Shown here: in pieces, positions 1-64,000 of the stretch | Position numbering within the stretch: position 1 is the first letter of the stretch | Layout: each line of letters starts with the position of its first letter | DNA from: Promethearchaeia archaeon | GTDB taxonomy: Archaea > Asgardarchaeota > Lokiarchaeia > Sigyniarchaeales > SOKP01 | NCBI GenBank assembly: GCA_029856155.1 | Contig: JAHQWL010000052.1 | Span: 96,001-160,000 of the forward strand | Direction of reading: 5' to 3' | Length of the DNA stretch: 64,000 nt | Program-made: the position numbers and the translations under genes | Notes under the pieces: generated by a model | What the model was told of the DNA's origin: nothing | Databases searched by the model: none | What the model saw: the letters and a program-made list of their open reading frames with translations, nothing else

Positions 1-4
1 ATTT

Positions 5-964
5 ATGAAATTTGAGCCCAAATTAAAAGCCCAAAAGGAATTCATTTTAGGTGTACAACAAAATTATGAAGCTTTTTGGCATAGCATAAGAAATTCTATA
101 TTTAAACTGCCTGATACCCCTTGGGGTTTCAAGTTATATATCACCACTTCAGAAATGGATGAAAAGATTGAAGATTCAAATTTCGTAGAAATAACTGCTC
201 TGACAGGAGAGATGCCTTACATCATTTTAAAAGATCGAACTCAAGCTCAAATCCGATTTCTAATGGTATTAAATAGAGCTCAAACAAGTTTTATCCCTTT
301 AATAAACAATATTACCATAGATATTGAAGATGATAGAGGAGATAAAGATACTTTAGTATTTTCTGATTTTACATATTCAAAAAATTTCCTTCGAATTTTA
401 ACAAATCCTACTCGGTCCTTAGATAAAGTTAAACAAATAAATGAGCCAGAGCACATATATTACGCAGATTGTACATTTCAGATTGATGAAGGTTATAGTG
501 TTGAGGATTTTGCTAATATTTTCATAAGAAAAATTACAATAGAATATACAGCTAATTTAGAACCCGCAGAATCAACAACAAGCGATGAAGAGGATTTCAA
601 AATCATTGAAGCTTTTAAAAGCAATTTTATATATCCACTAACACCGAAGACTAAGATCCAAATCGGAAAAGGTTTAAAATCAAAATTAGGGAAAATTATT
701 GATGAATATTTTGCTAAAATAATCGTTGTAGAATTTTTATTAAGTTTTTGGGGGTTTATTGAAGGCGGTTTACCCTCTATAATCCCCAATTTTGAGATGC
801 CTGATTTGATTTCAATGCTGGTAAATCTAGCATCAATAAGTATTATTGCAATAATTTTCATAATGATGATAGTGCAATCACGTAGTGGAAAGAAAAGAGA
901 TATTGATATAGATGAATTGGATGAGAAAATGAGAAAAAGGAGGCGAAAGAAATTTGGAAAATAA
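5..964 (+). CDS. Hypothetical membrane-anchored protein (probably 5'-truncated by the window edge)
   Basis: 319-aa ORF whose frame is open to the window edge; two C-terminal hydrophobic segments followed by a basic tail (RKRRRKKFGK). Confidence 0.6.
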   Translation: MKFEPKLKAQKEFILGVQQNYEAFWHSIRNSIFKLPDTPWGFKLYITTSEMDEKIEDSNFVEITALTGEMPYIILKDRTQAQIRFLMVLNRAQTSFIPLINNITIDIEDDRGDKDTLVFSDFTYSKNFLRILTNPTRSLDKVKQINEPEHIYYADCTFQIDEGYSVEDFANIFIRKITIEYTANLEPAESTTSDEEDFKIIEAFKSNFIYPLTPKTKIQIGKGLKSKLGKIIDEYFAKIIVVEFLLSFWGFIEGGLPSIIPNFEMPDLISMLVNLASISIIAIIFIMMIVQSRSGKKRDIDIDELDEKMRKRRRKKFGK

Positions 965-1820
965 AATTTTAAATATTATTATAACCTGTTCGGTTCAAAA
1001 TGATTTTATCGAACAGTTAGATATTCACCCTGCACCAGAAGATAATTTAAAATTAGGATACGAACAAGTTTCAAATAAATGGATGGAGTATTTTTTAAAT
1101 CAGAATAGAGAAACAAGTGAAGCAAATGTAAACCAATTTATATCATGGTTAAAACTAAATGCTAGTAATGAAATGATTGGTGGATCTCTATCATATCATC
1201 ATATCTTAGAATATTTTAGACATAGAGTTCATATCGATTATGATGAGACAAGAAGATTATGGGAAGGAGATAGAGTAAGCCAGTTTATAAAAGATTTAAT
1301 GAATAAAGCTTCTGAATCAAATTCAAGTGAAACTAGTGGAGTAGAGTATCAATGCATTCATTTAAGGGATTGGCATGACCAAACCGACGAATCACAAAAA
1401 GGAGAAATGGATCTTTTTGGACCTCACTGCATAAAAGGTACTTATGGAGCAAAATTTATATCACCATTGAATGAATTAATTCAAGAACATCATGATTTTA
1501 ACGTGATAATAAATTCAAATAGTCTTAGTTCATTTGACGAGACAGATCTCGAATCTGTAATAGAAACAATTATTAGAAATGCAGGTAGTTCTCATAAAGA
1601 AGTAAAAATAGGAGTTTTTGGCGTTATAACTAATGTAAAAGTATTTCTTTTAACGTTTGAACTAATGGTTATCCATAAATTTAAGAATGTTTATGTCTGC
1701 GGTGATTTCTGTGCAGGTTTTGACAAGCAAGGGCATGATACGGGTATTAACTCAATGAGAAATATATTAGCAGCAAATATTGTAGATCAAAATAGATTTA
1801 GAGAAATCTTTAATATATAA
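954..1820 (+). CDS. Isochorismatase/nicotinamidase-fold protein with a degenerate catalytic triad
   Basis: Motifs VQNDF, RDWH, PHCIKGTYGA and GVITNVKV resemble PncA motifs; immediately upstream of nadA. Confidence 0.7.
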   Translation: MENKILNIIITCSVQNDFIEQLDIHPAPEDNLKLGYEQVSNKWMEYFLNQNRETSEANVNQFISWLKLNASNEMIGGSLSYHHILEYFRHRVHIDYDETRRLWEGDRVSQFIKDLMNKASESNSSETSGVEYQCIHLRDWHDQTDESQKGEMDLFGPHCIKGTYGAKFISPLNELIQEHHDFNVIINSNSLSSFDETDLESVIETIIRNAGSSHKEVKIGVFGVITNVKVFLLTFELMVIHKFKNVYVCGDFCAGFDKQGHDTGINSMRNILAANIVDQNRFREIFNI

Positions 1821-1942
1821 CAAGTTATTTTTTTTTCTTTTCTTTATTATTCTCTTTAAGGTTATTTTTTATTACAAAAGAACTTATTTTAATTTAAAAT
1901 TTTTATACATATTAGAAGATATGAAATTAATTTAATAATAAT

Positions 1943-2887
1943 ATGACCGCAAAACAATTACAGGAAGAAATATTAAGCTTAAAGAAAAAAAATGATGTCA
2001 CAATTTTAGCACATTATTATCAACCAATTGAAATACAAGAAATTGCTGATTTTTTAGGAGATTCTCTTGAATTATCAAGTACCGCAAAAGAAAAGGCAAA
2101 CTCAGAATATATAATTTTTGCTGGAGTCGATTTTATGGCAGAAACAGCTTCGATACTAAATCCTGATAAGCATATATTAATCCCTAATCCAGAATCTTGT
2201 TGTCCTATGGCAGCTTTCCTTACTCCTGAAATGGTATTGGAATTTAAGAAAAAAAATCGGGGGTTACCTGCAGTTGTATATGTAAATTCAACTGCAACTG
2301 TAAAAGCGGAATCTGATATCTGTTGTACATCTGCTAATGCAGTTAAAATTGTCGAAAAAATTAGTCATGAATTTGATATTGATTCTGTTTTATTTGGACC
2401 TGATGCAAATTTAGCAGATTATACTGAACAATTATCTAAAATACATACAATTAAAATGCCTGAGAATGGACATTGTTATGTTCATTCACAAATTATCAAA
2501 GAGGATATAAAAATAATAACGGAAAAATATCCTAAAGCAGAACTTCTCGTTCACCCAGAATGTATTAGGGAAGTAAGAGAGTTAGCAAAACTTGTGGGTT
2601 CAACTACTGGTATGTATAATTATGTTAAAGAGAGTAATTCTAATATTAATGAATTCATAATAGGAACGGAAGTAGGACTTTTAGAACGATTAACTCAAGA
2701 TTTTCCAACGAAGAGGTTTTATCTTGCAAAAGAAAAACTAATTTGCCATAACATGAAAAAACATAATCTTGATTTAATTAAATATCTCTTAGAGAATTTG
2801 GATGATAAAACATTTGAGGTTAAAGTACCTCTTAAAATTGCGGAACGTGCTATAAAACCAATTGAAAAAATGTTAGAATTTTCATAA
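1943..2887 (+). CDS. nadA: Quinolinate synthase
   Basis: ILAHYYQ, GDSLELS, GVDFMAETA, CPMA, YVNST, CCTSANA, HCYVH, VHPEC, GSTTGM, GTEVGL, CHNMK motifs. Confidence 0.96.
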   Translation: MTAKQLQEEILSLKKKNDVTILAHYYQPIEIQEIADFLGDSLELSSTAKEKANSEYIIFAGVDFMAETASILNPDKHILIPNPESCCPMAAFLTPEMVLEFKKKNRGLPAVVYVNSTATVKAESDICCTSANAVKIVEKISHEFDIDSVLFGPDANLADYTEQLSKIHTIKMPENGHCYVHSQIIKEDIKIITEKYPKAELLVHPECIREVRELAKLVGSTTGMYNYVKESNSNINEFIIGTEVGLLERLTQDFPTKRFYLAKEKLICHNMKKHNLDLIKYLLENLDDKTFEVKVPLKIAERAIKPIEKMLEFS

Positions 2888-2936
2888 TTAATAAAAATTG
2901 AGATTTAAGATTTCTTAAATTATATCTTTTGAAAAA

Positions 2937-3737
2937 ATGTCATTTATTATATTTATAGCATGTTATTTTACTTGCATAGTTATTTTTGGTATTGTTATGA
3001 TCGTGGTTTACATAACAAAATATAAAGATCTTCCTATCGAAATTTGGAAACCCGACGCAGCATGGACTCGGGCATCAATCTACTTTTCTTTCTGTAATAT
3101 TATTATAATATTATCTGGCACTGCAGAACGGATACTAAACCAACCTTTATTTACTCTAATACAAATTACCAATCCTTATTGGGTTGTATATTGTTGTTTT
3201 TGTTTTATCTATGTATTTTTTGCATATTGGATTTTATGGTCTCGAATGACACTCACCTTTAATCGTAAGTATTATATTGGCTCAGAGATTATATTTGGTC
3301 TTATTTGGGGTTTCAGTACGGGAGGACTCCTTCTTTCATTTTATCATCTTTGGGGTTTAATAAATATACCTAGTTTGGTTCATTATTTACTTACTTTCGC
3401 CTCTATGGGGATATGGCAGTATTTTTTTCAAGATTATTTCTGGGACATTTATGTTAGCCCAGAACATGATACTCCGAAGTCGATTATTATCAAAACTTTA
3501 GTCTGTCATATCCCTAATGTAGCAATTACTCTGGGATTTCTAACTTTATGGAATAATTATGCTATCTTTATAGCATTCTACATTTTTGCATTAATTGCAT
3601 CAACTATTTTTCAAAAATTCCCAGCTCCTTGGGCTAAGGGAATATTCCACGCACCAATGATTAAGCCTGGAATCGGAGGACTTCCACATGGTTCAGGATA
3701 TTTAGGAGATATAGCGCAACCTAAGGAAAAGATATAG
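2937..3737 (+). CDS. Hypothetical polytopic membrane protein
   Basis: About 7-8 hydrophobic segments; polar motif SPEHD between them. Confidence 0.7.
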   Translation: MSFIIFIACYFTCIVIFGIVMIVVYITKYKDLPIEIWKPDAAWTRASIYFSFCNIIIILSGTAERILNQPLFTLIQITNPYWVVYCCFCFIYVFFAYWILWSRMTLTFNRKYYIGSEIIFGLIWGFSTGGLLLSFYHLWGLINIPSLVHYLLTFASMGIWQYFFQDYFWDIYVSPEHDTPKSIIIKTLVCHIPNVAITLGFLTLWNNYAIFIAFYIFALIASTIFQKFPAPWAKGIFHAPMIKPGIGGLPHGSGYLGDIAQPKEKI

Positions 3738-3763
3738 CAAATAACTATAAAGTAATTATTATT

Positions 3764-4870
3764 TTAATTATAGCTCGTTGCTAAAGTAAGAATATTAAAA
3801 TTTAACTCTAATTTTGAACTATTTAGAATCGCTTCTTGTAAAATGTTACCTTCTTTTGATAGTGGTAATTTTTTTGACTTAGCAACCCCTTCCATTAGTT
3901 TCTCTCTTTCAATATCTAAAAAACCCATTTCTATAGCATTCTTAATTATTAAATTTAATACTAATAATTGAAATTGCTCTTGAATAGCATCCCAAATCAA
4001 CCCCATCTCTTTTAATTGAAGGGTTATTTCTTCAGCCATAATGTCTAGATCATAAATCATGTCGTAAATACCTTCTTGGAGGTTAATTATTTCGTCTATT
4101 AATTTATCCTTGATGAGTCTGAGGGTTGTGGTACCTAATAAATCTTCTTCATGGAAATAAAAATCATTTTTCTCACGTTTAATCAAATAAAAACCAAAAT
4201 CATCTTTTATTAGTTTTACTCTAGCAAGATAATTAATTGCTTCTTTTGAGACTTTATGGATTATGCAGAATTGATCCAAATCAATTTTGTATCCTGCAAA
4301 TTTTTGAGTATTCTTCTCATCTAAATGCCAATACTTTCTAGCTAAAGCGCCTTGGCCGAGAATAGAGTTGTAGAAGATATAAAAAAGTGATAAATAAAGA
4401 TCTCGATCTTGCTGTAATTCAAAAAAATTATCTCCTATTTTGGATATAATTCTTACAATATGAATTATAAATGGATCTTCTACATTAATCACTTTATAAA
4501 AATTTATTAAATTTTCAAGCTTTCTGACGTTTTCTTTTAATTCATTAACTATAAATACTTCATCTTTTAGCTTTAAGGGAGTTTCTCCTAGCTTTTCAAA
4601 CCCTTTTTCTGTTATTACATAACTTCTATATTGTTTATTTGTAGTTTTATCTGTAATTAAGCGTTGTTCAATATTTTTGTTTTTTCTATGAAGATTCAAA
4701 TATTTAGAGACTGTAGATCTGCTTAAATTTGAATATTTCACTAAATTAGTAAATCTTTGTGGTCCTAGATTTCTAAGAATAAATAATATTCTCCTACTAT
4801 TATCTTCAATATTACCAGATTTCTTTAATAATTCAATCTTTAATTTTTTAGAGATATTCCAAGTTTCCAT
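3764..4870 (-). CDS. Winged-helix transcriptional regulator with a large C-terminal domain
   Basis: N-terminal wHTH (RFTNLVKYSNLSRSTVSKYLNL...YVITEKG). Confidence 0.75.
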   Translation of the reverse strand: METWNISKKLKIELLKKSGNIEDNSRRILFILRNLGPQRFTNLVKYSNLSRSTVSKYLNLHRKNKNIEQRLITDKTTNKQYRSYVITEKGFEKLGETPLKLKDEVFIVNELKENVRKLENLINFYKVINVEDPFIIHIVRIISKIGDNFFELQQDRDLYLSLFYIFYNSILGQGALARKYWHLDEKNTQKFAGYKIDLDQFCIIHKVSKEAINYLARVKLIKDDFGFYLIKREKNDFYFHEEDLLGTTTLRLIKDKLIDEIINLQEGIYDMIYDLDIMAEEITLQLKEMGLIWDAIQEQFQLLVLNLIIKNAIEMGFLDIEREKLMEGVAKSKKLPLSKEGNILQEAILNSSKLELNFNILTLATSYN

Positions 4871-5061
4871 AATTGCAAAGTATAAGATAATATATATAAA
4901 TTTATACTTTTTTTCTGGACTTAGACTAAAAAAGGTTGAAAAAACAAATATATGTAAATTTAGTATATATTAAGGATATTATTAAGTAAAATTTTATAAA
5001 TTCGAATTTTAATGTTAGAAATTGGAAAATAATTAAAAATTAATTAAAAAATTTTAAGGAA

Positions 5062-5259
5062 ATGACAATAGAAGATCCCAATATATTGAAGAGAATAAAG
5101 ATCATTGAAGAAAGGTTAGATAAAATTGAGCAAAGAATTTTAAATCTAGAACATAGAATAGGTAGGGGTCTAACACCACCACTACCAAAACCGGGTCCTA
5201 TACACCCTCCAGGACCTCCTGATCGACCCGGACCTCCTCCAGAACCTTTTCGATTTTAA
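5062..5259 (+). CDS. Small coiled-coil protein with a proline-rich tail
   Basis: Heptad-like IKIIEERLDKIEQRILNLEHRI followed by PPLPKPGPIHPPGPPDRPGPPPEP; AAGGA just upstream of ATG. Confidence 0.75.
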   Translation: MTIEDPNILKRIKIIEERLDKIEQRILNLEHRIGRGLTPPLPKPGPIHPPGPPDRPGPPPEPFRF

Positions 5260-5417
5260 AAAACCTTCTAAAATTTATATAGAATATAAATTTAGCCATC
5301 TCCCCATTATATAAACTGAAGTTCGGAATATTGAACGAAAATCCTTAATTTATCGGTTGGATAATTTATAACTAATTCAAATTAATTTAAAAAATATTAA
5401 AAAGTGTGTGATTAAAA

Positions 5418-5672
5418 ATTACGCAATATCGTTTCAGACTTACTGGTGTTCCTCCAGATCAAGCTATAAAACTAATAGAATTAGATCCTAACAATTCTAT
5501 AGCAGAAATTAAAAAGACTGTACAGCGAGAGTATAAATTAAATCCAATTTTAGCCATACAATTCATTTTTAAAGGGAAAGTGCTACCTGACCAACTAAAA
5601 TTTGCAAAGATTGGAATTCATCCAAAAAAAGACGTAATTACTGTTATGGCTACGCAAGCTGGTGGATTTTAG
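5418..5672 (+). CDS. Ubiquitin/SUMO-like protein, 84 aa, probable ATT start (absent from ORF track)
   Basis: Manual translation: ITQYRFRLTGVPPDQAIKLIELDPNNSIAEIKKTVQREYKLNPILAIQFIFKGKVLPDQLKFAKIGIHPKKDVITVMATQAGGF*. Contains FIFKGKVL and a GG near the C-terminus; in-frame TGA at 5409 bounds the 5' end. Confidence 0.88.
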   Translation: MTQYRFRLTGVPPDQAIKLIELDPNNSIAEIKKTVQREYKLNPILAIQFIFKGKVLPDQLKFAKIGIHPKKDVITVMATQAGGF

Positions 5673-5710
5673 TAATCTGAGCTACTTAATAGGATAAGTA
5701 TTTATCACGG

Positions 5711-5757
5711 GGTTATTAAGAGAAAATAGCCGGCTTTTTTTCTCTTTTTTTCTTTTT
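5711..5757 (+). terminator. Weak hairpin plus long T-tract after the ubiquitin-like gene
   Basis: GGTTATT...AATAGCC followed by T-runs, between convergent genes. Confidence 0.4.
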
Positions 5758-7140
5758 TTATTTTTCTGAAGTATTTTCCTTATCAATTGATGGTGTTAAT
5801 TCTTCATCAGGTTTAGATTCTGTCTCTTCCGGTTTTTCCTCTTTAATCTTTATATTTTTTGTAACAAGAAAATTTTGGAGCTCTTCAATTCCTACTTTAT
5901 CTTTATCTAAAAATCTCTTATCTACTAGATATTCACTGAATTCCTTTACTACTAAAGCTACGTCTTCTGGGTAATAACGCTTTCTAATAAGAAAACCTTT
6001 ACGCTCTAAAGAATGTTCAGAATAATACCAATAAAAAATTACTGTTATTAGTGTTATCATGAAATTATTTATGAGATTAATTTGATTTCGGTTAGCAAAA
6101 ACTCCTGTGAGACTTCCTGCACCTGTAATCATAATAATTTGTCCTTCAATATATAAGACTGTAAAAGCAAAGAGGAAGAAAGCCATATTGTTAGAATTAA
6201 ACAGGAAGGAATCATAAACTTTTTCTCCTAAACCCCTCAGGACCATAATTGCGGTAAAAACCAAGAGTATGATATCAATCAGTCCTGAAACAATATCAGG
6301 TTCTGTAGAGGCTTGAGTAATATTTAGTAATGCGTTAAAGAAACTAAACGATCTAAACCAGAGTAAAATCCAGATTAGAATATAGAACATGGAACTATAT
6401 GAATTCGTTGAACTAATTTTTTTACTTCTTATGTATAATGTAATTAAACGCCATGAGGTAATAATTAAGATTATAAGAACAACTATACTACTTGCAATAA
6501 GTAAGGTTCTAGGACCTCCAGCGGGAAATTCAAGTAAAAATCCATAAAAAGTGGCTAATTCAATCAAAACAGGTATAATCAAGGCTAAAATTAAAAGAAT
6601 TATACAGATTAATTCCTTTTTTTTTGAAGATCCATATTTATCTATTATTTTATTATTTACTTTATCAGAAATATCATCGAAACCTTTTCTTAAAAAAAGG
6701 ATTTGAATAAGGTTCCACCCAAAGTAAATAATTATGAAAAGAGCTGGAAGAATTATATCCCATCCAAGAAATTGAATAGGTAATTCAGTAGACGTACCAA
6801 TCAGAAAATAGGGAAGTATAATAAAAAAACTAATAAAAAAATTGATTGTAAAACAAATTAGTTTCCATTTATCGAATTTTTTTTCAGGACCAAAAAGATA
6901 TTTATTTAATTGAGGAATTAATCCCTCAAACATTAATAAGATAAAAGTTATAGCCAAAACTGTTGCTAAAAACAATATTAAATTTCCAAAAATTTCGTTC
7001 GGAATAAGACTTAAAAGACTAATTAATAAGGATGCTATAAAGAAAATTATCGTGTATAAGAAATGAGAATTATTAAAGATCATATGAAAGTGCTTATCTA
7101 ACAGAGCTTGAACTTTATTTCCAAATTGTTTTAAATTCAT
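5758..7140 (-). CDS. Hypothetical polytopic membrane protein
   Basis: About 10 hydrophobic segments and a charged C-terminal tail. Confidence 0.75.
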   Translation of the reverse strand: MNLKQFGNKVQALLDKHFHMIFNNSHFLYTIIFFIASLLISLLSLIPNEIFGNLILFLATVLAITFILLMFEGLIPQLNKYLFGPEKKFDKWKLICFTINFFISFFIILPYFLIGTSTELPIQFLGWDIILPALFIIIYFGWNLIQILFLRKGFDDISDKVNNKIIDKYGSSKKKELICIILLILALIIPVLIELATFYGFLLEFPAGGPRTLLIASSIVVLIILIITSWRLITLYIRSKKISSTNSYSSMFYILIWILLWFRSFSFFNALLNITQASTEPDIVSGLIDIILLVFTAIMVLRGLGEKVYDSFLFNSNNMAFFLFAFTVLYIEGQIIMITGAGSLTGVFANRNQINLINNFMITLITVIFYWYYSEHSLERKGFLIRKRYYPEDVALVVKEFSEYLVDKRFLDKDKVGIEELQNFLVTKNIKIKEEKPEETESKPDEELTPSIDKENTSEK

Positions 7141-7316
7141 TAAATTTCACTTTTTTGAATTATTGATATTAATTTTAAATTATGATTTCTTTTCATTTTA
7201 GTAATTCTTGCTTTAATTTATTTTTAAGCATTATTATAAAAGGTTCTTTCAATGAGTTATAAATAAAATCAAAAAAGATCTTGAGAGAATCACATCTAAT
7301 TATAAGATTCGTGTAC

Positions 7317-7742
7317 TTATCTTTCTATAATTAATAAATCTTTAAATTTTTCATATTTTGAAGCTAAAATATTCATAATTTCTTTAGAAAAAGATTTGAA
7401 ATGTGATATTTCTCCATTAAAATCTTTTAGAATATCTTCATAATTTTTCAAGAAGTTTTCAATTATGGTTTCAGAAAACTTTTCTAACTGTTTTTTATCA
7501 ATATTTTCATTATCACATTTAAGTACAAGATGATATTGAGATTTATGAGTGTAGAAAAAAAAGATAGAACGATCTAACGTTATGAATTTCAAGCTTTCTT
7601 TAAATTCTCGTTTTGTAAACTTGCAGATAATATCAAAGTAGCTTGCGAGGGTTTGTTCATCATCTAATATTTCATTATCTACGAGATTTTGATAAAACAA
7701 TGCGATTCCTGCCTGATCAATTATCATTAATTCCTGAATCAT
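7317..7742 (-). CDS. Longin-like domain protein
   Basis: 141 aa; N-terminal ELMIIDQAGIALFY beta-hairpin and C-terminal F...Y...L..FNGEISHF..F, a pattern typical of Asgard longin-like proteins. Confidence 0.75.
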   Translation of the reverse strand: MIQELMIIDQAGIALFYQNLVDNEILDDEQTLASYFDIICKFTKREFKESLKFITLDRSIFFFYTHKSQYHLVLKCDNENIDKKQLEKFSETIIENFLKNYEDILKDFNGEISHFKSFSKEIMNILASKYEKFKDLLIIER

Positions 7743-7965
7743 GTCGAATAACTTTCAAATATAATTTTTAGTTAATGTTAAACTTCAATTTTTCACTGAC
7801 TTATGAAACGAATTATTTTTATACTTTTTTTGAATAAAAAGAATTCTATATCTCTTATCCTCTAGCATTAATTACACATAACTAGTATTTAAAAACTATG
7901 AATTTTAAACCAAAGCTTTCTGATAGAATTATTAATAATGAATTTATTTTATTGCTGAGATAAAA

Positions 7966-8154
7966 ATGGCTTGGGGCGGTTCGTTAAATAAAAAGGGATC
8001 TGATCATATTAGGATTTTAAGAGAAGCAGATAAGGTGATTGGTTTCCTAGAAAGGATTAGAAGTGAGTTACAATCTGATGAGCAGGTTCACATCTCCAAA
8101 ACTATTGAAATAATTACAAGTTATATTTCAAAAATCTCAGAAGGGAAAGAATAA
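7966..8154 (+). CDS. Small hypothetical helical protein
   Basis: 62-aa ORF with ATG start and amphipathic helices that fills the gap between genes. Confidence 0.6.
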   Translation: MAWGGSLNKKGSDHIRILREADKVIGFLERIRSELQSDEQVHISKTIEIITSYISKISEGKE

Positions 8155-8158
8155 GGCT

Positions 8159-8728
8159 TTATATTTGCTTCATAATTTCTTTTAAGATATCAATAATACG
8201 ATTTGCTGCTTTTTGAATTGTATTTGAGAGGTTGAATTCAAAGAACGGAAGATCAATATTTTTATTACGATCCTCAAGTGTAATTTCAGCTTCTTTATAC
8301 AAATTTAGCTCAGAGAAACCTTCTAGACTCTCTGGTACGATCCCAATCATAAAAACTGTTAATTCTGGTAATTTTCCTAATAATAAATCAATGACAATAT
8401 GAATTGGTATAGTATGAGTTGAAATTGGAACATATTCTTTAATATTTTCCCTTTCAATTATAGCTACAGTACCAGGGGGTTTGTTTAAAGTACAAGTGTC
8501 TAAAAGAATTAGATGGGATGCTTGGAAGTCTATAACCTCATCAATTCTACTCATTGGATCAATTCCAGCATTAATAAATAGAAATTTATCATTTGAATAA
8601 TTTAAAAGTTCACTGATGATATATGGCCCAAAACCATCATCATTTAATTTTTCTTCTCCTATACCCATAAATACAACTTTCATAGCATCTTTTAAGTTAA
8701 ATAATAGCTTTTCAAGCATTTCTTTCAT
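8159..8728 (-). CDS. Hydrogenase maturation protease (HycI-like)
   Basis: MGIGEEKLNDDGFG, LILLDT and STHTIP motifs. Confidence 0.85.
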   Translation of the reverse strand: MKEMLEKLLFNLKDAMKVVFMGIGEEKLNDDGFGPYIISELLNYSNDKFLFINAGIDPMSRIDEVIDFQASHLILLDTCTLNKPPGTVAIIERENIKEYVPISTHTIPIHIVIDLLLGKLPELTVFMIGIVPESLEGFSELNLYKEAEITLEDRNKNIDLPFFEFNLSNTIQKAANRIIDILKEIMKQI

Positions 8729-8874
8729 ATTTACATAAATTTTTGATATTTTAAAACACCTATGTAAAAATTAGCAAATTAAAAAACAAGTAATACATTA
8801 ATTAATAATTAATTACATTAAAATTACATTCTCGCTAATGATAATCTCTCCAAAATCAAAAAGGATGATCATAT

Positions 8875-10731
8875 TTGGATACAAAAAATAAAGAAGGCAC
8901 TATTTCTAAAAAAGAATTCCAAGAAATTATAAATAATTTAGATATTGGATATTTTAAAGGTGAATTAAATGGAAAGTTATTAATCCATAATAGTGCCATT
9001 AATAAGATCATTGGCATCGATCCATCACTAGATTTGACTGGATCTTATTCATCACAATTTTCCTCTGATCCCGAAGTTTTAGAGAGGTACCATAATGATT
9101 TAAAGAAAAATAGGCATGTTAAAGATTTTATTATGAAAATAAGGAACCCTAAAGGGCAATTTCTTTATATTCAATTCAATTCACATCTAATTGAAGATGG
9201 TGACCAACTGCTTGTAGAAGGAACTGTAATTGATGTAACAGAAAAATACCTTCTAGAACGTAACTTAATGGATACTGAAAAAAAGTTTAATTTGATTGCT
9301 AATAATACTAACGACTTAATTGCTATCTTAAATCAAGATTTTGAGTATATATTTATCAATGAAAATGCTTATTACTCGGTATTAGGATATAAAAAGGAAG
9401 AGGTGCTTGGAAAAAGACCGAGAGAGTTCAACCATCCCGACGATCTCAAACGTGTTTCTAATGCAATAAAACAAGGTTTATTAGAGGGAATAGTACAAGA
9501 AGAATTCCGTATTAAGCATAAGGATGGACACTATATTTGGGTGGAAACAAAAGGCAAATATTTAATGGAAGACAATAAGCTAAAGGGAGTTATAATGATT
9601 TCAAGAGATATCACTAATCGAAAGAATAGTGAGAAGAAAATACAGGAATCTGAAAGAAAATATCGTTCTTTATTTGAATCCAGTACTGATGGGATTTATT
9701 CAGCAGATATGGAAGGTAATTTTATCGAATTTAACAAAGCCTTTCTTAAAATGCTGGGCTATTCGAAAGAACAACTCTTGAATTTAAATTTACGCCAGAT
9801 AACACCATCAAAATGGTATGAAATCGAAGATAACATGCTTTTTACGCACTTAGCTGTTGGTGAAAGTAAAATCTATGAAAAGGAATATGTGCAAAAGAAT
9901 GGTACGATCCTTCCTGTAAGTGTTAGATTTTGGATTTTACAAGATGAACAAGATGATCCGTATAGAATTTGGGCAATTGTGAGAGATATTACTGAACATA
10001 AACAAATTGAACAAGAACTAATAGAAATTAACAAATTAAAATCTGAGTTTTTAAGAAGAGCTTCTCATGAATTAAAAACGCCACTAGTTTCAATCAAAGG
10101 TTTTTCTGAATTAATACTATCGTCATATTTAGAAGATTTAAATCCTGATATAATTTCAAAATTAGGAGAAATAAATAGTGGGGTTGAACGATTACAAAAT
10201 ATAATTAATGATCTTTTACAAACTTCCAGATTAGAATCAGCAGACTTAAAGCCTAGACTTATTAGAGAAGATTTATCCTTTCTTATTAATTTTTGTGTCG
10301 AAGAACTTCATCCTCTTTCAGCAAAAAGAGAACATTCGATCAATACGGAAATTGAAGATTCTATTATAACAAAATTTGAAAAAGAAGAAATCCATGACGT
10401 AATCTCAAATTTATTGTTGAATGCGATAAAATACACTCCTCAGGGAGGTTGGATAGATGTCAGATCTGAGATAAAAGACGATCTTGTGATTATATCGATA
10501 GAAGATAACGGAATAGGTTTTACGGAAGAAGAAAAAGGTAAGATATTTAAACAATTTGGAAAAGTTGAACGATATGGACAAGGATTAGATTTAGGAATTG
10601 ATGGGACTGGTTTAGGTTTATATATTTCAAAAAGAATTGTAGAATCTCATGGTGGGAAAATTTGGATGGAATCTGAAGGCAAAAATAAAGGAAGCACTTT
10701 TTATTTCTCACTTCCACTTTTAGATGATTAA
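8875..10731 (+). CDS. Soluble multi-PAS sensor histidine kinase
   Basis: Three PAS/PAC units; H-box SHELKTPL; N-box NLLLNAIKY; DNGIG and GTGLGL G-boxes. Confidence 0.93.
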   Translation: MDTKNKEGTISKKEFQEIINNLDIGYFKGELNGKLLIHNSAINKIIGIDPSLDLTGSYSSQFSSDPEVLERYHNDLKKNRHVKDFIMKIRNPKGQFLYIQFNSHLIEDGDQLLVEGTVIDVTEKYLLERNLMDTEKKFNLIANNTNDLIAILNQDFEYIFINENAYYSVLGYKKEEVLGKRPREFNHPDDLKRVSNAIKQGLLEGIVQEEFRIKHKDGHYIWVETKGKYLMEDNKLKGVIMISRDITNRKNSEKKIQESERKYRSLFESSTDGIYSADMEGNFIEFNKAFLKMLGYSKEQLLNLNLRQITPSKWYEIEDNMLFTHLAVGESKIYEKEYVQKNGTILPVSVRFWILQDEQDDPYRIWAIVRDITEHKQIEQELIEINKLKSEFLRRASHELKTPLVSIKGFSELILSSYLEDLNPDIISKLGEINSGVERLQNIINDLLQTSRLESADLKPRLIREDLSFLINFCVEELHPLSAKREHSINTEIEDSIITKFEKEEIHDVISNLLLNAIKYTPQGGWIDVRSEIKDDLVIISIEDNGIGFTEEEKGKIFKQFGKVERYGQGLDLGIDGTGLGLYISKRIVESHGGKIWMESEGKNKGSTFYFSLPLLDD

Positions 10732-10866
10732 TTTTAGAATTTCTTACTTTAAGAACTAAAGGTGAATTTATCTTGAATTTTCGATATTTTAATTGTCTAA
10801 AATTTAAAATAGAGAAAAAGGCATGGAAAAATTCATTAATTATAATAAATTCATAATTAATGTTTT

Positions 10867-11475
10867 ATGACAGAAGATTTACCCGAGAAAATTCAATTAG
10901 AGGGAATAATTGAAGAAGATAAAGTTATAATTACTGATAAAAAGGGAATTGAAGAATTCCATAACATTTCATATATAGGAACTATTGAAAAAGATAATAA
11001 TGGGCAAGAGATTTTAACACTTAGTCCTATTGAGGTATTACTCTTATCTGAAAGGAATAGAATATTATTATGGGAAAGTAATGATAAGAATAAGTTGTTG
11101 TATGACTTTGAAAATATAATAACTTATTTTACTCAATTTGATGATAGATTATGGCATAAATATATAATCTACAGCGATTTAAGAAAAAGGGGATATATTG
11201 TCCGTACAGGTTATGGTGATGGAATCGATTTTCGAGTATATAAGAGAGGAGCTGATTTTGAAAAAGATTCTGCAAAGTTCCTAATATTTCCAGTATTTGA
11301 AGGAAATCCAATTGAATTGAGAGATCTGGATAAGATGTCCAGAGTTGCTATGAGCTCTCGGAAAGATCTGATAGTTGCCACCGTGGATAGGTTAAGTAAA
11401 CCCATTTACTACAGCGTCAAAAAGTTCCAAATTTTAAATAAGGAAGACAATAACAATATAAATAATGCCAGATAG
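10867..11475 (+). CDS. endA: tRNA-splicing endonuclease subunit (probably the structural, non-catalytic type)
   Basis: YSDLRKRGYIVRTG..GIDFRVY and RVAMSSRKDL motifs; catalytic Tyr and His positions not conserved. Confidence 0.85.
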   Translation: MTEDLPEKIQLEGIIEEDKVIITDKKGIEEFHNISYIGTIEKDNNGQEILTLSPIEVLLLSERNRILLWESNDKNKLLYDFENIITYFTQFDDRLWHKYIIYSDLRKRGYIVRTGYGDGIDFRVYKRGADFEKDSAKFLIFPVFEGNPIELRDLDKMSRVAMSSRKDLIVATVDRLSKPIYYSVKKFQILNKEDNNNINNAR

Positions 11476-13105
11476 ATTTGTTTGTGACACATCAATAATT
11501 TTGAATGGTCAAATTCTTACCCTAATTGAAGATGGTGAGTTGGGGGAAAAACCAGAAATTTTTATATCAAATATTGTTGTTGCGGAAGTTGAATATAGGA
11601 CCAATGTTCATAAAGAAATTGGCTTTTTCGGCTTAAGAGTTCTAAAGGAATTAAGAACTCTTCATGATAAAGGCGAAATTATATTACATATTGTAGGTAA
11701 ACGCCCTTCTAGAGAAGAAATTAAAATGGCTCCAGGGGGGGAATTGGATGCATTGATTAGAGAATATGCAAAAGAGAATAATGCTATTTTAATAACCGCA
11801 GATAGAATACAAGGAGATGTCGGAGAATTTGAAGGATTAGAAGTCCTTTTTGCTTGGGAAAAAAAATCAAAGGAAGAACTCTTACCTATATCTTTAAAGA
11901 TATTAGAATATTTTGATGAGGAAACTATGAGTGTCCATCTCAAACAAAATATACCTCCTTATGCTAAAAAAGGTTCTCCCGGGAGTTGGCGATTACAAAA
12001 AATCAGCGATGCACCAATATCAAATAAGTTGATAGAGGATATTGCAATGGAGATTGCTGAAGTGACTAGAGAAGATCAACATTCATTTATTGAGATTGAA
12101 AAGGAAGGCGCTGTGGTGGCGCAAATGAGGGAATTTAGAATAGTTATTACCCGCCCTCCTTTCTCGAAGGATGTTGAAATTACTGCAGTACGACCTCTTG
12201 TAAGTTTACAATTATCTGATTATTCAATTGATAGTAGATTACAAAAAAGATTGCATAAAGCGGAAGGAATACTTGTATCAGGTCCACCAGGAGCGGGAAA
12301 ATCAACTTTTTCGGCAGCATTAGCAAATTACTATTTAAAACAAGAGAAAGTAGTAAAAACGTTAGAAAGTGTTAGAGACTTACAAGTGGAGCCGGAAATA
12401 ACTCAATATACTAAACTAGAAGGCAACCTTGAGAATTCTGCAGATATTCTTTTACTTGTAAGACCCGATTTTACTATATTTGATGAAGTTAGAACAACAA
12501 AAGATTTCCAAATTTATTCCGACTTTCGCTTATCAGGAGTAGGGATGGTTGGTGTAGTTCATTCATCTTCAGCAATAGATGCGGTTCAAAGATTTATTGG
12601 TCGAATAGAGCTTGGCATGCTTCCATCAATTATAGATACAATAATTTTCATTGAAGGTGGAGATATTTCAACAGTTTTTGTATTAAAAATGACTGTCAAA
12701 GTACCTTATGGTTTCAGAGATAAAGATTTAGCTAGACCTGTAGTAGAAGTAAGAAATTTTAAAAACGATCGCTTAGAATTTGAGATTTATAATTTTGGAA
12801 ATGATGTGGTTGTAAATCCCATAAAAGAGAAATATACTTCAAGAGAAAGAGGAATTCCCTCAAGTCGAATGAAAAAAGATAAAAGAATCGATTTGGATAT
12901 CGATGTTAAAAAACAAAAAATAATACTTAGAGCTAATCCTGAATATGCAAGCCAAAATATCGAAATTTATGCTAACAATCAACAGATTTTTACAGGCTCT
13001 TTAAGCCGTAATAGTGATATATCTCTTTCATTATCAAACAAAGAGGGAAAAAAAATATTTAAAGAATTAAATAATGGGAAAGAAATTTATGCTAAAATAA
13101 AATAG
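11465..13105 (+). CDS. PIN-domain ATPase (PINA family)
   Basis: N-terminal PIN domain (VCDTS, ITAD); Walker A GPPGAGKST; RPDFTIFDEVR; GMVGVVH; C-terminal KH-like region. Confidence 0.9.
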   Translation: MPDRFVCDTSIILNGQILTLIEDGELGEKPEIFISNIVVAEVEYRTNVHKEIGFFGLRVLKELRTLHDKGEIILHIVGKRPSREEIKMAPGGELDALIREYAKENNAILITADRIQGDVGEFEGLEVLFAWEKKSKEELLPISLKILEYFDEETMSVHLKQNIPPYAKKGSPGSWRLQKISDAPISNKLIEDIAMEIAEVTREDQHSFIEIEKEGAVVAQMREFRIVITRPPFSKDVEITAVRPLVSLQLSDYSIDSRLQKRLHKAEGILVSGPPGAGKSTFSAALANYYLKQEKVVKTLESVRDLQVEPEITQYTKLEGNLENSADILLLVRPDFTIFDEVRTTKDFQIYSDFRLSGVGMVGVVHSSSAIDAVQRFIGRIELGMLPSIIDTIIFIEGGDISTVFVLKMTVKVPYGFRDKDLARPVVEVRNFKNDRLEFEIYNFGNDVVVNPIKEKYTSRERGIPSSRMKKDKRIDLDIDVKKQKIILRANPEYASQNIEIYANNQQIFTGSLSRNSDISLSLSNKEGKKIFKELNNGKEIYAKIK

Positions 13106-13121
13106 TTCTATTTTAATGAAA

Positions 13122-13955
13122 TTAGGATTCAATCATACCTGACTTCTTCAATAATATTAACCCATCTAAAGTCCATATTGGTCTCCACCAAGGTAAATCC
13201 TGATAGATTATTTTTAGACCACCATCGTCTTTAAGACCATTAAAAAAATTATCTGCTTCATTTTCTACCACTTCTTTATCCACATTATAGAGAGCATGAT
13301 ACCAATGTCGACCAAATAATGGATAATGTTCTTTATTTTTTTTTAAAATACTCGGTATTTGGTCGATAATATGTTGTAACATCTTTTTTTCCTCTTTGTT
13401 TTCTCCTAAATATTTCAAATACATAAAATAAGGATAATCATAAATTTGGATTTCCTCAGGAATTTGAGTTTTTGCATAAAAGGTTCTTACTATAGAAAAG
13501 AAGTTTTTATCTTCAAACCCAAATTTCTTTAAAAACGCTGCAGCAGCAAAAATTCTTATATGATCAGAGTTTTTCCACCAAGGTTGATAGGGATAATCTT
13601 CAAGGTTTTCTGGGGGGTGATCTATATACCCTTCACTGTTTTGTGAATTAACAACCCATTTAGCTATGTTAGGAACAATATCATTATTAGAAATTTCTAA
13701 TATATCTAAAATATAAAGAGCAGTTTCAGCACCTATTGCAGTACTAGCTGGACATAGCAGATCTGGTTCAATACCATTACCAAATCCACCATCAGAATTT
13801 TGATATGCAACTAATGCTTTAATTACATTCTCTTTCTTATCATTTTCAAAGAAGTATGAAAATAATTTTCTTTCAAGAAGTCTTCCATTTTTAAAAATAA
13901 ACTCTTTTATCTTTTTAATCTGATTTTCATCAAAAGTTCTCATTAAAAATACCAA
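13122..13955 (-). CDS. Terpene cyclase/prenyltransferase-like alpha-barrel protein
   Basis: GRLLER...YQNSDGGFGNGIEPD and SQNSEG QW-like repeats. Confidence 0.7.
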   Translation of the reverse strand: MVFLMRTFDENQIKKIKEFIFKNGRLLERKLFSYFFENDKKENVIKALVAYQNSDGGFGNGIEPDLLCPASTAIGAETALYILDILEISNNDIVPNIAKWVVNSQNSEGYIDHPPENLEDYPYQPWWKNSDHIRIFAAAAFLKKFGFEDKNFFSIVRTFYAKTQIPEEIQIYDYPYFMYLKYLGENKEEKKMLQHIIDQIPSILKKNKEHYPLFGRHWYHALYNVDKEVVENEADNFFNGLKDDGGLKIIYQDLPWWRPIWTLDGLILLKKSGMIES

Positions 13956-13994
13956 ATCATATAAATAAAAAATTTAAAACAGACTAATTAATTT

Positions 13995-14759
13995 TTAATT
14001 TTTATTTACAATTTGTTTTACCTTTTCCATTATTGGAGGAAGAACATCCTCAATTAAATTATCAAATCTAATATCTGCTACATCATCATAGGGTGTATCA
14101 CCCTTATTTAAAAGGATTAATTTAGCACCATATTCTTTCGCATAGCCCGGCATATTTGCTGCGGGTGTAACTACTAATGATGATCCAATAACAAAAAATA
14201 CATCGGAATTTTGAGAGCGTTGTATAGATTCTTCAAGTTCATCATAGGGTAATGGATCACCGAAATTTACAATACTTGAAATTATTCTTCCCTCACAGAA
14301 AGGACATGTTGGCTGACCTTCTCGAACTGGATGTGTTCTATATCCTGAACCCCATATATTTTTGTCCCAACCCGCTTCTTCGAATAACATTTTTTTATTA
14401 CATGATAAACATTTCATGAAATATAAATTTCCGTGAAGTTCACTAAGCATATCAAAGGGAATTCCAGATTTAGCATGTAATCCATCTACGTTTTGGGAAA
14501 TTAAATAGTTTAACTTTTCCATTTCCATCAACTCCACAATTGCGTAATGATTAGGATTAGGTTTCACTTGATCCCAAGGAGGGCTCTTTGGAGGAGAAAG
14601 TCCTTTATCCCGTCTAGTCCAAACGCCATCTGGGCCTCTATAATCAGGTAATCCGCTCCCAGTAGAAATTCCCGCACCAGTAAAAATTACTAATCGTTCT
14701 GATTCAGCTATCCATTTAGCAGCTAAATCAATTTTTTCTTCAAAATCCATAAAAAACAT
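13995..14759 (-). CDS. cobB: Sir2-family NAD-dependent deacylase
   Basis: TGAGISTGSGLPDYRG, SQNVDGLH, ELHGN, two CxxC pairs, GSSLVV. Confidence 0.92.
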   Translation of the reverse strand: MFFMDFEEKIDLAAKWIAESERLVIFTGAGISTGSGLPDYRGPDGVWTRRDKGLSPPKSPPWDQVKPNPNHYAIVELMEMEKLNYLISQNVDGLHAKSGIPFDMLSELHGNLYFMKCLSCNKKMLFEEAGWDKNIWGSGYRTHPVREGQPTCPFCEGRIISSIVNFGDPLPYDELEESIQRSQNSDVFFVIGSSLVVTPAANMPGYAKEYGAKLILLNKGDTPYDDVADIRFDNLIEDVLPPIMEKVKQIVNKN

Positions 14760-14794
14760 AAAAATTATAGACTTTAAAAAGATTTTTGTAATAC

Positions 14795-16054
14795 TTATTT
14801 AATATCGCTTAAATTCACACCTTTAGTTTCCTTTAAAAATACTAGAACTAAGAAAAAGACACCAATGAATAATAAACTAAAGATGAAAAAAGATAGTGCT
14901 AATCCTTGAGTGAATGTAATTATGCTACTTAATATAAGTCCGACTGTTATACCAACTGAACTTGTTAATGTTTTTAATCCCACTCCAGTCCCTCTTGATT
15001 GAGTAGGTATAATTTCTAATGCCATGATACTAATTAAAATACGAAGTCCCCAATATGATAAATTTGCTAATCCTGCTCCAATCATAACCATTGTTAAAGC
15101 ACCTTCTGAAAAATTGACTCCAAGAACAATAATAAATATGGAGATAGGAAATAGAATAGAATAGAGATAGCATAAAGGTCTTCTTCCAATTCTATCAGCA
15201 GTTACTCCAGTAATAAAATATCCTATTATAGATGAAATTCCCATCACCCAGACAACTGTATCAACATCTTCCTTAGTAAAATTATCTGATAAAAAATCCT
15301 CTCCCACTAAAATGAAGAGATTATTCAGACCTATTATCAAACTTATAATAAGAATTACGATAAATTCCTTTCTTCTAGAAGATTTAAAGATTTTCTTTAT
15401 ATTTTCTTTAAACATTTTTGGTTTTTGTGTTAATAAGGAAATATCTTCCTTTATTTCTAGATATTTTGAAGTTTCTTTAAAAGTAAAGAAGATGATTATG
15501 CTTAATGGAATCCCTAATAATATTGCGAAATACGTCATACCTCTCCAATTTATAATAATATCATGAAATGCAGGTATTAATAAAGCCCCCACAACTCCTC
15601 CAATCAGAACTAAGTTAGTATAAAAAGCTCTTTTATCAGAAGGGCTCTCTTCATTAATATATATTACCCATATATCTGAATTGAAGAAAAAATACAATAA
15701 AAACAAAAAACCAGTATACATTATTATATTAGTCGAGAAATTAATTAGTAAGGAAGCTATTCCCATTCCAAAAACCGTGAAAGCTAAGAGGTACTTTCTG
15801 CCTACCCTATCAGCTAGATATTGATTTAGAAATACAAAATACATACCCAAAGTTCCTATAGCTACAAAAATTTGAAAAAGTGAGATTGCTGCATTCGAGG
15901 ATAAATCTGGAAAAAATTCTGCTGAAATATCGGAAACTACAACATTTAGATTATTTGTTGTATACGTATCAAGTATTTCAACAAATATTAAGATAAAAAT
16001 CATATATTTAAAATAGGAGAAAAACTGTCTGCTTCCTTTTTTATTATCACTCAT
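14795..16054 (-). CDS. MFS transporter
   Basis: About 12 TM segments; motif A copies ADRVGRK and ADRIGRR; KETKG at the end. Confidence 0.9.
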   Translation of the reverse strand: MSDNKKGSRQFFSYFKYMIFILIFVEILDTYTTNNLNVVVSDISAEFFPDLSSNAAISLFQIFVAIGTLGMYFVFLNQYLADRVGRKYLLAFTVFGMGIASLLINFSTNIIMYTGFLFLLYFFFNSDIWVIYINEESPSDKRAFYTNLVLIGGVVGALLIPAFHDIIINWRGMTYFAILLGIPLSIIIFFTFKETSKYLEIKEDISLLTQKPKMFKENIKKIFKSSRRKEFIVILIISLIIGLNNLFILVGEDFLSDNFTKEDVDTVVWVMGISSIIGYFITGVTADRIGRRPLCYLYSILFPISIFIIVLGVNFSEGALTMVMIGAGLANLSYWGLRILISIMALEIIPTQSRGTGVGLKTLTSSVGITVGLILSSIITFTQGLALSFFIFSLLFIGVFFLVLVFLKETKGVNLSDIK

Positions 16055-16294
16055 GTTAATATTTTTCTACTGTAAAATATTAAAATCTTTTTCTTTTGAT
16101 ACTAAAAAAAAGAGTATTTTATATAGATTTTTTTAAAGGATTGATCGATAGAGATTGTATTTAAATAAATTGAGCAGTTAATATAACGCCTTATAAATTT
16201 TTGTTTTAATTAAAGTTTAAATAAAACTTATTTGATATTTTAATTGGTATAACAGAGGTTGAGGATTATTTTATCATATACTATTAATTTTGAT

Positions 16295-16663
16295 ATGGAA
16301 GCTTTAAAGCATACTGAAGAAGATTATGAAAATATTGAATGTACGGTATATCAATCCAAATTTATTGATGAAATATCCACATTTTTATATCTTATTATAA
16401 AAATTCCTAAATCTGCTATTAGAGGTATCGTTTGGAATGCATTAAGAGATTGGCAATTAAAGAATAATAAAACTATAGCTAAAATAGCAGAAATGCCAAT
16501 TGGGATAAGATTAAATGCCGTTAAGGAGATATTTTACTTTGGGAGAACTATTTTAAAAAGAATGTTAAATGATCCCAAAGCTAAAAGTGAGATTATTATT
16601 GACATCGCATTTGAAAAAGCGTTTAAATATTACCTTAATTACTTAAATAAAAGTTGTTCTTAA
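16295..16663 (+). CDS. Hypothetical protein
   Basis: ORF; in-frame ATG at 16295 is preferred over TTG at 16259. Confidence 0.55.
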   Translation: MEALKHTEEDYENIECTVYQSKFIDEISTFLYLIIKIPKSAIRGIVWNALRDWQLKNNKTIAKIAEMPIGIRLNAVKEIFYFGRTILKRMLNDPKAKSEIIIDIAFEKAFKYYLNYLNKSCS

Positions 16664-16697
16664 ACACTTACAGGCAAAAAATAAATAATAGATAACT

Positions 16698-17444
16698 TTA
16701 ATTTGAAAAGTAGCTTTTTTTACTGTTTTTTATATCTAATAAATTTATTAGAATTTCGAAATTTCTTTCAAGGTTATAATACTTTATCATCTCAAAAGGT
16801 TCATCAATATTATTCAGAGTTCTTAGGTCGTGAGAATCACATCCAATTGCAACAAGAATTTCATATTCCCTTAATTTTTCAAAAAATCGTTCATATTTAG
16901 GAGAATAAAACGAAGGATAATGTGAGTTAAATTCAAAATAGATATTATGCTTTTTGAGAAATAACATTAATGTATCAAGGTTTCCCATAATGAAATAAGA
17001 AGGATCGAAATGTGCTAACCCTAAAATTGGAGATTTATCTAAATAGGTTAATTTCCAATAATAAATTAAATTTTCAATAAAAGCAATTGACTCCGGACTT
17101 TGAAGATATTCAAATAGAATCAGATCAAATTCATCTGCCTGGAGATAAGTTTTTATAAATTGCTCAGAGCTAGCAAGATCTACTTCAATTCCTTTTAGAA
17201 GAGTTAATTGATCATTATGTTCCGATAAATATTCCTGAATATTTGAAATTTCTTCTAAATATGTCGCAATAATTTCAGAGTTCTTCAAAGTAGATACCCA
17301 CGCTTTCCAAGAGTTAGTAAAATGATCAGTTATAGCAATGTAATCTAATTCTAGTTCAAGCGCTTTTTCTACAATTTGTGTTATTGTTTGTTTTCCATCA
17401 GAATAATTTGAATGAATGTGTAGATTTATTTTTGGAAACGGCAT
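16698..17444 (-). CDS. PHP-domain phosphoesterase
   Basis: NLHIHSNYSDG, AITDH, GIEVD, LAHF and GCDSH metal-binding motifs. Confidence 0.9.
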   Translation of the reverse strand: MPFPKINLHIHSNYSDGKQTITQIVEKALELELDYIAITDHFTNSWKAWVSTLKNSEIIATYLEEISNIQEYLSEHNDQLTLLKGIEVDLASSEQFIKTYLQADEFDLILFEYLQSPESIAFIENLIYYWKLTYLDKSPILGLAHFDPSYFIMGNLDTLMLFLKKHNIYFEFNSHYPSFYSPKYERFFEKLREYEILVAIGCDSHDLRTLNNIDEPFEMIKYYNLERNFEILINLLDIKNSKKSYFSN

Positions 17445-17489
17445 TTTCTAAATTGATATCTTTTATAATAAAAGGAACAATAAAATCTT

Positions 17490-19373
17490 TTAAATACCTA
17501 AGTTTTTTGTTTCCTTATTTATATATAAACTAAAAGGGCCACTAAACAATAAAATTATGCCAAGAAATATCAAAAAAACTAGAAATAAATATTCTCCTGT
17601 TGCAGTAGTACCAAAACTAATACTCTCTATTGAAATTATCTCAAATGTAAATAATGAGATTAATGCAAAAATGAAAATTGCAGAAATTATTTGGAGTGCG
17701 CCTATAATTATATTCGCATAATAAATAGATTTTGCCTTAGTTTTCTTTAGCTCAATGATTCGTCCAATTCCAATATCTATAGCTACTTCATCTTTATTAA
17801 TCCTTTTTATAAAAAAATATACTAATTCTTTTAGTGGAATCACATCAAAGAAAATAGTCCCAATGATGAATACACATATAATTATCAAAATTCGTAATAA
17901 AATAAATGTAAAAATAGAAGGGATTCCAGGTATTGGTGAGGTCAGAACACACAAATTGTTTAATACCCAGATGAATAGTCCAACTAAAATTAGAGCAAAA
18001 GATTTTAATCCAGCGAGTGTTAATATAAGGGAATGACGGTCTGCAATTGTGAGTAAATAGTATGCTACTCCAATACTTAAAATAATTAAACCTGAGAAGA
18101 TAGCTCTCGGTTCTAAGAATAAAGCAAGGATAATACAGATTGACATAACCATGTATGGTAAATAAGGATAAAATGGCGCTTTAAAAGGTCTATCAAGTTC
18201 CTTTCTCTTACGTCGTAGATTAACTGCTGCAAAGTTTATAAATGCTAATCCTATGAAATAAATAAATGTAGTAATGTTTGCAGTAAATCCAATATTAGCA
18301 AACATTAAAGCTAATATAGTAAATGAAATTGTAATTAAAGTTGTGAGGATTAAAATATAAGTTTGTACATTTGTTTTTTTATTTACTTTTAAAAATTTCT
18401 GCGATACATAATGATCTCTAGCAAGAGCATTAAAGATTGCTGTCGCAGAACCTAAAGCCGCATTCATTGCAATAAACGTTGAAATTATAGCGGCAAAACC
18501 CATTAGTATATATCCCGGAAAACTCATTATATCACCTAATATTAATGCTAATAAAATAGAGGATTCACCTAACTTTGATTGTTGAATTCCAAGATTAATA
18601 AGTACAGTAAAAGTGGTTAGTAGATATACACTTAAAGTTATCGTAATTGCTAGAATATTAACTTTAGGAATATTTCTTGAGGGATTTTTTAAATCTGCAT
18701 TTAAGAAGGCCAAATTGGAGGTAATGGTTGTAAAAAAAATGAAAGTAGATGCAAAAACAAAAATAATCTTAAAGAAATCTAAATCTGAGTTTAAAAAACT
18801 TGGATTATAACTTGGTAAATTAGTATTTGGCGCAATAATTAAACCTACAAAAATAAATATACCAAATATTATCAATTGAAATATTGTCAAAGTAATTAAG
18901 GTTCTTAGTGCTATTTTATGGGTTCTGAATACTGCAATTGCAATGAACAATATTGATATAACTGCAATTAAAAGAATAAAGGGCGTATAAAATGGTAAAT
19001 TAAAAAACTCTTGAATAACAATTGCCAAAGCTTGGGCTGAGAATGAAAAGGATGCTATATTAGCAATCCATAAAAAAAAGCCAATTATAAAAGCAAGAAA
19101 TCCTCCTAATGCTTCTTTACTGAAATTATAAGCACCACCAGAAATCGGCAAACTAGTTGATAGTTCACTATAATTTAAAGCAGTGAAAAATATCAAAATT
19201 CCTCCAAGAGATAGACTAATTAGTACGCCTACGCCTGAACCAGCATCACTTATTGCTGATCCTAATAAGATAAATATTGACCCTCCAATTCCACAACCAA
19301 TTCCATATAAAACACCTACCCATAATCCTACTGTTCGTGCAGGATGAATTTGTTTTTGCTCTTTTTCGGTCAA
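17490..19373 (-). CDS. APC-family amino acid permease with extra C-terminal TM helices
   Basis: GIGGSIF, YSELSTSLPISGGAY, KNPSRNIP, RPFKAPFYP. Confidence 0.88.
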   Translation of the reverse strand: MTEKEQKQIHPARTVGLWVGVLYGIGCGIGGSIFILLGSAISDAGSGVGVLISLSLGGILIFFTALNYSELSTSLPISGGAYNFSKEALGGFLAFIIGFFLWIANIASFSFSAQALAIVIQEFFNLPFYTPFILLIAVISILFIAIAVFRTHKIALRTLITLTIFQLIIFGIFIFVGLIIAPNTNLPSYNPSFLNSDLDFFKIIFVFASTFIFFTTITSNLAFLNADLKNPSRNIPKVNILAITITLSVYLLTTFTVLINLGIQQSKLGESSILLALILGDIMSFPGYILMGFAAIISTFIAMNAALGSATAIFNALARDHYVSQKFLKVNKKTNVQTYILILTTLITISFTILALMFANIGFTANITTFIYFIGLAFINFAAVNLRRKRKELDRPFKAPFYPYLPYMVMSICIILALFLEPRAIFSGLIILSIGVAYYLLTIADRHSLILTLAGLKSFALILVGLFIWVLNNLCVLTSPIPGIPSIFTFILLRILIIICVFIIGTIFFDVIPLKELVYFFIKRINKDEVAIDIGIGRIIELKKTKAKSIYYANIIIGALQIISAIFIFALISLFTFEIISIESISFGTTATGEYLFLVFLIFLGIILLFSGPFSLYINKETKNLGI

Positions 19374-19436
19374 ATTTATCGCATTTAATTAATTTACAGC
19401 TAAAAAATTAATATTTTATTGAAAGAATTAAACATA

Positions 19437-20891
19437 TTACGATTTTTCTAAATGGAATATACCTGAAATAATCGATAATACAGCACCAATTAATAAGAAT
19501 AAACCCATTAAAAAGATACTTAAATCTCCTAAATCAATGAAATTGTAAAATACGCCCATTGAGATGATTATAAAAAAAACACCCATACCAATTAAGATTC
19601 CTCCAAAAAATTTAGAAGCACGATAGATAGCTGATAATACTTCTAATCTATGAATTCGGCTTTCCTTATCTCTAATTTCTTTCTCTTGACTTTCTAATTC
19701 TATTTTCAATTTTTGCAAGATTGTTCTAGAATCATTGGTACTGTTTTCAATTGCTTCTTTTGCTTTATTTAATTTCTCATGATCGGTTTCCAGACGTTTT
19801 AATTTTTCTGTTAATGCTTCTAAGCGCTTTTCTCGTTCAATATATTCTGTATTTGATGTTTCAATGTCTTTTTTTAATTCAGCTACCCGTTTTTCATTTG
19901 CTTCGATTAAATTTTCCTTTGAAATGATTTGTTCAATCAAAGAATTGGCTGAGCCATTAAGTTCCTGTATACGAGATTCAATCTCTATCATTTGTTGTTG
20001 TTTATCAGCTAACTGTATTTTATATTTAGCAAGAAGTTCCTCATATGTTTCTCTTTGTTTTTCCATTTCAGGAAAACCCTCTTTGTATTCTTCTAGCCTT
20101 GATTCAATTTCTTTAATTCTTCTTTCTTTTTTATCAATTTGTTCAGTAAGCAGATTTTTTTCTTCTTCTTTTGCTTCAATTTCTGAATTTGAATGTTCTA
20201 ATTCAATTTTATTCTTGCTAATAGAGACTCGCAAAGTCTCATTTTCAGCTCGTTGACTCTTTAATTTCTTTTCTATTGCTTCCGCTTCTTCTCTTTGCTT
20301 TTCAAGTAACTCTTCGCTCGTTTGGATCTCTTGATTCATTTTAGATAATTTAGTGCGAAGTTCATCTTGAGTAGTAACCTTTTCTTTTATTGAATCTGTA
20401 AGTACAATTAAATCTACTTGTCTAGTCTCGTACTGTTTTACTAATTGTTCATTATTTTTCAAAAGTTCCATGAAATCTTGTTCCAAATTCTCTTTACTTT
20501 CTGTAGTAATGCTTAATCTCTCCTCTATATTACTCATCTCATCAGTTTTACTATTATATTTTTCCTCAAGCTCTTTTATTGTTTCTTCTATCGCATTAAG
20601 ATATTCTTCTTTATCATCTATCTTTTTATTAAGAGAATTTAGTTTTTCTTGAGCTTGTTTTATTTCTTCGCTAACTTCTTCGATAGCTTTCTTCTCAATC
20701 TCTTTTTCTTCTACTGCTTCTCCATTTGTTATGGTCCCTGATATATCTTCAATACTATTTTCGAATGTTCTTAGTTTTTTATCTATCATATCTCTTGAGT
20801 TTTTAGCTTTAGATAAAAATTCCTTATCAACTCTGTCCGTTTCCTTTTCCGACTTACTTTCCTTTTCTTCTCCGTTAAATTCGTCTGTCAT
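19437..20891 (-). CDS. Long coiled-coil protein with a C-terminal membrane anchor
   Basis: About 380 aa of E/K-rich heptads, then two hydrophobic helices at the C-terminus. Confidence 0.8.
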   Translation of the reverse strand: MTDEFNGEEKESKSEKETDRVDKEFLSKAKNSRDMIDKKLRTFENSIEDISGTITNGEAVEEKEIEKKAIEEVSEEIKQAQEKLNSLNKKIDDKEEYLNAIEETIKELEEKYNSKTDEMSNIEERLSITTESKENLEQDFMELLKNNEQLVKQYETRQVDLIVLTDSIKEKVTTQDELRTKLSKMNQEIQTSEELLEKQREEAEAIEKKLKSQRAENETLRVSISKNKIELEHSNSEIEAKEEEKNLLTEQIDKKERRIKEIESRLEEYKEGFPEMEKQRETYEELLAKYKIQLADKQQQMIEIESRIQELNGSANSLIEQIISKENLIEANEKRVAELKKDIETSNTEYIEREKRLEALTEKLKRLETDHEKLNKAKEAIENSTNDSRTILQKLKIELESQEKEIRDKESRIHRLEVLSAIYRASKFFGGILIGMGVFFIIISMGVFYNFIDLGDLSIFLMGLFLLIGAVLSIISGIFHLEKS

Positions 20892-21187
20892 TTTATAATT
20901 GTTGGGTTATGATAATTAATACCTCATATAGAATTAGAATATGTAAATTTAATTAATTTTTGAAAATGCAAAATTTTTGGTTAAATATGTCTCGATTTAA
21001 ATAATCGATCATTATAGATATACACATCTAATAAGTTTCTTATGTTAAAATACTTATTCAGATATTTAAATGTTGATTTTTTCTGTACTATATTTAGGCA
21101 ATAGGATAAAATTAATGAATAAATTTATATATGATTATGTTTTAAATGGTAAATTGGATTATTCTAAATCGATAAACAAATATTTAT

Positions 21188-21271
21188 GGGGTTTATGTGT
21201 CTTTTGACCGGATTGAATGATATCGGTAATACTTTATCTATGATTCGCGTTTGAGCAGGCACATTAACCCC
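21188..21271 (+). ncRNA. Candidate structured non-coding RNA
   Basis: Closing stem GGGGTTTATGTGTCT/AGGCACATTAACCCC plus inner hairpin ACCG(G)AT...ATCGGT; locally GC-rich within an AT-rich spacer. Confidence 0.4.
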
Positions 21272-21301
21272 TCCTAATTTCTTTTTACTTTATAGGTTTT
21301 G

Positions 21302-22276
21302 CTAACCTATTTTTTTTTCCATCAATTTAATAGCATCTTCATATGAAGTATTAGCCATGGGACCAAAAGATTCAACCTTAAGAGCTCCAACCGCATTTGC
21401 GAATGTACCACATTTGCAAAAATCCCAACCTGCTAAGTATCCAATGATAAAAGCACCCCCAAAAGAATCACCTGCTCCGGTGGGATCTCTTTCAACTGCT
21501 TTATATCCTTTAACATTTTGACCTTCATATTCATCAGAAGTAAAAATAGTACAACCTTCTTTTCCTTGTTTTAACACAACCATTTCTGGTCCCATCTCAA
21601 GTAATTTTTGGCAAGCATTTTTTGATCCATTTACTCCAGCTAGCATTTCAGCTTCCTCTCCACTCGGAAGTAAAATTTTTGTATTTTCTAAGACAGGTAT
21701 GCTCATCTCTAAAATGGTTTTGATATCTAACATTTCAGGTCTAATATTTGGATCAAATGAGATTATAACATCTGAATTAAATTCTTTTGCGATTTTTATC
21801 GCTTTATAACATGCATCTCGAGATTTTTTACTAATTGAAAGTGCACTTCCCATAATGTGGAGATTTTTTATATTCTTGAAGAATTCTGCTCTAACATCCT
21901 CTGGAGATGTTTCTCCAGCAGCACCTTTTGCAAAAATAAACTTACGAGAACCATCAGAATTATATTGATTGAACGCGATTCCAGTTGTTAATTTTTCACT
22001 GATTCTAATTTGTGAAGTTTCGATCTCATCATTTTTTAATTTTTCAATTATGCATAACCCAAATTCATCATTTCCTATTACTCCAATAATTCCTGTTGTA
22101 AATTTAAAAGTCTTTCCCATACGAGCTGCTGTATCAATATATATTGCTGGTGCTCCACTAGGGAATGGTCCCCTATATATAGCTCCAAGATTTCCATGCG
22201 GAGTATCTTTTTCTTCACGCATGATTTCTACTAGTAATTCACCAAGAGAAATTATATCCGGATACATCATTACCAT
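21302..22276 (-). CDS. PfkB-family carbohydrate kinase
   Basis: GELLVE, SGAPA, SFDPNIR, DPTGAGDSFGG. Confidence 0.92.
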   Translation of the reverse strand: MVMMYPDIISLGELLVEIMREEKDTPHGNLGAIYRGPFPSGAPAIYIDTAARMGKTFKFTTGIIGVIGNDEFGLCIIEKLKNDEIETSQIRISEKLTTGIAFNQYNSDGSRKFIFAKGAAGETSPEDVRAEFFKNIKNLHIMGSALSISKKSRDACYKAIKIAKEFNSDVIISFDPNIRPEMLDIKTILEMSIPVLENTKILLPSGEEAEMLAGVNGSKNACQKLLEMGPEMVVLKQGKEGCTIFTSDEYEGQNVKGYKAVERDPTGAGDSFGGAFIIGYLAGWDFCKCGTFANAVGALKVESFGPMANTSYEDAIKLMEKKIG

Positions 22277-22345
22277 TGAATCTCTATCTAATTTAATTAT
22301 TTTAAAAAAAGATTTTTTTTCATAAGAAAAAATTATCTGAAAACC

Positions 22346-23185
22346 TTATTTTATGAATTTCTGTTTAAAGGCTTCGATAGTGCTTGAAATTTCATTAATA
22401 TGAAGTTTTAGTTCTTTTGGATGCAATTGTTTCAATTTATCTAAATTATCAATAATATCTTTCATTTCATCAATCCATAAATTCATGAGAATTTCCTTCT
22501 CTTTGTTTTTGCATGCTAGTTTTATTTCTTCATCAATCCACTCTTTAGCACTTTCGTGTATCTGTCTTTTAAGTACATCCACAGTTATTTTGACTAAATC
22601 TTGTTCACTTTTAAGATTCTCCAATATAGGTTTAAGATTGTTTTTATACTCTATATTTTCTTCATTAAATTTTTTAAACATATCTCTAAGAATATCTTCT
22701 TTAGTATCAAAATCTTCTTTAACAACATTCAGATTATCTGAAAAATCTTTATTCATTAGTGTTATATTATCTTTAAGAGCCTTTATTTCATTTTTAAAAT
22801 TATCTATACGTTCATTTAACTTTTTATCAAATGTTTTAAATTTTTCTTCTACTTCCAATTTAATCCTTTTAAAGTTTTCATCCATTTTGCGATCAAGATT
22901 AGTGTATTTTTCTTTTAATTCTTCTTCCAACATATTCGCTAAATCTTCAATTTTCTTATTAGTTATATTTCCTTGTTTATCCCCTTTCAGATCCAATTGT
23001 ATGACTTGTTCTTTTACTTGTTGTTCTAATTTATTGATATGATCGGCTAATTTCTTTTCTAGATTATTAGCTTGATCACTTATTTTTTGTGGAGTCTTTT
23101 TAGATAGCTCATTCAATTTTTGATCTAATTTACTAACTTGCTCTTTTAATTTCTGATAATCCTTTAAATTAATTTCTTCCGACAT
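22346..23185 (-). CDS. Soluble coiled-coil protein
   Basis: Almost entirely helical, E/K/L-rich heptads. Confidence 0.75.
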   Translation of the reverse strand: MSEEINLKDYQKLKEQVSKLDQKLNELSKKTPQKISDQANNLEKKLADHINKLEQQVKEQVIQLDLKGDKQGNITNKKIEDLANMLEEELKEKYTNLDRKMDENFKRIKLEVEEKFKTFDKKLNERIDNFKNEIKALKDNITLMNKDFSDNLNVVKEDFDTKEDILRDMFKKFNEENIEYKNNLKPILENLKSEQDLVKITVDVLKRQIHESAKEWIDEEIKLACKNKEKEILMNLWIDEMKDIIDNLDKLKQLHPKELKLHINEISSTIEAFKQKFIK

Positions 23186-23253
23186 TTTATTTATCCTCTT
23201 TGCAAATAAAACTTTTATATCTTATTTCTAGGCAACTTTTCCAATTCTTGTTT

Positions 23254-24243
23254 TTACGATTGATTTTTTTTAACTTTAGAGATAATCTTTACTAATTCAA
23301 ATTCTTCTATATTTAATTTCAATAATAAATCTACACTTGCTTCAAAATCTTTCTTAGTGGATGTAAAAAGATTTTTTAAGTTATTGATTAAATCTTTAAC
23401 TGGTTTACCAGACGATCTTTGTATATATTTTATTGTTTTGTTAAGTTCGGAGATATTAATTAGAAATTGATCCATAACTTCATTTTTATGTGTTTCATTT
23501 TTTTCTAATTCTTGTCTTAAAAAATCAAAATATTTTAGATCGTTGATTTCTTTATCGATAGTGCTTTCTTCCTTGACGCTCTGTTTTATCTTTACTTTCT
23601 CTACAGTTGAATCAACGTTGGTTAAATCTATCAATTGATATTTTAATTCTTCTTCATTTTTACCAATTAAATTTAGAAACGTTGTTGATGTATTGCTAGG
23701 AACATCATCAGGATTCAATAACTCTGCTTTTCTTAAAAATGTATAAATTAATAATTCAAAACATTTATTAACTCCTTCACCTGTTTTGGCAGAAATTAGA
23801 TATACATGATCTTTTTTAGTCAGTAACTCTTTTAATGTAGTATTAAGCTTTTTACTGTTAGAAATTAAATCCATTTTATTTCCAACTAATATTGTTATAA
23901 AATCATCAGAATATCGATTCAAATTTTCCAAAAACTCTTTTTTTAAATTTAAAAATGTTTCTTCGGGTTTTGTTAAATCAAAAACTAAAAGAGCTCCATC
24001 TGTATTGGTATATAATGTTGGATTAAAAGGATTGAATGACCGTTGTCCCCCTGCATCCCAAAGTGTAATGCTTAAAATTTTTTCTTTTTCTTTAAGTATA
24101 TATTTTTTTTTAGCTGTTTCATTACCAATCGTAGGCAAGTATTGTTCGGGAAATTCTTTCCCTAAAAAGGTATTTATAATTGAAGTTTTCCCTACAGATG
24201 CTTCTCCAAGAACCACTAATTTTAAATTAATAGAGCCTTCCAA
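23254..24243 (-). CDS. Rab/Ras-like small GTPase with a C-terminal helical extension
   Basis: G1 GEASVGKTS, G2 PTIG, G3 WDAGGQ, G4 NKMD, G5 SAK; about 150-aa helical tail. Confidence 0.9.
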   Translation of the reverse strand: MEGSINLKLVVLGEASVGKTSIINTFLGKEFPEQYLPTIGNETAKKKYILKEKEKILSITLWDAGGQRSFNPFNPTLYTNTDGALLVFDLTKPEETFLNLKKEFLENLNRYSDDFITILVGNKMDLISNSKKLNTTLKELLTKKDHVYLISAKTGEGVNKCFELLIYTFLRKAELLNPDDVPSNTSTTFLNLIGKNEEELKYQLIDLTNVDSTVEKVKIKQSVKEESTIDKEINDLKYFDFLRQELEKNETHKNEVMDQFLINISELNKTIKYIQRSSGKPVKDLINNLKNLFTSTKKDFEASVDLLLKLNIEEFELVKIISKVKKNQS

Positions 24244-24559
24244 CTCATTAATCGCCTATAAAGAAATTTAAATTCTTTTTATTAAAAATTTACTGCTAAT
24301 TAAATATCCAATTAGAATTATTTTTATATAAAAACAAAAATGGAACTTATATTTAAATATATTTAAGAAACATACTCTTGGAACCTTCATGAACATGTTT
24401 CTAATTATTTAACCAAACAAAATAACATTTATTTAAAAAGAATGCTACCTAATAATCATTTTTAAATTGATAAAAGGTTTAAATTCTTTTCTTATTTTTC
24501 AATATCATTACTATAATATTATTATAAATATAGAAAAGAGTTAAAAGGGGTATAAGTAA

Positions 24560-25597
24560 ATGGGTTTAAAAACAAACATAACTGAAATGCTTGGAATTAA
24601 GCATCCAATTATAGCGGCGCCTATGGGCCCGTTTTACACTAAAGAATTAACTGTTGCGGTTTCTGAAGCAGGAGGTTTAGGTGTTTTAAGTCATACTAAT
24701 CTATTCGGGAAAAATAGCTTAGAAGAAATGAAAAAGGATATGGAATTTGTAATCGAGCATACTGATAAATCATTTGGTTTTAATGTAAGAACATCAAGAA
24801 TACAGTTAGATGCTCCAGGGCTCTGTCGTGGGATTTCAAGATTTATTATGGATAATCCGAAATTAAAAGAACAATGTATTTACGCAGTAACAAGTGCAGG
24901 GTCAGCTAAACAATTACCAAAAACAAAATCATTTCAAAGATTAAGAGAAAGTGGTTCTAATATTAAGCATTTTCACGTTGCTCCCGCATTATGGCTAGCT
25001 GGAAAGTGTATTGACGCGGGAGTTGATGGGGTTGTATTGACAGGATACGAAGGTGGAGGTCATCAATCTTACGAAAAAATTAGCACATTAGTACTCCTTC
25101 AACAAGTCAAGCGAAAATATCCAGATCTACCTTTTATAGCATGTGGAGGATTTGCAAGTGGAGAAGGTTTAGCTTCTGCATTAACAATGGGAGCAGGAGC
25201 AATTGCTATGGGTTCAAGATTTATCGCCTCAAAAGAGAGTGAATTTCATGAAAGTTATAAAAATGTTGTGCCATCTGCGAAATCAAGTGATACAATATAT
25301 GTAACAGGAGTACTAGGTCCAATACGACTTTGGAAAAATAATTATTCTTTACATCATGGAGTTGTTTCAAGTAAGGAAGAAAAGTTAGCAATGGAAGCAC
25401 AAATAACTCCCGCAATGGCATTAGAAGATCAGAAATTTTATGAAATAACTTATGACGGTAATATTAATGATGGAGCAGTTCTTTTAGGTCAAAGTATAGG
25501 TATGATTAATTCGATAGAAACAGTTCAAGATATTATTGATGATATCGTTAAAGGTGCGGAAAAAAGGTTAAAAGAAGCTAATTCATATATAATTTAA
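24560..25597 (+). CDS. Nitronate monooxygenase/FabK-like FMN oxidoreductase
   Basis: HPIIAAPMG, VSEAGGLG, GYEGGGH, ACGGFASG, MGSRFIA. Confidence 0.88.
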   Translation: MGLKTNITEMLGIKHPIIAAPMGPFYTKELTVAVSEAGGLGVLSHTNLFGKNSLEEMKKDMEFVIEHTDKSFGFNVRTSRIQLDAPGLCRGISRFIMDNPKLKEQCIYAVTSAGSAKQLPKTKSFQRLRESGSNIKHFHVAPALWLAGKCIDAGVDGVVLTGYEGGGHQSYEKISTLVLLQQVKRKYPDLPFIACGGFASGEGLASALTMGAGAIAMGSRFIASKESEFHESYKNVVPSAKSSDTIYVTGVLGPIRLWKNNYSLHHGVVSSKEEKLAMEAQITPAMALEDQKFYEITYDGNINDGAVLLGQSIGMINSIETVQDIIDDIVKGAEKRLKEANSYII

Positions 25598-25735
25598 GTA
25601 TTAATTCAATAAACACTTAAATTATTTTTTTTCTTATTCTAAAATATTTTCTGATAAAATCTTCGTTAGAGAAAATGAATTCAAAAAAAAAATTCAAATT
25701 GCTTAGATATCTAATTAAAGTTCCTTATATTAAAT

Positions 25736-25966
25736 ATGGAGGTGTTTGTTATAGGTAAAAATGATGATGATGATGATATTGTTTATTGTAAAAATTGCCA
25801 AAAGGAAATACTCCAAAAAAACGCAATTTATGTAGGTGGAAAACCTTATTGTAAAAAATGTTATCGTGATGCTGAAGAGTATGAGATCATTGAAGATGCT
25901 GAAGAAGATGATGACGACGATGATGATGACGACGATGATGATGATTACGATGATGATGATGATTAA
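25736..25966 (+). CDS. Small zinc-finger (half-LIM-like) protein with a poly-Asp tail
   Basis: CKNC-x16-YCKKCY; acidic N-terminal patch and C-terminal D13-Y-D5. Confidence 0.75.
   Translation: MEVFVIGKNDDDDDIVYCKNCQKEILQKNAIYVGGKPYCKKCYRDAEEYEIIEDAEEDDDDDDDDDDDDDYDDDDD
25907..25963 (+). repeat. (GAY)n trinucleotide run encoding poly-Asp
   Basis: Mixed GAT/GAC codons interrupted by one TAC. Confidence 0.85.
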
Positions 25967-26005
25967 ACTATATACAATAGGAATACACATATTTAATTGA
26001 TATAA

Positions 26006-26482
26006 ATGGCAAGTAAAAGACAAGAAATTGGACCATACGATTATATTGAGTATTTTAAGCGAAATACAGCTTTAATGGTCTCGATGGATAAAAATGGAAA
26101 ACTTAATGTTATGGCTTTAGATTGGAAGACTATTGAAGAATTAGATGGTATCCCTGTTATTAGAGCACAGGTAGCGTATAGTCGATATACTTATCAATTA
26201 CTCACTGAGGGAGTTAATGAATTTACTGTAAATATACCCTCAGAGAATAATTATGAGGCAATAGATATTGCGGGTTCTTATTCGGGTAGAAATACTAACA
26301 AATTCAAACAAGCAGGATTGGAAACCATTCCGGGAAAAAAAACAAAAGTACCTACAATAAAAGATTGTATTTTAAGCTATGAATGTCAAATTATTCATAC
26401 GAGTAAATCAAATATGAGCAGTCACCATTATTTTTATGGAAAGATTCTAACTGCTTATGCATCTAATGAAATTACCAAATAA
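26006..26482 (+). CDS. Flavin reductase-like protein
   Basis: NVMALDW, RYTY, EFTVNIP, GSYSGRNTNKF, YECQI, HH.FYG. Confidence 0.85.
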   Translation: MASKRQEIGPYDYIEYFKRNTALMVSMDKNGKLNVMALDWKTIEELDGIPVIRAQVAYSRYTYQLLTEGVNEFTVNIPSENNYEAIDIAGSYSGRNTNKFKQAGLETIPGKKTKVPTIKDCILSYECQIIHTSKSNMSSHHYFYGKILTAYASNEITK

Positions 26483-26502
26483 TTTTTTATTTTATTATAA
26501 AA

Positions 26503-26913
26503 TTATTTTTCACAAAAACACCCTGAACTGTTTAAAATCTTTTCACCGCAAGGGCATTCTTCGGGATGGTCATATTTTTCACAGATTTTATTTATTGTTT
26601 CACATGAAAAAAGTAAGCTAAATTTTTCACTTTCATTGTGAGCTTTAGTTGGATGGAGTCCTAATTCATTATATAACAGAACTTCGAGAAGCCTGCTATG
26701 TCGGTTCAATTCTTTTGCTAATTCAATACCATTTTTAGTTAAATCTACTTCATAATATGGTTGATAATTGACAAAATTACGTTGTTTTAGTCTTTTAATA
26801 CAACTACCAAGAGTAGAATGTGGTAGGTTTAACTCTTTTTTTATTTCGCCAATTTTCATTGATTTCTGTGATTTAAATAAAAACTTTATAACAAGACAAT
26901 CTAAATCTATCAT
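26503..26913 (-). CDS. DtxR/MntR-family metal-dependent regulator
   Basis: N-terminal HTH; YQPYYEVDLTKNG; RHSRLLE; HPEECPCG. Confidence 0.88.
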   Translation of the reverse strand: MIDLDCLVIKFLFKSQKSMKIGEIKKELNLPHSTLGSCIKRLKQRNFVNYQPYYEVDLTKNGIELAKELNRHSRLLEVLLYNELGLHPTKAHNESEKFSLLFSCETINKICEKYDHPEECPCGEKILNSSGCFCEK

Positions 26914-26943
26914 TTTATAAACTCCTCCAGCATTATTGATTGA

Positions 26944-27702
26944 TTAATGTTCATGTCCTCCAACTATTAATATAAAGCCCATAATGATAATACCTAACAT
27001 TACTAAAATTAATTGTCTTATGATTTCTTTTGTACCTGTCTTTTCATGTAATTTTGGTGTTAAATCCGATAATGCTATGTAAATAAAACTAGCTGCTGAG
27101 ATTGCTAAAAATATTGGTGTAAGAAAGGCAAAAATACCAATAATATAATAGCTAATAATAGCAGCTGGTATTGTAGATAAGCTAGATATTAAATTATAGA
27201 TGAATGCTTTTTTTTTTAGCATTCCACCGTGAAGGAGTATGCCAAAATCGCCTATCTCCTGAGGTATCTCATGAATTATTATTGTAATACCGACTGCAAT
27301 ACCGATATTAAAATCTGTAATAAAGGCAGTTGCAATAAGAACTCCATCTGTAAAATTGTGAAAAGCATCTCCTACAAGAATTATAGATGCTGTAGCATTA
27401 CTATGAACTTCACAACTGTTATTTTGACAATTCCGCCAAATTAGAAATTTTTCTAAGAAAAAGAAAAATAGAATACCTCCTAATATAAAATACATGATTG
27501 AATGAGGGTCACCTGGTGAACTCTCGATCGCTTCAGGAATTAAACCTAAAAATGAAGCAGTAAGTAATGTTCCTGTCGCAAATGAAATTAAAGCAGAAAC
27601 GATTCTCTTTTGCATATTTTCTTTAAAAAGAATGAAGCCTGAAGCTGCTAGTATAGCCCCAACACTTCCAAAAATACTAAACAAAATAATCCAAATTAAC
27701 AT
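26944..27702 (-). CDS. ZIP-family divalent metal transporter
   Basis: FATGTLL, GDAFHNFTDG, HEIPQEIGDF, YIALSDL. Confidence 0.92.
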   Translation of the reverse strand: MLIWIILFSIFGSVGAILAASGFILFKENMQKRIVSALISFATGTLLTASFLGLIPEAIESSPGDPHSIMYFILGGILFFFFLEKFLIWRNCQNNSCEVHSNATASIILVGDAFHNFTDGVLIATAFITDFNIGIAVGITIIIHEIPQEIGDFGILLHGGMLKKKAFIYNLISSLSTIPAAIISYYIIGIFAFLTPIFLAISAASFIYIALSDLTPKLHEKTGTKEIIRQLILVMLGIIIMGFILIVGGHEH

Positions 27703-27722
27703 TATTTATCAATTCAGTTTCG

Positions 27723-28478
27723 TTATAATATGGATTTTAACATAAATATTAATATCATTGTAATTATTCCAGCAAACAGTAAAATCAGTTGTCTTAAGCT
27801 ATGTTTTAATCCTAATTTTTGATGCAATTCAGGTGTTAAATCTGATAAGGCAATATAAAGAAAACTTGCTGCTGAAATTGCTAGAACATAGGGAATTGCC
27901 AAGGAAATTAAATCTAAAAGAAAATACCCTATTATTGCAGCAGGTATGGTTGCAACTCCTGAAAGAAGATTATATAAAAAAGCTTTTTTTTTTGAATAAT
28001 TCTTATCAATGAGTATTGCTAAATCGCCAATCTCTTGGGGAATTTCATGAGCTATAACAGAAAGACTAATAGCAATTCCAAAAGTAAAATTAATTAAAAA
28101 AGATGCGGCAATTACAATACCATCTACAAAATTATGAAATGCATCACCTATAAGAATAACTGGACCTGCAGCTTCACCCGTTACAACACACTCAGCGTCG
28201 TGACAATGACGCCAAATGACCAATTTTTCAAGAATAAAAAAAAATATAAGACCTCCTAAAAAGTATGTCATTACAATTTGTATTGCATCTCCCGCTTTCG
28301 ATATAGCTGTAGGAATCATTCCCAATGATGCTGCGGCTAGTAACGTACCCGTAGCATAAGCAACCAAACTGGAAACTAGTGATTTTTGAATATTTTTAGT
28401 TAAATTAAGAAAAATAAAAGCTAAAACTATAGCTCCAATACTCCCTAAAACACTAAACAATATAATCCATAGAAGAAT
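27723..28478 (-). CDS. ZIP-family divalent metal transporter (tandem paralog; ATT start)
   Basis: HNFVDG and HEIPQE motifs. Extending to ATT at 28476-28478 gives ILLWIILFS, which aligns with MLIWIILFS of the paralog; TAA lies directly before the ATT. Confidence 0.9.
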   Translation of the reverse strand: MLLWIILFSVLGSIGAIVLAFIFLNLTKNIQKSLVSSLVAYATGTLLAAASLGMIPTAISKAGDAIQIVMTYFLGGLIFFFILEKLVIWRHCHDAECVVTGEAAGPVILIGDAFHNFVDGIVIAASFLINFTFGIAISLSVIAHEIPQEIGDLAILIDKNYSKKKAFLYNLLSGVATIPAAIIGYFLLDLISLAIPYVLAISAASFLYIALSDLTPELHQKLGLKHSLRQLILLFAGIITMILIFMLKSIL

Positions 28479-28537
28479 TTATTATCACTTCAAATAGAAA
28501 TAAAATTATTTTTTTTAGTTTTTTAATTAATAAAAAT

Positions 28538-28555
28538 TTTACGATTCATCGTAAA
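28538..28555. promoter_or_regulatory. Palindromic operator, probably for the DtxR-family regulator
   Basis: TTTACGAT-TC-ATCGTAAA perfect inverted repeat about 60 bp upstream of the ZIP-ZIP-DtxR operon. Confidence 0.65.
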
Positions 28556-28691
28556 TTTTTACATAAAATCATATAAATTAATCTCTATTAAATTTTCTCA
28601 CAAAAGAACAAAGGTTGTCAAAAGGACTTAATAATAAAAAAACCCAATTAATTAATAAATCAAAATTAATATTTGTCTTAGAGGTTATTTC

Positions 28692-30131
28692 ATTATTAAA
28701 AAATCACTAACTCTAACTTGTATAGAATGCAAAAAAAAGTATGAATTTACCTCTATTCAACATAAATGTCCTGAATGTAAAGGACTATTATGGTTTGAAG
28801 TTAATTTAGAAAGATTTAGACAACAATTCTCTGAAATTGAAGCTATAAATAAATTTTGGGATTACAAATTTGCACTTCCTCAAGTACAGGATGATTTTAT
28901 TGTTTCATTAGGGGAAGGGGGTAGTCCTTGTAAAAATTCAAAAAAATTTGGAGAAAAATTGGGATTAAAGTTCTTATTTTTTAAAGATGAAACTCAAAAT
29001 CCAACTAATTCTTTTAAAGATCGTGCGGCAGCATTATTAGTTTCTCATGCGCGTAGTTGGGATTATAAAAAAATTATCTGTGCTTCAAATGGTAATCAAG
29101 GTGCCTCATTAGCAGCATATGCTTCTGTAGAAGGAATGAGTTGTTTGAATATCATCCCAAGAATAATTGATGTAGGAAAAAAAGCTCAAATGATCGCGTA
29201 TAACTCCGAATTAGAAGTAATTGGAGAGACTGTTGATGATGCTATTGAAGAACTATTAATACGAAAAAATATTACAGATTTCTATCAAGGTTCTCCTGAT
29301 TTGAATCCACTTACCCTTGAAGCCCAGAAAACCATCGCTTATGAAATAATTAAACAGGTTGAAGAACCAAATTGGATTTTAATCCCCATGGGAAGTGGAG
29401 AATTATTAGTAAGTCTATGGAAAGGATTTCATGAGCTTCTAGAGGCTAATGTCATAAAGAGGCTTCCAAAATTAGTTGGTGTCCAATCAGAAGCCTCATC
29501 TCCCATTGTGGATGAATTCTTTAAAGATAAGGGGAGTATTCTGAAAAATCAAGAAATTCAAAATTCTATAGCCCTAGGAGTTTTAGTAAGAAATCCTATA
29601 TATAAAGATTTAGCTATTAAATGTATTAGGGAAAGTGAAGGCACTGTAATGTCAATTCTGGAGGAAAATATATTAAATTCAATTGATAAACTAGTAAGAT
29701 ATGAAGGAATCTTTGCAGAACCCGCATCAGCTTTAACTATAGCTGCAGTTCAATCATTGCAAAATAAAAATGTGTTTGATGATAATGAAAAAATTGTATG
29801 TCTTATCACTGGTAGTGGACTAAAAGCACCTTACATTTTAGAAGCGTTATCATCTCAAACAAAAACGACAGGAAAAGGTTCAATTATTATAACAAAATTA
29901 AAAATATTATCTCAAATATCCCTATCTGGTGAAAAAGGGATTTATGGAAGTAAAATCCATGAAATAATAAGCCCTGGTAAAAAAATTTCTGGAATTTATC
30001 AGCACTTGAAAGATTTAGAATCAAAAGGTCTAATAATGCGAAAAAAAGAAGGAAAACATATATTGTATTTTATAACTGAAAATGGAAAAAAAGTTCTTGA
30101 TGCATTAGATGTCCTAATTACACTCCTTTAA
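28692..30131 (+). CDS. Threonine-synthase-fold PLP protein fused to a C-terminal winged helix (probable ATT start at 28692 or 28695)
   Basis: Upstream in-frame extension encodes a CIEC...CPEC Zn ribbon and SLGEGGSP; NPTNSFKDR PLP lysine; EGIFAEPASA; ITGSGLK; C-terminal wHTH (IYQHLKDLESKGLI...YFITENG); GAGGT at 28681. Confidence 0.88.
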   Translation: MIKKSLTLTCIECKKKYEFTSIQHKCPECKGLLWFEVNLERFRQQFSEIEAINKFWDYKFALPQVQDDFIVSLGEGGSPCKNSKKFGEKLGLKFLFFKDETQNPTNSFKDRAAALLVSHARSWDYKKIICASNGNQGASLAAYASVEGMSCLNIIPRIIDVGKKAQMIAYNSELEVIGETVDDAIEELLIRKNITDFYQGSPDLNPLTLEAQKTIAYEIIKQVEEPNWILIPMGSGELLVSLWKGFHELLEANVIKRLPKLVGVQSEASSPIVDEFFKDKGSILKNQEIQNSIALGVLVRNPIYKDLAIKCIRESEGTVMSILEENILNSIDKLVRYEGIFAEPASALTIAAVQSLQNKNVFDDNEKIVCLITGSGLKAPYILEALSSQTKTTGKGSIIITKLKILSQISLSGEKGIYGSKIHEIISPGKKISGIYQHLKDLESKGLIMRKKEGKHILYFITENGKKVLDALDVLITLL

Positions 30132-30769
30132 GATTCATATAATTCAACTTCTTTTCTACCTTCTACTAGAAATACTTTATCAAAAACTTGAGGAAAACTT
30201 TGAATAATATTCTTTCTAACAACAGATATTATCAGTAAGGATATTAAACCTGATATACCAAATTGTATTATTCCATTTAAAATTACCTCATATAAAGCAC
30301 TAACAAATCCCCAAAGTATAATTTCATAAATAAAATAACCAAGTACCATGAATAAACCTCCCAATACAACAGCTACTATATCACGATAATTAAATTTAAT
30401 GTTATTCTGCTTAGGATTTGAAATTAATCCAATTATAAATCCTTCTAATCCTTTAATTATTAAAGTTGCTGGGGCATAAATAGCATAGCCTAAGAAAATG
30501 TCTGCTAAAGCAGAACCTATACCTCCTGCTATACCCCCTATAAAAGGACCAAATAGTAAACCTGCAAACATTACTCCAGCATCTCCAATATTAATAAATC
30601 CTTGGGTTGCTGGAATTGGTATCGAAATTACCATGGTCAATACACAAATTAAAGCTGCAAATATACCTATAATTGAAAGACATAACACATTATTAGGTAA
30701 AAGATAACCCATTAAACTTTTAGGTTTAAAAACCTTTTTTTCCTTCATTATTTCACTTTCTTCTTTCAT
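30128..30769 (-). CDS. ECF transporter S component (PdxU2/HmpT-like)
   Basis: IFAALICV (AxxxA-type helix 1), GFINIGDA, GGIGSALADIFLGY, TLIIKGLEG. Confidence 0.85.
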   Translation of the reverse strand: MKEESEIMKEKKVFKPKSLMGYLLPNNVLCLSIIGIFAALICVLTMVISIPIPATQGFINIGDAGVMFAGLLFGPFIGGIAGGIGSALADIFLGYAIYAPATLIIKGLEGFIIGLISNPKQNNIKFNYRDIVAVVLGGLFMVLGYFIYEIILWGFVSALYEVILNGIIQFGISGLISLLIISVVRKNIIQSFPQVFDKVFLVEGRKEVELYES

Positions 30770-30788
30770 AATTTTTCTACTTTTAAAT

Positions 30789-30824
30789 ATATAAGTTTGG
30801 ACTTATATAAGTTTAAACTTATAT
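30789..30824. promoter_or_regulatory. Two overlapping 20-bp palindromic operator sites
   Basis: ATATAAGTTTGGACTTATAT (30789-30808) and perfect ATATAAGTTTAAACTTATAT (30805-30824), 20 bp upstream of the S-component start. Confidence 0.7.
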
Positions 30825-30933
30825 TTAATCTATGATTTTTTTTTATTTAAATCTTTATGTTCAGATTAAAATTAGAAAAAAAGGATCCTATCAATCTAGT
30901 TTATTTTGGAAAATTGTTAAAAAAAAATATAAG

Positions 30934-31890
30934 TTAGAAATTAGAATAAACCATAAATTTGTTTCCTGAACCAAGACTATAGATTTCAAAATTCGTTCCA
31001 CGCTTGGTAGTCGCCATCATTTGTATCATCGGAAAGAGATAAATCTGGGATGTGATTTGGGCATCTTCATCTTTTTCATGTTTTCTATAATCAGTCTTCG
31101 CGGCTCCTATAGTCTTACTGATATTTTTATTCATATACCCTAAAGATGCTTCTGTCTTGGACTCTAATTCTTTAAAATCACTGAACTTTATTCCTTCGAT
31201 ATCTTCAATCATTTTATGAAGGTCTTCTCCGATTTCTTTTTCATATCTTGTTTGAGCACTACTATGTAAAATTGGGATTCCAGTTACTACAGTTTGAAAA
31301 GGAACTGGAAGAATTTCATATTTATACATATTTTTATGACCTCCACACTCCTTGCATGGTTCTATTCTGTTTCCAGTTCCATAACACACACCACACGGAT
31401 ACGAAAAGGGTTTTTTTTCTTTTTTTTGTTCTTCTCCAACTAAAACTGTAAATGTTTCCTCTATTTTTCCCGTTCCTTTACATGTCTTACATTTATCTTC
31501 GAGATATCCTTTCCCTTTACAATTTTTGCAAGGAACAGCTTGAATTGATTCAAAATGAGGGACTTTTTCATTCTCTTTCCAATTCTCCTTATTTATTTTG
31601 CCAGCACCTTTAAAAGAATAATACTGTTCTCTACCAACTCTTGGAGCTGTAACTAGGTTTTCATCTTTCCCCGTTGGAGTAGGTCCAAGAGATTTTTTAA
31701 CAGCAAAATATATTGCTGCCTCTTTCATTGTATCCTTAACATATTCTGCTGCACTTATAGCATCTAAAGAGAAAACTGCTCCTTTGGTTCCAAATTGTTT
31801 TTCCATCTTCTTTCGATCTGTTCTTGCAACTTTTTCCTTCCATTTCACCCATATATCATCGAGATTGGGTGTTTTTATCCTGGTTGACAT
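30934..31890 (-). CDS. DnaJ-type CxxCxGxG zinc-finger protein without a J domain
   Basis: CKNCKGKG, CKTCKGTG, CGVCYGTG, CKECGG; no HPD motif. Confidence 0.75.
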   Translation of the reverse strand: MSTRIKTPNLDDIWVKWKEKVARTDRKKMEKQFGTKGAVFSLDAISAAEYVKDTMKEAAIYFAVKKSLGPTPTGKDENLVTAPRVGREQYYSFKGAGKINKENWKENEKVPHFESIQAVPCKNCKGKGYLEDKCKTCKGTGKIEETFTVLVGEEQKKEKKPFSYPCGVCYGTGNRIEPCKECGGHKNMYKYEILPVPFQTVVTGIPILHSSAQTRYEKEIGEDLHKMIEDIEGIKFSDFKELESKTEASLGYMNKNISKTIGAAKTDYRKHEKDEDAQITSQIYLFPMIQMMATTKRGTNFEIYSLGSGNKFMVYSNF

Positions 31891-32040
31891 TTTTTTTCAC
31901 TTATAAAAATTAATTTTAAATTTAATTAACTTTATTTAATTGATGTAGAATTATAAAAATATAAAATAGAATGATTTATAATTTTTATATAAAAGAAAAT
32001 AAAAAATAAAACTAACTATAACAGAAAAGTCGAATAAAAA

Positions 32041-32202
32041 ATGTCTGCAGAAGAACGTCAATCTGTTGAATACTTCCTTGAGTGGATTAGAAATCAAGGT
32101 CTTTCGCAATGGTTGGAGCATTTTCTAAATCAAGGCGATGAGACAAAACTTAGGCAAATTAAAGAAATCTATGATAAAATTAAACAAGTATTTGGATTTT
32201 AA
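32041..32202 (+). CDS. 53-aa microprotein with a SAM-like N-terminus (absent from ORF track)
   Basis: MSAEERQSVEYFLEWIRNQGLSQWLEHFLNQGDETKLRQIKEIYDKIKQVFGF*; ATG start; coding-like GC content in an AT-rich gap. Confidence 0.7.
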   Translation: MSAEERQSVEYFLEWIRNQGLSQWLEHFLNQGDETKLRQIKEIYDKIKQVFGF

Positions 32203-32329
32203 TTTTAATCTATTTTTTATTATCTTAATTCTTAATTTATTCTTAATTGATTTTAGGTTTTTTAGAATTTAGTAAAATTGAATTGTTGGTTTTCATTCTA
32301 ATCTATTATTATTCACAATTGGTTTCAAA

Positions 32330-34996
32330 TTGAGTGTCCCTTTAAGATCTTATTTCATTGTTTTTGATAGAAATCGTGATCATAGAAAAGAATTGCTTTT
32401 TAATGTAAATTTCTTTTACCTTAAATCATTTAAGAAAAAAAGATTCAAATTTACATATGTAAATGAGCCATTCTTTAGGGGAACCGTAATATTTGGGTTA
32501 GATTTTAAAAATAAAATGAGGCCGCTCAATTTCAATAAAATAGAGAAAGATGGAAGTATTCAGCCAATTAATCCACATTTACTACGGAAATTTATTTTAT
32601 CAAATGAAAACAAATTTATTGCTTTTTCAAGTCAAACTTCATCTGAGGATATCCTACCAGTAAGAGAGATGTTAAAAAGTTTACAATTTGATGCAGAAAA
32701 TATAGTTAATTTGACTTTATGTAATTCTTGTTTGGATAAAAATAAATTTACTTTAATTAATCAAAATCTTCAAATTAAATCATATAAAAATCAAATAATT
32801 TGTTCTGAATGTGCTTTTGATATCGTATTAAATAGAATTAAGTTAACAGGTTTAATTTCTCAAGAAAAAATCAGTCCTAAATTAAAAAATTTTTTCATGC
32901 ATTTATTACACAAATTTAGAGATATTAGAAAGGTATTGGAGGCTTTTAAAGCAGATTTTAATCCAGTAATCAATAGAGATATAACTCTTTATGATATTGA
33001 AAAAACACCTTCAATTAGTAAAAAATATCTTAATCAAAAAATAGAAAATCTGGATATTCATCCCGCATTAAAAAAAGTATTGAAAGGATTAAGCTTATTA
33101 ACTTTATTACCAATCCAAGCAATATCAATTGAAAAAGGTCTATTAACAGAACGTAATAATCAATTAATTATGGCCCCTACTTCTGGTGGAAAAACTCTTG
33201 TAGGAGAATTGACGGGGATTTCAAGAGTGTTAAATGACAGAAAAGCTAAAATGCTATATTTAGTCCCTATTGTTGCCTTAGCTAATATAAGAACGGAAGA
33301 ATTTAAAGAGAAATATAGCCCAATTAAATTAAAAGTCATTAAGAGAATTGGAGAGTCATTATTCGGAAAGAAAGAGGAGGATAATATTGAAGACTTAACT
33401 AAAGCACATGTCATTATTGCAACTTATGAAGCAATTGATTTTATCTTAAGAAGTGGAAATAAAGAGGTTTTAGGAGATATTGGTACAATAGTAATTGATG
33501 AAATTCAAACATTAATCGATCCAGATCGGGGTTTCATATTAGACGGTTTAATAGCTAGGTTAAAAACACAATTTAATTCTCAAATTCTATATTTAAGTGC
33601 AACCTTAGGAGAACCAGAGCATTTAGCACAAAAATTAAAGTGTAAATTAATTAAGTATAATAATCGCCCAGTTCCAGTTGAACGTCATCTATTATTATGC
33701 TTAAATGAAGCTCAAAAACAAAAATATATTTCTAAATTAATAAAAGCTGAATTTTCTATAAAATCGATATATGGTTTTAAAGGCCAAACGATAGTTTTTA
33801 CAAATACTCGAAAAAAGTGTGAATCAATATCATCCTATTTACAGCAAAAAGGTATCAATGTAGCATCCTATCATTCAGGACTAACAAATGAAGAGAGAAA
33901 GATTATTGAAAAAGAATTTCAATCTCAAAAAATAATGGGGGTCGTTGCAACAGCAGCGTTAGCAGCAGGAGTAGACCTTCCCGCTCGTCAGGTGATTTTT
34001 GAATCTTTATCTATGGGTATAAAGTGGTTATCTGTTGCAGAATTCGAACAGATGCTTGGAAGAGCAGGAAGATTAAAAAAACATGAAAAAGGATTAGCTT
34101 ATATACTTATTGAACCCGGAAAGATTTATTCTCCTAAAATGAAAATTACTGAAGAAAATATAGCCATAAAATTATTAAATGGTAAAATTAAAGATTATGA
34201 GCTCAATCCTGACGAAAATAAATCTCAAACCGAAATTCTTGCATTTATTTCCATGTTTAATCAACGGATTACAAAAGGACAAATTTTTGAATTTTATAAA
34301 CATCTAATTAATGATTATTTCAATTTGGAAGAAATTTTGAAGAAATTAATTTCTTTTAATTTGATAGGAATAAAGGAAAATTTAACTCTCAAGGCTACTC
34401 GTTTAGGTATGTCAATTGCTAAGTCTTTTTTAAGTGTTGATGAAAGCCTTGAAATAATTGAAAAATTACAAAATAATTTAGCTACTCCGTTGGATATTGC
34501 TTTAGACTTAGAATTTCTAAGAAATGTGTATTTATCAAAAAATATAGTTGCAGATTTATCTAAGAATATGAATATGAAATATTTTTCAAACAATTTATTC
34601 AGCGCCAGTGTGTTATCTTTAATGAATGCTGATTATGTTAAGAAAAGAAAAACGTTCTCACGTGATTTTATTGATTTTATAATGAAATTAACAAGCGATA
34701 TATTTAATTGTAACTGCAAAGATAATCCTTATTGTGATTGCGGGCGTTTAAATCTGGAAAAATTAATAGTTAATCTACGTATTAAAGAAGACATGACAAT
34801 TGAAGAAATCTCTAATTATTTGATTGAAGAATATAAGATATTAGTTTTTAAAGGAGATCTTATTGATTATTTAGAGAATTTAATCTATAGTCTAGAAAGC
34901 ATTAAAAATATTGCAGAAGGACTATCTAATTTAAATAAAAACTATGTAAGGGAGATTGAGGAAATTCCATACTTAATAGAACGGATAAAGTATTAG
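32330..34996 (+). CDS. Archaeal Ski2-like DExx-box helicase (COG1202/DUF5814-type)
   Basis: LLPIQ, APTSGGKT, DEIQ, SAT, YHSGL, QMLGRAGR; N-terminal Cys pairs and C-terminal CNCKDNPYCDCG. Confidence 0.9.
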   Translation: MSVPLRSYFIVFDRNRDHRKELLFNVNFFYLKSFKKKRFKFTYVNEPFFRGTVIFGLDFKNKMRPLNFNKIEKDGSIQPINPHLLRKFILSNENKFIAFSSQTSSEDILPVREMLKSLQFDAENIVNLTLCNSCLDKNKFTLINQNLQIKSYKNQIICSECAFDIVLNRIKLTGLISQEKISPKLKNFFMHLLHKFRDIRKVLEAFKADFNPVINRDITLYDIEKTPSISKKYLNQKIENLDIHPALKKVLKGLSLLTLLPIQAISIEKGLLTERNNQLIMAPTSGGKTLVGELTGISRVLNDRKAKMLYLVPIVALANIRTEEFKEKYSPIKLKVIKRIGESLFGKKEEDNIEDLTKAHVIIATYEAIDFILRSGNKEVLGDIGTIVIDEIQTLIDPDRGFILDGLIARLKTQFNSQILYLSATLGEPEHLAQKLKCKLIKYNNRPVPVERHLLLCLNEAQKQKYISKLIKAEFSIKSIYGFKGQTIVFTNTRKKCESISSYLQQKGINVASYHSGLTNEERKIIEKEFQSQKIMGVVATAALAAGVDLPARQVIFESLSMGIKWLSVAEFEQMLGRAGRLKKHEKGLAYILIEPGKIYSPKMKITEENIAIKLLNGKIKDYELNPDENKSQTEILAFISMFNQRITKGQIFEFYKHLINDYFNLEEILKKLISFNLIGIKENLTLKATRLGMSIAKSFLSVDESLEIIEKLQNNLATPLDIALDLEFLRNVYLSKNIVADLSKNMNMKYFSNNLFSASVLSLMNADYVKKRKTFSRDFIDFIMKLTSDIFNCNCKDNPYCDCGRLNLEKLIVNLRIKEDMTIEEISNYLIEEYKILVFKGDLIDYLENLIYSLESIKNIAEGLSNLNKNYVREIEEIPYLIERIKY

Positions 34997-36186
34997 GTTA
35001 AGTGAATTTCTACTATATCCATGTCCTTTAAAATATAATCTAAACCAACCTTTTTACGCTTTTGACGTTCACCTTCTCGTATAATTATAGCATGATCGAA
35101 AGAATCATAAAAACTTCTATGAACTTTTAATGCAACTTCCTTAACGGTAGTGATCTCATCCATTATCAATGGTTGTTCAGCTATAATTCCATTACTCATA
35201 GTATATATCCTAATTTTCTTTAAGAATTTTAATATTATATCACCAAAATCTCTAGGAAAATTCTCTTTTTGATAACTTGTCCCTAAAATTAGAGGAAATC
35301 TATCTGAATACTTGCTTTTTAATTTTTCAAAAATATCTTGAGTATAAGAAAGATCTCCCTTAGTTCCTAGTATTATTACCTTCTTATATACAACAGAGGG
35401 AGTTAAAACGTCTATTACATTATCAAGGGTTATCTCACCATAAATTTTTACAATCCCATTACGAATTCCATTTTCATATACAATTTCTTTTATTTCTTCT
35501 GTTAATTCATCTAATCCTTCAATCCCCTGTGCCTCTTTAGTCAGATAAAGCACTTGAATTTTGTGTGCTCCTGTTTTTTCAATTATTAAAGGTGGGGGTG
35601 ATATATTTATTCGAATATCAGCTCTAGATAATTCATTTAATAATAAATTCATTTGTTCTTCAATATTTCTTGATAGATCTATACAAAAACATAATAAATC
35701 GGCTGCTCGAAGTTGTGATAGGATTTCTTTTCCATTTCCAATCCCATCAGAAGCACCCTCCATGATAGAAGGCATGTCGACGATTTGAAAACGGATTTTT
35801 TGATATTGATAAATTCCAATTTCTGGCAAAGCGGTAAATTTTCCAATTTTCTCTTCTGCGGCTCCAGTTAGTAAATTCAGAAGTGATGTTTTTCCAACTC
35901 CAGGAGTTTGAAAACTGCTGATTAATATCACTTGAATTCCTTCCTTTTTTATTGAGAATGGGCTAATAATTTTTTGTGTAATTTTTTGTTTTTGCTTACG
36001 ATTGTCTAATTCACGCTTCATCTTTGCTAAGCGGGATTTATTAAGCGCAACAATTTTTTCTGTTGCTTTATGTTTAGGAACTAAGGACAAAAATTCCTCC
36101 AATTTTTTGATTCTATCTTCTAAAGCCCCAGCATCTAAATACTCTTGATATTTAGCTTTAGCTTGAGGAGGTAAATTGGAGCTCAA
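34993..36186 (-). CDS. DRG/OBG-family GTPase with TGS domain (divergent)
   Basis: PKHKATE N-terminus, PGVGKTS, QIVDMP, C-terminal KVGLDYILKDMDIVEIH. Confidence 0.85.
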   Translation of the reverse strand: MSSNLPPQAKAKYQEYLDAGALEDRIKKLEEFLSLVPKHKATEKIVALNKSRLAKMKRELDNRKQKQKITQKIISPFSIKKEGIQVILISSFQTPGVGKTSLLNLLTGAAEEKIGKFTALPEIGIYQYQKIRFQIVDMPSIMEGASDGIGNGKEILSQLRAADLLCFCIDLSRNIEEQMNLLLNELSRADIRINISPPPLIIEKTGAHKIQVLYLTKEAQGIEGLDELTEEIKEIVYENGIRNGIVKIYGEITLDNVIDVLTPSVVYKKVIILGTKGDLSYTQDIFEKLKSKYSDRFPLILGTSYQKENFPRDFGDIILKFLKKIRIYTMSNGIIAEQPLIMDEITTVKEVALKVHRSFYDSFDHAIIIREGERQKRKKVGLDYILKDMDIVEIHLT

Positions 36187-36207
36187 ATTAAAATCCTTTT
36201 TTTATAT

Positions 36208-36663
36208 TTAAAATAAAGAACGAAATCTATCTTCTGTTTTAAGTCTTAAATCCCCTAATGTTTCATTAATTCGGCTTTCAAATTGCTTAAAATATTTAGG
36301 TTTTTTCGAAAATATATCATTAAGTGGGTATCGATTGAGAAAATAGGACAAAATTTGATTCAATTGATCTTTTACTATTGATGCATCTGTTCCTTTTTCT
36401 ATTATAGCATATGATAATAAAGGTTGTCTATTATCAGCATTATCATTAGGTAATTGAATCATCTCACAATAGCAAACTAATTTAAAGGAAGCTAAACTGA
36501 TAATTGAAATATCATCTCCAAACACTTCAGTAGTAAAACTTTCAAGTGCTGTTAAAAATCCAGCACGCAAGTTTGAATCTAATAAATTGTCTGAAGATGA
36601 ATAATACTTAATCTCAACTAAATTTCGCATTCCTAAATTAATTCCTACTTCAAGAATTGCCAT
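36208..36663 (-). CDS. Longin-like domain protein
   Basis: LRAGFLTALESFTTEVFG helix and I...FLNRY pattern; 151 aa. Confidence 0.65.
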   Translation of the reverse strand: MAILEVGINLGMRNLVEIKYYSSSDNLLDSNLRAGFLTALESFTTEVFGDDISIISLASFKLVCYCEMIQLPNDNADNRQPLLSYAIIEKGTDASIVKDQLNQILSYFLNRYPLNDIFSKKPKYFKQFESRINETLGDLRLKTEDRFRSLF

Positions 36664-36878
36664 TTTAATAAAGGATGTTTTTAATCTATCTAAAATATAA
36701 TATATTTTCTACTACTTGTTTTATACTTATAATTAAAGTTTTTAGTTCTATTTTTTTTTTAAGCTTTAATTAATATTATTTTTATCGTTTTTTTAGATTA
36801 AATTTGTTAATATTAGTTCTAATATTCAATTAAATTCTTCTATAGTGATTTAAATTCTTAAAAGAAGAAGTCTAATAG

Positions 36879-37748
36879 TTAAATTTTAGTTAGATTTAAT
36901 TGTTTTTTATAAGCCGTAAAGGTATTTTGTAGTAGAAAGTGAACTGTGAGAGGTCCCACTCCACCGGGAGAAGGTGTTATCGATGAACATTTTTCCAAAA
37001 CATCTTCAAAATCAACATCTCCACATAATTTACCCTCGATTCTGTTTGTACCAACATCGATGATCACAACACCTTCTTTAATTCTTTTTTTTGTTATAAA
37101 TTTTGGTTTGCTTACTGCAACAATCAATATATCCGCATTTTTAATATATCTATCAATATTTTTTGTTGATGTATGGCAAACAGAAACTGTGGCATTCCTT
37201 TTTAATAGTAAAAATATTAGCGGTTTACCTACTAAATTTGATCTATTTATAATGACAATATCTTTCCCTCTAAGTTCTATATTGTAATTTTCTAAAAGTG
37301 CTATTATTCCTTTAGGAGTACAGGGAGCTAATTCTTCATTGTAATCAAATAGTTTTCCCCTATTAATTGGATTTAAACCATCTACATCTTTTAAGGGTGA
37401 TATTTTCTCTTGAAACTCAGCTGTAGCATCTTTTAATTTTTCTGGAAGCGGGATTTGTAATAAAATACCATGAATATTAGAATCTTTGTTGAGTTTATCG
37501 ATTTCATATAGAAGTTCTTGCTTTGAAATATCTTCTTTTAACTCAACAATAATAGAATCAATACCTACTTCTTTGCATGTTTTATGTTTAATGTTAACAT
37601 AAACTTGAGAGGAGGGATCATTTCCCACAAGTATAGTAGCTAATTTTGGCCGCTTTCCCGTTTTTATTATCGCTTTTTTAATTTGCTCTTTTAATTCTGA
37701 ATTTAATTTTTCTGCTAATATTTTTCCATCTAAGATTTTAGTATTCAT
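36879..37748 (-). CDS. folD: Methylene-THF dehydrogenase/cyclohydrolase
   Basis: ILDGK, YVNIK, KDVDG, PCTPKG, RSNLVGKP, IDVG, GDVDF, PGGVGP. Confidence 0.96.
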   Translation of the reverse strand: MNTKILDGKILAEKLNSELKEQIKKAIIKTGKRPKLATILVGNDPSSQVYVNIKHKTCKEVGIDSIIVELKEDISKQELLYEIDKLNKDSNIHGILLQIPLPEKLKDATAEFQEKISPLKDVDGLNPINRGKLFDYNEELAPCTPKGIIALLENYNIELRGKDIVIINRSNLVGKPLIFLLLKRNATVSVCHTSTKNIDRYIKNADILIVAVSKPKFITKKRIKEGVVIIDVGTNRIEGKLCGDVDFEDVLEKCSSITPSPGGVGPLTVHFLLQNTFTAYKKQLNLTKI

Positions 37749-37829
37749 GATTCATCTTGAGTATAATAAAATTTGAAATTAAAAAAAGCAATTATATTAA
37801 TATCAAAATATTGTATAAACTCAAAATCT

Positions 37830-38930
37830 TTATATTCTTGTTCTTCTCCAAAGAAAGATAGCTACTATAATAACTAATCCAATAGAACCAAAAACTATTC
37901 CTAAGATCCAGTAATTAAATTCTACCATCCAAATTTCACTGTAGAGACTAGACAAAGAATCTAATATTCTTAATGTCTCAAATGCATAATAACTAACCAC
38001 AACTGAGGAGCTTTTCTGTTGATATCCTTCAGTGTTCTCTGCAAATCCACCATCTATAAAATTTTGATGTGTTAGTACCCAAGTTTTTATAAGACCTTTA
38101 AATAATTTGGTACTATCAATTATAGAAACTGCTTTTACACAATAATATGTGCTGCTCAACAAGGCAATTTGAGCATAATCATCTGGCAAATATCCTCCAT
38201 AATTATTAAGATCTGCAGAATTTATAACATATAAAGATTGGAGATACCCTATTGTTTTAATAACACTATTTAACGCTTCGATTTCCCCTAATTCCTCTAA
38301 AATAAAAACTGCAAAACAGGTATCTACCATAGTAGAACCAAGACTTTGATTGCTTCCATATCCCCCCTCGCTATTATAACATGAAAGAACCCAATTCTTA
38401 TGTATTGATATATTTTCTAATGGTTTTTCTATTAATGAAAAAAGTTGAATACTGTAATAAGTTGAAGCTAAACTAACTAATTTGGTAGTATTTGAATAAG
38501 AAAATCCACCTGTTATTTGTTCAGTATCATTTAGATATTTATAAATTTTATTTTCTAAATCAAGATTAATTTCATAATCCTCATCTAAGATATTGAGCGA
38601 TTTCATTAAAAAGAATAAATCATATAAATTTTCTTCATAATTATTAAACATTTCCTCAATATTATCTTCTAAAGTGCTTTTAAGTGTTTCAATATTATGT
38701 GGATTTACTGCAAAATAATTTAATATATCCAAAGCATAAGTTGTTGCTTCAAAAGATATGTCATCACTGCTACCAATAGCATTAGTAAAACCCTCACCTT
38801 CAATTTCATTTTGATATATAAAACTAGTTAAATAATACTGCCGTGTTTTTGCTAACGCACTCGGTATTGCATTTATTGCCAAAAATATTACAATTGTACC
38901 TATGATCAAACTCCGATATTTATGCTTCAA
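37830..38930 (-). CDS. Secreted, membrane-anchored prenyltransferase-beta-like repeat protein
   Basis: Signal peptide (…PSALA); repeats WVLSCYNSEGGYG, GGFS, WVLTHQNFIDGGFA; C-terminal TM followed by RRTRI. Confidence 0.75.
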   Translation of the reverse strand: MKHKYRSLIIGTIVIFLAINAIPSALAKTRQYYLTSFIYQNEIEGEGFTNAIGSSDDISFEATTYALDILNYFAVNPHNIETLKSTLEDNIEEMFNNYEENLYDLFFLMKSLNILDEDYEINLDLENKIYKYLNDTEQITGGFSYSNTTKLVSLASTYYSIQLFSLIEKPLENISIHKNWVLSCYNSEGGYGSNQSLGSTMVDTCFAVFILEELGEIEALNSVIKTIGYLQSLYVINSADLNNYGGYLPDDYAQIALLSSTYYCVKAVSIIDSTKLFKGLIKTWVLTHQNFIDGGFAENTEGYQQKSSSVVVSYYAFETLRILDSLSSLYSEIWMVEFNYWILGIVFGSIGLVIIVAIFLWRRTRI

Positions 38931-39083
38931 ATAATAAAACCTATCTGTTAACTAAAAATTTAATTTTAAAAATATATCTTGAAATTAAAAAGTAACTATA
39001 TATTAAAAGAATTCAAGGGAATATTTCAATTTTATATAATTAAGTAAGAAATACAAATAAAAATCCAAATACTTATTTATTAC

Positions 39084-40598
39084 TTAAAGAATCTCGCTAA
39101 TATCTCTATATAATAGATCCCTATTTGTTTGGAATTGTTCATAAGTAATAAATAACTGTTGGAAAGAAGGTAAACTTCCTAAAATAGCAGCACCTGTAAA
39201 AATAGCAAACTGAAGATTATCGGGTACAAAAAAATTAATTATTTTATTAGCAGATTCCATGAATTCAGAAAATTCTTGAGCAGGTGATTTTTTAGAAATT
39301 GCTTCAGGGATTTCAGTTTTTTCTAAATTTTCCATGGATGCTCCACAATAAGGACAGAAAAGTGAAGATATATCAGTTATTTCCCTCAAACAATTAGGAC
39401 ATTTATCTCTTTTTTTATTATTTTGATTTAATGCTCCAATCTTTATTTCAGGTAATACTAATACCCCACCACACGAAGGGCATAATTTTTTTCCATCATT
39501 TAAGTTTACAAAACTACCACAATGCGGGCAAGTATCTTCTTTCTTTTTTGAGATTTCAACAGCTTGTAATTTAATTAATTCACTTTTCATTGCAGAAAGA
39601 GGTGCGACCGGTTTAGGAATCTTACCTAGTTGAGAAAGGAGTGGATCCAATTCTGATTCAAAGCGTTCTTGAAACCCACTATATGAAAGATTTCCTCCGG
39701 AAAATACTATATGAGATAAAAGATCATGCCAATAGTGATTATCTATTGCTCTTAAACTAGCAATAACTGCTTGAGTTATATTCATTATATTTGTATATCC
39801 TAACATAGCGGGATTAAATAAAACTTCTGGAGCTTGATAGAGGATATAAGTTGGGACGTTGATGCTTGATCCATCAGGCATCGGAACACTAAACATTTCT
39901 CCTGTCGTAGAAGGTTTATTAGGATCCAATACAAAATAGCAATTCTTTTCTTTTATCTCTTGAATGATCTCATCCGCTGCACTTGAAGAAATACTAACAC
40001 CTTCTCTCATTAGGAGACTTTTTAAGTTTTGATTAACATCTACACCTGCTAATGGAAGCTTCTGAACAGCATGTTGGACTATCTGTCCATTAACTATTGG
40101 AACTATCCATGTCAATCCATCTCCACTTTCAATTACTAACCCAGTCGTCAATCCAACGCTAAACATAGATAATAATGGCGTTGGCATCATAATTAAACTT
40201 TTAACTTGATGAGTTTCAAAGAAAAGTCTTGCAATATACTCCTTGGTATCTCTTTGCAGAAAAGGAGATTCACAATAAAAAACAGGATAATTCGATAGAT
40301 TCTCTATTCTAAGCAGTGAATAAAAAATGTAATTTAACACTTCATAGAAACTATCCCAATCCATGATCTCCCCCCTTGCTATCGGGTGTTTTATTTTAAG
40401 AACGCCACGCATTCTAGATACATCATTTCCAACATATATACTTCTAGCACTTACATCAACCATCACAGATTTATATTTTTCAGTTCCAGTAATGCAAGGA
40501 AAAACAAATCTTGGTCCAGGTTCTCCTGAAAATCCTATTTTGACATATGCTGAACCAATATCAATTATAATTGGTGTGCCAGGAAAGGGTAGTGCCAT
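39084..40598 (-). CDS. Actin-related protein with a double zinc-ribbon insertion
   Basis: IIIDIGSAYVKIGFSGE, GLVIESGDG, LAGVDV, EIKEKNCY, PDG, APEVLFNP, VFSGGN, GAAILGSL; insertion containing four CPxC motifs. Confidence 0.93.
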   Translation of the reverse strand: MALPFPGTPIIIDIGSAYVKIGFSGEPGPRFVFPCITGTEKYKSVMVDVSARSIYVGNDVSRMRGVLKIKHPIARGEIMDWDSFYEVLNYIFYSLLRIENLSNYPVFYCESPFLQRDTKEYIARLFFETHQVKSLIMMPTPLLSMFSVGLTTGLVIESGDGLTWIVPIVNGQIVQHAVQKLPLAGVDVNQNLKSLLMREGVSISSSAADEIIQEIKEKNCYFVLDPNKPSTTGEMFSVPMPDGSSINVPTYILYQAPEVLFNPAMLGYTNIMNITQAVIASLRAIDNHYWHDLLSHIVFSGGNLSYSGFQERFESELDPLLSQLGKIPKPVAPLSAMKSELIKLQAVEISKKKEDTCPHCGSFVNLNDGKKLCPSCGGVLVLPEIKIGALNQNNKKRDKCPNCLREITDISSLFCPYCGASMENLEKTEIPEAISKKSPAQEFSEFMESANKIINFFVPDNLQFAIFTGAAILGSLPSFQQLFITYEQFQTNRDLLYRDISEIL

Positions 40599-40700
40599 TT
40601 TCTATCAATATTACAATTTTTTTGGTTTTTCTTATTAATAATCTAAAATTAATGATTGTTATAATTTTTTTATAAAATTAATAAATAAGAATTCTTTTAA

Positions 40701-41126
40701 TTATTTTTGAAAAAATTCAAGAAGAGTTTTTAAGATTCCATTTTGTATAACCAATCCTATTAATTCATTATTTTCATTTACAACTGGAAGTCTTTGAATT
40801 TTTTTGAATATCATTTTCTCTAATACATACTGTAATGTATCATCTTCTTTTACAATAAAAGGTTCTGGTGTCATTAAATCCTTCACAATTGTATTTGGTG
40901 AATTTAAACTCATTGCAAATCTAGCCAAACGTATATCTCTTTGTGTAATAATACCAATAAGTTGTTTATTTTTACGATCTTTCACAACAGGAAGTCCACC
41001 AATATTTTTCCTGACCATCAAAAGTTCAGTGGTACTGATTTTTTCTTTTGGAATAGTAAAAAGTGGATCTTTAATCATAATATCGGAGACTTTTATCTTA
41101 CTTAATTGCGTTAATCGGTCTTCCAT
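40701..41126 (-). CDS. CBS-pair protein
   Basis: KVSDIM, GGLPVV..LIGIITQRDI, VKDLMT, QRLPVV. Confidence 0.9.
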   Translation of the reverse strand: MEDRLTQLSKIKVSDIMIKDPLFTIPKEKISTTELLMVRKNIGGLPVVKDRKNKQLIGIITQRDIRLARFAMSLNSPNTIVKDLMTPEPFIVKEDDTLQYVLEKMIFKKIQRLPVVNENNELIGLVIQNGILKTLLEFFQK

Positions 41127-41216
41127 GTAAAACCCAATATTATATAATTATTTGAAAAGACAAAGTTACTAAGTTCCTTAATGAAAGTAATCAATATTGA
41201 AATTAAAATATATTTA

Positions 41217-41594
41217 TTAGCTGATCTTCATTGCTTCTCCAAGCTTTTTTTCAATTTTTGTTATTTCATTTAGATACTTCTGATAAATCTTTAAGATATA
41301 CAGCCCCCAATCAGTTAATTTTACCCATCCTCCACCCTTAGAACCGCCTTTATGACTTTCGACAGGGTTCATACCCGTTCTTTTTTCTATTCTTTTTAAT
41401 ATATTCCATGCATATTTATAGGAATAATTACATTCTTTTGCTGCTTGAGATAATGAGCCTTCTTTATTTTTATCAATATTTTTTAGCAACTCCGCCCATC
41501 CAGAACCTAATATACTTTTATTCTCAAATTTCAACCAAAATTTTATTCCCAGTTTTATTTTAGGTTTTAATTCTTCAATGTTGGGATTCTCCAT
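41217..41594 (-). CDS. ModE-like winged-helix regulator
   Basis: GSLSQAAKECNYSYKYAW...KGG..GG...LT. Confidence 0.85.
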   Translation of the reverse strand: MENPNIEELKPKIKLGIKFWLKFENKSILGSGWAELLKNIDKNKEGSLSQAAKECNYSYKYAWNILKRIEKRTGMNPVESHKGGSKGGGWVKLTDWGLYILKIYQKYLNEITKIEKKLGEAMKIS

Positions 41595-41705
41595 ACAATT
41601 ATAAGTTATTTTTTGAATATTTAATAATTTTATATTTTGGAAAAGAAAAGCATTAAAGTCACGTCTATTTTATCTTTTTAAAAAACTTTAATTGGTAATT
41701 TCATA

Positions 41706-42452
41706 ATGTTTTTTTCTGGTACAGACTCTGAAAAAAAGGGGAAAGAAGTTAGAACAAATCTATACTATTTTGCTGAAAATCAGATGTTGGATTGCAATCA
41801 ATATATTATTAAAGATCCAACCACCGATGAATTAGCATTATTTGATGCGGGGAATAGTATATCTCTTAAAGGATTATTCAAAGGAATGAAAAAATTAAAT
41901 CTTAATCCATCTAATATAACTAAAGTTTTTTTAACTCACGAACATGTAGATCATGTTTTAGGTCTTTATCCCTTAATGAAATTAAGGAAGGAAAACCCTT
42001 TTGAAATTTTTGCCTATGGTGAAACGGCTAAAATCTTGACAGAAGGAGATGAATCTCGAATAATTCCCGGAAACATTGGAATTAGCCCTAATATGTTTGG
42101 AGTCAAAATTATTCCATTAAAAGTAACTGATTTAATTAATACAAAAGAGATTAATATTTCTTCTGAATACAAATTCGAAATCCATTATACACCCGGTCAC
42201 TCCTTAGGATCAATTTCTTATTATGATTCTAACAAAAAGATTTTAATCCCCGGAGATCTAGTTTTTACGGGAGGTAGTTTTGGACGATATGATTTTCCAG
42301 GAGGTTCGCTAAATATATTAATCAATTCAATTAAATATGTAAATGATTTGGATGTAGATTATTTGCTCCCTGGTCATATGGGGATTAGTAGTCAAGGCAA
42401 CCAACAAATCGCACTTTCCTATAAAATGATACAATCTATTAGTTTCTTTTAG
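41706..42452 (+). CDS. Metallo-beta-lactamase-fold hydrolase
   Basis: THEHVDH, TPGHS, GDLVF, PGH. Confidence 0.9.
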   Translation: MFFSGTDSEKKGKEVRTNLYYFAENQMLDCNQYIIKDPTTDELALFDAGNSISLKGLFKGMKKLNLNPSNITKVFLTHEHVDHVLGLYPLMKLRKENPFEIFAYGETAKILTEGDESRIIPGNIGISPNMFGVKIIPLKVTDLINTKEINISSEYKFEIHYTPGHSLGSISYYDSNKKILIPGDLVFTGGSFGRYDFPGGSLNILINSIKYVNDLDVDYLLPGHMGISSQGNQQIALSYKMIQSISFF

Positions 42453-42855
42453 TAAATACTCAAAATATTTAGTAATTGAAAAAATGTAAATTAAATTTCA
42501 TTTATTTGAGTAGAAATTATTTTTAGCCTAAGTATTATAATATCCTTCAAGAAATCTATTATTTTACATTTAAATAATGTTCTTAATATTGATAAAAAAG
42601 CAGATAAAATTGATCTTCTATTGAGTATTTTGCATGTTATAATGGATTAACTAATTCTAAAGGAGAAAACCTCAATTTAAACTAAAAAAAATTTTTTTGT
42701 TTTTCAGTTGAGATAAAGTAAATTAAAGAAAGTAAAGATCCCTACCATTCAATTTTTAAGGTATATTGAAAAGATACTAATATTTAAATAACACATCTAT
42801 CTATTATTTTTATAATCTTCTTTAAATTAAAATAAATAATTAGTGAAAATTTATT

Positions 42856-43515
42856 ATGTCTAAATCAAAATATCAAACAACTGAAATATATTTAAGGACT
42901 TACCCAAAAGTTATCTTTTTTTGGCCTTTACTCATCACAAGCTTGATTTTAATGTTCATTCAAGTATTTATCGCCCCTAGTCCGGTATTAGGATATGTCT
43001 GGTTCATAGTATTCTTTGTAAATATATTTGTAACTGCATTTGATTTCTCTTCAACAAAATTTTTCGTACTAGTATTAGCTATTGTTATTGTCCTCTTAAT
43101 TCTTGTTTTTTTAGTTCTACCGAATGTCACATTCCAGCTTACGAGTATAGAAATCAATCTAGCTTTGCCATGGGAGTTTTATATGGTAATGACATTAATA
43201 TTAGCATTTATCCTCGGGATTATTGTTATTAGTACGAGATTCGAATACTATAAAATTGAAATGAATGAAATTTATCATAAAACGGGTATTTTCAGCTCAG
43301 CCGAACGATTTCCAGTGAAAAGCTTACGATTCAAAAAAGAAATTCCTGATGTCTTTGAGTTCTTCATGTTAAGAGCTGGAAAATTTACGATAATGCCTGG
43401 AAAAGCCGATGAAGTTATGATCCTCCCTACTGTATTGAATGTCAATAAAAAGGAAAAACAACTTGATTGGTTGCTTTCTCACGTTTCGGTTGAACCAGAT
43501 GAATTAGACCAATAG
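42856..43515 (+). CDS. Membrane protein with a C-terminal soluble (bPH-like) domain
   Basis: Four TM helices followed by a beta-rich domain (YYKIEMNEIYHKTGIF). Confidence 0.65.
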   Translation: MSKSKYQTTEIYLRTYPKVIFFWPLLITSLILMFIQVFIAPSPVLGYVWFIVFFVNIFVTAFDFSSTKFFVLVLAIVIVLLILVFLVLPNVTFQLTSIEINLALPWEFYMVMTLILAFILGIIVISTRFEYYKIEMNEIYHKTGIFSSAERFPVKSLRFKKEIPDVFEFFMLRAGKFTIMPGKADEVMILPTVLNVNKKEKQLDWLLSHVSVEPDELDQ

Positions 43516-43619
43516 AATTATAAGAATTTACTCTATTTTTTTTTTTAATATTTTATTCTTTTAATAGTAAAACAAATATGGATAAATTTAAGTTTTAAAT
43601 AGCTTTTTTAAACACACTT

Positions 43620-44345
43620 ATGTCTCACCCACCAATAGTTTTATTTGATTTTGATGGAGTTATTATTACTCAGAAGGCACTTGAATATACAGCATTAATC
43701 CATTTAAGAAATAAATTTTACAAATGGCGAAACACAGAAGATTTAAGACTTATTGATTGTGCTCGACTTTTTGAAGAATCAGATTCAAAGAATAGATTGG
43801 TGGCTTTTAGACGTATAAATAAAGCATATAAACCTTTTATTCCCAGTATCTGGAAGAGAAACTTATTTTTTATAAAATTTAGACGTGGGTATCCCAAATA
43901 TGAGAAATATGAGGTTTTGAAGCCAAATCTTGAGGAAATTTTAATCCAACTTAAAAAGATGAGCATACTCTTAGGAATTGTTTCAAATACTAGTAAAGAG
44001 AGGTTAGATTCTTTTAGAAATAAACTAGGTTTAGATAGATTTTTTTCTGTCTTTATCTCTCGCGATGATACTCCTTTTAGAAAACCTAATCCATATCCAA
44101 TTATCACTGCATTAATGAAAATTAAGAAAAACTTTAATTACTCAATAAATAGAGATAAAGTATATTATATCGGTGATCTTCCCGCAGATATTGAATGTGC
44201 TAAGAATGCAAAAATCAATAGTATTGCTTTGCTTTCTGGTCATGGTACAAGAGAAGGTTTAGAACAAGCTAATCCAACATTTATACTCCAAGACGTAAAG
44301 AATATTATAGAAATTGAACAATTCAAAAAATTCTTATTGGATTAA
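43620..44345 (+). CDS. HAD-family hydrolase
   Basis: FDFDGV, IVSN, KPNP, YIGD...D. Confidence 0.9.
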   Translation: MSHPPIVLFDFDGVIITQKALEYTALIHLRNKFYKWRNTEDLRLIDCARLFEESDSKNRLVAFRRINKAYKPFIPSIWKRNLFFIKFRRGYPKYEKYEVLKPNLEEILIQLKKMSILLGIVSNTSKERLDSFRNKLGLDRFFSVFISRDDTPFRKPNPYPIITALMKIKKNFNYSINRDKVYYIGDLPADIECAKNAKINSIALLSGHGTREGLEQANPTFILQDVKNIIEIEQFKKFLLD

Positions 44346-44364
44346 ACACTTAATTAAATTATCT

Positions 44365-47091
44365 ATGTTTAATCTTAAAGAATTTAACGACAGCTTGATT
44401 CTTGAAAAAGTTGATAAACTTAACAAATATCTAAATAAAAAAAAAACTGATAAAGTTTCAAAATTAATTGATGATTTGCAAAGTCTATTAGATCAAAAAG
44501 AATTTGTTGTACCAATAACATATATCTTAAGTATTTTAGCAGAAAATCGGATAGAGCTTATCACTGAAGGATTATTAAGGAAAACTGAGGTTTTTCTTCA
44601 CTCCGAGAGTGTAAAATTAAGAGTAAACTCATTAATTATTATGGGGTTTTCTCTGATTGCTAAACCAATTTTAATTGAAAATTATTTTCATTTAATTGTC
44701 AAACTTCTAACAGATCAATCGGAGGATGTACGGGATAATGTTCACTATTTCTTGTTGGAATTATTTAAGAAAAATCCAAATTTGGTAATGTCTAGTATAG
44801 ATTTTTTACTCGAAAGCCTTAAGATAGAAAAAAAAAATGCTAATATTGTTTCTTTATTAAACTTTCTTGATTACTGTGAGGATTTATCATTTGATCAATT
44901 ATTCAATTTTAGAAATATCTCAAAATCTCTAATTATATCATTTGATGATAAAAGAACATCTAAAATTTTTATTAAATTAATAGATCTAATGAAAAAATTT
45001 TTCCCAATGCAAGATAAACCCGAATTGGAGTATCAAGAAGCTAAAAAGATCATAAAATCATTGGATAGTTATTTTTTAATGAAAAAACATAATTTTACGG
45101 TATTAAGTAAGAATACAGGGGTATCATTAAAAGAATATTTAAAAATTTTTACCAAATCAAAACAAAAGGACAATAAAATCTATTTCTATGTAAAAACCAA
45201 GGATAACATAATTTTTGTCTATGAATTAGAAAAAGTTAAATTAAAAAGATTTTTCGCAGAAGAATTGAAAATATCTAATGAAAACCTCTACAGAACATTT
45301 TATCATATTATAGAAAATAAGTCAGAATTAAAAATTTTTATAAAAACATTAATTTCTCTAAAGCTCATTGATGGTTACTATTCGAATATTGGCTTTTTTT
45401 ATCCTTATGCATATATAAAATCAAAATTTTTAGAGGATTTACGTATAAATGCTTCTATAAATTTAAGAAGTTTTAAATTCCTTCCACAAGATTTTATTGA
45501 AAAAATTAAGAAAGATATTTCTAATTCTACTAATCAAAAATTTTTAAAGAGTAAAGACCAAGAAACTTATTTCTCATTAAAAAATATTCAAGATCAGATT
45601 AACTCTGAAGCTGGAAAAAGTAGTATTATAGAACTAAAATCATACCGCGAGATATTATTAGAAGAAGATTTCATAAAATTAGTTAAAAATATCCCTAGAG
45701 AATATCTATCAAAATTTCATAAAGGTACACAGTGGTTGACTAATCTGGGTAAACAAAAAATTACTAATGAAGTTCAAAATTCTAGAATTGTAGGTTATTT
45801 TGACATATCCAAAATTTCAGATAAATTAAATATAGGAGAACTTTTACTATTAGATGTTTTTGATCAATTTGTAGATTATAGAAGCGGAATTTGGAATAAA
45901 CAAAAAAACATTTTCTACTATTCAAAATTCCTAAAAGAGAAGATCAAAGAGATTAGTATAATCTCTGATGAAAACAAGAAATTACAGCAAATTGAAAAGA
46001 TCTCTAACGAGCTAAATATTGATAGAAATCATATCTTATCTAAAATAGATGAAAACCTGCAATTAATTGCGGAAGAAATAAAACAAAAAGATCAAATAAA
46101 AATAGATGAATATCTTGAAAAAACTGGGATGGAAGTTGACATATTTTTAAAATTTATTGATGATTTGGGCATTTCCTACTTTAAAAAAGCTGATTTATTA
46201 ATATTTAATATGCAAAAAATAGAAGACGCGAAGAATGATATAAGATACATGTTAATTGATAAAGCAAAACATGAGGATTATATTTTTTTAGGAAAATATG
46301 ATATTACGTCAACTTTAATAGAAGATCTTATTAATGATTTGTTAGTTGATGGAAAAATAAAGGGGATTTTTTATGATAATGACGGAGAAGTTATTTTTTA
46401 TACTGAAAGCGGGATTACTAATCTGGTATTAGAAAATAGTTTTCTTTTTTCTTTTCATGATTTATTTTATGGTAAAGACTTAAATAAATCAGAGATTAAC
46501 TTGATAAGAGATATTTTTGATGATTTAGTTAATAAAAGAAAGCTAATAGGTATTTTTGATGAGGAGACTCTAACCTTTTCAAGTAATGAAGTATTGTTTG
46601 CTAAAGATTATAATACAGTTCTATTTGAATTTGAAAAAATGGTCAATAATTATATTAAGAAGTTTGAAATTGAATTTCAAAAAGTCACGAAGATCCTAAC
46701 AAAGAAGGAAGAGACTATTTATCCACAAGAGATAAGGATTATTCAAGATATAATTGATAAGATTAATGAAAAATATGTCAATTGGAGAAGTAGTCTGGAA
46801 GCATTCATTCGTAAAACTAACAAGAAATTATTAAGAGATCAAGGTGTAAGTGTAAAACAATATAAAAATCTCTTTTCAGGAGAAAAGAAAGAAGAAGTAA
46901 AAGCTTTAGAAGAAGACCCTGAAGTTTATGAACTTTTAAATAACTTTAACACTTGGATAAAAAGAATTAATAAACTAGAATTAAAATATTCAAATATAAT
47001 ATTTTACCAAAAACGGTTAATTAATAATCCAAATGATGAAGAATCTAAAAATAAATTAAACGATTTATTAATAGGTTTAGACTTAATCTAA
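44365..47091 (+). CDS. HEAT-repeat plus tandem winged-helix/PCI-like protein
   Basis: HEAT motifs (LHSESVKLRVNS, LLTDQSEDVRDN); WH/PCI-like ends (LVDGKIKGIF, LVNKRKLIGIFDEE); in-frame ATG at 44365 avoids overlap with the upstream gene. Confidence 0.7.
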   Translation: MFNLKEFNDSLILEKVDKLNKYLNKKKTDKVSKLIDDLQSLLDQKEFVVPITYILSILAENRIELITEGLLRKTEVFLHSESVKLRVNSLIIMGFSLIAKPILIENYFHLIVKLLTDQSEDVRDNVHYFLLELFKKNPNLVMSSIDFLLESLKIEKKNANIVSLLNFLDYCEDLSFDQLFNFRNISKSLIISFDDKRTSKIFIKLIDLMKKFFPMQDKPELEYQEAKKIIKSLDSYFLMKKHNFTVLSKNTGVSLKEYLKIFTKSKQKDNKIYFYVKTKDNIIFVYELEKVKLKRFFAEELKISNENLYRTFYHIIENKSELKIFIKTLISLKLIDGYYSNIGFFYPYAYIKSKFLEDLRINASINLRSFKFLPQDFIEKIKKDISNSTNQKFLKSKDQETYFSLKNIQDQINSEAGKSSIIELKSYREILLEEDFIKLVKNIPREYLSKFHKGTQWLTNLGKQKITNEVQNSRIVGYFDISKISDKLNIGELLLLDVFDQFVDYRSGIWNKQKNIFYYSKFLKEKIKEISIISDENKKLQQIEKISNELNIDRNHILSKIDENLQLIAEEIKQKDQIKIDEYLEKTGMEVDIFLKFIDDLGISYFKKADLLIFNMQKIEDAKNDIRYMLIDKAKHEDYIFLGKYDITSTLIEDLINDLLVDGKIKGIFYDNDGEVIFYTESGITNLVLENSFLFSFHDLFYGKDLNKSEINLIRDIFDDLVNKRKLIGIFDEETLTFSSNEVLFAKDYNTVLFEFEKMVNNYIKKFEIEFQKVTKILTKKEETIYPQEIRIIQDIIDKINEKYVNWRSSLEAFIRKTNKKLLRDQGVSVKQYKNLFSGEKKEEVKALEEDPEVYELLNNFNTWIKRINKLELKYSNIIFYQKRLINNPNDEESKNKLNDLLIGLDLI

Positions 47092-47381
47092 AATTCAGCT
47101 TTTTTATTTTTCCCAATTTGGGAGAGTAATTTGTCAACGTCTATTTTATCATTTGATATAATCTTATAGGTTTTAGGATTGGTTATTCCATTTACAGTTA
47201 AAATTCCTTCTTCTTCAAGACATTTTAGAGCTCTCCAAATGAAATTTATCTTAGAGCGATTTGAGGATTTAACGTTATAACACCTTCTAATTCTCTTAGT
47301 ATTTACGATAGTTACATTATTTTCTATTAGTTTATTTATCGCTTCAAGCGTGTCTTTCAAGTTATCAATAAAAAAATCCAT
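47088..47381 (-). CDS. Small winged-helix-like protein
   Basis: FIWRALKCLEEEGIL...PKTYKI. Confidence 0.6.
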   Translation of the reverse strand: MDFFIDNLKDTLEAINKLIENNVTIVNTKRIRRCYNVKSSNRSKINFIWRALKCLEEEGILTVNGITNPKTYKIISNDKIDVDKLLSQIGKNKKAEF

Positions 47382-47586
47382 TTCTAAAAGAGCTCCATCT
47401 TAGTAAGATATGATTAGATTTAGTCTCCTCATTTAAAAGATTAATTTAAAATGTCAAATTCAAAAATATTGAGTATTATAAAATTATCTTTTGAAATTTA
47501 TAAACCTTTCTTACTACAAATACTTTTTTTCAATAAGATTAATTCTTAAAGATATAAAACCAAATTAATAGATAGTATAAAATTTT

Positions 47587-49191
47587 TTAATGACGGAATA
47601 CTCTTTTGCCACAAAATACTAAGGAACAGCCTAATTCATCTGCACGTTTAATTATAGCTTTATCTCTAATGGATCCACCAGGATTAATTATAGCTTTTGC
47701 CCCAGCTTCGACTGTAACCTCTAAACCATCAGGGAAGGGGAAAAAGGAATCTGTTCCCATAAAAGAATTTTTTAATTCATCTTTATGGCCAAATTCTATC
47801 GCTTTTTGAATAGCTAATTTAACTACATGAACTCTACTTTGTTGACCAGCTCCAATTCCTATGGAATAAATTCCATTATCATAGATTTGAGCAAAACATG
47901 CCGAATTCGATTTTGCCCATTTAGAAACTTTATACGCAAAGATTAGAGCCTCCTTTTCAATATCATTCACTTTTTTCTTGCTTACAACATTCCATTCTTT
48001 AATAACAGGTTTACTATCATACTCTTGAACAAGAATTCCCCCTAGAACACTCCTAATTTCAAGATTTTTATAGAGTTCATTTCTTTTATCAAGGAAATCT
48101 TGATATTCAATTATTATCATATTTTTTTTTTGTTTTAATATCTGTAGAGCATCATTTTCATATGAAGGTGCCAGTAATACTTCCACAAATATCTTTTCTT
48201 TATTTACAATAAAATCTGCTATATCTTTTGTTAATTCTTTATTAACTCCCCAGATCCCTCCAAATGCGGACATTGGATCTGTGCTGAATGCTTTTTTTAC
48301 GGAGGATAGTTGATCTTTTTTATCAATTGCTACACCATTAGGACTTGTATGTTTTAAAATTGCCGTTGTGTAATGTTCCGTCCCAAAATCCAAAAGAATT
48401 TGCATACAGGAATCGATATCTAGATAATTGTTAAAAGAGATTTCCTTTCCACTAATTTGTTTTAAGTTATGAAGACCATATTTTGCAAAAGAATCTTTAT
48501 AATATGCTGCTATCTGATCCCAATTTTCTCCATACCTACAATCTTGTACCTTTTCATATACTTTTATAATTGTTTTGGGTAATAAAGCTTCTGGATTGTA
48601 ATATTTTTGGAGATAATTTGCAATAGCAGCATTATAATCTGCCATAATTGAAAATACCTCTTGAGCGAGGAGAATTCGAGTTTTTTCAGTGATAGCTCCT
48701 TTATTTTTTCTAAGCTCTTCAATAATTTCTTGATAATAATCAGGGCTTGGAACCACGATAACATCTGGAAAATTTTTTGCTGCAGCGCGGATCATCGTCG
48801 GTCCTCCGATATCAATCATTTCCAATGCATCATCAAGAGCAATGCCTGGTTTTTCAATTGCTTCTTTAAATTGATATAAATTGCACACTACCATGTCAAT
48901 TGGTTTAATATCATATTTATTAGCGTCATCAATATCTTTCTGCAAACCTCTACGATATAAAATACCACCTTCGATTTTTGGATGTAAAGTTTTAATTCTG
49001 CCATCAAACATTTCTGGTGAATCTGTAAACTCTGAAATTTTTGTATATTTAATCCCATTTTTCTCTAAGAGGATTCCAGTGCCTCCAGTAGATAGAATTT
49101 CAACCTTAAATTCGTCTAGTAATACTTTAACAAACTCGATAATCCCCTTCTTTTCATAAACACTAATAATTACTCTTTTTATTGTTTTCAT
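47587..49191 (-). CDS. purH: Bifunctional AICAR transformylase/IMP cyclohydrolase
   Basis: ISVYEK, STGGT, GRIKTLHP, IDIGGPTMIRAAAKN, RYGEN, KSNS, GQQSRV, FFPFPDG, PGGSIRD, FRH. Confidence 0.96.
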   Translation of the reverse strand: MKTIKRVIISVYEKKGIIEFVKVLLDEFKVEILSTGGTGILLEKNGIKYTKISEFTDSPEMFDGRIKTLHPKIEGGILYRRGLQKDIDDANKYDIKPIDMVVCNLYQFKEAIEKPGIALDDALEMIDIGGPTMIRAAAKNFPDVIVVPSPDYYQEIIEELRKNKGAITEKTRILLAQEVFSIMADYNAAIANYLQKYYNPEALLPKTIIKVYEKVQDCRYGENWDQIAAYYKDSFAKYGLHNLKQISGKEISFNNYLDIDSCMQILLDFGTEHYTTAILKHTSPNGVAIDKKDQLSSVKKAFSTDPMSAFGGIWGVNKELTKDIADFIVNKEKIFVEVLLAPSYENDALQILKQKKNMIIIEYQDFLDKRNELYKNLEIRSVLGGILVQEYDSKPVIKEWNVVSKKKVNDIEKEALIFAYKVSKWAKSNSACFAQIYDNGIYSIGIGAGQQSRVHVVKLAIQKAIEFGHKDELKNSFMGTDSFFPFPDGLEVTVEAGAKAIINPGGSIRDKAIIKRADELGCSLVFCGKRVFRH

Positions 49192-49364
49192 AAAAATCTA
49201 ATTTGATTTAATTTACATATATAAAAAAATGATTCTAACAAAGAAAAGTTTTTGGATGTTAATACTTAATTAATAGAGCTTTAATAAGTGAAATTAGGGC
49301 TAAGAATGTAAAATTTAAAAAGATGTACTATTTTTAAATATCGACACAAATGTATAAAGATTAT

Positions 49365-50834
49365 TTAAAATTTACCAATAAGATCGTGTGGTGATGTTTC
49401 ACGCTGCCCAACAATTGAGACAATTCCAAGTGATGCTTTTTTCATCTCTTTAATAGATCCCGCACCAGCATAAATCATTCCATTAGTTAAACCTTCTTTT
49501 AGAGTTGCTAAAACTCCAGTTACATCCCCCACATAAGGTACGTAATCACTAACACCTTCAGTTAGCATTTTTGAGCCTTCTATATAACGATCTGCGATAT
49601 ACCCTGACACTCTCGCATCTTTACTTCCCATTCCACGATAAATCTTTACTTTTCTTCCAGCAATAGTATCTATAAAACCAGGAGATTCATCAGTACCAGC
49701 AAAAAAATGCCCCGACATTATTATATCTGCACCAGAAGAAAATGCCTTTGGTAAATCACCTGGTTTAGTGAAACCCCCATCAGCAATTAAGGACATTTCT
49801 TGATTATAATCTTGTATAGCATCAGCTACTTGCGCAGTAGCATATAAGGTTGGAGCTCCTACACCGGTCTGTATTGAAGTTGTGCAAATTGAACCAGAAC
49901 CCATCCCCACCTTTAATCCAATAAAACGTTCCTCAACAAAATCGCATTTTGAGATTAAATATTCAGCAGCTTGGTAAGTCCCAATATTTCCTAAAACAAA
50001 ATCAGATTCCAAAAGTCTCATTAATTTCATTGTACCATCGATATCATCTTTTTTATAAAAATCAGCTACATCTATAAAGAAAATATCTACATATTTATCA
50101 ATCTCTTTCAAAGAAGCTTGAGCTTGAGACGATTCTGGAAATCTAGGGGACAAAGCCATGGCACATAATAAATGTCCTTCATCATCTTTGGAAGCAAATG
50201 GAAATTCAGGGGCTAAATCTTTCTTTGTAATTAATCCTTTTAAAAGTCCGTCGTCACCTATAATTGGTAATTTTTCTTTACGTGATTCGTATAAAATTTT
50301 CAGTGCTTCTTCTCTTGAAGCTCCGGGTTTGATAGAAATTACATCTTTGGTCATATAATCTTTAATTGTCCCATTTTGAAGGTCTTTTTCAAAGAAAGGA
50401 ATATCACGCTTAGTGAAAATACCACATACTTTCTTTGCTTCATCAACCACTACAATTCCACTTATATTATAATTTTCCATCATAAATTTTGCTTTCGAGA
50501 CTTTAGAATTAGGACTAATTGTTGCTACATCGTCAATTACAAAAGACCTAGCTCGCTTAACAATTCTTACCATTTCTAATTGCCTTTCATAAGAACAATT
50601 GCGATGTAGAACTCCAAGACCACCTCTTAAAGCCATGTTAATTGCCATATTTTCTTCTGTGACTGTATCCATAGCAGATGATAATATAGGAAGTTTCAAA
50701 TGATATTTTCCTAAGTTTGTAGATATATCAACTTCATTTGGTGAGAAATTCGTGAATCCCGGTAGTATTAATACATCGTCGAAAGTAGCTATAAGATTGT
50801 TTGAATGTATTTTTTTACGATAATAATTCGACAT
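49365..50834 (-). CDS. guaB: IMP dehydrogenase with CBS pair
   Basis: TFDDVLILPG, SSAMDTVTE, GMGSGSICTT, IADGG, YRGMGS, EGVS. Confidence 0.94.
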   Translation of the reverse strand: MSNYYRKKIHSNNLIATFDDVLILPGFTNFSPNEVDISTNLGKYHLKLPILSSAMDTVTEENMAINMALRGGLGVLHRNCSYERQLEMVRIVKRARSFVIDDVATISPNSKVSKAKFMMENYNISGIVVVDEAKKVCGIFTKRDIPFFEKDLQNGTIKDYMTKDVISIKPGASREEALKILYESRKEKLPIIGDDGLLKGLITKKDLAPEFPFASKDDEGHLLCAMALSPRFPESSQAQASLKEIDKYVDIFFIDVADFYKKDDIDGTMKLMRLLESDFVLGNIGTYQAAEYLISKCDFVEERFIGLKVGMGSGSICTTSIQTGVGAPTLYATAQVADAIQDYNQEMSLIADGGFTKPGDLPKAFSSGADIIMSGHFFAGTDESPGFIDTIAGRKVKIYRGMGSKDARVSGYIADRYIEGSKMLTEGVSDYVPYVGDVTGVLATLKEGLTNGMIYAGAGSIKEMKKASLGIVSIVGQRETSPHDLIGKF

Positions 50835-51013
50835 TTTGATCAGCCTCGTTGAAGATTTTACTATATTCTTATTATAACGTAAAAATTTAAATTATAATAT
50901 TAAAAATATTCGTATTCTGACAAACTTATAAATTTTTGCTATTGAGGATTTAATTAGTATTTCTATTTTATTTATGAGTAAAAAACAATAAAAAAAAAGA
51001 AAAAAATAGAAAT

Positions 51014-51829
51014 TTAGACGGGAATATCCCGTTTGTTGAAGATTATTATTGAAACTAGTGCTAATATAATAGTATAAGATGAGAGAAACACTATTTTTAT
51101 AGGCAGTGCATCCCAATTACTATTTACAAGGAGATTTGACATGTCAGAATAGTAAAAAATACTGATATATTTAATACTTTCCATGCTCTCGCCAAAACTC
51201 TGCCAGAATTGGCCAACTGCATAGAAAAAGATAATTAAACCTAAACTTAAAACAAGAGATTTCTTAGTATCCATGAATGTCGAGAAGAAAAATCCAGTGG
51301 TAACAATTCCTAAATTCAATAAGATCATTACAAGAAAAGCTGTCAAAAATTCTGCCCATGGAACTTCATTGGGAACAATATTTGGCATAATAAAAATACC
51401 CAGAATTACTGCCAACATTACTCCGAACAGGACTATCACGGCACCAATAATATGATATAAATATTTCCCAAGCGAAAATTCCCATCGTTTAATAGGTTTA
51501 GACAATATTAGATCGATTGTTTTATTATCAATCTCTCTTGGAATGTCTTGGGAAGCCTTTAGTATAAAATAAATTCCAAAAAAGAATAAAGACATCGAAA
51601 AAAGATATATATTCAATAGACCTCCAATTGTGCTTAAAGAATAAAATTCACCTATCATTTGCCTTATTGCTTCAGGATAAGATTCTAATAAAGCTTCGAA
51701 GTCTGCAAAAAATACAGGATCAAAAATTGAAACAAACCACATGTAAAATAGTCCCATTAATGCTGTATAGAGGATAATACCTTTCTTACTTGACGTAATT
51801 TCTTTCTGCATAATTTTAACCGCTTTCAT
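51014..51829 (-). CDS. ABC-2-type exporter permease
   Basis: Six TM segments; REIDNKTIDLILSKPIKR; C-terminal FNKRDI. Confidence 0.88.
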   Translation of the reverse strand: MKAVKIMQKEITSSKKGIILYTALMGLFYMWFVSIFDPVFFADFEALLESYPEAIRQMIGEFYSLSTIGGLLNIYLFSMSLFFFGIYFILKASQDIPREIDNKTIDLILSKPIKRWEFSLGKYLYHIIGAVIVLFGVMLAVILGIFIMPNIVPNEVPWAEFLTAFLVMILLNLGIVTTGFFFSTFMDTKKSLVLSLGLIIFFYAVGQFWQSFGESMESIKYISIFYYSDMSNLLVNSNWDALPIKIVFLSSYTIILALVSIIIFNKRDIPV

Positions 51830-52782
51830 GCAGCTTCACCTCCTTCTGTAGTATTATCTTTGTAATATTGCATAAAAATATTCTCTAAAGTGGAATGTGT
51901 AATTGAAATATCTCTTATAGGGGCTCCATCCCAGTCTTTCTCACTAATTTCACGTAAAATTTTTCGAGTCTGTTCTGGAGGGACTAGAAATTGAAGCTCG
52001 ACATTGTAGGATTGTTTCACAATAGCTTCTGGAACCTCAGATGCTAAAAAGTTCGTAAATACTTCTAAACCTTTCGGTGTTTCAAAGATTAATTCAATAT
52101 TTTTCAAATTCTTTGCTTTAAGATCTCTAACATCTGAAATTTCCGCAATTTTTCCTTTTTTAATAATTGCCACTCTATCACAGAATTTTTCTATTTCTGG
52201 AAGAACATGAGAGCATACAAAGACAGTACAATTTGATTCTTTCTGACGTTCAGATACAATTCGATAAAATTCACTCTGATTTAATGGGTCAAGTCCAGAA
52301 GTTGGCTCATCCATAATTAATAAATCGAACTTACCCATTAAAGCTACTAAAACTCCTGTTTTTTGTTTATTTCCTTTACTTAGAATGCCCATCTTTCGCT
52401 CCATTTCGATCTTAAGGCGGTCAGCGACCTCATCTACAAATCTCCAATCAATTTCGATTTTGTAAAGCTTTGCAAAATACCTAATTAATTGAGTAGCACT
52501 CATCTCCTTGTAAATTCCAAGCTCCCCAGGTAAATAACCAATTCGATTTCGTATTTCTACATCCTTTTTGGGATTAATTTTCTGTCCAAGAATAGTTATA
52601 TCACCTGCATCAACATTTAAAAACCCAAGTAAACACCGAATGGTCGTAGTTTTTCCTGCCCCATTTGGTCCAAGAAAACCAAATCGAGAACCTTCTGGAA
52701 CTTCAAAAGAAATACCATCAACTGCTTTGACTTTTCCCTTGTTATAATATTTTTTTAGATTTTTTACTTCGATCGCGTTCAT
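51826..52782 (-). CDS. ABC exporter ATP-binding subunit
   Basis: GPNGAGKTT, LSKGNKQK, DEPTSGLDP, SH; start moved to the ATG at 52782 (MNAIEVKNL). Confidence 0.93.
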   Translation of the reverse strand: MNAIEVKNLKKYYNKGKVKAVDGISFEVPEGSRFGFLGPNGAGKTTTIRCLLGFLNVDAGDITILGQKINPKKDVEIRNRIGYLPGELGIYKEMSATQLIRYFAKLYKIEIDWRFVDEVADRLKIEMERKMGILSKGNKQKTGVLVALMGKFDLLIMDEPTSGLDPLNQSEFYRIVSERQKESNCTVFVCSHVLPEIEKFCDRVAIIKKGKIAEISDVRDLKAKNLKNIELIFETPKGLEVFTNFLASEVPEAIVKQSYNVELQFLVPPEQTRKILREISEKDWDGAPIRDISITHSTLENIFMQYYKDNTTEGGEAA

Positions 52783-52866
52783 ATTTATCAACTTATAGAG
52801 TTTTTTATTTTTCATGAATAATAAAAAACCTAATAGAATAATATGAATCTGAATATATAAATGTTC

Positions 52867-52888
52867 TTCATTTTTCATGAAAGATGAA
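52867..52888. promoter_or_regulatory. Overlapping TTCA-N7-TGAA operator pair
   Basis: TTCATTTTTCATGAAAGATGAA in the divergent promoter; sites begin at 52867 and 52874. Confidence 0.65.
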
Positions 52889-52928
52889 AAATTATAAATA
52901 GTTGTTTACACATTAATAATATTAAGTA

Positions 52929-53453
52929 ATGATAGATAAGGAACTTTTGCCTAGAAATCATATATTCAAGGGAAAGATAAAAGAATTTGAGCAAATATTA
53001 ATTAAATTTGTATTAGATTCTGGAAGAGCAAAAAGTGTTGACCCTAATCTTCAATTAATTCTTGGATATATTGGATTACACAAAAAGTTGACTCAGAAAC
53101 AGTTAAAAGATTTAACAAAACTTTCTAGGGGTACGATTTCAAAAAAATTGAGGGATATATTGTCATTACGTATCATAAGAAAAGAAAGAATTCCAAAATC
53201 AAATGAATATTTGTATATAAATGCTCCTGAAGTCTACGGAGATACCGCTGATGCGACCCTAGAAGAATTCATAGAAATTAATGAATTTCTTAAAAAAAAA
53301 ATTATTGAGATTGAGGAAAATAAGGAAAAAAAAGGAGCGAAGTTTCTTTCCGAACGAATAAAAAGCTTAACAGAGACTTTTGAAACTGTTAAGAATATCT
53401 GGTCAGATATAGAATTTATATTTAAACAAAAAAATAAAGAAACTTTACAATGA
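52929..53453 (+). CDS. GbsR/MarR-like wHTH regulator (first half of a split pair)
   Basis: LTQKQLKDLTKLSRGTISKKL. Confidence 0.8.
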   Translation: MIDKELLPRNHIFKGKIKEFEQILIKFVLDSGRAKSVDPNLQLILGYIGLHKKLTQKQLKDLTKLSRGTISKKLRDILSLRIIRKERIPKSNEYLYINAPEVYGDTADATLEEFIEINEFLKKKIIEIEENKEKKGAKFLSERIKSLTETFETVKNIWSDIEFIFKQKNKETLQ

Positions 53454-53980
53454 ATATACAAGAAAGATTTGATCCTGAAATTAAAAAGATTGAGAATGAG
53501 ATAATTAAAAAATTATTAAATTATACTGTTTTTTCTGTTCGGGGTGAAATAACTTCAAAAATACTTTTCTATTTTATAACTCGAAAAGATTTAACTCAAT
53601 CTGAACTCCAAAACTTAACAGGTTTTTCTACAGGAAAAATTTCTCAAGAACTTAATAATTTTCTGGAGTTTGATTTAATAAAAATTTCTAAAAAATCAAA
53701 ACCGTGGATTTATTCAATGGAATCAGTAGTAGCAGAAACTTTTAGTAGAGCAATTAACCTTCTAAAATCAAATATCAAATGGGAGGCAAAATTCTTTGAA
53801 ATGAAGAAGGATTTGGAAGATAACAGAGAAAATCTTCAAAATTTAAATGGATATACTGAAGTAAAAGACTTTATTGAGGTAAATCTCATGAGATTTAAAG
53901 GATTTAAGGTTGTTATTAAACTTTGGGAAGAACTTAAAAATAAATATGAAAAAGAGGATAAAAAATTAAATCTAATTTAA
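53450..53980 (+). CDS. GbsR/MarR-like wHTH regulator (second half of a split pair)
   Basis: LTQSELQNLTGFSTGKISQEL; ATGA overlap with the previous gene. Confidence 0.8.
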   Translation: MNIQERFDPEIKKIENEIIKKLLNYTVFSVRGEITSKILFYFITRKDLTQSELQNLTGFSTGKISQELNNFLEFDLIKISKKSKPWIYSMESVVAETFSRAINLLKSNIKWEAKFFEMKKDLEDNRENLQNLNGYTEVKDFIEVNLMRFKGFKVVIKLWEELKNKYEKEDKKLNLI

Positions 53981-54046
53981 GCTTATAATGACTTATTTTC
54001 TCCTCACTTTAAAAAAAAAGATAAAAAAAATTGGGTGAATGAAGAA

Positions 54047-55471
54047 TTAATTATTAGATATTGCTTTCATTAAGATTTGATTTGCCCTTTCTTTGATTTT
54101 CAGAATTTTTTCGGATGAGATTGATTCTTCCATGTGATTTAAAGTTATGCTTGCAGTTTCCCCATGTGTGACTACACCTAAGACTAACTCGGTGTAGGGA
54201 GAACACGAAGGCATCAAAATCAGATTCTTTAAGATTAAATCTCCATATTTTTCTGGAAACCCCGTTTTACCAAGATTAGTCATAATTTGGGCCATTGCGA
54301 ATCCCTTCGAAAGTTTTTTCTTGACCATTTTATTTACTATATTCTTTTTGTCCGAGATAAATGCTTGAATTTTATCATAGCTTTTTGAAGTTGGCGGTAT
54401 GAGGGGACCAAAAGCAGCAAAAATTTGAGCTTCCAATAACGTTGGGTTTAATGCAAAGGCATTTAGAGTGCCTACTAATGTTTTTTTTGTAAGTTCATTT
54501 GGTCCTACTTTTAAGTGAACTTTTTTAGCTATCTCCCAGAAATTATTTTTATCAGAATATTTGAATTTTAGTTCTATTCCACCTGCGAAAAAACCAAATT
54601 GTTCACCTGCAGGATTCTTGAGAAGATCTCTTAAATTCACAGCAAATGAAATATTCTGTAAATATTTTGGAGATTCAGAATTTAATTGATTTTGAGCTGT
54701 AGCAAAGGCAATCATTAATGCTGTGTTCACGGTTACCCCATTTTTACGACAAGCCATGATCAATGCATCTGTTTGTCCTTTGGAAAGTTCGTATAAGTGT
54801 GCTTTATAGGTATAATTCTTCCAAAAAACATCGTGTAGAGCATAGAAATCATCATAGTTAAAAAGCAATTCATTTTTTTCCCATTTCTTATTGATTGTCT
54901 TGCCAAAGATTCGCATTACTAAACTAGGTTTAATATCAGAAGGTATATTATCTTCGTTAACCAATGGAGCGGGGGACAGTAATTCAATCTTTTTCGTCGG
55001 ATCTGCTAAATATGTCATTATATCTCTTGCTAAGTATGCCAAGGACATACCATCACAGATCGTGTGTTGACAAAAGATAATTAAATCTGAAATTTCAGTT
55101 GAATGTAATAATAAGAACCTAATTAAGGGACCTTGCTCCATATCAAAGGGTATTTTATGTTGTTGAATTATTTCATCCCTCCATTGGTCATCGGAAATAC
55201 GCTTAATTGTTTTTAAGGGAATTTCCAAACTACCATTTGCTAAAAGATATAGTGCTTTACCATCGTGTTGTAAGTATGCATTGAGTATAGGATGCCGTTG
55301 TTGCATTTTTTTTATGACCTTTTTCATTTCATCAATGGAAACATTTCCTAAAATGGTTGCTATCATAGATATGTTTGAATTTGGTACTTTTGAGTGTATT
55401 CGTTCTCTTTGATTCAATTTTCTTTTAAAATATTGATTATTTAATTCTATTTGTTCTAAAATTTTCAACAC
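54047..55471 (-). CDS. Condensation-domain/alcohol acyltransferase (PapA5/Atf-like)
   Basis: RHPIL, PFDMEQGPLIR, HxxxDG (HTICDG), VNLR, TNLG. Confidence 0.85.
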   Translation of the reverse strand: MLKILEQIELNNQYFKRKLNQRERIHSKVPNSNISMIATILGNVSIDEMKKVIKKMQQRHPILNAYLQHDGKALYLLANGSLEIPLKTIKRISDDQWRDEIIQQHKIPFDMEQGPLIRFLLLHSTEISDLIIFCQHTICDGMSLAYLARDIMTYLADPTKKIELLSPAPLVNEDNIPSDIKPSLVMRIFGKTINKKWEKNELLFNYDDFYALHDVFWKNYTYKAHLYELSKGQTDALIMACRKNGVTVNTALMIAFATAQNQLNSESPKYLQNISFAVNLRDLLKNPAGEQFGFFAGGIELKFKYSDKNNFWEIAKKVHLKVGPNELTKKTLVGTLNAFALNPTLLEAQIFAAFGPLIPPTSKSYDKIQAFISDKKNIVNKMVKKKLSKGFAMAQIMTNLGKTGFPEKYGDLILKNLILMPSCSPYTELVLGVVTHGETASITLNHMEESISSEKILKIKERANQILMKAISNN

Positions 55472-55584
55472 CTTTAAATCTTCAAATCATGTGAATTTTC
55501 ATATTTATTGAAGGTTTCAATAATTGATAGAAAAATAACATATTTAAATGTTTTCAATCTTTATGAAGTTTCATAAAACTTAAA
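55464..55584. promoter_or_regulatory. Array of TTCA-N7-T(G/A)AA operators at 17-bp spacing
   Basis: Sites start at 55464, 55481, 55498 and at 55553, 55570. Confidence 0.7.
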
Positions 55585-55613
55585 TATTCAAATGATCTTA
55601 ATATGTTTAAGCA

Positions 55614-56720
55614 ATGTCTAAAAAATACGAGGATTTTATATATCCCGAAGAAGTTAGGAAATATGAAAAAGATTTACTTGATTTTATAGTAGAATCTGGT
55701 AAAAATAAAAGAAGATCTGATATAGAATCCCACATTTTGGGATATTTCCTGCTACATTCAAGTCTTACACAAAAAGAGATTCAGATATTATCAACAAAAT
55801 TTCGATCAAGGCGTATATCAAGCGGTTCAATATCAACTTTTTTAAACCAATATACTTCATATGAACCAAGGATAATTCTTAAACAGAAGGTACTTAAAAG
55901 TAAAAATAAGTTCAGATATCATATTGTTTCAGAGAATTATAAAGAATTATTTGCTGTAAGTAAAGAGGCGGGAGTAAATGTTTTATATGAAACAATTGGA
56001 AAAATAAAAGAAATAATAAGAGCTTTAGAAAAATTAAACCCTAATGAAAAGGAAATTAAGCTTTATAATATGATATTAGAAAGAACAAGAGAACTGCAAA
56101 GTTATCTTAAATATCACTTATCCTTATTTGATAATTTTATGGAAAGTGTGATAGGACAAAAGTATCCTATAAAAAAAGATATAAAAATCCAAAAAGCGGA
56201 TCCAAAAGTTAAAGCTGTTAAGAATCGAAATTTAAAAGCGATTGAACAAGAGCTAATTAATTTAATTTTAAATAATGAGCTTTTTATTATTGAAGAGATA
56301 AAATATCATCCAATTATAGCATACTTAATAACTCGTAAAAGTTTAACTCAATTAGAGTTAAATAAATTGACTGAACTATCAGCTGGTCTAATTTCTGAAG
56401 GACTAAATTATTTAAAAGAGCAAGGTTTTATTGAAATTGAAAAATTACCGGGGTTACGTCAAAAAAGCTATGTTTTAGAATCCATTGGTTATTTTAATTT
56501 TCTCAAATTTTATCAAAGATTTAAAAATATAGCAAACAATAGGTATAGATTGGCTCAAATTTTAGATGAATTAAAAAATAGAAAGGATGAATTAGGAGAA
56601 ATAAATGGTTATAATGTGATTAAAACCCGAGCGGAAGAGTTCTTAGAGCAATTCAAAGTAATAGATTTTGGAATTAAAATCTTTCAGAAGGCTTTAGAAG
56701 ATTTCAAAAAAGTTAATTAA
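55614..56720 (+). CDS. Tandem double GbsR-like wHTH regulator
   Basis: Two LTQ..L....S.G.IS HTH units in one chain. Confidence 0.8.
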   Translation: MSKKYEDFIYPEEVRKYEKDLLDFIVESGKNKRRSDIESHILGYFLLHSSLTQKEIQILSTKFRSRRISSGSISTFLNQYTSYEPRIILKQKVLKSKNKFRYHIVSENYKELFAVSKEAGVNVLYETIGKIKEIIRALEKLNPNEKEIKLYNMILERTRELQSYLKYHLSLFDNFMESVIGQKYPIKKDIKIQKADPKVKAVKNRNLKAIEQELINLILNNELFIIEEIKYHPIIAYLITRKSLTQLELNKLTELSAGLISEGLNYLKEQGFIEIEKLPGLRQKSYVLESIGYFNFLKFYQRFKNIANNRYRLAQILDELKNRKDELGEINGYNVIKTRAEEFLEQFKVIDFGIKIFQKALEDFKKVN

Positions 56721-56771
56721 TAAAAAGAACGAAAAAAAAATTATTAGTACTTAATCATAACATTGTAAGCT

Positions 56772-56966
56772 TTATTGTTGAGATTTGTTATTTCTATTTC
56801 CATAACAGACTGCATATTTGATAACTCCTGTTTGAGAATTAAAAATCCATTCAGTTTCACAATTAGTACAGATAAATTTACTACCCAATTTAGAAGTTAA
56901 ATTTTGTTTACATATAGGACAGGATTTTCTTTTTAAAAATAAATTAATTCTTAAGCAAAATATCAT
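56772..56966 (-). CDS. Small zinc-ribbon protein
   Basis: CPIC...CTNC. Confidence 0.55.
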   Translation of the reverse strand: MIFCLRINLFLKRKSCPICKQNLTSKLGSKFICTNCETEWIFNSQTGVIKYAVCYGNRNNKSQQ

Positions 56967-57043
56967 TTTCAGTCAACACTTCAAAATTTTTTTTTAATGG
57001 AATCCTCGTTTCTCAACTTTAAAAAAAATAAAAAAAAAAGATT

Positions 57044-57865
57044 TTATATTAGAATGTCTCTCTTATTGAAGATCAAAAGACTTGCTATAACTAAAGCAGC
57101 ATTAATCGAACCTAATACGATAATATCACGTGCAAAAAGCCCAACATCTCCATGAACCATATAATCTGTTGGATTGAAATAGTAAAAAACTGAAAAATAT
57201 CTTATTCCTTGTATAGCCTCGTCCATATATACATAGAACTCCCCAAGGAAGAACATTAAAAACAACACAAATATGCCCATTGCCATTGATTTTCTACCAT
57301 TAAGGAAAATCGTAGAAAATAACTTGGCAAACATTGCCAATGCTCCAAGATAGAGTATAACTATTATGTATGTTAACCATAGACGATCAAAGAAAAGACC
57401 TTCATTCCGGAATACTGAAGAAGAAGCCATCCCACCCATAGTGATGAGAAAAAACATGCCCAAGGCAGCTGCAATGAATAAATAAAGGAAAGTTATTTTG
57501 CTGCCTAAAAAATTAAATCGTGTTACTGGTTTGGAAAGGGAAAGATCAATTGTTTTTTCCTCAACTTCTCGAGTTAATAAATTGCTTGCCATATAAACAA
57601 TATAAATACCAGCATAGAGCCACATGAAGGAGAGAAGTTCTAAGGTCCAAAAACCATAAGGATTGGTAAATGCTTCCACATCCCCGAAAAATTCGATCAT
57701 CCCTTCTGGCCACAATGAGATGATATCCTCTATGGCTGAAAGATCCATACCTTCTATCATATACACAATAAAATAACTTAGTAATCCAATTACTCCCCCT
57801 AAGATTAGAAGAATATATTTTTTATCTAATAGGGATTCTTTTAGTGAAATAAAAAATCGATTCAT
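57044..57865 (-). CDS. ABC-2-type exporter permease (paralog)
   Basis: REVEEKTIDLSLSKPVTR; FNKRDI. Confidence 0.88.
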   Translation of the reverse strand: MNRFFISLKESLLDKKYILLILGGVIGLLSYFIVYMIEGMDLSAIEDIISLWPEGMIEFFGDVEAFTNPYGFWTLELLSFMWLYAGIYIVYMASNLLTREVEEKTIDLSLSKPVTRFNFLGSKITFLYLFIAAALGMFFLITMGGMASSSVFRNEGLFFDRLWLTYIIVILYLGALAMFAKLFSTIFLNGRKSMAMGIFVLFLMFFLGEFYVYMDEAIQGIRYFSVFYYFNPTDYMVHGDVGLFARDIIVLGSINAALVIASLLIFNKRDILI

Positions 57866-58831
57866 TTAAACTTCTACCTCCAATTTCTTTTTTGTATTTT
57901 CCATTGATTTCATTTGTATTGAAGATTTTTCATAGTATTTTAGAAAGATATCCTCAAGTGCAGGACTTGTAACATCAATATCTCTTACTTCAGATTGTGA
58001 AAGTAAATTTAGTATTTTGGATAATTCTTCACGTGAAATCATAAATGATGTTTTAGTTTCATTTAAAATAACAGAATCAACTATTCCAGTAGGAATCTTT
58101 TTTGAAAATTGTTGGAGAGCTTCTTTAGTTTTAAATTCAACTTTAATTTCTTTCATAGCCATATTTTTCAGTTGTTGAATAGTTGCAACTTCTACAATTG
58201 AACCATCTCTTATGATACCAACTCGATGTGCAACCCGTTCAACTTCCCCTAGTAAATGTGAACTTAAAAGAACTGTAGAACCCGTTTCTTTTTGTTGATC
58301 ATGAAGTATATTATAAAACTCAGCGGTAATTAAAGGATCTAATCCAGATGTAGGTTCATCAAGAATTAGTAGCTCAACCTCAGGCGCTAAAGCGAGTATT
58401 ATACCAATTTTCTGTTTATTACCCTTACTAAGTTCCTTTACTTTTCGATCAAGTTCCAGATTGAAAATTTCAGCTAATTCCTCAATTCGTCTCAAAGAGA
58501 TATGATTTTCATAGAGCCCTAAAAGATATTTGAGATTTCGTCGTGCTGTTTTATTTTGATATAAGCCTAATTCTCCAGGCAGATAAGCTGTACGCTGACG
58601 AATTTTAGTAGAATGATGGTGTATATCAAGATTGAAAATTTGTGCTCTGCCAGATGTTTTATAAATTAAATCAAGAAGAAGTCTACAAGTTGTTGTTTTT
58701 CCCGCTCCATTAGGACCAAGAAGACCAAATATTTCCTCGTTATATATTTCAAGATTTAGATTTTCAATACCTCGTGATTTGCCGTAAAATTTTGTTAAAT
58801 TTTGCGTTTGAATAATAGTTTCTTTAGACAT
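57866..58831 (-). CDS. ABC exporter ATP-binding subunit (paralog)
   Basis: GPNGAGKTT, LSKGNKQK, DEPTSGLDP, SSH. Confidence 0.93.
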   Translation of the reverse strand: MSKETIIQTQNLTKFYGKSRGIENLNLEIYNEEIFGLLGPNGAGKTTTCRLLLDLIYKTSGRAQIFNLDIHHHSTKIRQRTAYLPGELGLYQNKTARRNLKYLLGLYENHISLRRIEELAEIFNLELDRKVKELSKGNKQKIGIILALAPEVELLILDEPTSGLDPLITAEFYNILHDQQKETGSTVLLSSHLLGEVERVAHRVGIIRDGSIVEVATIQQLKNMAMKEIKVEFKTKEALQQFSKKIPTGIVDSVILNETKTSFMISREELSKILNLLSQSEVRDIDVTSPALEDIFLKYYEKSSIQMKSMENTKKKLEVEV

Positions 58832-59050
58832 TTATTTTCTACTCCGTAAATTTTACTTTTTTAATTTAGACTTACAGATTTTTTTTCTATTTATGCTTTA
58901 ATTAGACATACCTAAAGTTTAATTTTATGTATTCACTTTTTTCAAATTTTAGGAATGCTAATATTTGTAGAAAAAACAAACTATTTAAATGTTTCATAAA
59001 TTTCAAAATTTATTTTTAATATTTGGAATTTTAAAAAAAAATTAAAGGAA

Positions 59051-59199
59051 CTAAAATTTATTGAAAATATCAAAACGAGAATAATGTCCAATTATATCCA
59101 ATTTTTGGCACTCCTGGATTGTTAATAATAGATCTATGTCGGTATAAAGTATCCCTTCCTCATCTATTTACCATATAATATCGCTTTTGGAGATTTCAT
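59051..59199 (-). pseudogene. Nitrilase C-terminal remnant
   Basis: Minus strand 59167-59051 reads IDEEGILYTDIDLLLTIQECQKLDIIGHYSRFDIFNKF*, matching the nitrilase tail EEGILYADIDL...D..GHYSRPD; an in-frame stop lies directly upstream. Confidence 0.7.
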
Positions 59200-59209
59200 A
59201 TACTTTGAA
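59195..59209. promoter_or_regulatory. TTCA-N7-TGAA operator
   Basis: TTCATATACTTTGAA upstream of the third regulator. Confidence 0.55.
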
Positions 59210-59346
59210 ACTTGGAAAAGTTTAAATTATTGAGATTCTATATAATAATTAAGGATATAATATCTGAAAATAGTGTAATAGACCTTGTACTATTAATCTT
59301 TATCAATGAGATCTTAAAATTATATAAATAAAACAAAGAACATAAT

Positions 59347-60420
59347 ATGATTCGATCAATGACAGGAGAAGAGGAACCAAGTCATCTTTTCGATAAAAAA
59401 TTACGAGAATATGAAGACAAACTAGTGGAAATTCTATTAGAACTTGGACAAAGTAAGAGAACTAATCCTAAAATGTCAGCAATTGCCTGTTATTTGCTTA
59501 TTCATGGGATACTAACTCAAAAAGAATTAAAAGAATTAACAGGATTTTCAATGGGTACTATATCGACTTATCTATCAGTCATGCTTGGTACAGGAAACTT
59601 TCAAAAAATACGTATTCCTCATACACATGCATTTATGTATTCTTTTTCTGGTGAACTTGAAGCACTTACTACAAGAGCGGTTGAGTTCGCATTGAGTAGC
59701 TTAAGTTCATTAGAGATTTATTTAAAAAACAAAAAGAAAATTTTAACTAAATTAATTGAGAAGTCTATGAATGGTGCTAAACACCTTTCAGAAAGAATAG
59801 AAGAATTAATTGAAAGCTTTGAGAAATATAAAAAAATTTTTCCTTCTGATGGAGATTCAACTGAAGAAATTCAACACCAAACACCTACAAAACCTGTAAA
59901 ACGACCTAAAAATGAAAAAGAAGAAGCAACAGAAATTATATTTCATCCTGAAGTTTATTTAGTTGAAGATGATATCATAAATCAACTTATATCTTTACCA
60001 ATGTTCTCTATGCGTGATCCTATGTTTATTAGAATTTTCGGGTATTTCATGACAAGGAAGTATCTTACCCAAAATACATTAAAAGGAATTACAGGTTTAT
60101 CATCTGGGAAAATTTCTGAAGAAGTAAATCAACTTTTAGAGAATGAACTTATCTATATAGCTAGTACTTCAGAAAAAGGAAAAATAACTTATGGTGCTGA
60201 TTCATTTATATTACTTAGATTTACAAGAAATATAATCATTAGAATGAGAAAAAAGGTAAAAGACTTAGAAAATATGAAATTACTGTTAAAAAAGAATAAG
60301 TCTGATTTGGAATTTTTAGAGGGTTTTTCTCAGATTTATAAAATCTATGACTACACTTTAAGTGCAATATCAAAGTATAGTAAATATTTTGAGAAAATAG
60401 ATAAATTGATTGAATCGTAA
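59347..60420 (+). CDS. Tandem double GbsR-like wHTH regulator
   Basis: LTQKELKELTGFSMGTIS and LTQNTLKGITGLSSGKIS. Confidence 0.8.
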   Translation: MIRSMTGEEEPSHLFDKKLREYEDKLVEILLELGQSKRTNPKMSAIACYLLIHGILTQKELKELTGFSMGTISTYLSVMLGTGNFQKIRIPHTHAFMYSFSGELEALTTRAVEFALSSLSSLEIYLKNKKKILTKLIEKSMNGAKHLSERIEELIESFEKYKKIFPSDGDSTEEIQHQTPTKPVKRPKNEKEEATEIIFHPEVYLVEDDIINQLISLPMFSMRDPMFIRIFGYFMTRKYLTQNTLKGITGLSSGKISEEVNQLLENELIYIASTSEKGKITYGADSFILLRFTRNIIIRMRKKVKDLENMKLLLKKNKSDLEFLEGFSQIYKIYDYTLSAISKYSKYFEKIDKLIES

Positions 60421-60476
60421 AAAAAATTATTTTAAAATTTCAATATTAGCTTTTTATTTAATCCTGTGTTAAATTA

Positions 60477-61385
60477 TTACATACGGATTAAGTTTTTTCT
60501 TTCCATGTTTTGGATTCTAGGGTCATTTATATAAGAATCTAAGGTTTTTATAAACATATCTCGATCTTCTTTTATATTTGAAGATTCTATTGTACAATAA
60601 TTAGATACATGGTCGTTAAAGACTTGAGAAGTAACATTTTCACCTAAATTAGCGATAATGTCTCTCTCCTCTTTTATGTTTTCTAATGGGCTCAATAACT
60701 CAAATTCACCAGATTTCCATTCATCCCAAAGAGGAGTACCAGGCAATATATTTAAAGTTCGGAACCGAAAAATTGTTGGGTTAATTTCAGTTAGCACTCT
60801 AGCAGTCTCTTTTACATGTTCTTCTGAATATTTATGGCTACCTAACCCTAGAATTATGTATAGGGATAATTTAATTCCAGCGTCTAAAATTTTCTTTCCT
60901 GCTTTAATCATAGATTCTGCATTTGTTCCTTTTTTCATAATTCTTAATATTGTATTTGAACCACTTTCTAGGCCCATATAAACAATATCTAATCCTGCGT
61001 TAGCTAATTTTATTAATTCCTCATCAGATTTTTTTAAAATGTCTAATGATTTAGCATAACAACTTACTCGAGGAACATTTCTTAGCTTAACCCTTACATA
61101 TTTAATGATTTCGGCTAAATATTCGGTTGGTGCCGACGTAGGATTCCCTCCCGCTAAAAAAACTGGAAATCCATGATAATTCGATTGAGCATATTTATCA
61201 ATATCTTTTTTAACATCTTCTAAGGATCGTATAGCATAATCTTGAATAACACCATAAACACCTTTATATGTGCCACAAAATCGACATTTGTTCCACGAAC
61301 AACCACCAGTTACAGGTATTAAAACTGAATAAGCTTCTACTGGAGGTCTAATGACAATTTCTGAAGGAGGGATTTTTGTTGTCAT
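60477..61385 (-). CDS. Radical SAM protein
   Basis: CSWNKCRFC (CxxxCxxC), YMGLESG, PGTPL. Confidence 0.9.
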   Translation of the reverse strand: MTTKIPPSEIVIRPPVEAYSVLIPVTGGCSWNKCRFCGTYKGVYGVIQDYAIRSLEDVKKDIDKYAQSNYHGFPVFLAGGNPTSAPTEYLAEIIKYVRVKLRNVPRVSCYAKSLDILKKSDEELIKLANAGLDIVYMGLESGSNTILRIMKKGTNAESMIKAGKKILDAGIKLSLYIILGLGSHKYSEEHVKETARVLTEINPTIFRFRTLNILPGTPLWDEWKSGEFELLSPLENIKEERDIIANLGENVTSQVFNDHVSNYCTIESSNIKEDRDMFIKTLDSYINDPRIQNMERKNLIRM

Positions 61386-61507
61386 AAATCTTTTGTATTA
61401 AATATCTTTAAAAATTGTATTATCACACTTATTGTTTTATTAAATAAAAATAGATTTTTAGATATTATCATTATATTTTACAAAAAGTTAATGAATGATA
61501 AAGGAGA

Positions 61508-63106
61508 TTGTTTTTGAATACTATTTTTAATTGGGATTTTGGATATCCATCCAAACGAATGCCTGTTTTAGCAAATAATATAGTGGCAACTTCCCAACCC
61601 TTAGCTTCACAAGCGGGACTTCAAATGATTTTAAAAGGTGGAAATGCTGTAGATGCTGCTATTGCTTCAGCAATAACATTAACTGTCGTAGAACCCACAT
61701 CTAATGGGATAGGAAGTGATGCATTTGCAGTTTTGTGGGATGGTAAGAGAGTGATTGGCTTAAATGCATCTGGTAGAGCCCCCTCAGCATGGACACTAGA
61801 GCATTTTTCTCAATATAAATCAATACCAACAACAGGGTGGGATTCAGTAACCATACCGGGAGCAGTTTCAGCATGGGTTAAGCTATCACAGAAATATGGC
61901 CAATTAGAATTTAAAGAATTATTTGAACCTGCTATTAAATATGCGGAAAATGGATTCTTAGTTTCACCCATTATTGCAGAAATTTGGCCCTTCCTCTCAA
62001 AACGGTTTAAACGACGAAAATTCCCAAATTTTCATGATACTTTTATGTTCGAGGGGAAAGCTCCAAAACCTGGCGATTTTATTAAATTTCCATCTCATGG
62101 AAAAACCCTAAGGAGTATTGCAGAAACTGATGGTGAATCTTTTTATAGTGGAGATTTAGCTAAAAAGATTACGGAACATGCAAAAAATACTGGGGGATTA
62201 ATTACACTTAATGATCTAGAAAATCATAAAGCAACATGGGAAGAAACTCTAAGAATAGAATTTAATGGAGTCAATTTGCATGAAATACCTCCTAATGGGC
62301 AGGGATTAGCAGCTTTAATAATGTTAGGAATTTTGAAAAATCTTGATTTAAGTATTTATGAAACAGATTCCCCAGAATGCTTACATCTACAAATTGAAGC
62401 TATGAAAATAGCATTTGCTGATGCTTATCGATACATATCTGATCCAGCAACTTTGGAATTTAATCCTTCTTTCCTCTTAAAATCAAGTTATTTATCCAGA
62501 AGAGCTGATTTAATAGATATTGACCGTGCTAAACAATTTAATTCAGGTAAACCAACATTCGGAGATACTGTATATTTAAGTACTGCTGATTCAGAAGGAA
62601 TGATGGTTTCATACATACAATCAAATTATGAGGATTTTGGATCTGGAATTGTTATCCCCGGAACTGGAATAACTCTTCAAAATCGAGCTAGAGGTTTTAA
62701 TTTGATCGAAGGTCATCCAAATCAAATAGGTCCAAATAAGAGGCCTTATCATACAATAATTCCTGCATTTGTAACAAAAAATGAGAAACCATTAATGCCA
62801 TTCGGGGTAATGGGAGGTTCTATGCAACCACAGGGACATGCTCAAATGATGATTAGGATATTTCAATATGGTCAAAATCCACAAACGGCAGTAGATGCTC
62901 CCCGTTGGAGAGTTATGAATAATCTTGAAGTAATTCTTGAAAATGGGTTTGAAACTGACATTTATAAAAGTCTATCAAGATTAGGGCATCACGTATCTAA
63001 AGAGCGTTTCTATAAATTTGGAGGTGCTCAAATAATATATAAACTTGAGGATGGTTATTTGGGAGCTTCAGATTGGCGTAAAGATGGGCAAGCCGTCGGA
63101 TTTTAA
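61508..63106 (+). CDS. ggt: Gamma-glutamyltransferase family protein
   Basis: GGNAVDAAIA, NGIGSD, PPNGQG, GDTVY nucleophile Thr, KRPYHTIIP, GVMGG..QPQGH, SDWRKDG. Confidence 0.93.
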   Translation: MFLNTIFNWDFGYPSKRMPVLANNIVATSQPLASQAGLQMILKGGNAVDAAIASAITLTVVEPTSNGIGSDAFAVLWDGKRVIGLNASGRAPSAWTLEHFSQYKSIPTTGWDSVTIPGAVSAWVKLSQKYGQLEFKELFEPAIKYAENGFLVSPIIAEIWPFLSKRFKRRKFPNFHDTFMFEGKAPKPGDFIKFPSHGKTLRSIAETDGESFYSGDLAKKITEHAKNTGGLITLNDLENHKATWEETLRIEFNGVNLHEIPPNGQGLAALIMLGILKNLDLSIYETDSPECLHLQIEAMKIAFADAYRYISDPATLEFNPSFLLKSSYLSRRADLIDIDRAKQFNSGKPTFGDTVYLSTADSEGMMVSYIQSNYEDFGSGIVIPGTGITLQNRARGFNLIEGHPNQIGPNKRPYHTIIPAFVTKNEKPLMPFGVMGGSMQPQGHAQMMIRIFQYGQNPQTAVDAPRWRVMNNLEVILENGFETDIYKSLSRLGHHVSKERFYKFGGAQIIYKLEDGYLGASDWRKDGQAVGF

Positions 63107-63306
63107 ATATGTTTAAATCATTTAAAATGTATCAAAATTTTCAACTTTTAAAACTCTTAATAATATTAGAGAGTTTTCAAGTTTTCAAGCAAATTATTTA
63201 AGGTTCATATTATTCTCTCAATTAAATCTGTTGAATAATTAATATTATTTAATAAATCATAATAATATTGAATTTAATCTAAAATAATTAGGGAGAATAC
63301 GGATCT

Positions 63307-63903
63307 ATGAGTTATGATCGAAAAAACATATTACTTAGCTTTAAAATAGTAATATGTGGCGCCAGTTCAGTTGGTAAGACATGTTTATTTAACAGATATT
63401 GTTTTAATTCATTCAATTTTGACACTTCTCCTACAATTGGTGTAAATTTTCATTCTGTTTATTTAGAGATTAATAAAGAAAATGAATCTGAAATAATGAA
63501 AGAGAATTATATAAACAATTCTATTTTTGACTTTGGAGGGCAAGAGAGATTTGCCCCATTGATTCCTAAGTTTATAGAAGGTGCAAATGGAGCTTTATTA
63601 GTATTCGATTCCGTAAATTATCCATCCTTTCATCAGTTAGATTTCTGGTATGATAAATTAATTGAGAATGCTGTAGATTCATCAATTCCTATAGTTTTAG
63701 TTGGGAGTAAAAGCGATCTAATAGACGAAACACCCGATTCTGAAATTGTTGACGAGGAATTAATTAATAACTATATAAAAGAGAGAAAAATAGAAGGATT
63801 TTACAAAACATCTGCTTTAGAGAATAATAATGTTTTAAAGGTTTTTAAAGAGTTGAATAATTTAATGTTAAAAAGACTACGTAAGCCTTATATTGTTATT
63901 TAA
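63307..63903 (+). CDS. Rab-like small GTPase
   Basis: GASSVGKT, PTIGVNF, DFGGQERF, SKSD, TSA; no C-terminal Cys. Confidence 0.9.
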   Translation: MSYDRKNILLSFKIVICGASSVGKTCLFNRYCFNSFNFDTSPTIGVNFHSVYLEINKENESEIMKENYINNSIFDFGGQERFAPLIPKFIEGANGALLVFDSVNYPSFHQLDFWYDKLIENAVDSSIPIVLVGSKSDLIDETPDSEIVDEELINNYIKERKIEGFYKTSALENNNVLKVFKELNNLMLKRLRKPYIVI

Positions 63904-64000
63904 AATTGAAGAAAATTTTTTAGTAATCTCTTTGAATTACAAAATCTGAAAATTCGTTGAAAAATTTTTTTTGTTCTTTGTTTAAGTCGGGATAAATATC

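Follow-up and report, generated by a model that had tools for sequence, protein, structure and literature searches.

In the window, the whole 64,000-nucleotide stretch of Lokiarchaeial DNA that we analysed, three genes very probably start at an ATT just past a ribosome-binding site, as do, at ATT or ATA, a few per cent of the genes in the genome. The three encode a ZIP zinc transporter (ZIP2), a threonine-synthase-family protein (ThrC) and a ubiquitin-like protein (Ubl). We think it highly likely that all three are intact and translated from AUU, and that the organism and its Lokiarchaeia family start genes in this way habitually. Both statements lack protein-level and ribosome-profiling evidence. 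The observations behind them are that canonical starts are absent, that ATT is conserved and swaps with ATG, that ATT is associated with a Shine-Dalgarno (SD) sequence and spaced accordingly, and that protein domains would otherwise be truncated. The initial annotation had inferred that AUU starts are routine in the lineage. This inference is supported by the SD signal, by expectation-maximisation (EM) estimates, by Pfam domains and by orthologs, with the qualification that at roughly 2-6% of genes such starts are not the norm. By our estimate about 2-4% of genes start at ATT and about 1-2% at ATA, with probably some, in small number, at ATC and CTG.

Table 1. Positions of the three ATT-started genes, the ZIP1 paralog and associated signals in the window.
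Feature	Position	Strand	Remarks
Ubl SD-like GTGTGAT	5406..5412	+	includes in-frame stop TGA 5409-5411
Ubl ATT start codon	5418..5420	+	ortholog comparison; normalized SD spacing 6
Ubl gene, 84 aa	5418..5672 (incl. stop)	+	PF00240; C-terminus ...QAGGF
ZIP1, tandem paralog, internal control	26944..27702	-	ATG start, 27702-27700
ZIP2 CDS, ZIP zinc transporter, 251 aa	27723..28478 (incl. stop)	-	Pfam PF02535
ZIP2 ATT start codon	28476..28478	-	first codon past in-frame TAA 28481-28479
SD-like GAAGTGAT ahead of ZIP2	28484..28491	-	contains GTGAT
Conserved ThrC leader/promoter region	28620..28691	+	TTAATAATAA; palindrome ATTAATTAAT
In-frame TAA closing ThrC frame upstream	28656..28658	+	frame open from there
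ThrC SD GAGGT	28681..28685	+	6 and 9 nt upstream of the two ATTs
ThrC ATT start codon, favoured	28695..28697	+	invariance, ortholog ATG, SD spacing; alternative is the adjacent ATT 28692-28694
ThrC gene, threonine-synthase family, 478 aa	28695..30131	+	N-terminal CxxC...CxxC zinc ribbon, PALP domain, C-terminal winged-helix tail

The ThrC reading begins with a tandem ATT ATT (28692-28697, +), and the first ATG, GTG or TTG in its frame is TTG 28959, 89 codons past ATT 28692. A protein begun at this TTG would lose 88 residues, the zinc ribbon among them. It is nevertheless the choice a gene finder makes by default, and translation could begin at the next canonical codon in each gene (TTG 28959 in ThrC, TTG 28460 in ZIP2, an internal GTG in Ubl) with the upstream frame left untranslated. 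We regard this as very unlikely. The 88 residues of ThrC are conserved as protein, including the CxxC...CxxC motifs, and match both full-length profiles and orthologs that start with methionine. Positions 2-441 of NCBIfam PRK05638 align to residues 7-471, with a score of 326.9 that lies below the cut-off of 421; TIGR00260 scores 167.1, exactly equal to its cut-off, and PF00291, the profile of the PLP-dependent PALP fold, gives 206 bits. Public predictions for the ThrC family are N-terminally truncated, including the window's own entry (P0003, 390 aa), which for this family bears out the truncation by annotation that had been suggested from the sequence.

Of the 26 family genomes compared, 18 show only ATT or ATC at the ThrC start, four have ATG there, three have GTG nearby and one has an adjacent TTG. 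ATG occupies the exact codon of ATT 28695 in G017, G196, G161 and G069 and also in the database protein P0016, and ATT 28695 itself is unchanged across eight genomes (our own and seven other MAGs). Across these eight the leader is about 90% identical, against 69-87% identity for the protein. The motif (A)GAGGT or GGAGG is found in 17 of the 18 members with only ATT or ATC and in none of the seven with ATG or GTG. The normalized SD spacing is 7 for ATT 28695 and 4 for ATT 28692. The start is most likely ATT 28695, though the pair cannot be separated with certainty.

ZIP2 belongs to the ZIP metal transporters by its PF02535 score (117.2 bits against a gathering score of 35.1). Its N-terminus, ILLWIILFS, corresponds to MLIWIILFS in ZIP1, so that the ATT of ZIP2 aligns with the ATG of its paralog. 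The upstream GTGAT corresponds to five consecutive nucleotides of the anti-SD complement GGAGGTGATC and stands 5 nt from the ATT, giving a normalized spacing of 6, the optimum for ATG. ZIP orthologs in 12 related genomes swap ATT, ATG and TTG at the aligned codon. Starting at a canonical codon would cost ZIP2 just six residues, and in the SOKP01 genome the TTG six codons downstream (28460) could in principle serve. However, the closest orthologs do not keep that TTG: the codon reads ATA in G008 and ATT in G018.

In Ubl, the frame holds a single canonical codon ahead of the C-terminal ATG, a GTG roughly 55 codons in, which would leave only some 30 residues. The gene meets our test for the ubiquitin family, a profile match above cut-off (PF00240, 36.8 bits against 25.4, profile positions 11-71 on residues 17-80) together with a C-terminal Gly-Gly (QAGGF). 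Fourteen genomes of the genus share the ATT, although the codons that follow differ synonymously. Two genomes of the genus and three from other families carry ATG at this codon, and a sixth has it one codon upstream. Most of the 13 relatives with ATT keep GGGTGTGAT; G002 has AAGGTGG in its place. Across the three genes, the NCBIfam and Pfam alignments begin at profile positions 2 (ThrC), 17 (ZIP) and 11 (Ubl), matched no more than 7-17 residues past the ATT, and profile position 1 therefore falls within about seven residues of the ATT.

The positions that the initial annotation had given proved exact: an ATT in ZIP2 directly after TAA where the paralog has ATG; in ThrC, 89 N-terminal codons without ATG, GTG or TTG past the stop at 28656, with GAGGT 6-9 nt before ATT; and in Ubl, GTGTGAT and then ATT. 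The comparison of ortholog N-termini that it proposed as a check found, for all three genes, ATT kept or replaced by ATG or TTG at the aligned codon. The compared genomes are kin, and counts across them overstate their independence. The source genome, a MAG, comprises 104 contigs and has 5.7% contamination, and the ATTs might be G-to-T sequencing or assembly errors, or mark genes decaying as pseudogenes. The same codon holding ATT, or ATG or TTG, in independently assembled MAGs rules this out for practical purposes. The reading frames are also intact with synonymous variation downstream of the ATT, and across the genome it is ATT and ATA specifically that carry the signal at SD spacing.

We surveyed the genome, a 4.1 Mb Promethearchaeota MAG, for this signal. 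No 16S rRNA was found in the MAG, and we therefore based the anti-SD sequence on general knowledge together with the G-rich peak that we observed at -14 to -8. Enrichment of codons at SD-optimal spacing was measured within long ORFs, ahead of their first canonical start, with all non-ATH codons as the control. ATT stood at this spacing in 26 of 500 cases, compared with 37 of 6749 (0.55%) for non-ATH codons, a 9-fold difference (Fisher p=3e-13); in the same test ATA gave p=0.003 and CTG p=0.006. SD 5-mers were 3-fold enriched before ATT and ATA in these regions. For ATT the normalized spacing peaked at 6-7; ATA and ATG both peaked at 6, and control codons at 3, 9 and 12, positions neighbouring the real start. 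In 10 of 20 tested candidates with ATH and SD, a Pfam domain begins, at profile position 1-5, before the first canonical start is reached. Ten domains in other parts of the genome would be cut by canonical initiation; among them are actin, Ras, ThiF, response regulator, ABC, rubrerythrin, ApbA and Band_7.

The start-codon EM gave free weights to all 61 codons and was run with and without an SD term. With the term it assigned ATT to 3.8% and ATA to 1.9% of genes, and without it to 1.7% and 0.6%; the ATT share is therefore model-dependent, at 1.7-3.8%. Even without the SD term, the SD frequency was 0.13 for ATT and ATA calls, compared with 0.11 for ATG and 0.05 for AAA and AAG. AAA and AAG also drew weight as starts, and we rejected both, as they show no SD enrichment and the control codons lie at spacings 3, 9 and 12; their weight indicates that the coding-potential boundaries are imprecise. 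Three ATT genes among about 60 in the window are consistent with a genome-wide 2-6%. For other genomes EM on 400-kb samples was too noisy, with subsamples of our own genome returning ATT shares from 0 to 5.4%. In 800 kb of G026, ATH was not enriched at SD spacing (2/164 against 13/1093). In the samples examined, AUH starts are concentrated in this Lokiarchaeia family rather than spread across all Asgard archaea.

The gene for the start-codon proofreader aIF1 is itself of this kind. It has 105 codons with no canonical start before codon 86, a further obstacle to initiation at canonical codons, and its ATT lies 8 nt after GTGAT. ATT or ATC is kept in 19 genomes of family f1, spanning most of its genera, and ATG, GTG or TTG is found in one genus of f1 and in four other families. 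A 20-sequence aIF1 alignment contained no substitution private to the ATT-using family.

How would such codons be read? The SD in the mRNA leader would pair with the 3' end of the 16S rRNA, and this pairing would bring AUU into the P site, spaced just as an AUG would be. The ordinary initiator tRNA, with anticodon CAU, would most likely read AUU through a third-position mismatch, and the first residue would then be methionine. That tRNAiMet decodes the AUU starts is our inference. The MAG encodes a normal initiator tRNA (CAU, A1:U72, three G-C pairs). It is possible that AUU and AUA initiate by some other route, such as a dedicated initiator-like tRNA whose anticodon is of the Ile type, modification of the initiator anticodon, U-to-G editing of the RNA or isoleucine as the first residue, and AUH use at the per cent level does appear to lie far above what mismatch tolerance yields in model prokaryotes. 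Moreover, aragorn recovers only about 23 tRNAs from the MAG, an incomplete set in which many carry introns, which leaves room for a dedicated initiator serving AUH codons. A pattern search, which intron-containing genes would escape, turned up no anticodon stem of the initiator type bearing an NAU anticodon, and ATT, ATA, ATC and ATG interchange freely at one site, which is what near-cognate reading by a single tRNA would predict. We consider these other routes improbable and retain mismatch reading by tRNAiMet.

We infer that the stringency of start selection may be relaxed or tuned through aIF1. By analogy with infC, aIF1 could autoregulate through its own AUU, although there are no experimental data on repression by aIF1 abundance. 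A feedback loop through AUU-started aIF1 might then set stringency in one Lokiarchaeia family, with the SD-led AUU and AUA genes forming a translational regulon that follows aIF1 activity; this is a tentative proposal that we would not yet favour. If true, the aIF1-responsive regulon would take in eukaryote-signature proteins, namely actin, Ras/Arf-like GTPases, Ubl and its E1-like enzyme.

The practical consequence is that standard gene finders, limited to ATG, GTG and TTG, shorten proteins with ATT or ATA starts in these genomes by clipping their N-termini, and may drop small genes altogether. Examples of what is lost are ThrC's zinc ribbon, the P-loop of one Ras-like GTPase, actin's phosphate-binding loop and possibly all of the Ubl gene. 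Such losses distort predicted structures, domain inventories and phylogenies for just those proteins that motivate the study of Asgard archaea. Use of AUU and AUA at the per cent level, apparently far beyond that of model prokaryotes, extends to aIF1 in a lineage with eukaryote-type initiation factors, which opens the evolution of start-codon stringency to direct testing.

Several known systems offer comparison. Animal mitochondria (NCBI tables 2 and 5) use ATN start codons without an SD, with a modified tRNA-Met and with AUA read as Met in elongation. The likeness is that ATT, ATA and ATC are routine initiators beside ATG in a very AT-rich genome, whereas the Lokiarchaeial starts depend on an SD and no code change is seen. 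In eukaryotes, near-cognate initiation at CUG, GUG, ACG and other codons is governed by eIF1 and eIF5, and eIF1 autoregulates through its own poor start context. Here too the proofreader is homologous (aIF1/eIF1) and its own gene bears a weak start site. However, eukaryotes scan from the cap and favour CUG, with AUU and AUA among the weaker near-cognates, whereas the Lokiarchaeial choice of site is SD-directed. In Escherichia coli AUU starts are very rare, with infC (IF3) and pcnB as known examples. Autoregulation of IF3 through the infC AUU is discussed in PMC4705826. The two cases share an SD-led mRNA, an initiator tRNA that reads AUU and a proofreader gene bearing the weak codon, here aIF1; they differ in that very few E. 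coli genes are concerned, compared with a few per cent in an archaeon with the eukaryote-type factors aIF1, aIF1A and aIF2.

We found no systematic description of ATT starts in these archaea in the literature, only the report of a Lokiarchaeial (Kariarchaeaceae) MAG in which the AtubA tubulin gene has a single 'rare ATT start codon' (PMC13394414). That case resembles ours in coming from the same archaeal class, in having an ATT with a ribosome-binding site at a plausible distance and in its N-terminally truncated database entry. AtubA is, however, presented there as a rare one-gene oddity recognised from structure prediction, whereas the starts described here are recurrent, conserved and genome-wide, and include ATA as well.

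The finding of ATT starts is real, with protein-level proof missing, and the phenomenon they represent is near-cognate initiation directed by Shine-Dalgarno (SD) sequences across a lineage. The ThrC-family gene carries GAGGT ahead of an ATT and lacks an early canonical start (ATG, GTG or TTG), exactly as the initial annotation had described: none is found in frame between the upstream TAA and the TTG at 28959, and a canonical start would remove the CxxC...CxxC zinc ribbon. Counted from the ATT at 28695, residues 7-471 match positions 2-441 of the NCBIfam threonine-synthase profile PRK05638. Seven other metagenome-assembled genomes (MAGs), whose proteins are 69-87% identical, share this ATT/ATC and the invariant ATT that follows, and lack an ATG. 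In a set of 26 genomes of the family, the site offers only ATT or ATC in 18, a TTG directly before it in one, an ATG exactly at the 28695 codon in four and a GTG a few codons upstream in three. Given the ATG in relatives at that codon, the initial methionine of the database ortholog P0016 at the matching position and the SD spacing, the start would most likely be 28695-28697 rather than 28692. Upstream, (A)GAGGT or GGAGG is present in 17 of the 18 genomes with only ATT, ATA or ATC (ATH) and in 0 of 7 with ATG or GTG.

The 70 nt ahead of this gene are ~90% identical across genomes, against only 69-87% for the ThrC proteins, and contain the palindrome ATTAATTAAT. The protein ends in a winged-helix tail with a weak PadR match, and relatives give PF03551/PF01638 matches. 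This conserved, palindrome-bearing leader and the tail together suggest that ThrC might bind the leader or promoter of its own gene.

Location and reading of the features discussed
Feature	Position	Strand	Reading
ThrC-family ORF	TAA 28656-28658; GAGGT 28681-28685; ATT ATT 28692-28697	plus	open from the TAA
Conserved ThrC leader	28620-28691		ATTAATTAAT
ThrC winged-helix tail	29990-30128		
ZIP2 start	28478-28476	minus	TAA ATT CTT CTA TGG; GAAGTGAT 5 nt upstream
ZIP1 (tandem paralog) start	27702	minus	ATG TTA ATT TGG
ZIP2-ThrC intergenic repeat	28533-28560		AAAATTTTACGAT / ATCGTAAATTTTT
Ubiquitin-like gene start	ATT 5418-5420; TGA stop 5409-5411	plus	GTGTGAT TAAAA ATT
aIF1 (SUI1)	C34:43740-44054 = L058:1477-1791	minus	ATT 8 nt after GTGAT, behind AAGGTTGTGA
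ThiF/E1-like gene	C52:86628-87365	plus	ATT start
Actin homolog	C26:83436-84578	minus	ATT start
Ras-family GTPase	C88:63853-64464	minus	ATC/ATT start
Initiator tRNA-Met	47248-nt contig, 16556-16666		

ZIP1 and ZIP2 are both ZIP transporters, and the sequence bears out the reported ATT of ZIP2, just behind a TAA, where its paralog has ATG. One aligned codon is ATT, ATG or TTG across ZIP orthologs and paralogs, the ZupT profile aligns from near its first positions, and the two closest orthologs of ZIP2 have ATA or ATT in place of its downstream TTG. A 13-nt inverted repeat lies 55-80 nt upstream of ZIP2, and seven or more related genomes have a CGTAAAT motif at about the same place ahead of their ZIP orthologs; the repeat may be the operator at which a metal-responsive repressor acts.

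The ubiquitin-like protein scores above the PF00240 cut-off and has a GG-F C-terminus, and its gene reads GTGTGAT and then ATT, again as first noted. This ATT is kept in 14 genomes of the genus while the next codons vary synonymously (ACG/ACC/ACA/ACT, CAA/CAG). ATG stands at the same codon in two congeneric genomes and three from other families, and one codon upstream in one further genome of another family. All ATT genomes have a five-nucleotide SD match (GGGTGTGAT in most), whereas it is weaker or absent in the ATG genomes. As a trend, without a statistic and among genomes that are kin, ATH starts seem to depend on an SD sequence. For these three genes, the related genomes exclude sequencing errors and pseudogenes.

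The source MAG, on whose contig C52 the window lies, spans 4.10 Mb in 104 contigs at 30% G+C, and the public MAGs closest to it carry the label Promethearchaeota or Lokiarchaeota. In its long ORFs, we scored only the part situated 15 or more codons ahead of the first canonical start. Five-nucleotide matches to GGAGGTGATC at 3-10 nt precede ATT in 33/500 cases and ATA in 22/368, ~3 times the level for other codons. Measured in a common register, spacing peaks at 6 for ATG (range 4-7), 6-7 for ATT and 6 for ATA. The frequent control codons AAT, TAT, TTA, AAA and TTT are depleted at start spacings and peak at 3, 9 and 12, as would neighbours of a real start. At spacing 5-7, non-ATH codons match in 37/6749 cases, and the figures for ATT, ATA and CTG are 26/500 (p=3e-13), 10/368 (p=0.003) and 3/39 (p=0.006).

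An expectation-maximisation start model of 3356 genes, with free and initially uniform weights for all 61 codons, gave ATG 72.5%, TTG 11.2%, ATT 3.8%, GTG 3.5%, ATA 1.9% and ATC 0.3% with an SD term, and ATT 1.7% and ATA 0.6% without it. In the latter fit, of which SD frequency was not part, the ATT/ATA calls had the SD frequency of the ATG calls (0.13 versus 0.11). Weights on AAA, AAG and GAA were dismissed as model noise, their SD frequency being near background (0.05 versus 0.03). By a conservative count, an extension of 15 or more codons looks strongly coding in 97 genes; ATH plus SD stands near its 5' end in 44 of these, compared with 11 when a control codon triple is used instead. When the minimum ORF length was lowered to 60 codons (3713 genes), the ATH posterior exceeded 0.5 in 104. 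The inference of ATT starts in this lineage is supported, and ATA should be added to it. SD use itself marks a minority of starts (~36% with at least a 4-mer, ~15% with at least a 5-mer), in agreement with a 2026 review that describes SD sequences as rare in Lokiarchaea (PMC12993045).

Judged by the profile alignments of ThrC, aIF1 and ZupT, the N-terminal extensions are real protein. A Pfam scan of 20 ATH+SD candidates contradicted the ATH start in none, and in 10 placed a domain ahead of the first canonical start, beginning at profile position 1-5 and 3-32 residues away from the ATH codon. These domains were actin, Ras, ThiF (E1-like), response-regulator receiver, ABC ATPase, rubrerythrin with a rubredoxin-like domain, ApbA, Band_7, hexapeptide transferase and Ish1. 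The actin homolog (PF00022, 435 bits) and the Ras-family GTPase have their first canonical starts 34 and 89 codons inside the domain, respectively. The ThiF/E1-like gene, ~9 kb upstream of the window, matches profile positions 1-236 over residues 10-242, with its first canonical start 68 codons in; this gene and the ubiquitin-like gene, both ATT-started, share a contig and are ~15 kb apart.

Annotations were also said to truncate such genes, and for the ThrC family they do. Database entries in the alignment are shortened N-terminally, at assorted downstream codons, among them P0003 (390 aa), predicted from the window itself, and P0035 (446 aa) from a closed MAG chromosome. Among the best 120 homologues, by our own count, ~60% cover 95% or less of the query, and lengths cluster at 385-390, 404-416 and 439-447 aa. 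The Loki_b32 homolog P0002 is annotated from directly after the stop (MKINIYLRGYFIIKK...), leaving the SD inside the coding sequence, and is probably mis-started 11-12 codons too early. We found no systematic account of ATT/ATA starts in the literature; a Lokiarchaeial tubulin gene is described with 'a rare ATT start codon', a plausible ribosome-binding site and a database entry that is too short (PMC13394414). Initiation of this kind is known, and its lineage-wide form is new.

Within the genomes compared, the non-canonical starts of aIF1 and the ubiquitin-like gene occur only in the family or genus to which the window belongs. An 800-kb sample of G026, an equally AT-rich genome from another family of the order, showed no ATH enrichment at SD spacing (2/164 versus 13/1093); four 800-kb subsamples of the source genome gave 5-12 ATH matches, with 4-12 for the remaining codons combined. 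The samples are small, and a weaker ATH habit elsewhere is not excluded. In a 400-kb sample of G067 (L149-L168), from another family of the phylum, the start model assigned TTG to an unusually high ~31% of starts, with frequent SD.

The MAG encodes an ordinary initiator tRNA (anticodon CAU, A1:U72 pair) whose anticodon stem has three G-C pairs and whose gene is interrupted by a 32-nt intron immediately 3' to the anticodon loop; ARAGORN recovered only ~23 tRNAs from the assembly, many with introns. The simplest model would therefore be that this tRNA reads the ATH codon through a third-position mismatch. The start-codon proofreader aIF1 has no ATG, GTG or TTG before codon 86 of 105, and its profile aligns from near its first positions. 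Within the family, its start is conserved as ATT or ATC in 19 genomes spanning five genera and is GTG in one genus; in four other families (f2, f14, f15 and f28) it is TTG, ATG or GTG. A proofreader gene with a non-canonical start recalls infC in bacteria, and by this analogy we infer that aIF1 may regulate itself through its own weak start.

Follow-up and report, generated by a model that had tools for sequence, protein, structure and literature searches.

The DNA analysed here, referred to below as the window, is a stretch of 64,000 nucleotides from a Promethearchaeia genome (Asgard, Lokiarchaeia; 4.1 Mb, 30% G+C, 97% complete). The locus of interest consists of two convergent genes whose stop codons overlap at 30128-30131, one encoding a protein with a threonine synthase (ThrC) fold and a C-terminal winged helix-turn-helix (wHTH), the other an ECF S-component with two overlapping 20-bp palindromes at its promoter (Table 1). 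An initial annotation had described this arrangement, and the convergence with a PF07155 S-component as well as both palindromes were recovered. The open frame of the ThrC-wHTH protein (28659-30131, plus strand) has no ATG, GTG or TTG ahead of the zinc ribbon. The feature had been placed at 28692, which is in the correct frame but is probably not the start: codon 28692 varies among relatives, unlike codon 28695, which is AUN in 30/30 relatives (ATT in 23, ATG in three, ATA in three and ATC in one). Since a GAGG-type element also lies ahead of it, the second ATT, at 28695, is the likely start. Residue numbers of the regulator follow P0001, whose start lies one codon before this ATT. Divergent from the regulator gene, positions 26503-28478 hold two tandem ZIP-family transporter genes and then a gene for a DtxR/MntR-type regulator, an arrangement kept in close relatives; the second ZIP transporter has a probable ATT start at 28476-28478, aligned with the ATG of its tandem paralogue.

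Table 1. Features at the locus, in window coordinates.
Feature	Position	Strand	Remarks
Shine-Dalgarno-like GAGGT	28681..28685	+	9 nt ahead of the probable start; GAGG or AAGG there in 27/30 relatives
ThrC-fold + PadR-like wHTH regulator gene	28695..30131	+	478 aa from the probable ATT start; best NCBIfam match PRK05638, residues 8-472
N-terminal zinc ribbon (C10, C13, C26, C29)	28719..28778	+	all four Cys invariant in 30 orthologues
Fold-type II PLP (PALP/ThrC) domain, predicted B6 sensor	28902..29813	+	PF00291, E 8e-61
Schiff-base lysine K109 codon	29016..29018	+	kept in the Lokiarchaeia family of the window and one other subgroup; replaced in most orthologues
PadR-like winged helix with conserved YQH recognition helix	29877..30128	+	PadR match in 11/11 orthologue tails
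ECF S-component gene, HmpT/PdxU2-like, predicted B6-vitamer uptake, proposed regulated gene	30128..30769	-	PF07155, E 1e-37
Proximal operator palindrome (putative)	30789..30808		19 nt ahead of the S-component ATG; conserved in relatives
Distal operator palindrome (putative), perfect	30805..30824		16 nt from the proximal one; mostly 16-18 nt apart in relatives
Putative TATA box TTTAAATA of the S-component gene	30844..30851	-	same or similar element at the same distance in many same-genus loci

The PALP domain of the regulator covers residues 71-374, and the best Foldseek matches of the structure model (pLDDT 86.7) are threonine synthases. The C-terminal wHTH claimed by the initial annotation is of the PadR-like type: the last ~85 residues of the window protein alone give a weak PadR match (E 4e-4), while all 11 orthologue tails match PF03551 (PadR), and a profile of these tails retrieves solved PadR proteins with an E value of 2e-10. 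Within the recognition helix, Y436, Q437 and H438 are invariant among 30 Asgard orthologues. PRK05638 is the sole model spanning residues 8-472 of the window protein, which scores 326.9 bits, below the curated cut-off of 421. The window protein and the Thermococcaceae members have the same architecture, both fall inside a 100-supported subclade of the wHTH-bearing group, and they have a common operator core.

A central question is whether this protein is an enzyme. The motifs SFKDR, ASNGNQ, SPDLNPLTLEA and GSGEL are present in frame as originally read. Alignment with 6CGQ, 2ZSJ and 2D1F gives ASNGNQ for ASTGNT and NPLTLEA for NPxRxEG, with the arginine and threonines of the substrate motifs replaced. 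That the protein departs from threonine synthase at every substrate-phosphate motif was, however, overstated, as K163, N205-P206 and E210 are retained. Loop positions of the substrate motifs deviate also in many ThrC-like proteins without a winged helix, so that little can be concluded from the ASNGNQ and NPLTLEA changes by themselves. Among family representatives taken at 50% identity, one of 58 with and 54 of 55 without the wHTH retain the Schiff-base lysine; the emphasis of the initial annotation on a retained lysine is thus correct for the window copy but does not extend to the family, in which the residue is replaced in 57/58 representatives. By contrast, R111, G134, N135, K163, G234, G236, E343 and T373 persist in the wHTH-bearing representatives. 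Most of these residues line the cofactor pocket in fold-type II enzymes; substrate-site residues vary and cofactor-site residues persist. With the lysine replaced so widely, most members cannot catalyse, and B6 sensing cannot generally rest on a Schiff base; the loss of the lysine together with the persisting pocket residues marks the family as made up mostly of pseudoenzymes whose pocket is intact.

The window's own lineage calls for separate consideration, since K109 is conserved in all aligned members of its family (and in one metagenome subgroup). A bifunctional "trigger enzyme" that catalyses threonine synthesis or another PLP-dependent elimination in this lineage while also regulating, like RbkR, would account for this conservation and for the presence of K109, K163, N135, E343 and T373 in the window copy. 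We nonetheless consider it unlikely, because the substrate motifs have lost their arginine and threonines, because a canonical thrC resides elsewhere in the source genome, and because the lysine-bearing Lokiarchaeia clade falls within the arginine-bearing orthologues and a tree that groups it with canonical ThrC is rejected (p-AU 0.032), as fits a regained lysine. Regain in the window's lineage appears to be the simplest reading; a tree with a single origin of the two lysine-bearing groups is not rejected (p-AU 0.28). The canonical thrC is of the E. coli type and adjoins homoserine dehydrogenase on contig C73, and in view of this copy we rejected the window protein as a housekeeping ThrC. The threonine locus there (C73:3416-7046) comprises an ACT-like gene, homoserine dehydrogenase, thrC and a ThrH-like gene, and was possibly acquired from bacteria.

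The palindromes have the core AGTT-NN-AACT, in the window as two copies of the form TAAGTT-NN-AACTTA. By chance, 0.01 such 20-bp palindromes are expected per window, and 0/100 shuffles contained two. The genome scan suggested alongside the initial annotation returned the two window palindromes as the sole matches within one mismatch in the whole genome. Chance and an assembly repeat were rejected as explanations on the strength of the shuffles and of conservation in relatives. Matrix scans of the source genome detected no credible site beyond these two, and specifically no operator at the regulator's own promoter, the ECF module, the ThiD-like kinase, the AIR-synthase-like gene or the threonine locus. 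Autoregulation is possible where the regulator gene is divergent from its target; it is unsupported in the source genome. A TATA box at TTTAAATA would put the transcription start at the distal operator.

We next consider the distribution of fusion gene, S-component and palindrome. The fusion was found in 76 of the 151 genomes of the class and the S-component in 130. The exact 18-base palindrome pattern occurs in 46 of the 151, in almost all cases immediately upstream of the S-component and at 0.6-2.2 kb from the fusion; it stays with the S-component despite an inserted gene or changed orientation. Among loci with both genes, 48/52 score above 10, the positive scores in the window's family being partly circular because the matrix was trained on them. 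The motif disappears where the fusion gene is lost, for 33/35 family genomes with the S-component but no fusion are without the site (matrix score <5); two sister genomes without the fusion, G059 and G120, retain a degenerate form of it. For 10 of the 35 fusion-negative genomes, a search of the whole genome found no winged-helix part. Across the S-component tree the fusion label changes nine times, and at least four of these changes are forced by strong branches. Three class-level relatives have both genes and no site recognised by the matrix.

The S-component has HmpT/PdxU2 as its sole PDB match (4HZU chain S, E 6e-16), and its Pfam family and its closest solved relative thus both place it with PdxU2/HmpT. 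HmpT binds pyridoxamine (PMC4860826). The HmpT pocket residues Y120, N140 and Q143 are identical in the window protein, HmpT E41 is conservatively replaced by D, and HmpT H84 and Q87 are changed to K106 and E109. At least 90% of the 17 archaeal orthologues aligned have the K106/E109 pair, and the vitamer of the archaeal S-component may differ from that of HmpT. On contig C1 the source genome carries an ECF A/A'/T-like module and on contig C102 a ThiD/PdxK-family kinase; pdxS was not found in this 97% complete assembly. We infer that the substrate is a B6 vitamer, and the arrangement in the source genome looks like that of a B6 auxotroph controlling salvage by feedback. In 33 metagenome loci (L079-L155, e.g. 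L091:6023-7057), a gene of the PurM/ThiL/HypE fold (AIR-synthase-like) lies near, mostly directly behind, the S-component gene; it scores below every NCBIfam cut-off and is a candidate non-orthologous B6-vitamer kinase. A 36% identical homologue is unlinked in the source genome (C59:26532-27581).

Comparison with other archaea provides the link to B6. The gene-neighbourhood comparison that had been suggested shows linkage of the fusion with either the S-component or pdxST in Asgard as well as other archaea. Three Asgard genomes, each from a different family, have the fusion next to pdxS/pdxT, divergent from or co-oriented with pdxS-pdxT; these pdxS/pdxT genes pass NCBIfam cut-offs, and a palindrome of the same form lies between the divergent pairs. 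In G193 the site precedes an S-pdxS-pdxT operon, of which the S-component is the first gene. When promoters were scored with a test matrix trained on S-component promoters only, 7/9 directly promoted Asgard pdxS genes scored >8 in genomes with the fusion versus 1/19 in genomes without it, absence being judged among the matches listed.

The Thermococcaceae, which we take to be the family of the genome behind L161 (accession CP015193), are the clearest case and separate regulator and target. Here the fusion is PRK05638 proper, has the lysine replaced by arginine and is encoded far from pdxST. The palindrome is present in 22/22 pdxS promoters of genomes with the fusion (matrix score 5.7-20.3), counting one whose fusion copy has an internal stop, and lies directly 3' of BRE/TATA; none of the four genomes without the fusion has a pdxS site (score <=3.6), and all four keep BRE/TATA. 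The four negatives form one clade and hence count as one loss event. A genome-wide pattern search located the same palindrome before an S-component 45-51% identical to the window's at 12 Thermococcaceae loci, and several genomes carry both the S-component site and the pdxS site. The motif is thus found before orthologous S-components and pdxS even where the fusion gene is far away. One Thermococcaceae regulator gene (G318:C1:1996258-1997567) has an internal stop with both operators kept, which may be a recent loss or a sequencing error. In L243-L256 the operator-bearing S-component gene lies between a PLP-dependent aminotransferase gene (PRK05769) and deoC; in some genomes of the family the aminotransferase is divergent from the S-component and could share its operator.

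Beyond these groups, a variant palindrome with the same AGTT-NN-AACT core precedes the S-component in 47/55 metagenome loci with Bathyarchaeia-like proteins. In Thermoproteota-like loci the regulator gene adjoins full ECF operons, and three loci with such an adjacent operon have weak sites by matrix. Motif and recognition helix are both conserved across phyla. The initial annotation had proposed a transcription factor for B6 uptake, and linkage, motif and co-loss support that proposal, except that the regulon also covers B6 synthesis.

These distributions bear on whether the palindrome is bound by the fusion protein at all. In the window's family gene and target are neighbours, and one deletion could remove several elements, as would be expected if another factor bound the site and the fusion gene merely travelled along. 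However, the operator lies on the far side of the retained S-component gene and cannot go in the same deletion as the fusion, the gene is unlinked in Thermococcaceae, and motif and recognition helix are retained together across phyla, so that we regard binding by another factor as extremely unlikely. The same data speak to the transported vitamin. PF07155 is broad, HmpT was first assigned to hydroxymethylpyrimidine and two pocket residues differ; the S-component might on these grounds carry hydroxymethylpyrimidine or another vitamin, with the regulator no longer controlling B6 uptake in the source genome. We hold this to be very unlikely given the operator common to S-component and pdxST in the same Thermococcaceae genomes, the S-pdxS-pdxT operon of G193, and the complementary occurrence within the window's family, where genus g2 has pdxST, with fusion, S-component and site all not found, and most other genera have the reverse, an S-component with pdxST not found.

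A second issue is the ligand. The ThrC ancestry of the regulator would also suit a sensor of an amino acid, phosphohomoserine or a PLP-amino-acid adduct rather than of B6 itself, and the ligand of bacterial MocR factors is often an amino acid, recognised through bound PLP. Moreover, in about seven metagenome loci (including L081, L101, L118, L128, L132 and L135) a canonical thrC, often with homoserine dehydrogenase (hom), is divergent from the regulator gene, an arrangement that is possibly a trace of the duplication that created the regulator. Yet the variant palindrome is absent from these neighbouring thrC/hom promoters, as the operator is from the source-genome threonine locus; the targets found are pdxST and the S-component only; and it is the substrate site that varies and the cofactor site that persists. 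Amino-acid sensing is therefore quite unlikely in our estimate, and a B6 compound is the preferred ligand.

A third issue is the sign of control. An activator acting at low B6, as bacterial PdxR does and as is inferred for RbkR, would be favoured if the TATA element were TTATATA at the proximal end of the operators, since the distal site would then lie upstream of it; RbkR sites upstream of promoters likewise suggest activation (PMC5397151). Against this, the Thermococcaceae site stands directly 3' of BRE/TATA, and genomes without gene and site keep promoter and targets, as expected for the loss of a repressor, which makes activation hardly likely. The operator position, behind TATA in Thermococcaceae and behind TTTAAATA in the window, suggests repression, and the pocket and the targets point to B6 as the co-repressor: for genes that supply B6, repression would be expected of the ligand-bound form.

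We conclude that the gene named threonine synthase very probably acts as a switch turning off B6 uptake and synthesis genes in many archaea. With high confidence, drawn from comparative sequence evidence, we propose that it encodes a homodimeric, B6-responsive repressor of B6 supply genes, made of a ThrC fold and a PadR-like wHTH, that binds the palindrome at their promoters. In this mechanism the homodimer would contact the AGTT-NN-AACT-core palindrome directly. With ample B6, the old cofactor pocket would be occupied by PLP or a related vitamer phosphate and the dimer would repress; with little B6, the supply genes would be expressed. The sole target in the source genome would be the HmpT/PdxU2-like S-component, working with the ECF A/A'/T-like module, and targets in other archaea would include pdxST. 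Modelling supports a homodimer, although the model may echo solved ThrC dimers: the dimer complex model reaches 0.54 versus 0.00 for the best control, a mark reached by 20/30 solved pairs and 1/23 single chains, and runs agree in at least 59% of contacts with a pLDDT of at least 83, the contacts involving the ThrC core as well as the C-terminal helices. A palindromic site suits a dimer, and a pair of such sites spaced 16-18 nt apart would accommodate two.

How does this family relate to known systems? Bacterial PdxR/MocR factors likewise join a PLP-enzyme fold to a winged helix and control regulons of pdxST plus a pdxU-type transporter, and MocR factors are reported to be absent from Archaea (PMC5320631). 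Their domains differ from the window family's, with a fold-type I aminotransferase domain behind an N-terminal GntR helix as opposed to a fold-type II ThrC domain ahead of a C-terminal PadR-like helix; the window protein lacks the GntR helix, and its sensor is of the PALP fold. The control of pdxST and B6 transport is common to both, by comparative evidence in our case, in which the operator at pdxS and S-component tracks the gene. The two families are convergent, not homologous. Passages of a 2023 survey of PLP pathways name only PdxR-type regulators (PMC9997740).

A closer parallel in kind is RbkR, which combines an enzyme-derived sensor with a winged helix, palindromic and lineage-variable operators, and a synthesis and uptake regulon for one vitamin (PMC5397151). 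RbkR is an active kinase and probably an activator, unlike the window family with its C-terminal helix and its mostly lysine-less members. The archaeal B1 regulator ThiR also has an enzyme-derived sensor with a winged helix, palindromic variable operators and a one-vitamin synthesis and uptake regulon. RbkR and ThiR serve vitamins B2 and B1 and have other sensor folds. The window family has the traits of this kind, namely an enzyme-derived ligand domain with a wHTH and a conserved operator at the synthesis and uptake genes of one vitamin, and it is highly likely to be a real regulator family of the RbkR/ThiR kind, without a description found in the literature. Our full-text search, which took in few subscription journals, found neither a description of the family as a regulator nor a dedicated archaeal B6 regulator.

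With the solved threonine synthases (B. subtilis 6CGQ/6NMX, T. thermophilus 1UIM, A. aeolicus 2ZSJ) the family has in common fold, dimer interface and cofactor-pocket residues at ~30-35% identity, and it differs in the extra winged helix, the altered substrate motifs and the absence of the lysine in most members; the window copy itself has K109 and lacks the ASTGNT and NPxRxEG motifs. Since 13 Thermococcaceae proteins, from the group scoring highest on PRK05638, read SFRDR and have no Schiff-base lysine, the name "threonine synthase" looks like a mis-annotation. We know of no other transcription factor on a fold-type II PLP scaffold. Considered as a whole (Asgard, Bathyarchaeia, Thermococcales, Thermoproteota), the family is likely a B6 regulator of Archaea in two chemistries, one lysine-less and non-covalent, the other with an apparently regained lysine and maybe reading PLP through a Schiff base.

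Riboflavin and thiamine already have dedicated archaeal regulators, and the present system supplies a candidate archaeal regulator for B6 together with its operator and regulon. It would correct the curated PRK05638 name, which may inflate threonine-pathway reconstructions in archaeal genomes, and it would place a widespread archaeal S-component in B6 uptake on the basis of the operator shared. It would further mean that a PLP-enzyme fold has been turned into a DNA-binding sensor twice independently, with natural lysine-bearing and lysine-less versions that allow covalent and non-covalent cofactor sensing to be compared. The system is testable in cultivable Thermococcales.

Several minor observations concern the regulator gene and the remainder of the window. 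In G116 (L042:2544-4952) a regulator without the zinc ribbon is fused in one 802-aa frame to unrelated upstream sequence, which may be a deletion fusion or an assembly artefact. In several lineages (L058, L060-L064, L150, L158) the regulator gene directly adjoins GINS-like and MCM replication genes, with no operator seen there, probably an ancestral synteny. Within the window, positions 25736-25966 hold a small ORF that encodes two CxxC motifs and ends in a long run of aspartates, of which L005 has a longer form, and positions 51014-60420 hold two ABC-2-type exporter sets, among whose genes several helix-turn-helix regulator genes resembling one another are interspersed, some of them domain-doubled.

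Follow-up and report, generated by a model that had tools for sequence, protein, structure and literature searches.

What does an actin do that carries zinc ribbons in one of its loops and has exchanged conserved catalytic residues? This question is raised by an open reading frame on the minus strand at 39084..40598 of the window, i.e., the 64,000-nucleotide stretch of DNA analyzed here. It translates in an uninterrupted frame into a protein of 504 amino acids, for which more than 120 full-length homologues combine the Pfam families Actin and DZR. In the original prediction, made from the DNA letters, the protein was described as a non-canonical actin-related protein (ARP) that probably does not form filaments. 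Here, we use the working name ARPZ for this zinc-ribbon actin-related protein.

An actin fold interrupted by a zinc-ribbon insertion

ARPZ matched the Pfam family Actin (PF00022) with an E-value of 1.2e-65 and a score of 222 bits (gathering cut-off, 27) over residues 9 to 323, and the match picked up again at residues 453 to 492, C-terminal of the insertion. In a HMMER comparison with the PDB, in which actins matched ARPZ at E-values of 1e-62 to 1e-67, residues 10 to 327 corresponded to residues 8 to 327 of yeast actin and residues 454 to 491 to residues 327 to 364. Yeast actin and lokiactin were used as references instead of P0173, an odd actin isoform whose alignment past residue 328 was discarded. 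Based on the yeast actin alignment, the N-terminal part of the actin core (residues 1 to 326; 39621..40598, minus strand) comprises subdomains 1, 2, and 4 and most of subdomain 3, and ends past the helix equivalent to actin residues 309 to 320. The C-terminal part (residues 454 to 504 and the stop codon; 39084..39239, minus strand) resumes at the strand equivalent to actin residues 327 to 333 and continues into the groove helices; here, P459, N461, Q463, F467, G469, I472, L473, L476, S478, F479, and L482 were nearly invariant among the ARPZ homologues. The AF2 model of ARPZ had pLDDT values mostly above 90 in the core, and all of the 50 top Foldseek matches were actins, with target-normalized TM scores of 0.87 to 0.91. 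The full actin scaffold of the original prediction is thus borne out by the Pfam E-value and by a model TM score of ~0.90 to actin. Pfam score, model superposition, and, at the sequence level, the nucleotide-site motifs all place ARPZ in the actin family, and ARPZ is a bona fide actin-fold protein.

Because the alignment to yeast actin halts at ARPZ residue 327 and restarts at residue 454, residues 327 to 453 (approximately 39240..39620, minus strand) represent an insertion that is absent from actin. This insertion of 127 residues lies between the equivalents of actin residues 326 and 327, in the subdomain 3 loop equivalent to actin 321 to 327, and is flanked by ...ERFESELDPLLSQLGKI on one side and INFFVP... 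on the other. It consists of a linker with a short helix, ribbon 1, a second linker, ribbon 2, and a third linker with a short helix. The two ribbons follow the pattern CxxC-x(11-12)-CxxC (CPHC357, CPSC373, CPNC400, and CPYC415), and residues 356 to 421 scored 29.3 bits for PF12773 DZR (cut-off, 27.3) and 31 bits for PF13248 Zn_ribbon_3 (cut-off, 27). By sequence profile, the insertion is therefore a double zinc ribbon with predicted zinc binding, and the size of about 120 residues, the flanks, and the subdomain 3 location in the original prediction agree with what we found.

In ribbon 1 (residues 355 to 378, DTCPHCG..CPSCGG; 39465..39536, minus strand), C357, C360, G361, C373, and C376 were invariant in 123 homologues, while C400, C403, C415, and C418 of ribbon 2 (residues 399 to 421, KCPNC..FCPYCG; 39336..39404, minus strand) were conserved in at least 90%; 122 of the 123 sequences had eight cysteines in the insertion. 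Given this conservation, the cysteine pattern is beyond chance. Members with a single ribbon, i.e., P0126 and those at loci L067, L069, L070, and L091 (the latter from "Candidatus Lokiarchaeum ossiferum"), lack ribbon 2 and hold ribbon 1 only. Ribbon 1 is the ancestral part of the insertion, which had one ribbon ancestrally and usually has two.

An alternative would be that the insertion stems from chimeric assembly, from a frameshift that fused two genes, or from pseudogene decay. Against this, and in addition to the uninterrupted frame and the invariant cysteines of ribbon 1, the insertion region is spanned without indels by contigs of three further studies, and X4 record 11 (39181-39664) and X7 record 26 (39077-39717) each bridge both junctions. 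The more than 120 full-length homologues with the Actin and DZR architecture range from 37 to 96% identity, representatives of 50% identity clusters as low as 39% identical retain a ribbon in that position, and of 130 genomes in the order, 125 encode this architecture with no internal stops. Absence of the insertion from reads or close relatives had been named as an observation that would speak against the original prediction; the opposite was seen. We rejected an artefactual origin, the probability of which is practically nil.

In the AF2 model, the linkers had pLDDT values below 50 (residues 333 to 350, 383 to 397, and 423 to 450) and the ribbons had values of 65 to 85. Judging from the model, the insertion probably forms small knuckles on low-confidence, flexible linkers and could project outward without blocking assembly. 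Folded by itself, it had a pTM of 0.30. A Foldseek search with this isolated model returned no match at an E-value of ≤0.001; the best rows were generic ribbons (TFS4, TMEM55B, ribosomal proteins, RanBP2 fingers, and ArnA) and carry no evidential weight because of the low pTM. Among structures in the ESM Atlas, we found no usable look-alike of the insertion.

Distribution and relatives of ARPZ

Using ARPZ as the query at a threshold of E ≤ 1e-75 in genomes that were at least 80% complete, we identified ARPZ in 125 of 130 genomes of one order (115 of 117, 8 of 11, and 2 of 2 in families f1, f3, and f4, respectively). With the same query, it was absent from ~200 other genomes of the phylum, with 0 of 7 in other families of the class and 0 in all other families of the phylum. 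With a single exception, there was one copy per genome. The original prediction had proposed a phylogeny against lokiactins as a check. In our tree, built by a fast search under one model, ARPZ formed a clade of its own (SH-aLRT, 100), grouping neither with the lokiactins (98) nor with the clade that includes eukaryotic actin (99). In Loki-type Asgard archaea, ARPZ represents a separate paralogue that extends across an order and occurs as a single copy.

This genome has two gene copies (L001:1474-2616 and L002) of lokiactin, the conserved Asgard actin and an abundant filament former. Lokiactin has the same fold and Pfam family as ARPZ and ~35 to 38% core identity, and the two share the D-loop pattern KY-S-[VI]-M-x-DV, the phosphate loops, and the equivalents of K213/E214 and G301/G302. 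Unlike ARPZ, lokiactin lacks the insertion, keeps Q137, H161, H73, and D154, and belongs to a separate clade. The best PDB sequence match to ARPZ was "HC1 actin" (9wc4; E-value, 1.2e-67), a solved lokiactin relative. Between this genome and Ca. L. ossiferum, lokiactin is 91% identical, while ARPZ is 40% identical.

The Ca. L. ossiferum member of the ARPZ family is GenBank entry UYP44711.1 (locus L091; 40% identical over residues 10 to 496), as the published RT-qPCR primer 361F matches inside this gene (PMC9834061). UYP44711.1 has the insertion at the same site and the same HTH, ARPZ, and Prenyltrans-like gene neighbors; it differs from ARPZ of this genome in its single ribbon and in a linker that is long and acidic, and it has kept His at the position of H161 and has Gln at that of Ser14. 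In the 2022 study, it is one of three "ARPs" in the tree and among the actin homologues of the RT-qPCR panel (Rodrigues-Oliveira et al., PMC9834061). A literature search for Asgard ARPs, a zinc-ribbon insertion, and UYP44711, with few subscription journals within its scope, retrieved no description of the insertion.

In eukaryotic Arps (the subunits Arp2 and Arp3 of the Arp2/3 complex, Arp1, and the nuclear Arp4, Arp5, and Arp8), the actin fold is kept, and loop insertions and altered nucleotide handling specialize function. ARPZ is similar in combining the actin fold with a loop insertion and a predicted change in nucleotide handling; an insertion of zinc ribbons is not known to us from any eukaryotic Arp. 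Neither the 60 best PDB sequence matches nor the 50 best Foldseek matches of ARPZ included an Arp; all were actins.

The clade nearest to ARPZ in the tree, with a weak SH-aLRT value of 80, is a second order-specific Asgard ARP (L003:1489-2607 in this genome and UYP44126.1 in Ca. L. ossiferum). Like ARPZ, it is present in families f1 (108 of 117) and f3 (10 of 11), while no f4 genome yielded it at the survey cut-off. Unlike ARPZ, it has 373 residues, no insertion, and a different genomic location. Conceivably, the two ARPs arose by duplication in the ancestor of the order and form a module that seeds or terminates lokiactin filaments, with the ribbons fixed to a membrane or envelope partner, for example the surface protein encoded next to ARPZ; we regard this as improbable. 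By analogy, such a module might, with the same slim chance, act at defined sites as a functional counterpart of the Arp2-Arp3 pair or as a barbed-end anchoring complex. If so, site-specific nucleation or anchoring of actin would have been invented independently in the closest relatives of eukaryotes.

Nucleotide site and filament faces

The position of the catalytic Q137 of actin is occupied by T140 in ARPZ (codon at 40179..40181, minus strand), and this position was Thr in 114, Ser in 8, and Ala in 1 of 123 sequences and never Gln. W164 (40107..40109, minus strand) is at the H161 position and was Trp in 118 of 123 sequences, and R75 (40374..40376, minus strand) is at the H73 position and was Arg in 123 of 123. 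At all three positions, ARPZ thereby departs from conventional actin; moreover, the equivalent of D154 is E157. The three substitutions in the original prediction are present in this protein, and replacement of Q137 extends to all members examined, but the change at H161 is not family-wide: distant members have Thr, Phe, Tyr, or His at this position, and His is kept in Ca. L. ossiferum and in a Sigynarchaeum-like clade. By contrast with these substitutions, the equivalents of D11, G13, K18, G156, G158, K213, E214, G301, and G302 were invariant in 123 sequences. Since these phosphate- and adenosine-motif residues are invariant, ARPZ is predicted from its sequence to still bind nucleotide. With no Gln at the Q137 position, Arg throughout at H73, Glu at D154, and Trp at H161 in most members, ARPZ probably hydrolyzes nucleotide and releases phosphate slowly or not at all. 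ARPZ would then be a long-lived subunit in the ATP state rather than a treadmilling monomer. The Ser14 position is Glu or Gln in distant members, and nucleotide binding may therefore differ among members.

The equivalent of the actin D-loop (residues 40 to 53, EKYKSVMVDVSARS; 40440..40481, minus strand) is of full length, as originally noted, and resembles that of lokiactin (KYESIMTDV). In 123 sequences, K41 and Y42 were invariant, and E40, K43, V45, M46, V47, D48, V49, and R52 were conserved in at least 90%. A rare paralogue that has lost the insertion has lost the lokiactin-like D-loop as well, which links the two features. Using sets of contact residues of F-actin structures, we found 48% identity to lokiactin and a family conservation of 0.84 for the pointed face, compared with 25% and 0.75 for the barbed face and 35% and 0.77 for ARPZ overall. 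The difference in identity between the two faces had a P value of 0.07 in Fisher's test, and this asymmetry leans weakly towards a terminal subunit at the barbed end. Changes in the barbed face include Y169 to Gln, Glu, Thr, or Lys, R147 to Leu, and R290 to Trp. The residues of the hydrophobic groove (F146, G149, T151, G171, I472, L473, L476, F479, and L482) are conserved in the ARPZ family, and the barbed face could therefore still accept a subunit; F261, P263, and G267 of the plug core are also conserved. Thus, the description as a non-canonical ARP stands, while the suggestion that ARPZ is an adaptor, cap, or nucleator that does not form filaments is neither established nor contradicted by a conserved D-loop, groove, and plug core and a weak lean between faces.

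The reading that we consider most likely, at a probability of roughly 0.45, is that ARPZ binds ATP, hydrolyzes it poorly, and serves as an accessory subunit docked on lokiactin, with the tethered ribbons acting as an adaptor. The conserved lokiactin-like D-loop and pointed face would allow ARPZ to bind lokiactin in the groove at the barbed end. The barbed face of ARPZ itself, which differs from the lokiactin one through divergence, would bear the insertion, making ARPZ a candidate terminal or accessory subunit, i.e., a cap or an anchor, rather than a bulk polymer. The zinc ribbons would bind protein and join the lokiactin-bound ARPZ to another component of the cell.

It is possible but unlikely that ARPZ instead polymerizes by itself, or copolymerizes along lokiactin filaments, into stable, slowly hydrolyzing filaments that display the ribbons as sites for cargo or cross-linking, comparable to Arp1 minifilaments and the actin-like segregation filaments of bacteria. 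The full-length, nearly invariant D-loop and the conserved groove and plug core agree with this, as does the label "centractin" that JGI assigned to some members, though automatically. Actin K326 and K328, beside the insertion point, are exposed on the surface of F-actin, and the long low-confidence linkers of the model could leave a filament there. However, the loop that bears the insertion corresponds to one in which actin residues 322 to 325 take part in the longitudinal contacts of F-actin, and the barbed-face residues, including Y169, R147, and R290, are those most diverged from lokiactin. Also, in the RT-qPCR study, lokiactin transcripts in Ca. L. ossiferum were several-fold higher than those of UYP44711.1 (PMC9834061), and this low level is more in keeping with an accessory protein than with a bulk polymer.

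ARPZ is near-universal in the order of the cultured Ca. L. ossiferum. It joins a putative adaptor of tethered ribbons to an actin fold with substitutions of Gln137 in all members and of His161 in most of them, a design found in no paper searched; these properties make it a clonable candidate for capping, anchoring, or connecting the archaeal actin network. If ARPZ docks on lokiactin, an Asgard order would, independently, also have specialized actin paralogues as regulatory subunits, following the logic of Arp2/3 and dynactin. If ARPZ only forms filaments of its own or serves some unrelated purpose, its domain architecture is still new to this well-studied superfamily.

Gene neighborhood and candidate partners of the ribbons

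ARPZ is part of a conserved gene order (ModE-like HTH protein, ARPZ, membrane protein with Prenyltrans repeats, and FolD) that persists down to ~35% identity. The upstream gene (41217..41594, minus strand) encodes a ModE-N-like winged-helix protein of 125 residues with a match to TIGR00637 (E-value, 2e-17, below the NCBIfam cut-off) and a weak match to Pfam HTH_1; it is upstream of ARPZ in family f1 and at loci L010, L073-L076, and L091. Between this gene and ARPZ lies a gene for a CBS-pair protein of 141 residues (40701..41126, minus strand; Pfam CBS E-value, 1e-26), which occurs in only some members of the family and is missing from many f1 loci and all distant loci. The gene for FolD (36879..37748, minus strand; identified as an open reading frame, with a Pfam THF_DHG_CYH match of the L006 orthologue) ends the same-strand block and remains downstream at L065 and L073-L076.

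The gene directly downstream of ARPZ (37830..38930, minus strand) encodes a protein of 366 residues (PF00432 Prenyltrans E-value, 1.1e-14) with a signal peptide, an ectodomain of the alpha/alpha-toroid type, a single C-terminal TM helix, and a basic tail of 6 residues (WRRTRI). We considered whether the ribbons bind this tail and thereby tie lokiactin filaments to a surface protein. The Prenyltrans gene adjoins ARPZ in nearly all loci, including relatives in which ARPZ is 34 to 45% identical, and is adjacent even where the Prenyltrans protein is 23 to 32% identical (L010, L065, L069-L071, L073-L076, and L091); its cytoplasmic tail of 5 to 8 residues keeps the C-terminal pattern [WYK]-[RK]-[RK]-x-[RK]-[IL] across the order. 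However, the two genes sit within a larger same-strand block together with FolD and the ModE-like regulator, and the adjacency therefore need not imply a physical interaction. Moreover, the 153-bp AT-rich gap with a T-run between the ARPZ stop codon and the Prenyltrans gene suggests that the two genes are transcribed separately, the positive-inside rule also predicts a 6-residue basic tail, and locus L067 has ARPZ without the Prenyltrans neighbor. Together, we consider such a link to the envelope decidedly unlikely. The Prenyltrans C-terminal anchor may be cleaved. A shared sorting signal of the sortase type was rejected: there was no NCBIfam CTERM match, and of only 7 open reading frames in the genome that end in a TM helix and a basic tail, none shares the MVEFNY motif.

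Zinc ribbons are frequent among nucleic-acid-binding proteins, and nuclear Arps and ParM with its DNA adaptor offer analogues for an ARPZ that associates with DNA or chromatin through its ribbons, possibly together with the ModE-like protein. The small winged-helix gene conserved upstream is consistent with this, as are the non-significant weak Foldseek and NCBIfam matches to TFS4, ribosomal, and RNA-polymerase ribbons. The insertion is, however, almost neutral, with a median net charge of +2 (range, −29 to +11) and acidic linkers in distant members, ~26 DZR-like matches occur across this genome, and the regions upstream of ARPZ in 50 orthologous loci showed no palindromic box that was conserved. 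We regard a DNA-associated role as very unlikely. A scan for sigma-70 promoters and terminators, which is ill-suited to archaea, gave fewer promoter-like sites than shuffled sequences and 0 terminator-like sites. The same 50 loci have a TATA-like box and a TGAT Shine-Dalgarno-like element upstream of ARPZ.

Zinc ribbons inserted in an actin scaffold

The gene for the zinc-ribbon actin-related protein (ARPZ; 39084..40598, minus strand) is an ORF of 504 residues. Residues 9-323 match Pfam Actin (E 1.2e-65), with a second match near the C-terminus, and residues 356-421 exceed the gathering scores of the double-zinc-ribbon models DZR and Zn_ribbon_3. Using HMMER against all PDB chains, we found that ARPZ residues 10-327 align with yeast actin 8-327 and residues 454-491 with yeast actin 327-364. 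Based on this split alignment, ARPZ has an insert of approximately 127 residues (aa 327-453; minus strand, nt about 39240-39620) with no counterpart in actin, located between the helix corresponding to actin 309-320 and the strand corresponding to 327-333. The Pfam and PDB matches bear out the original prediction of a zinc-ribbon insert in an actin scaffold. The insert contains four CxxC motifs (residues 357, 373, 400, and 415); in an alignment of 123 ARPZ members, none of the four ribbon 1 cysteines varies, and each ribbon 2 cysteine shows conservation of 90% or more. The number of ribbons differs among members; most have two, and the single ribbon in a Sigynarchaeum-like clade and in "Ca. 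Lokiarchaeum ossiferum" always aligns with ribbon 1. We found no account, in the literature searched, of an Asgard ARP with inserted zinc ribbons, and the insert is mentioned neither in the accessible parts of PMC9834061, the sole paper in that literature naming the L. ossiferum actin homologue UYP44711.1, nor in those of a 2024 review. ARPZ is an actin-related protein, a known kind, with a previously undescribed inserted module.

Logan contigs of four runs belonging to other studies, with marine and salt-marsh sediments as recorded source environments, were mapped onto 38700-41200 and cover this region without insertions or deletions; both insert junctions are bridged by one record from each of two contig sets (X4 record 11, 39181-39664; X7 record 26, 39077-39717). 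Searching 5.8 billion proteins by word index yielded >120 full-length homologues (502-510 aa, 63-96% identity), all with Actin and DZR matches. When 50%-identity representatives were searched exhaustively with HMMER, the family reached down to 39% identity, always with a ribbon at this position. Given the independent contigs across both junctions and the invariant ribbon 1 cysteines, we regard an artefact as practically discounted.

In an AlphaFold2 model computed from the alignment of 123 sequences (mean pLDDT 80), the actin core is mostly >90, the ribbons are at 65-76, and values under 50 occur within the insert at residues 333-350, 383-397, and 423-450. In Foldseek, the full model's 50 best matches are all actins (target-normalised TM about 0.9), including crystal structures of fragmin-bound cardiac actin in AMPPNP and ADP-Pi states. 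Modelled alone, the insert reached a pTM of 0.30, with ribbon 1 at 80-85, and this low-pTM model gave no significant structural match in Foldseek. In these models, the insert resembles a pair of separate knuckles held by flexible tethers and not a compact domain packed against the core.

Distribution and actin-family relatives

ARPZ is encoded in a 4.1-Mb genome that is 97% complete with about 29% G+C. We searched 332 genomes of the phylum, each at least 80% complete, with ARPZ as query (E <= 1e-75). The gene was detected in 115 of 117 genomes of the window's own family (f1), 8/11 of a sister family (f3), and both genomes of a third (f4), all in one order; with this query and cut-off, there were no matches in seven genomes from other families of the class or in any of the remaining families of the phylum. 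All but one of the genomes with ARPZ have a single copy. The ARPZ loci retrieved are labelled as Promethearchaeota/Promethearchaeia MAGs, including "Ca. Sigynarchaeum springense", "Ca. Harpocratesius repetitus", and a Promethearchaeum sp.; because synteny is coherent, we read the labels Hod-, Thor-, Hermod-, or Bathyarchaeota on some loci as binning or naming noise.

The genome of cultured L. ossiferum was located via a published lokiactin qPCR primer, and the gene in it that best matches ARPZ has 40% identity across residues 10-496. The published primer 361F for GenBank UYP44711.1 falls inside this gene, and UYP44711.1 is therefore the L. ossiferum ARPZ member. According to PMC9834061, UYP44711.1 is among the L. 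ossiferum actin homologues measured by RT-qPCR, and lokiactin transcripts were several-fold higher in that panel.

The window's genome has five actin-family genes, i.e., ARPZ, two lokiactins (L001 and L002), a 373-aa ARP (L003:1489-2607, plus strand; G000:C76:2609-3727) orthologous to L. ossiferum UYP44126.1, and a divergent 398-aa ARP (L005). In a quick IQ-TREE phylogeny (LG+G4, 75 rows, a 50% fill filter that dropped the insert columns, and no labelled eukaryotic Arp1-11), all ribbon-bearing proteins form one clade (SH-aLRT 100) apart from the lokiactins (98) and from the clade containing eukaryotic actin (99), of which one member was identified as whale cardiac actin. The L003/UYP44126.1 clade neighbours ARPZ (SH-aLRT 80, weak), and L003-type genes are co-distributed with ARPZ (108/117 genomes in f1, 10/11 in f3); L003 is thereby a second order-specific ARP, and its clade is the weakly supported sister of ARPZ.

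In one genome of the same genus there is an additional 385-aa ARPZ-like paralogue (L095:2473-3630, minus strand; G073:C37:23975-25129) with 48% identity to ARPZ, in which approximately 12 residues replace the insert, the D-loop is shortened, and the VMV motif is gone. Because it nests inside the ARPZ clade and no orthologue turned up among the order's other 153 genomes, it looks like a case of secondary insert loss. It is convergent to a gene for a 379-aa protein whose N-terminus appears, by eye, small-GTPase-like.

The second lokiactin (L002:1498-2697, minus strand; on G000:C26) has an intact in-frame N-terminus (…AIVIDNGTGISKNGF…), with no ATG, GTG, or TTG codon in the interval from the preceding stop to this motif; the first standard start, a GTG, would remove the phosphate-1 loop. 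This gene may have a non-standard start codon or be an N-terminally truncated copy.

Nucleotide site, filament faces, and proposed function

In actin, Q137, H161, H73, and R177/D179 orient the attacking water and control the release of phosphate. The yeast actin alignment and the family table verified the equivalences of Q137, H161, and H73 originally derived by eye. The equivalent of Q137 (T140) is never Gln in the family, that of H161 (W164) is Trp in 118/123 members and His in some distant ones, that of H73 (R75) is always Arg, and that of D154 (E157) is Glu. The equivalents of D11, G13, K18, G156, G158, K213, E214, G301, and G302 are invariant, and the nucleotide-binding scaffold appears intact. 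An intact scaffold with replaced catalytic and phosphate-release residues suggests that ARPZ binds ATP and hydrolyses it slowly or not at all.

The D-loop is full-length, is among the best-conserved segments, and is lokiactin-like (KYKSVMVDV versus KYESIMTDV in lokiactin). For F-actin longitudinal contacts, using approximate residue sets, identity to lokiactin was 48% on the pointed face and 25% on the barbed face, with family conservation of 0.84 and 0.75, compared with 35% and 0.77 for the whole core; with these sets, the difference between the faces was not significant (Fisher p = 0.07). We note this as a lean toward a more lokiactin-like pointed face, not as a result. A subunit whose pointed face is functional and whose barbed face has changed would be placed at the filament's barbed end.

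We propose, with a probability of roughly 45%, that ARPZ is an accessory subunit that would stay in the ATP state and not treadmill, would dock on lokiactin through its pointed face, and would use its tethered zinc ribbons as an adaptor to a further partner. That ARPZ instead self-polymerises or co-polymerises into a decorated filament seems unlikely. The insert is nearly neutral (median net charge +2), and we consider a DNA-associated ARP improbable.

Gene neighbourhood

ARPZ lies in a same-strand block in the order ModE-N-like winged-helix gene, CBS-pair gene (in part of f1 only), ARPZ, Prenyltrans-repeat membrane protein, and FolD. Based on a tblastn table of 80 loci, the block is present in every f1 locus of sufficient length, and its core is also found in relatives with ARPZ 34-45% identical, including L. 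ossiferum, while the distant locus L067 lacks it. The membrane protein (37830-38930, minus strand; orthologues in L006-L091) is predicted to have a signal peptide, an alpha/alpha-toroid ectodomain, and a single C-terminal TM helix followed by a tail of 5-8 residues. Its juxtamembrane motif (E-I/V-W/F-M-V-E-F-N-Y/F in f1), found in no other ORF of the genome, and its C-terminal [WYK]-[RK]-[RK]-x-[RK]-[IL], ending in [RK]-[IL], are kept across the order, while the remainder falls to 23-30% identity. We found no sign that this C-terminus is a shared sortase-type signal.

The core gene order kept at such divergence would fit a specific link between ARPZ and this surface protein; however, FolD shares the conserved block, and synteny is therefore modest evidence of a physical link, which we consider rather doubtful. 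The intergenic DNA flanking ARPZ is AT-rich. A TATA-like box and a TGAT element resembling a ribosome-binding site precede the gene and a T-run follows its stop codon, which suggests that ARPZ has its own promoter.

Two genes lie downstream of FolD, at 34993-36663 on the minus strand: the first is for a 151-aa protein without a Pfam match, and the next is for a 397-aa protein whose L006 orthologue has an MMR_HSR1 GTPase domain and a TGS domain. Only in f1 are these two conserved. On a distant relative's contig, a MIT/AAA/Vps4_C gene and an ESCRT-II-domain gene (L008:1-2181) are located approximately 4 kb upstream of the ARPZ homologue, a single occurrence that is probably a coincidence.
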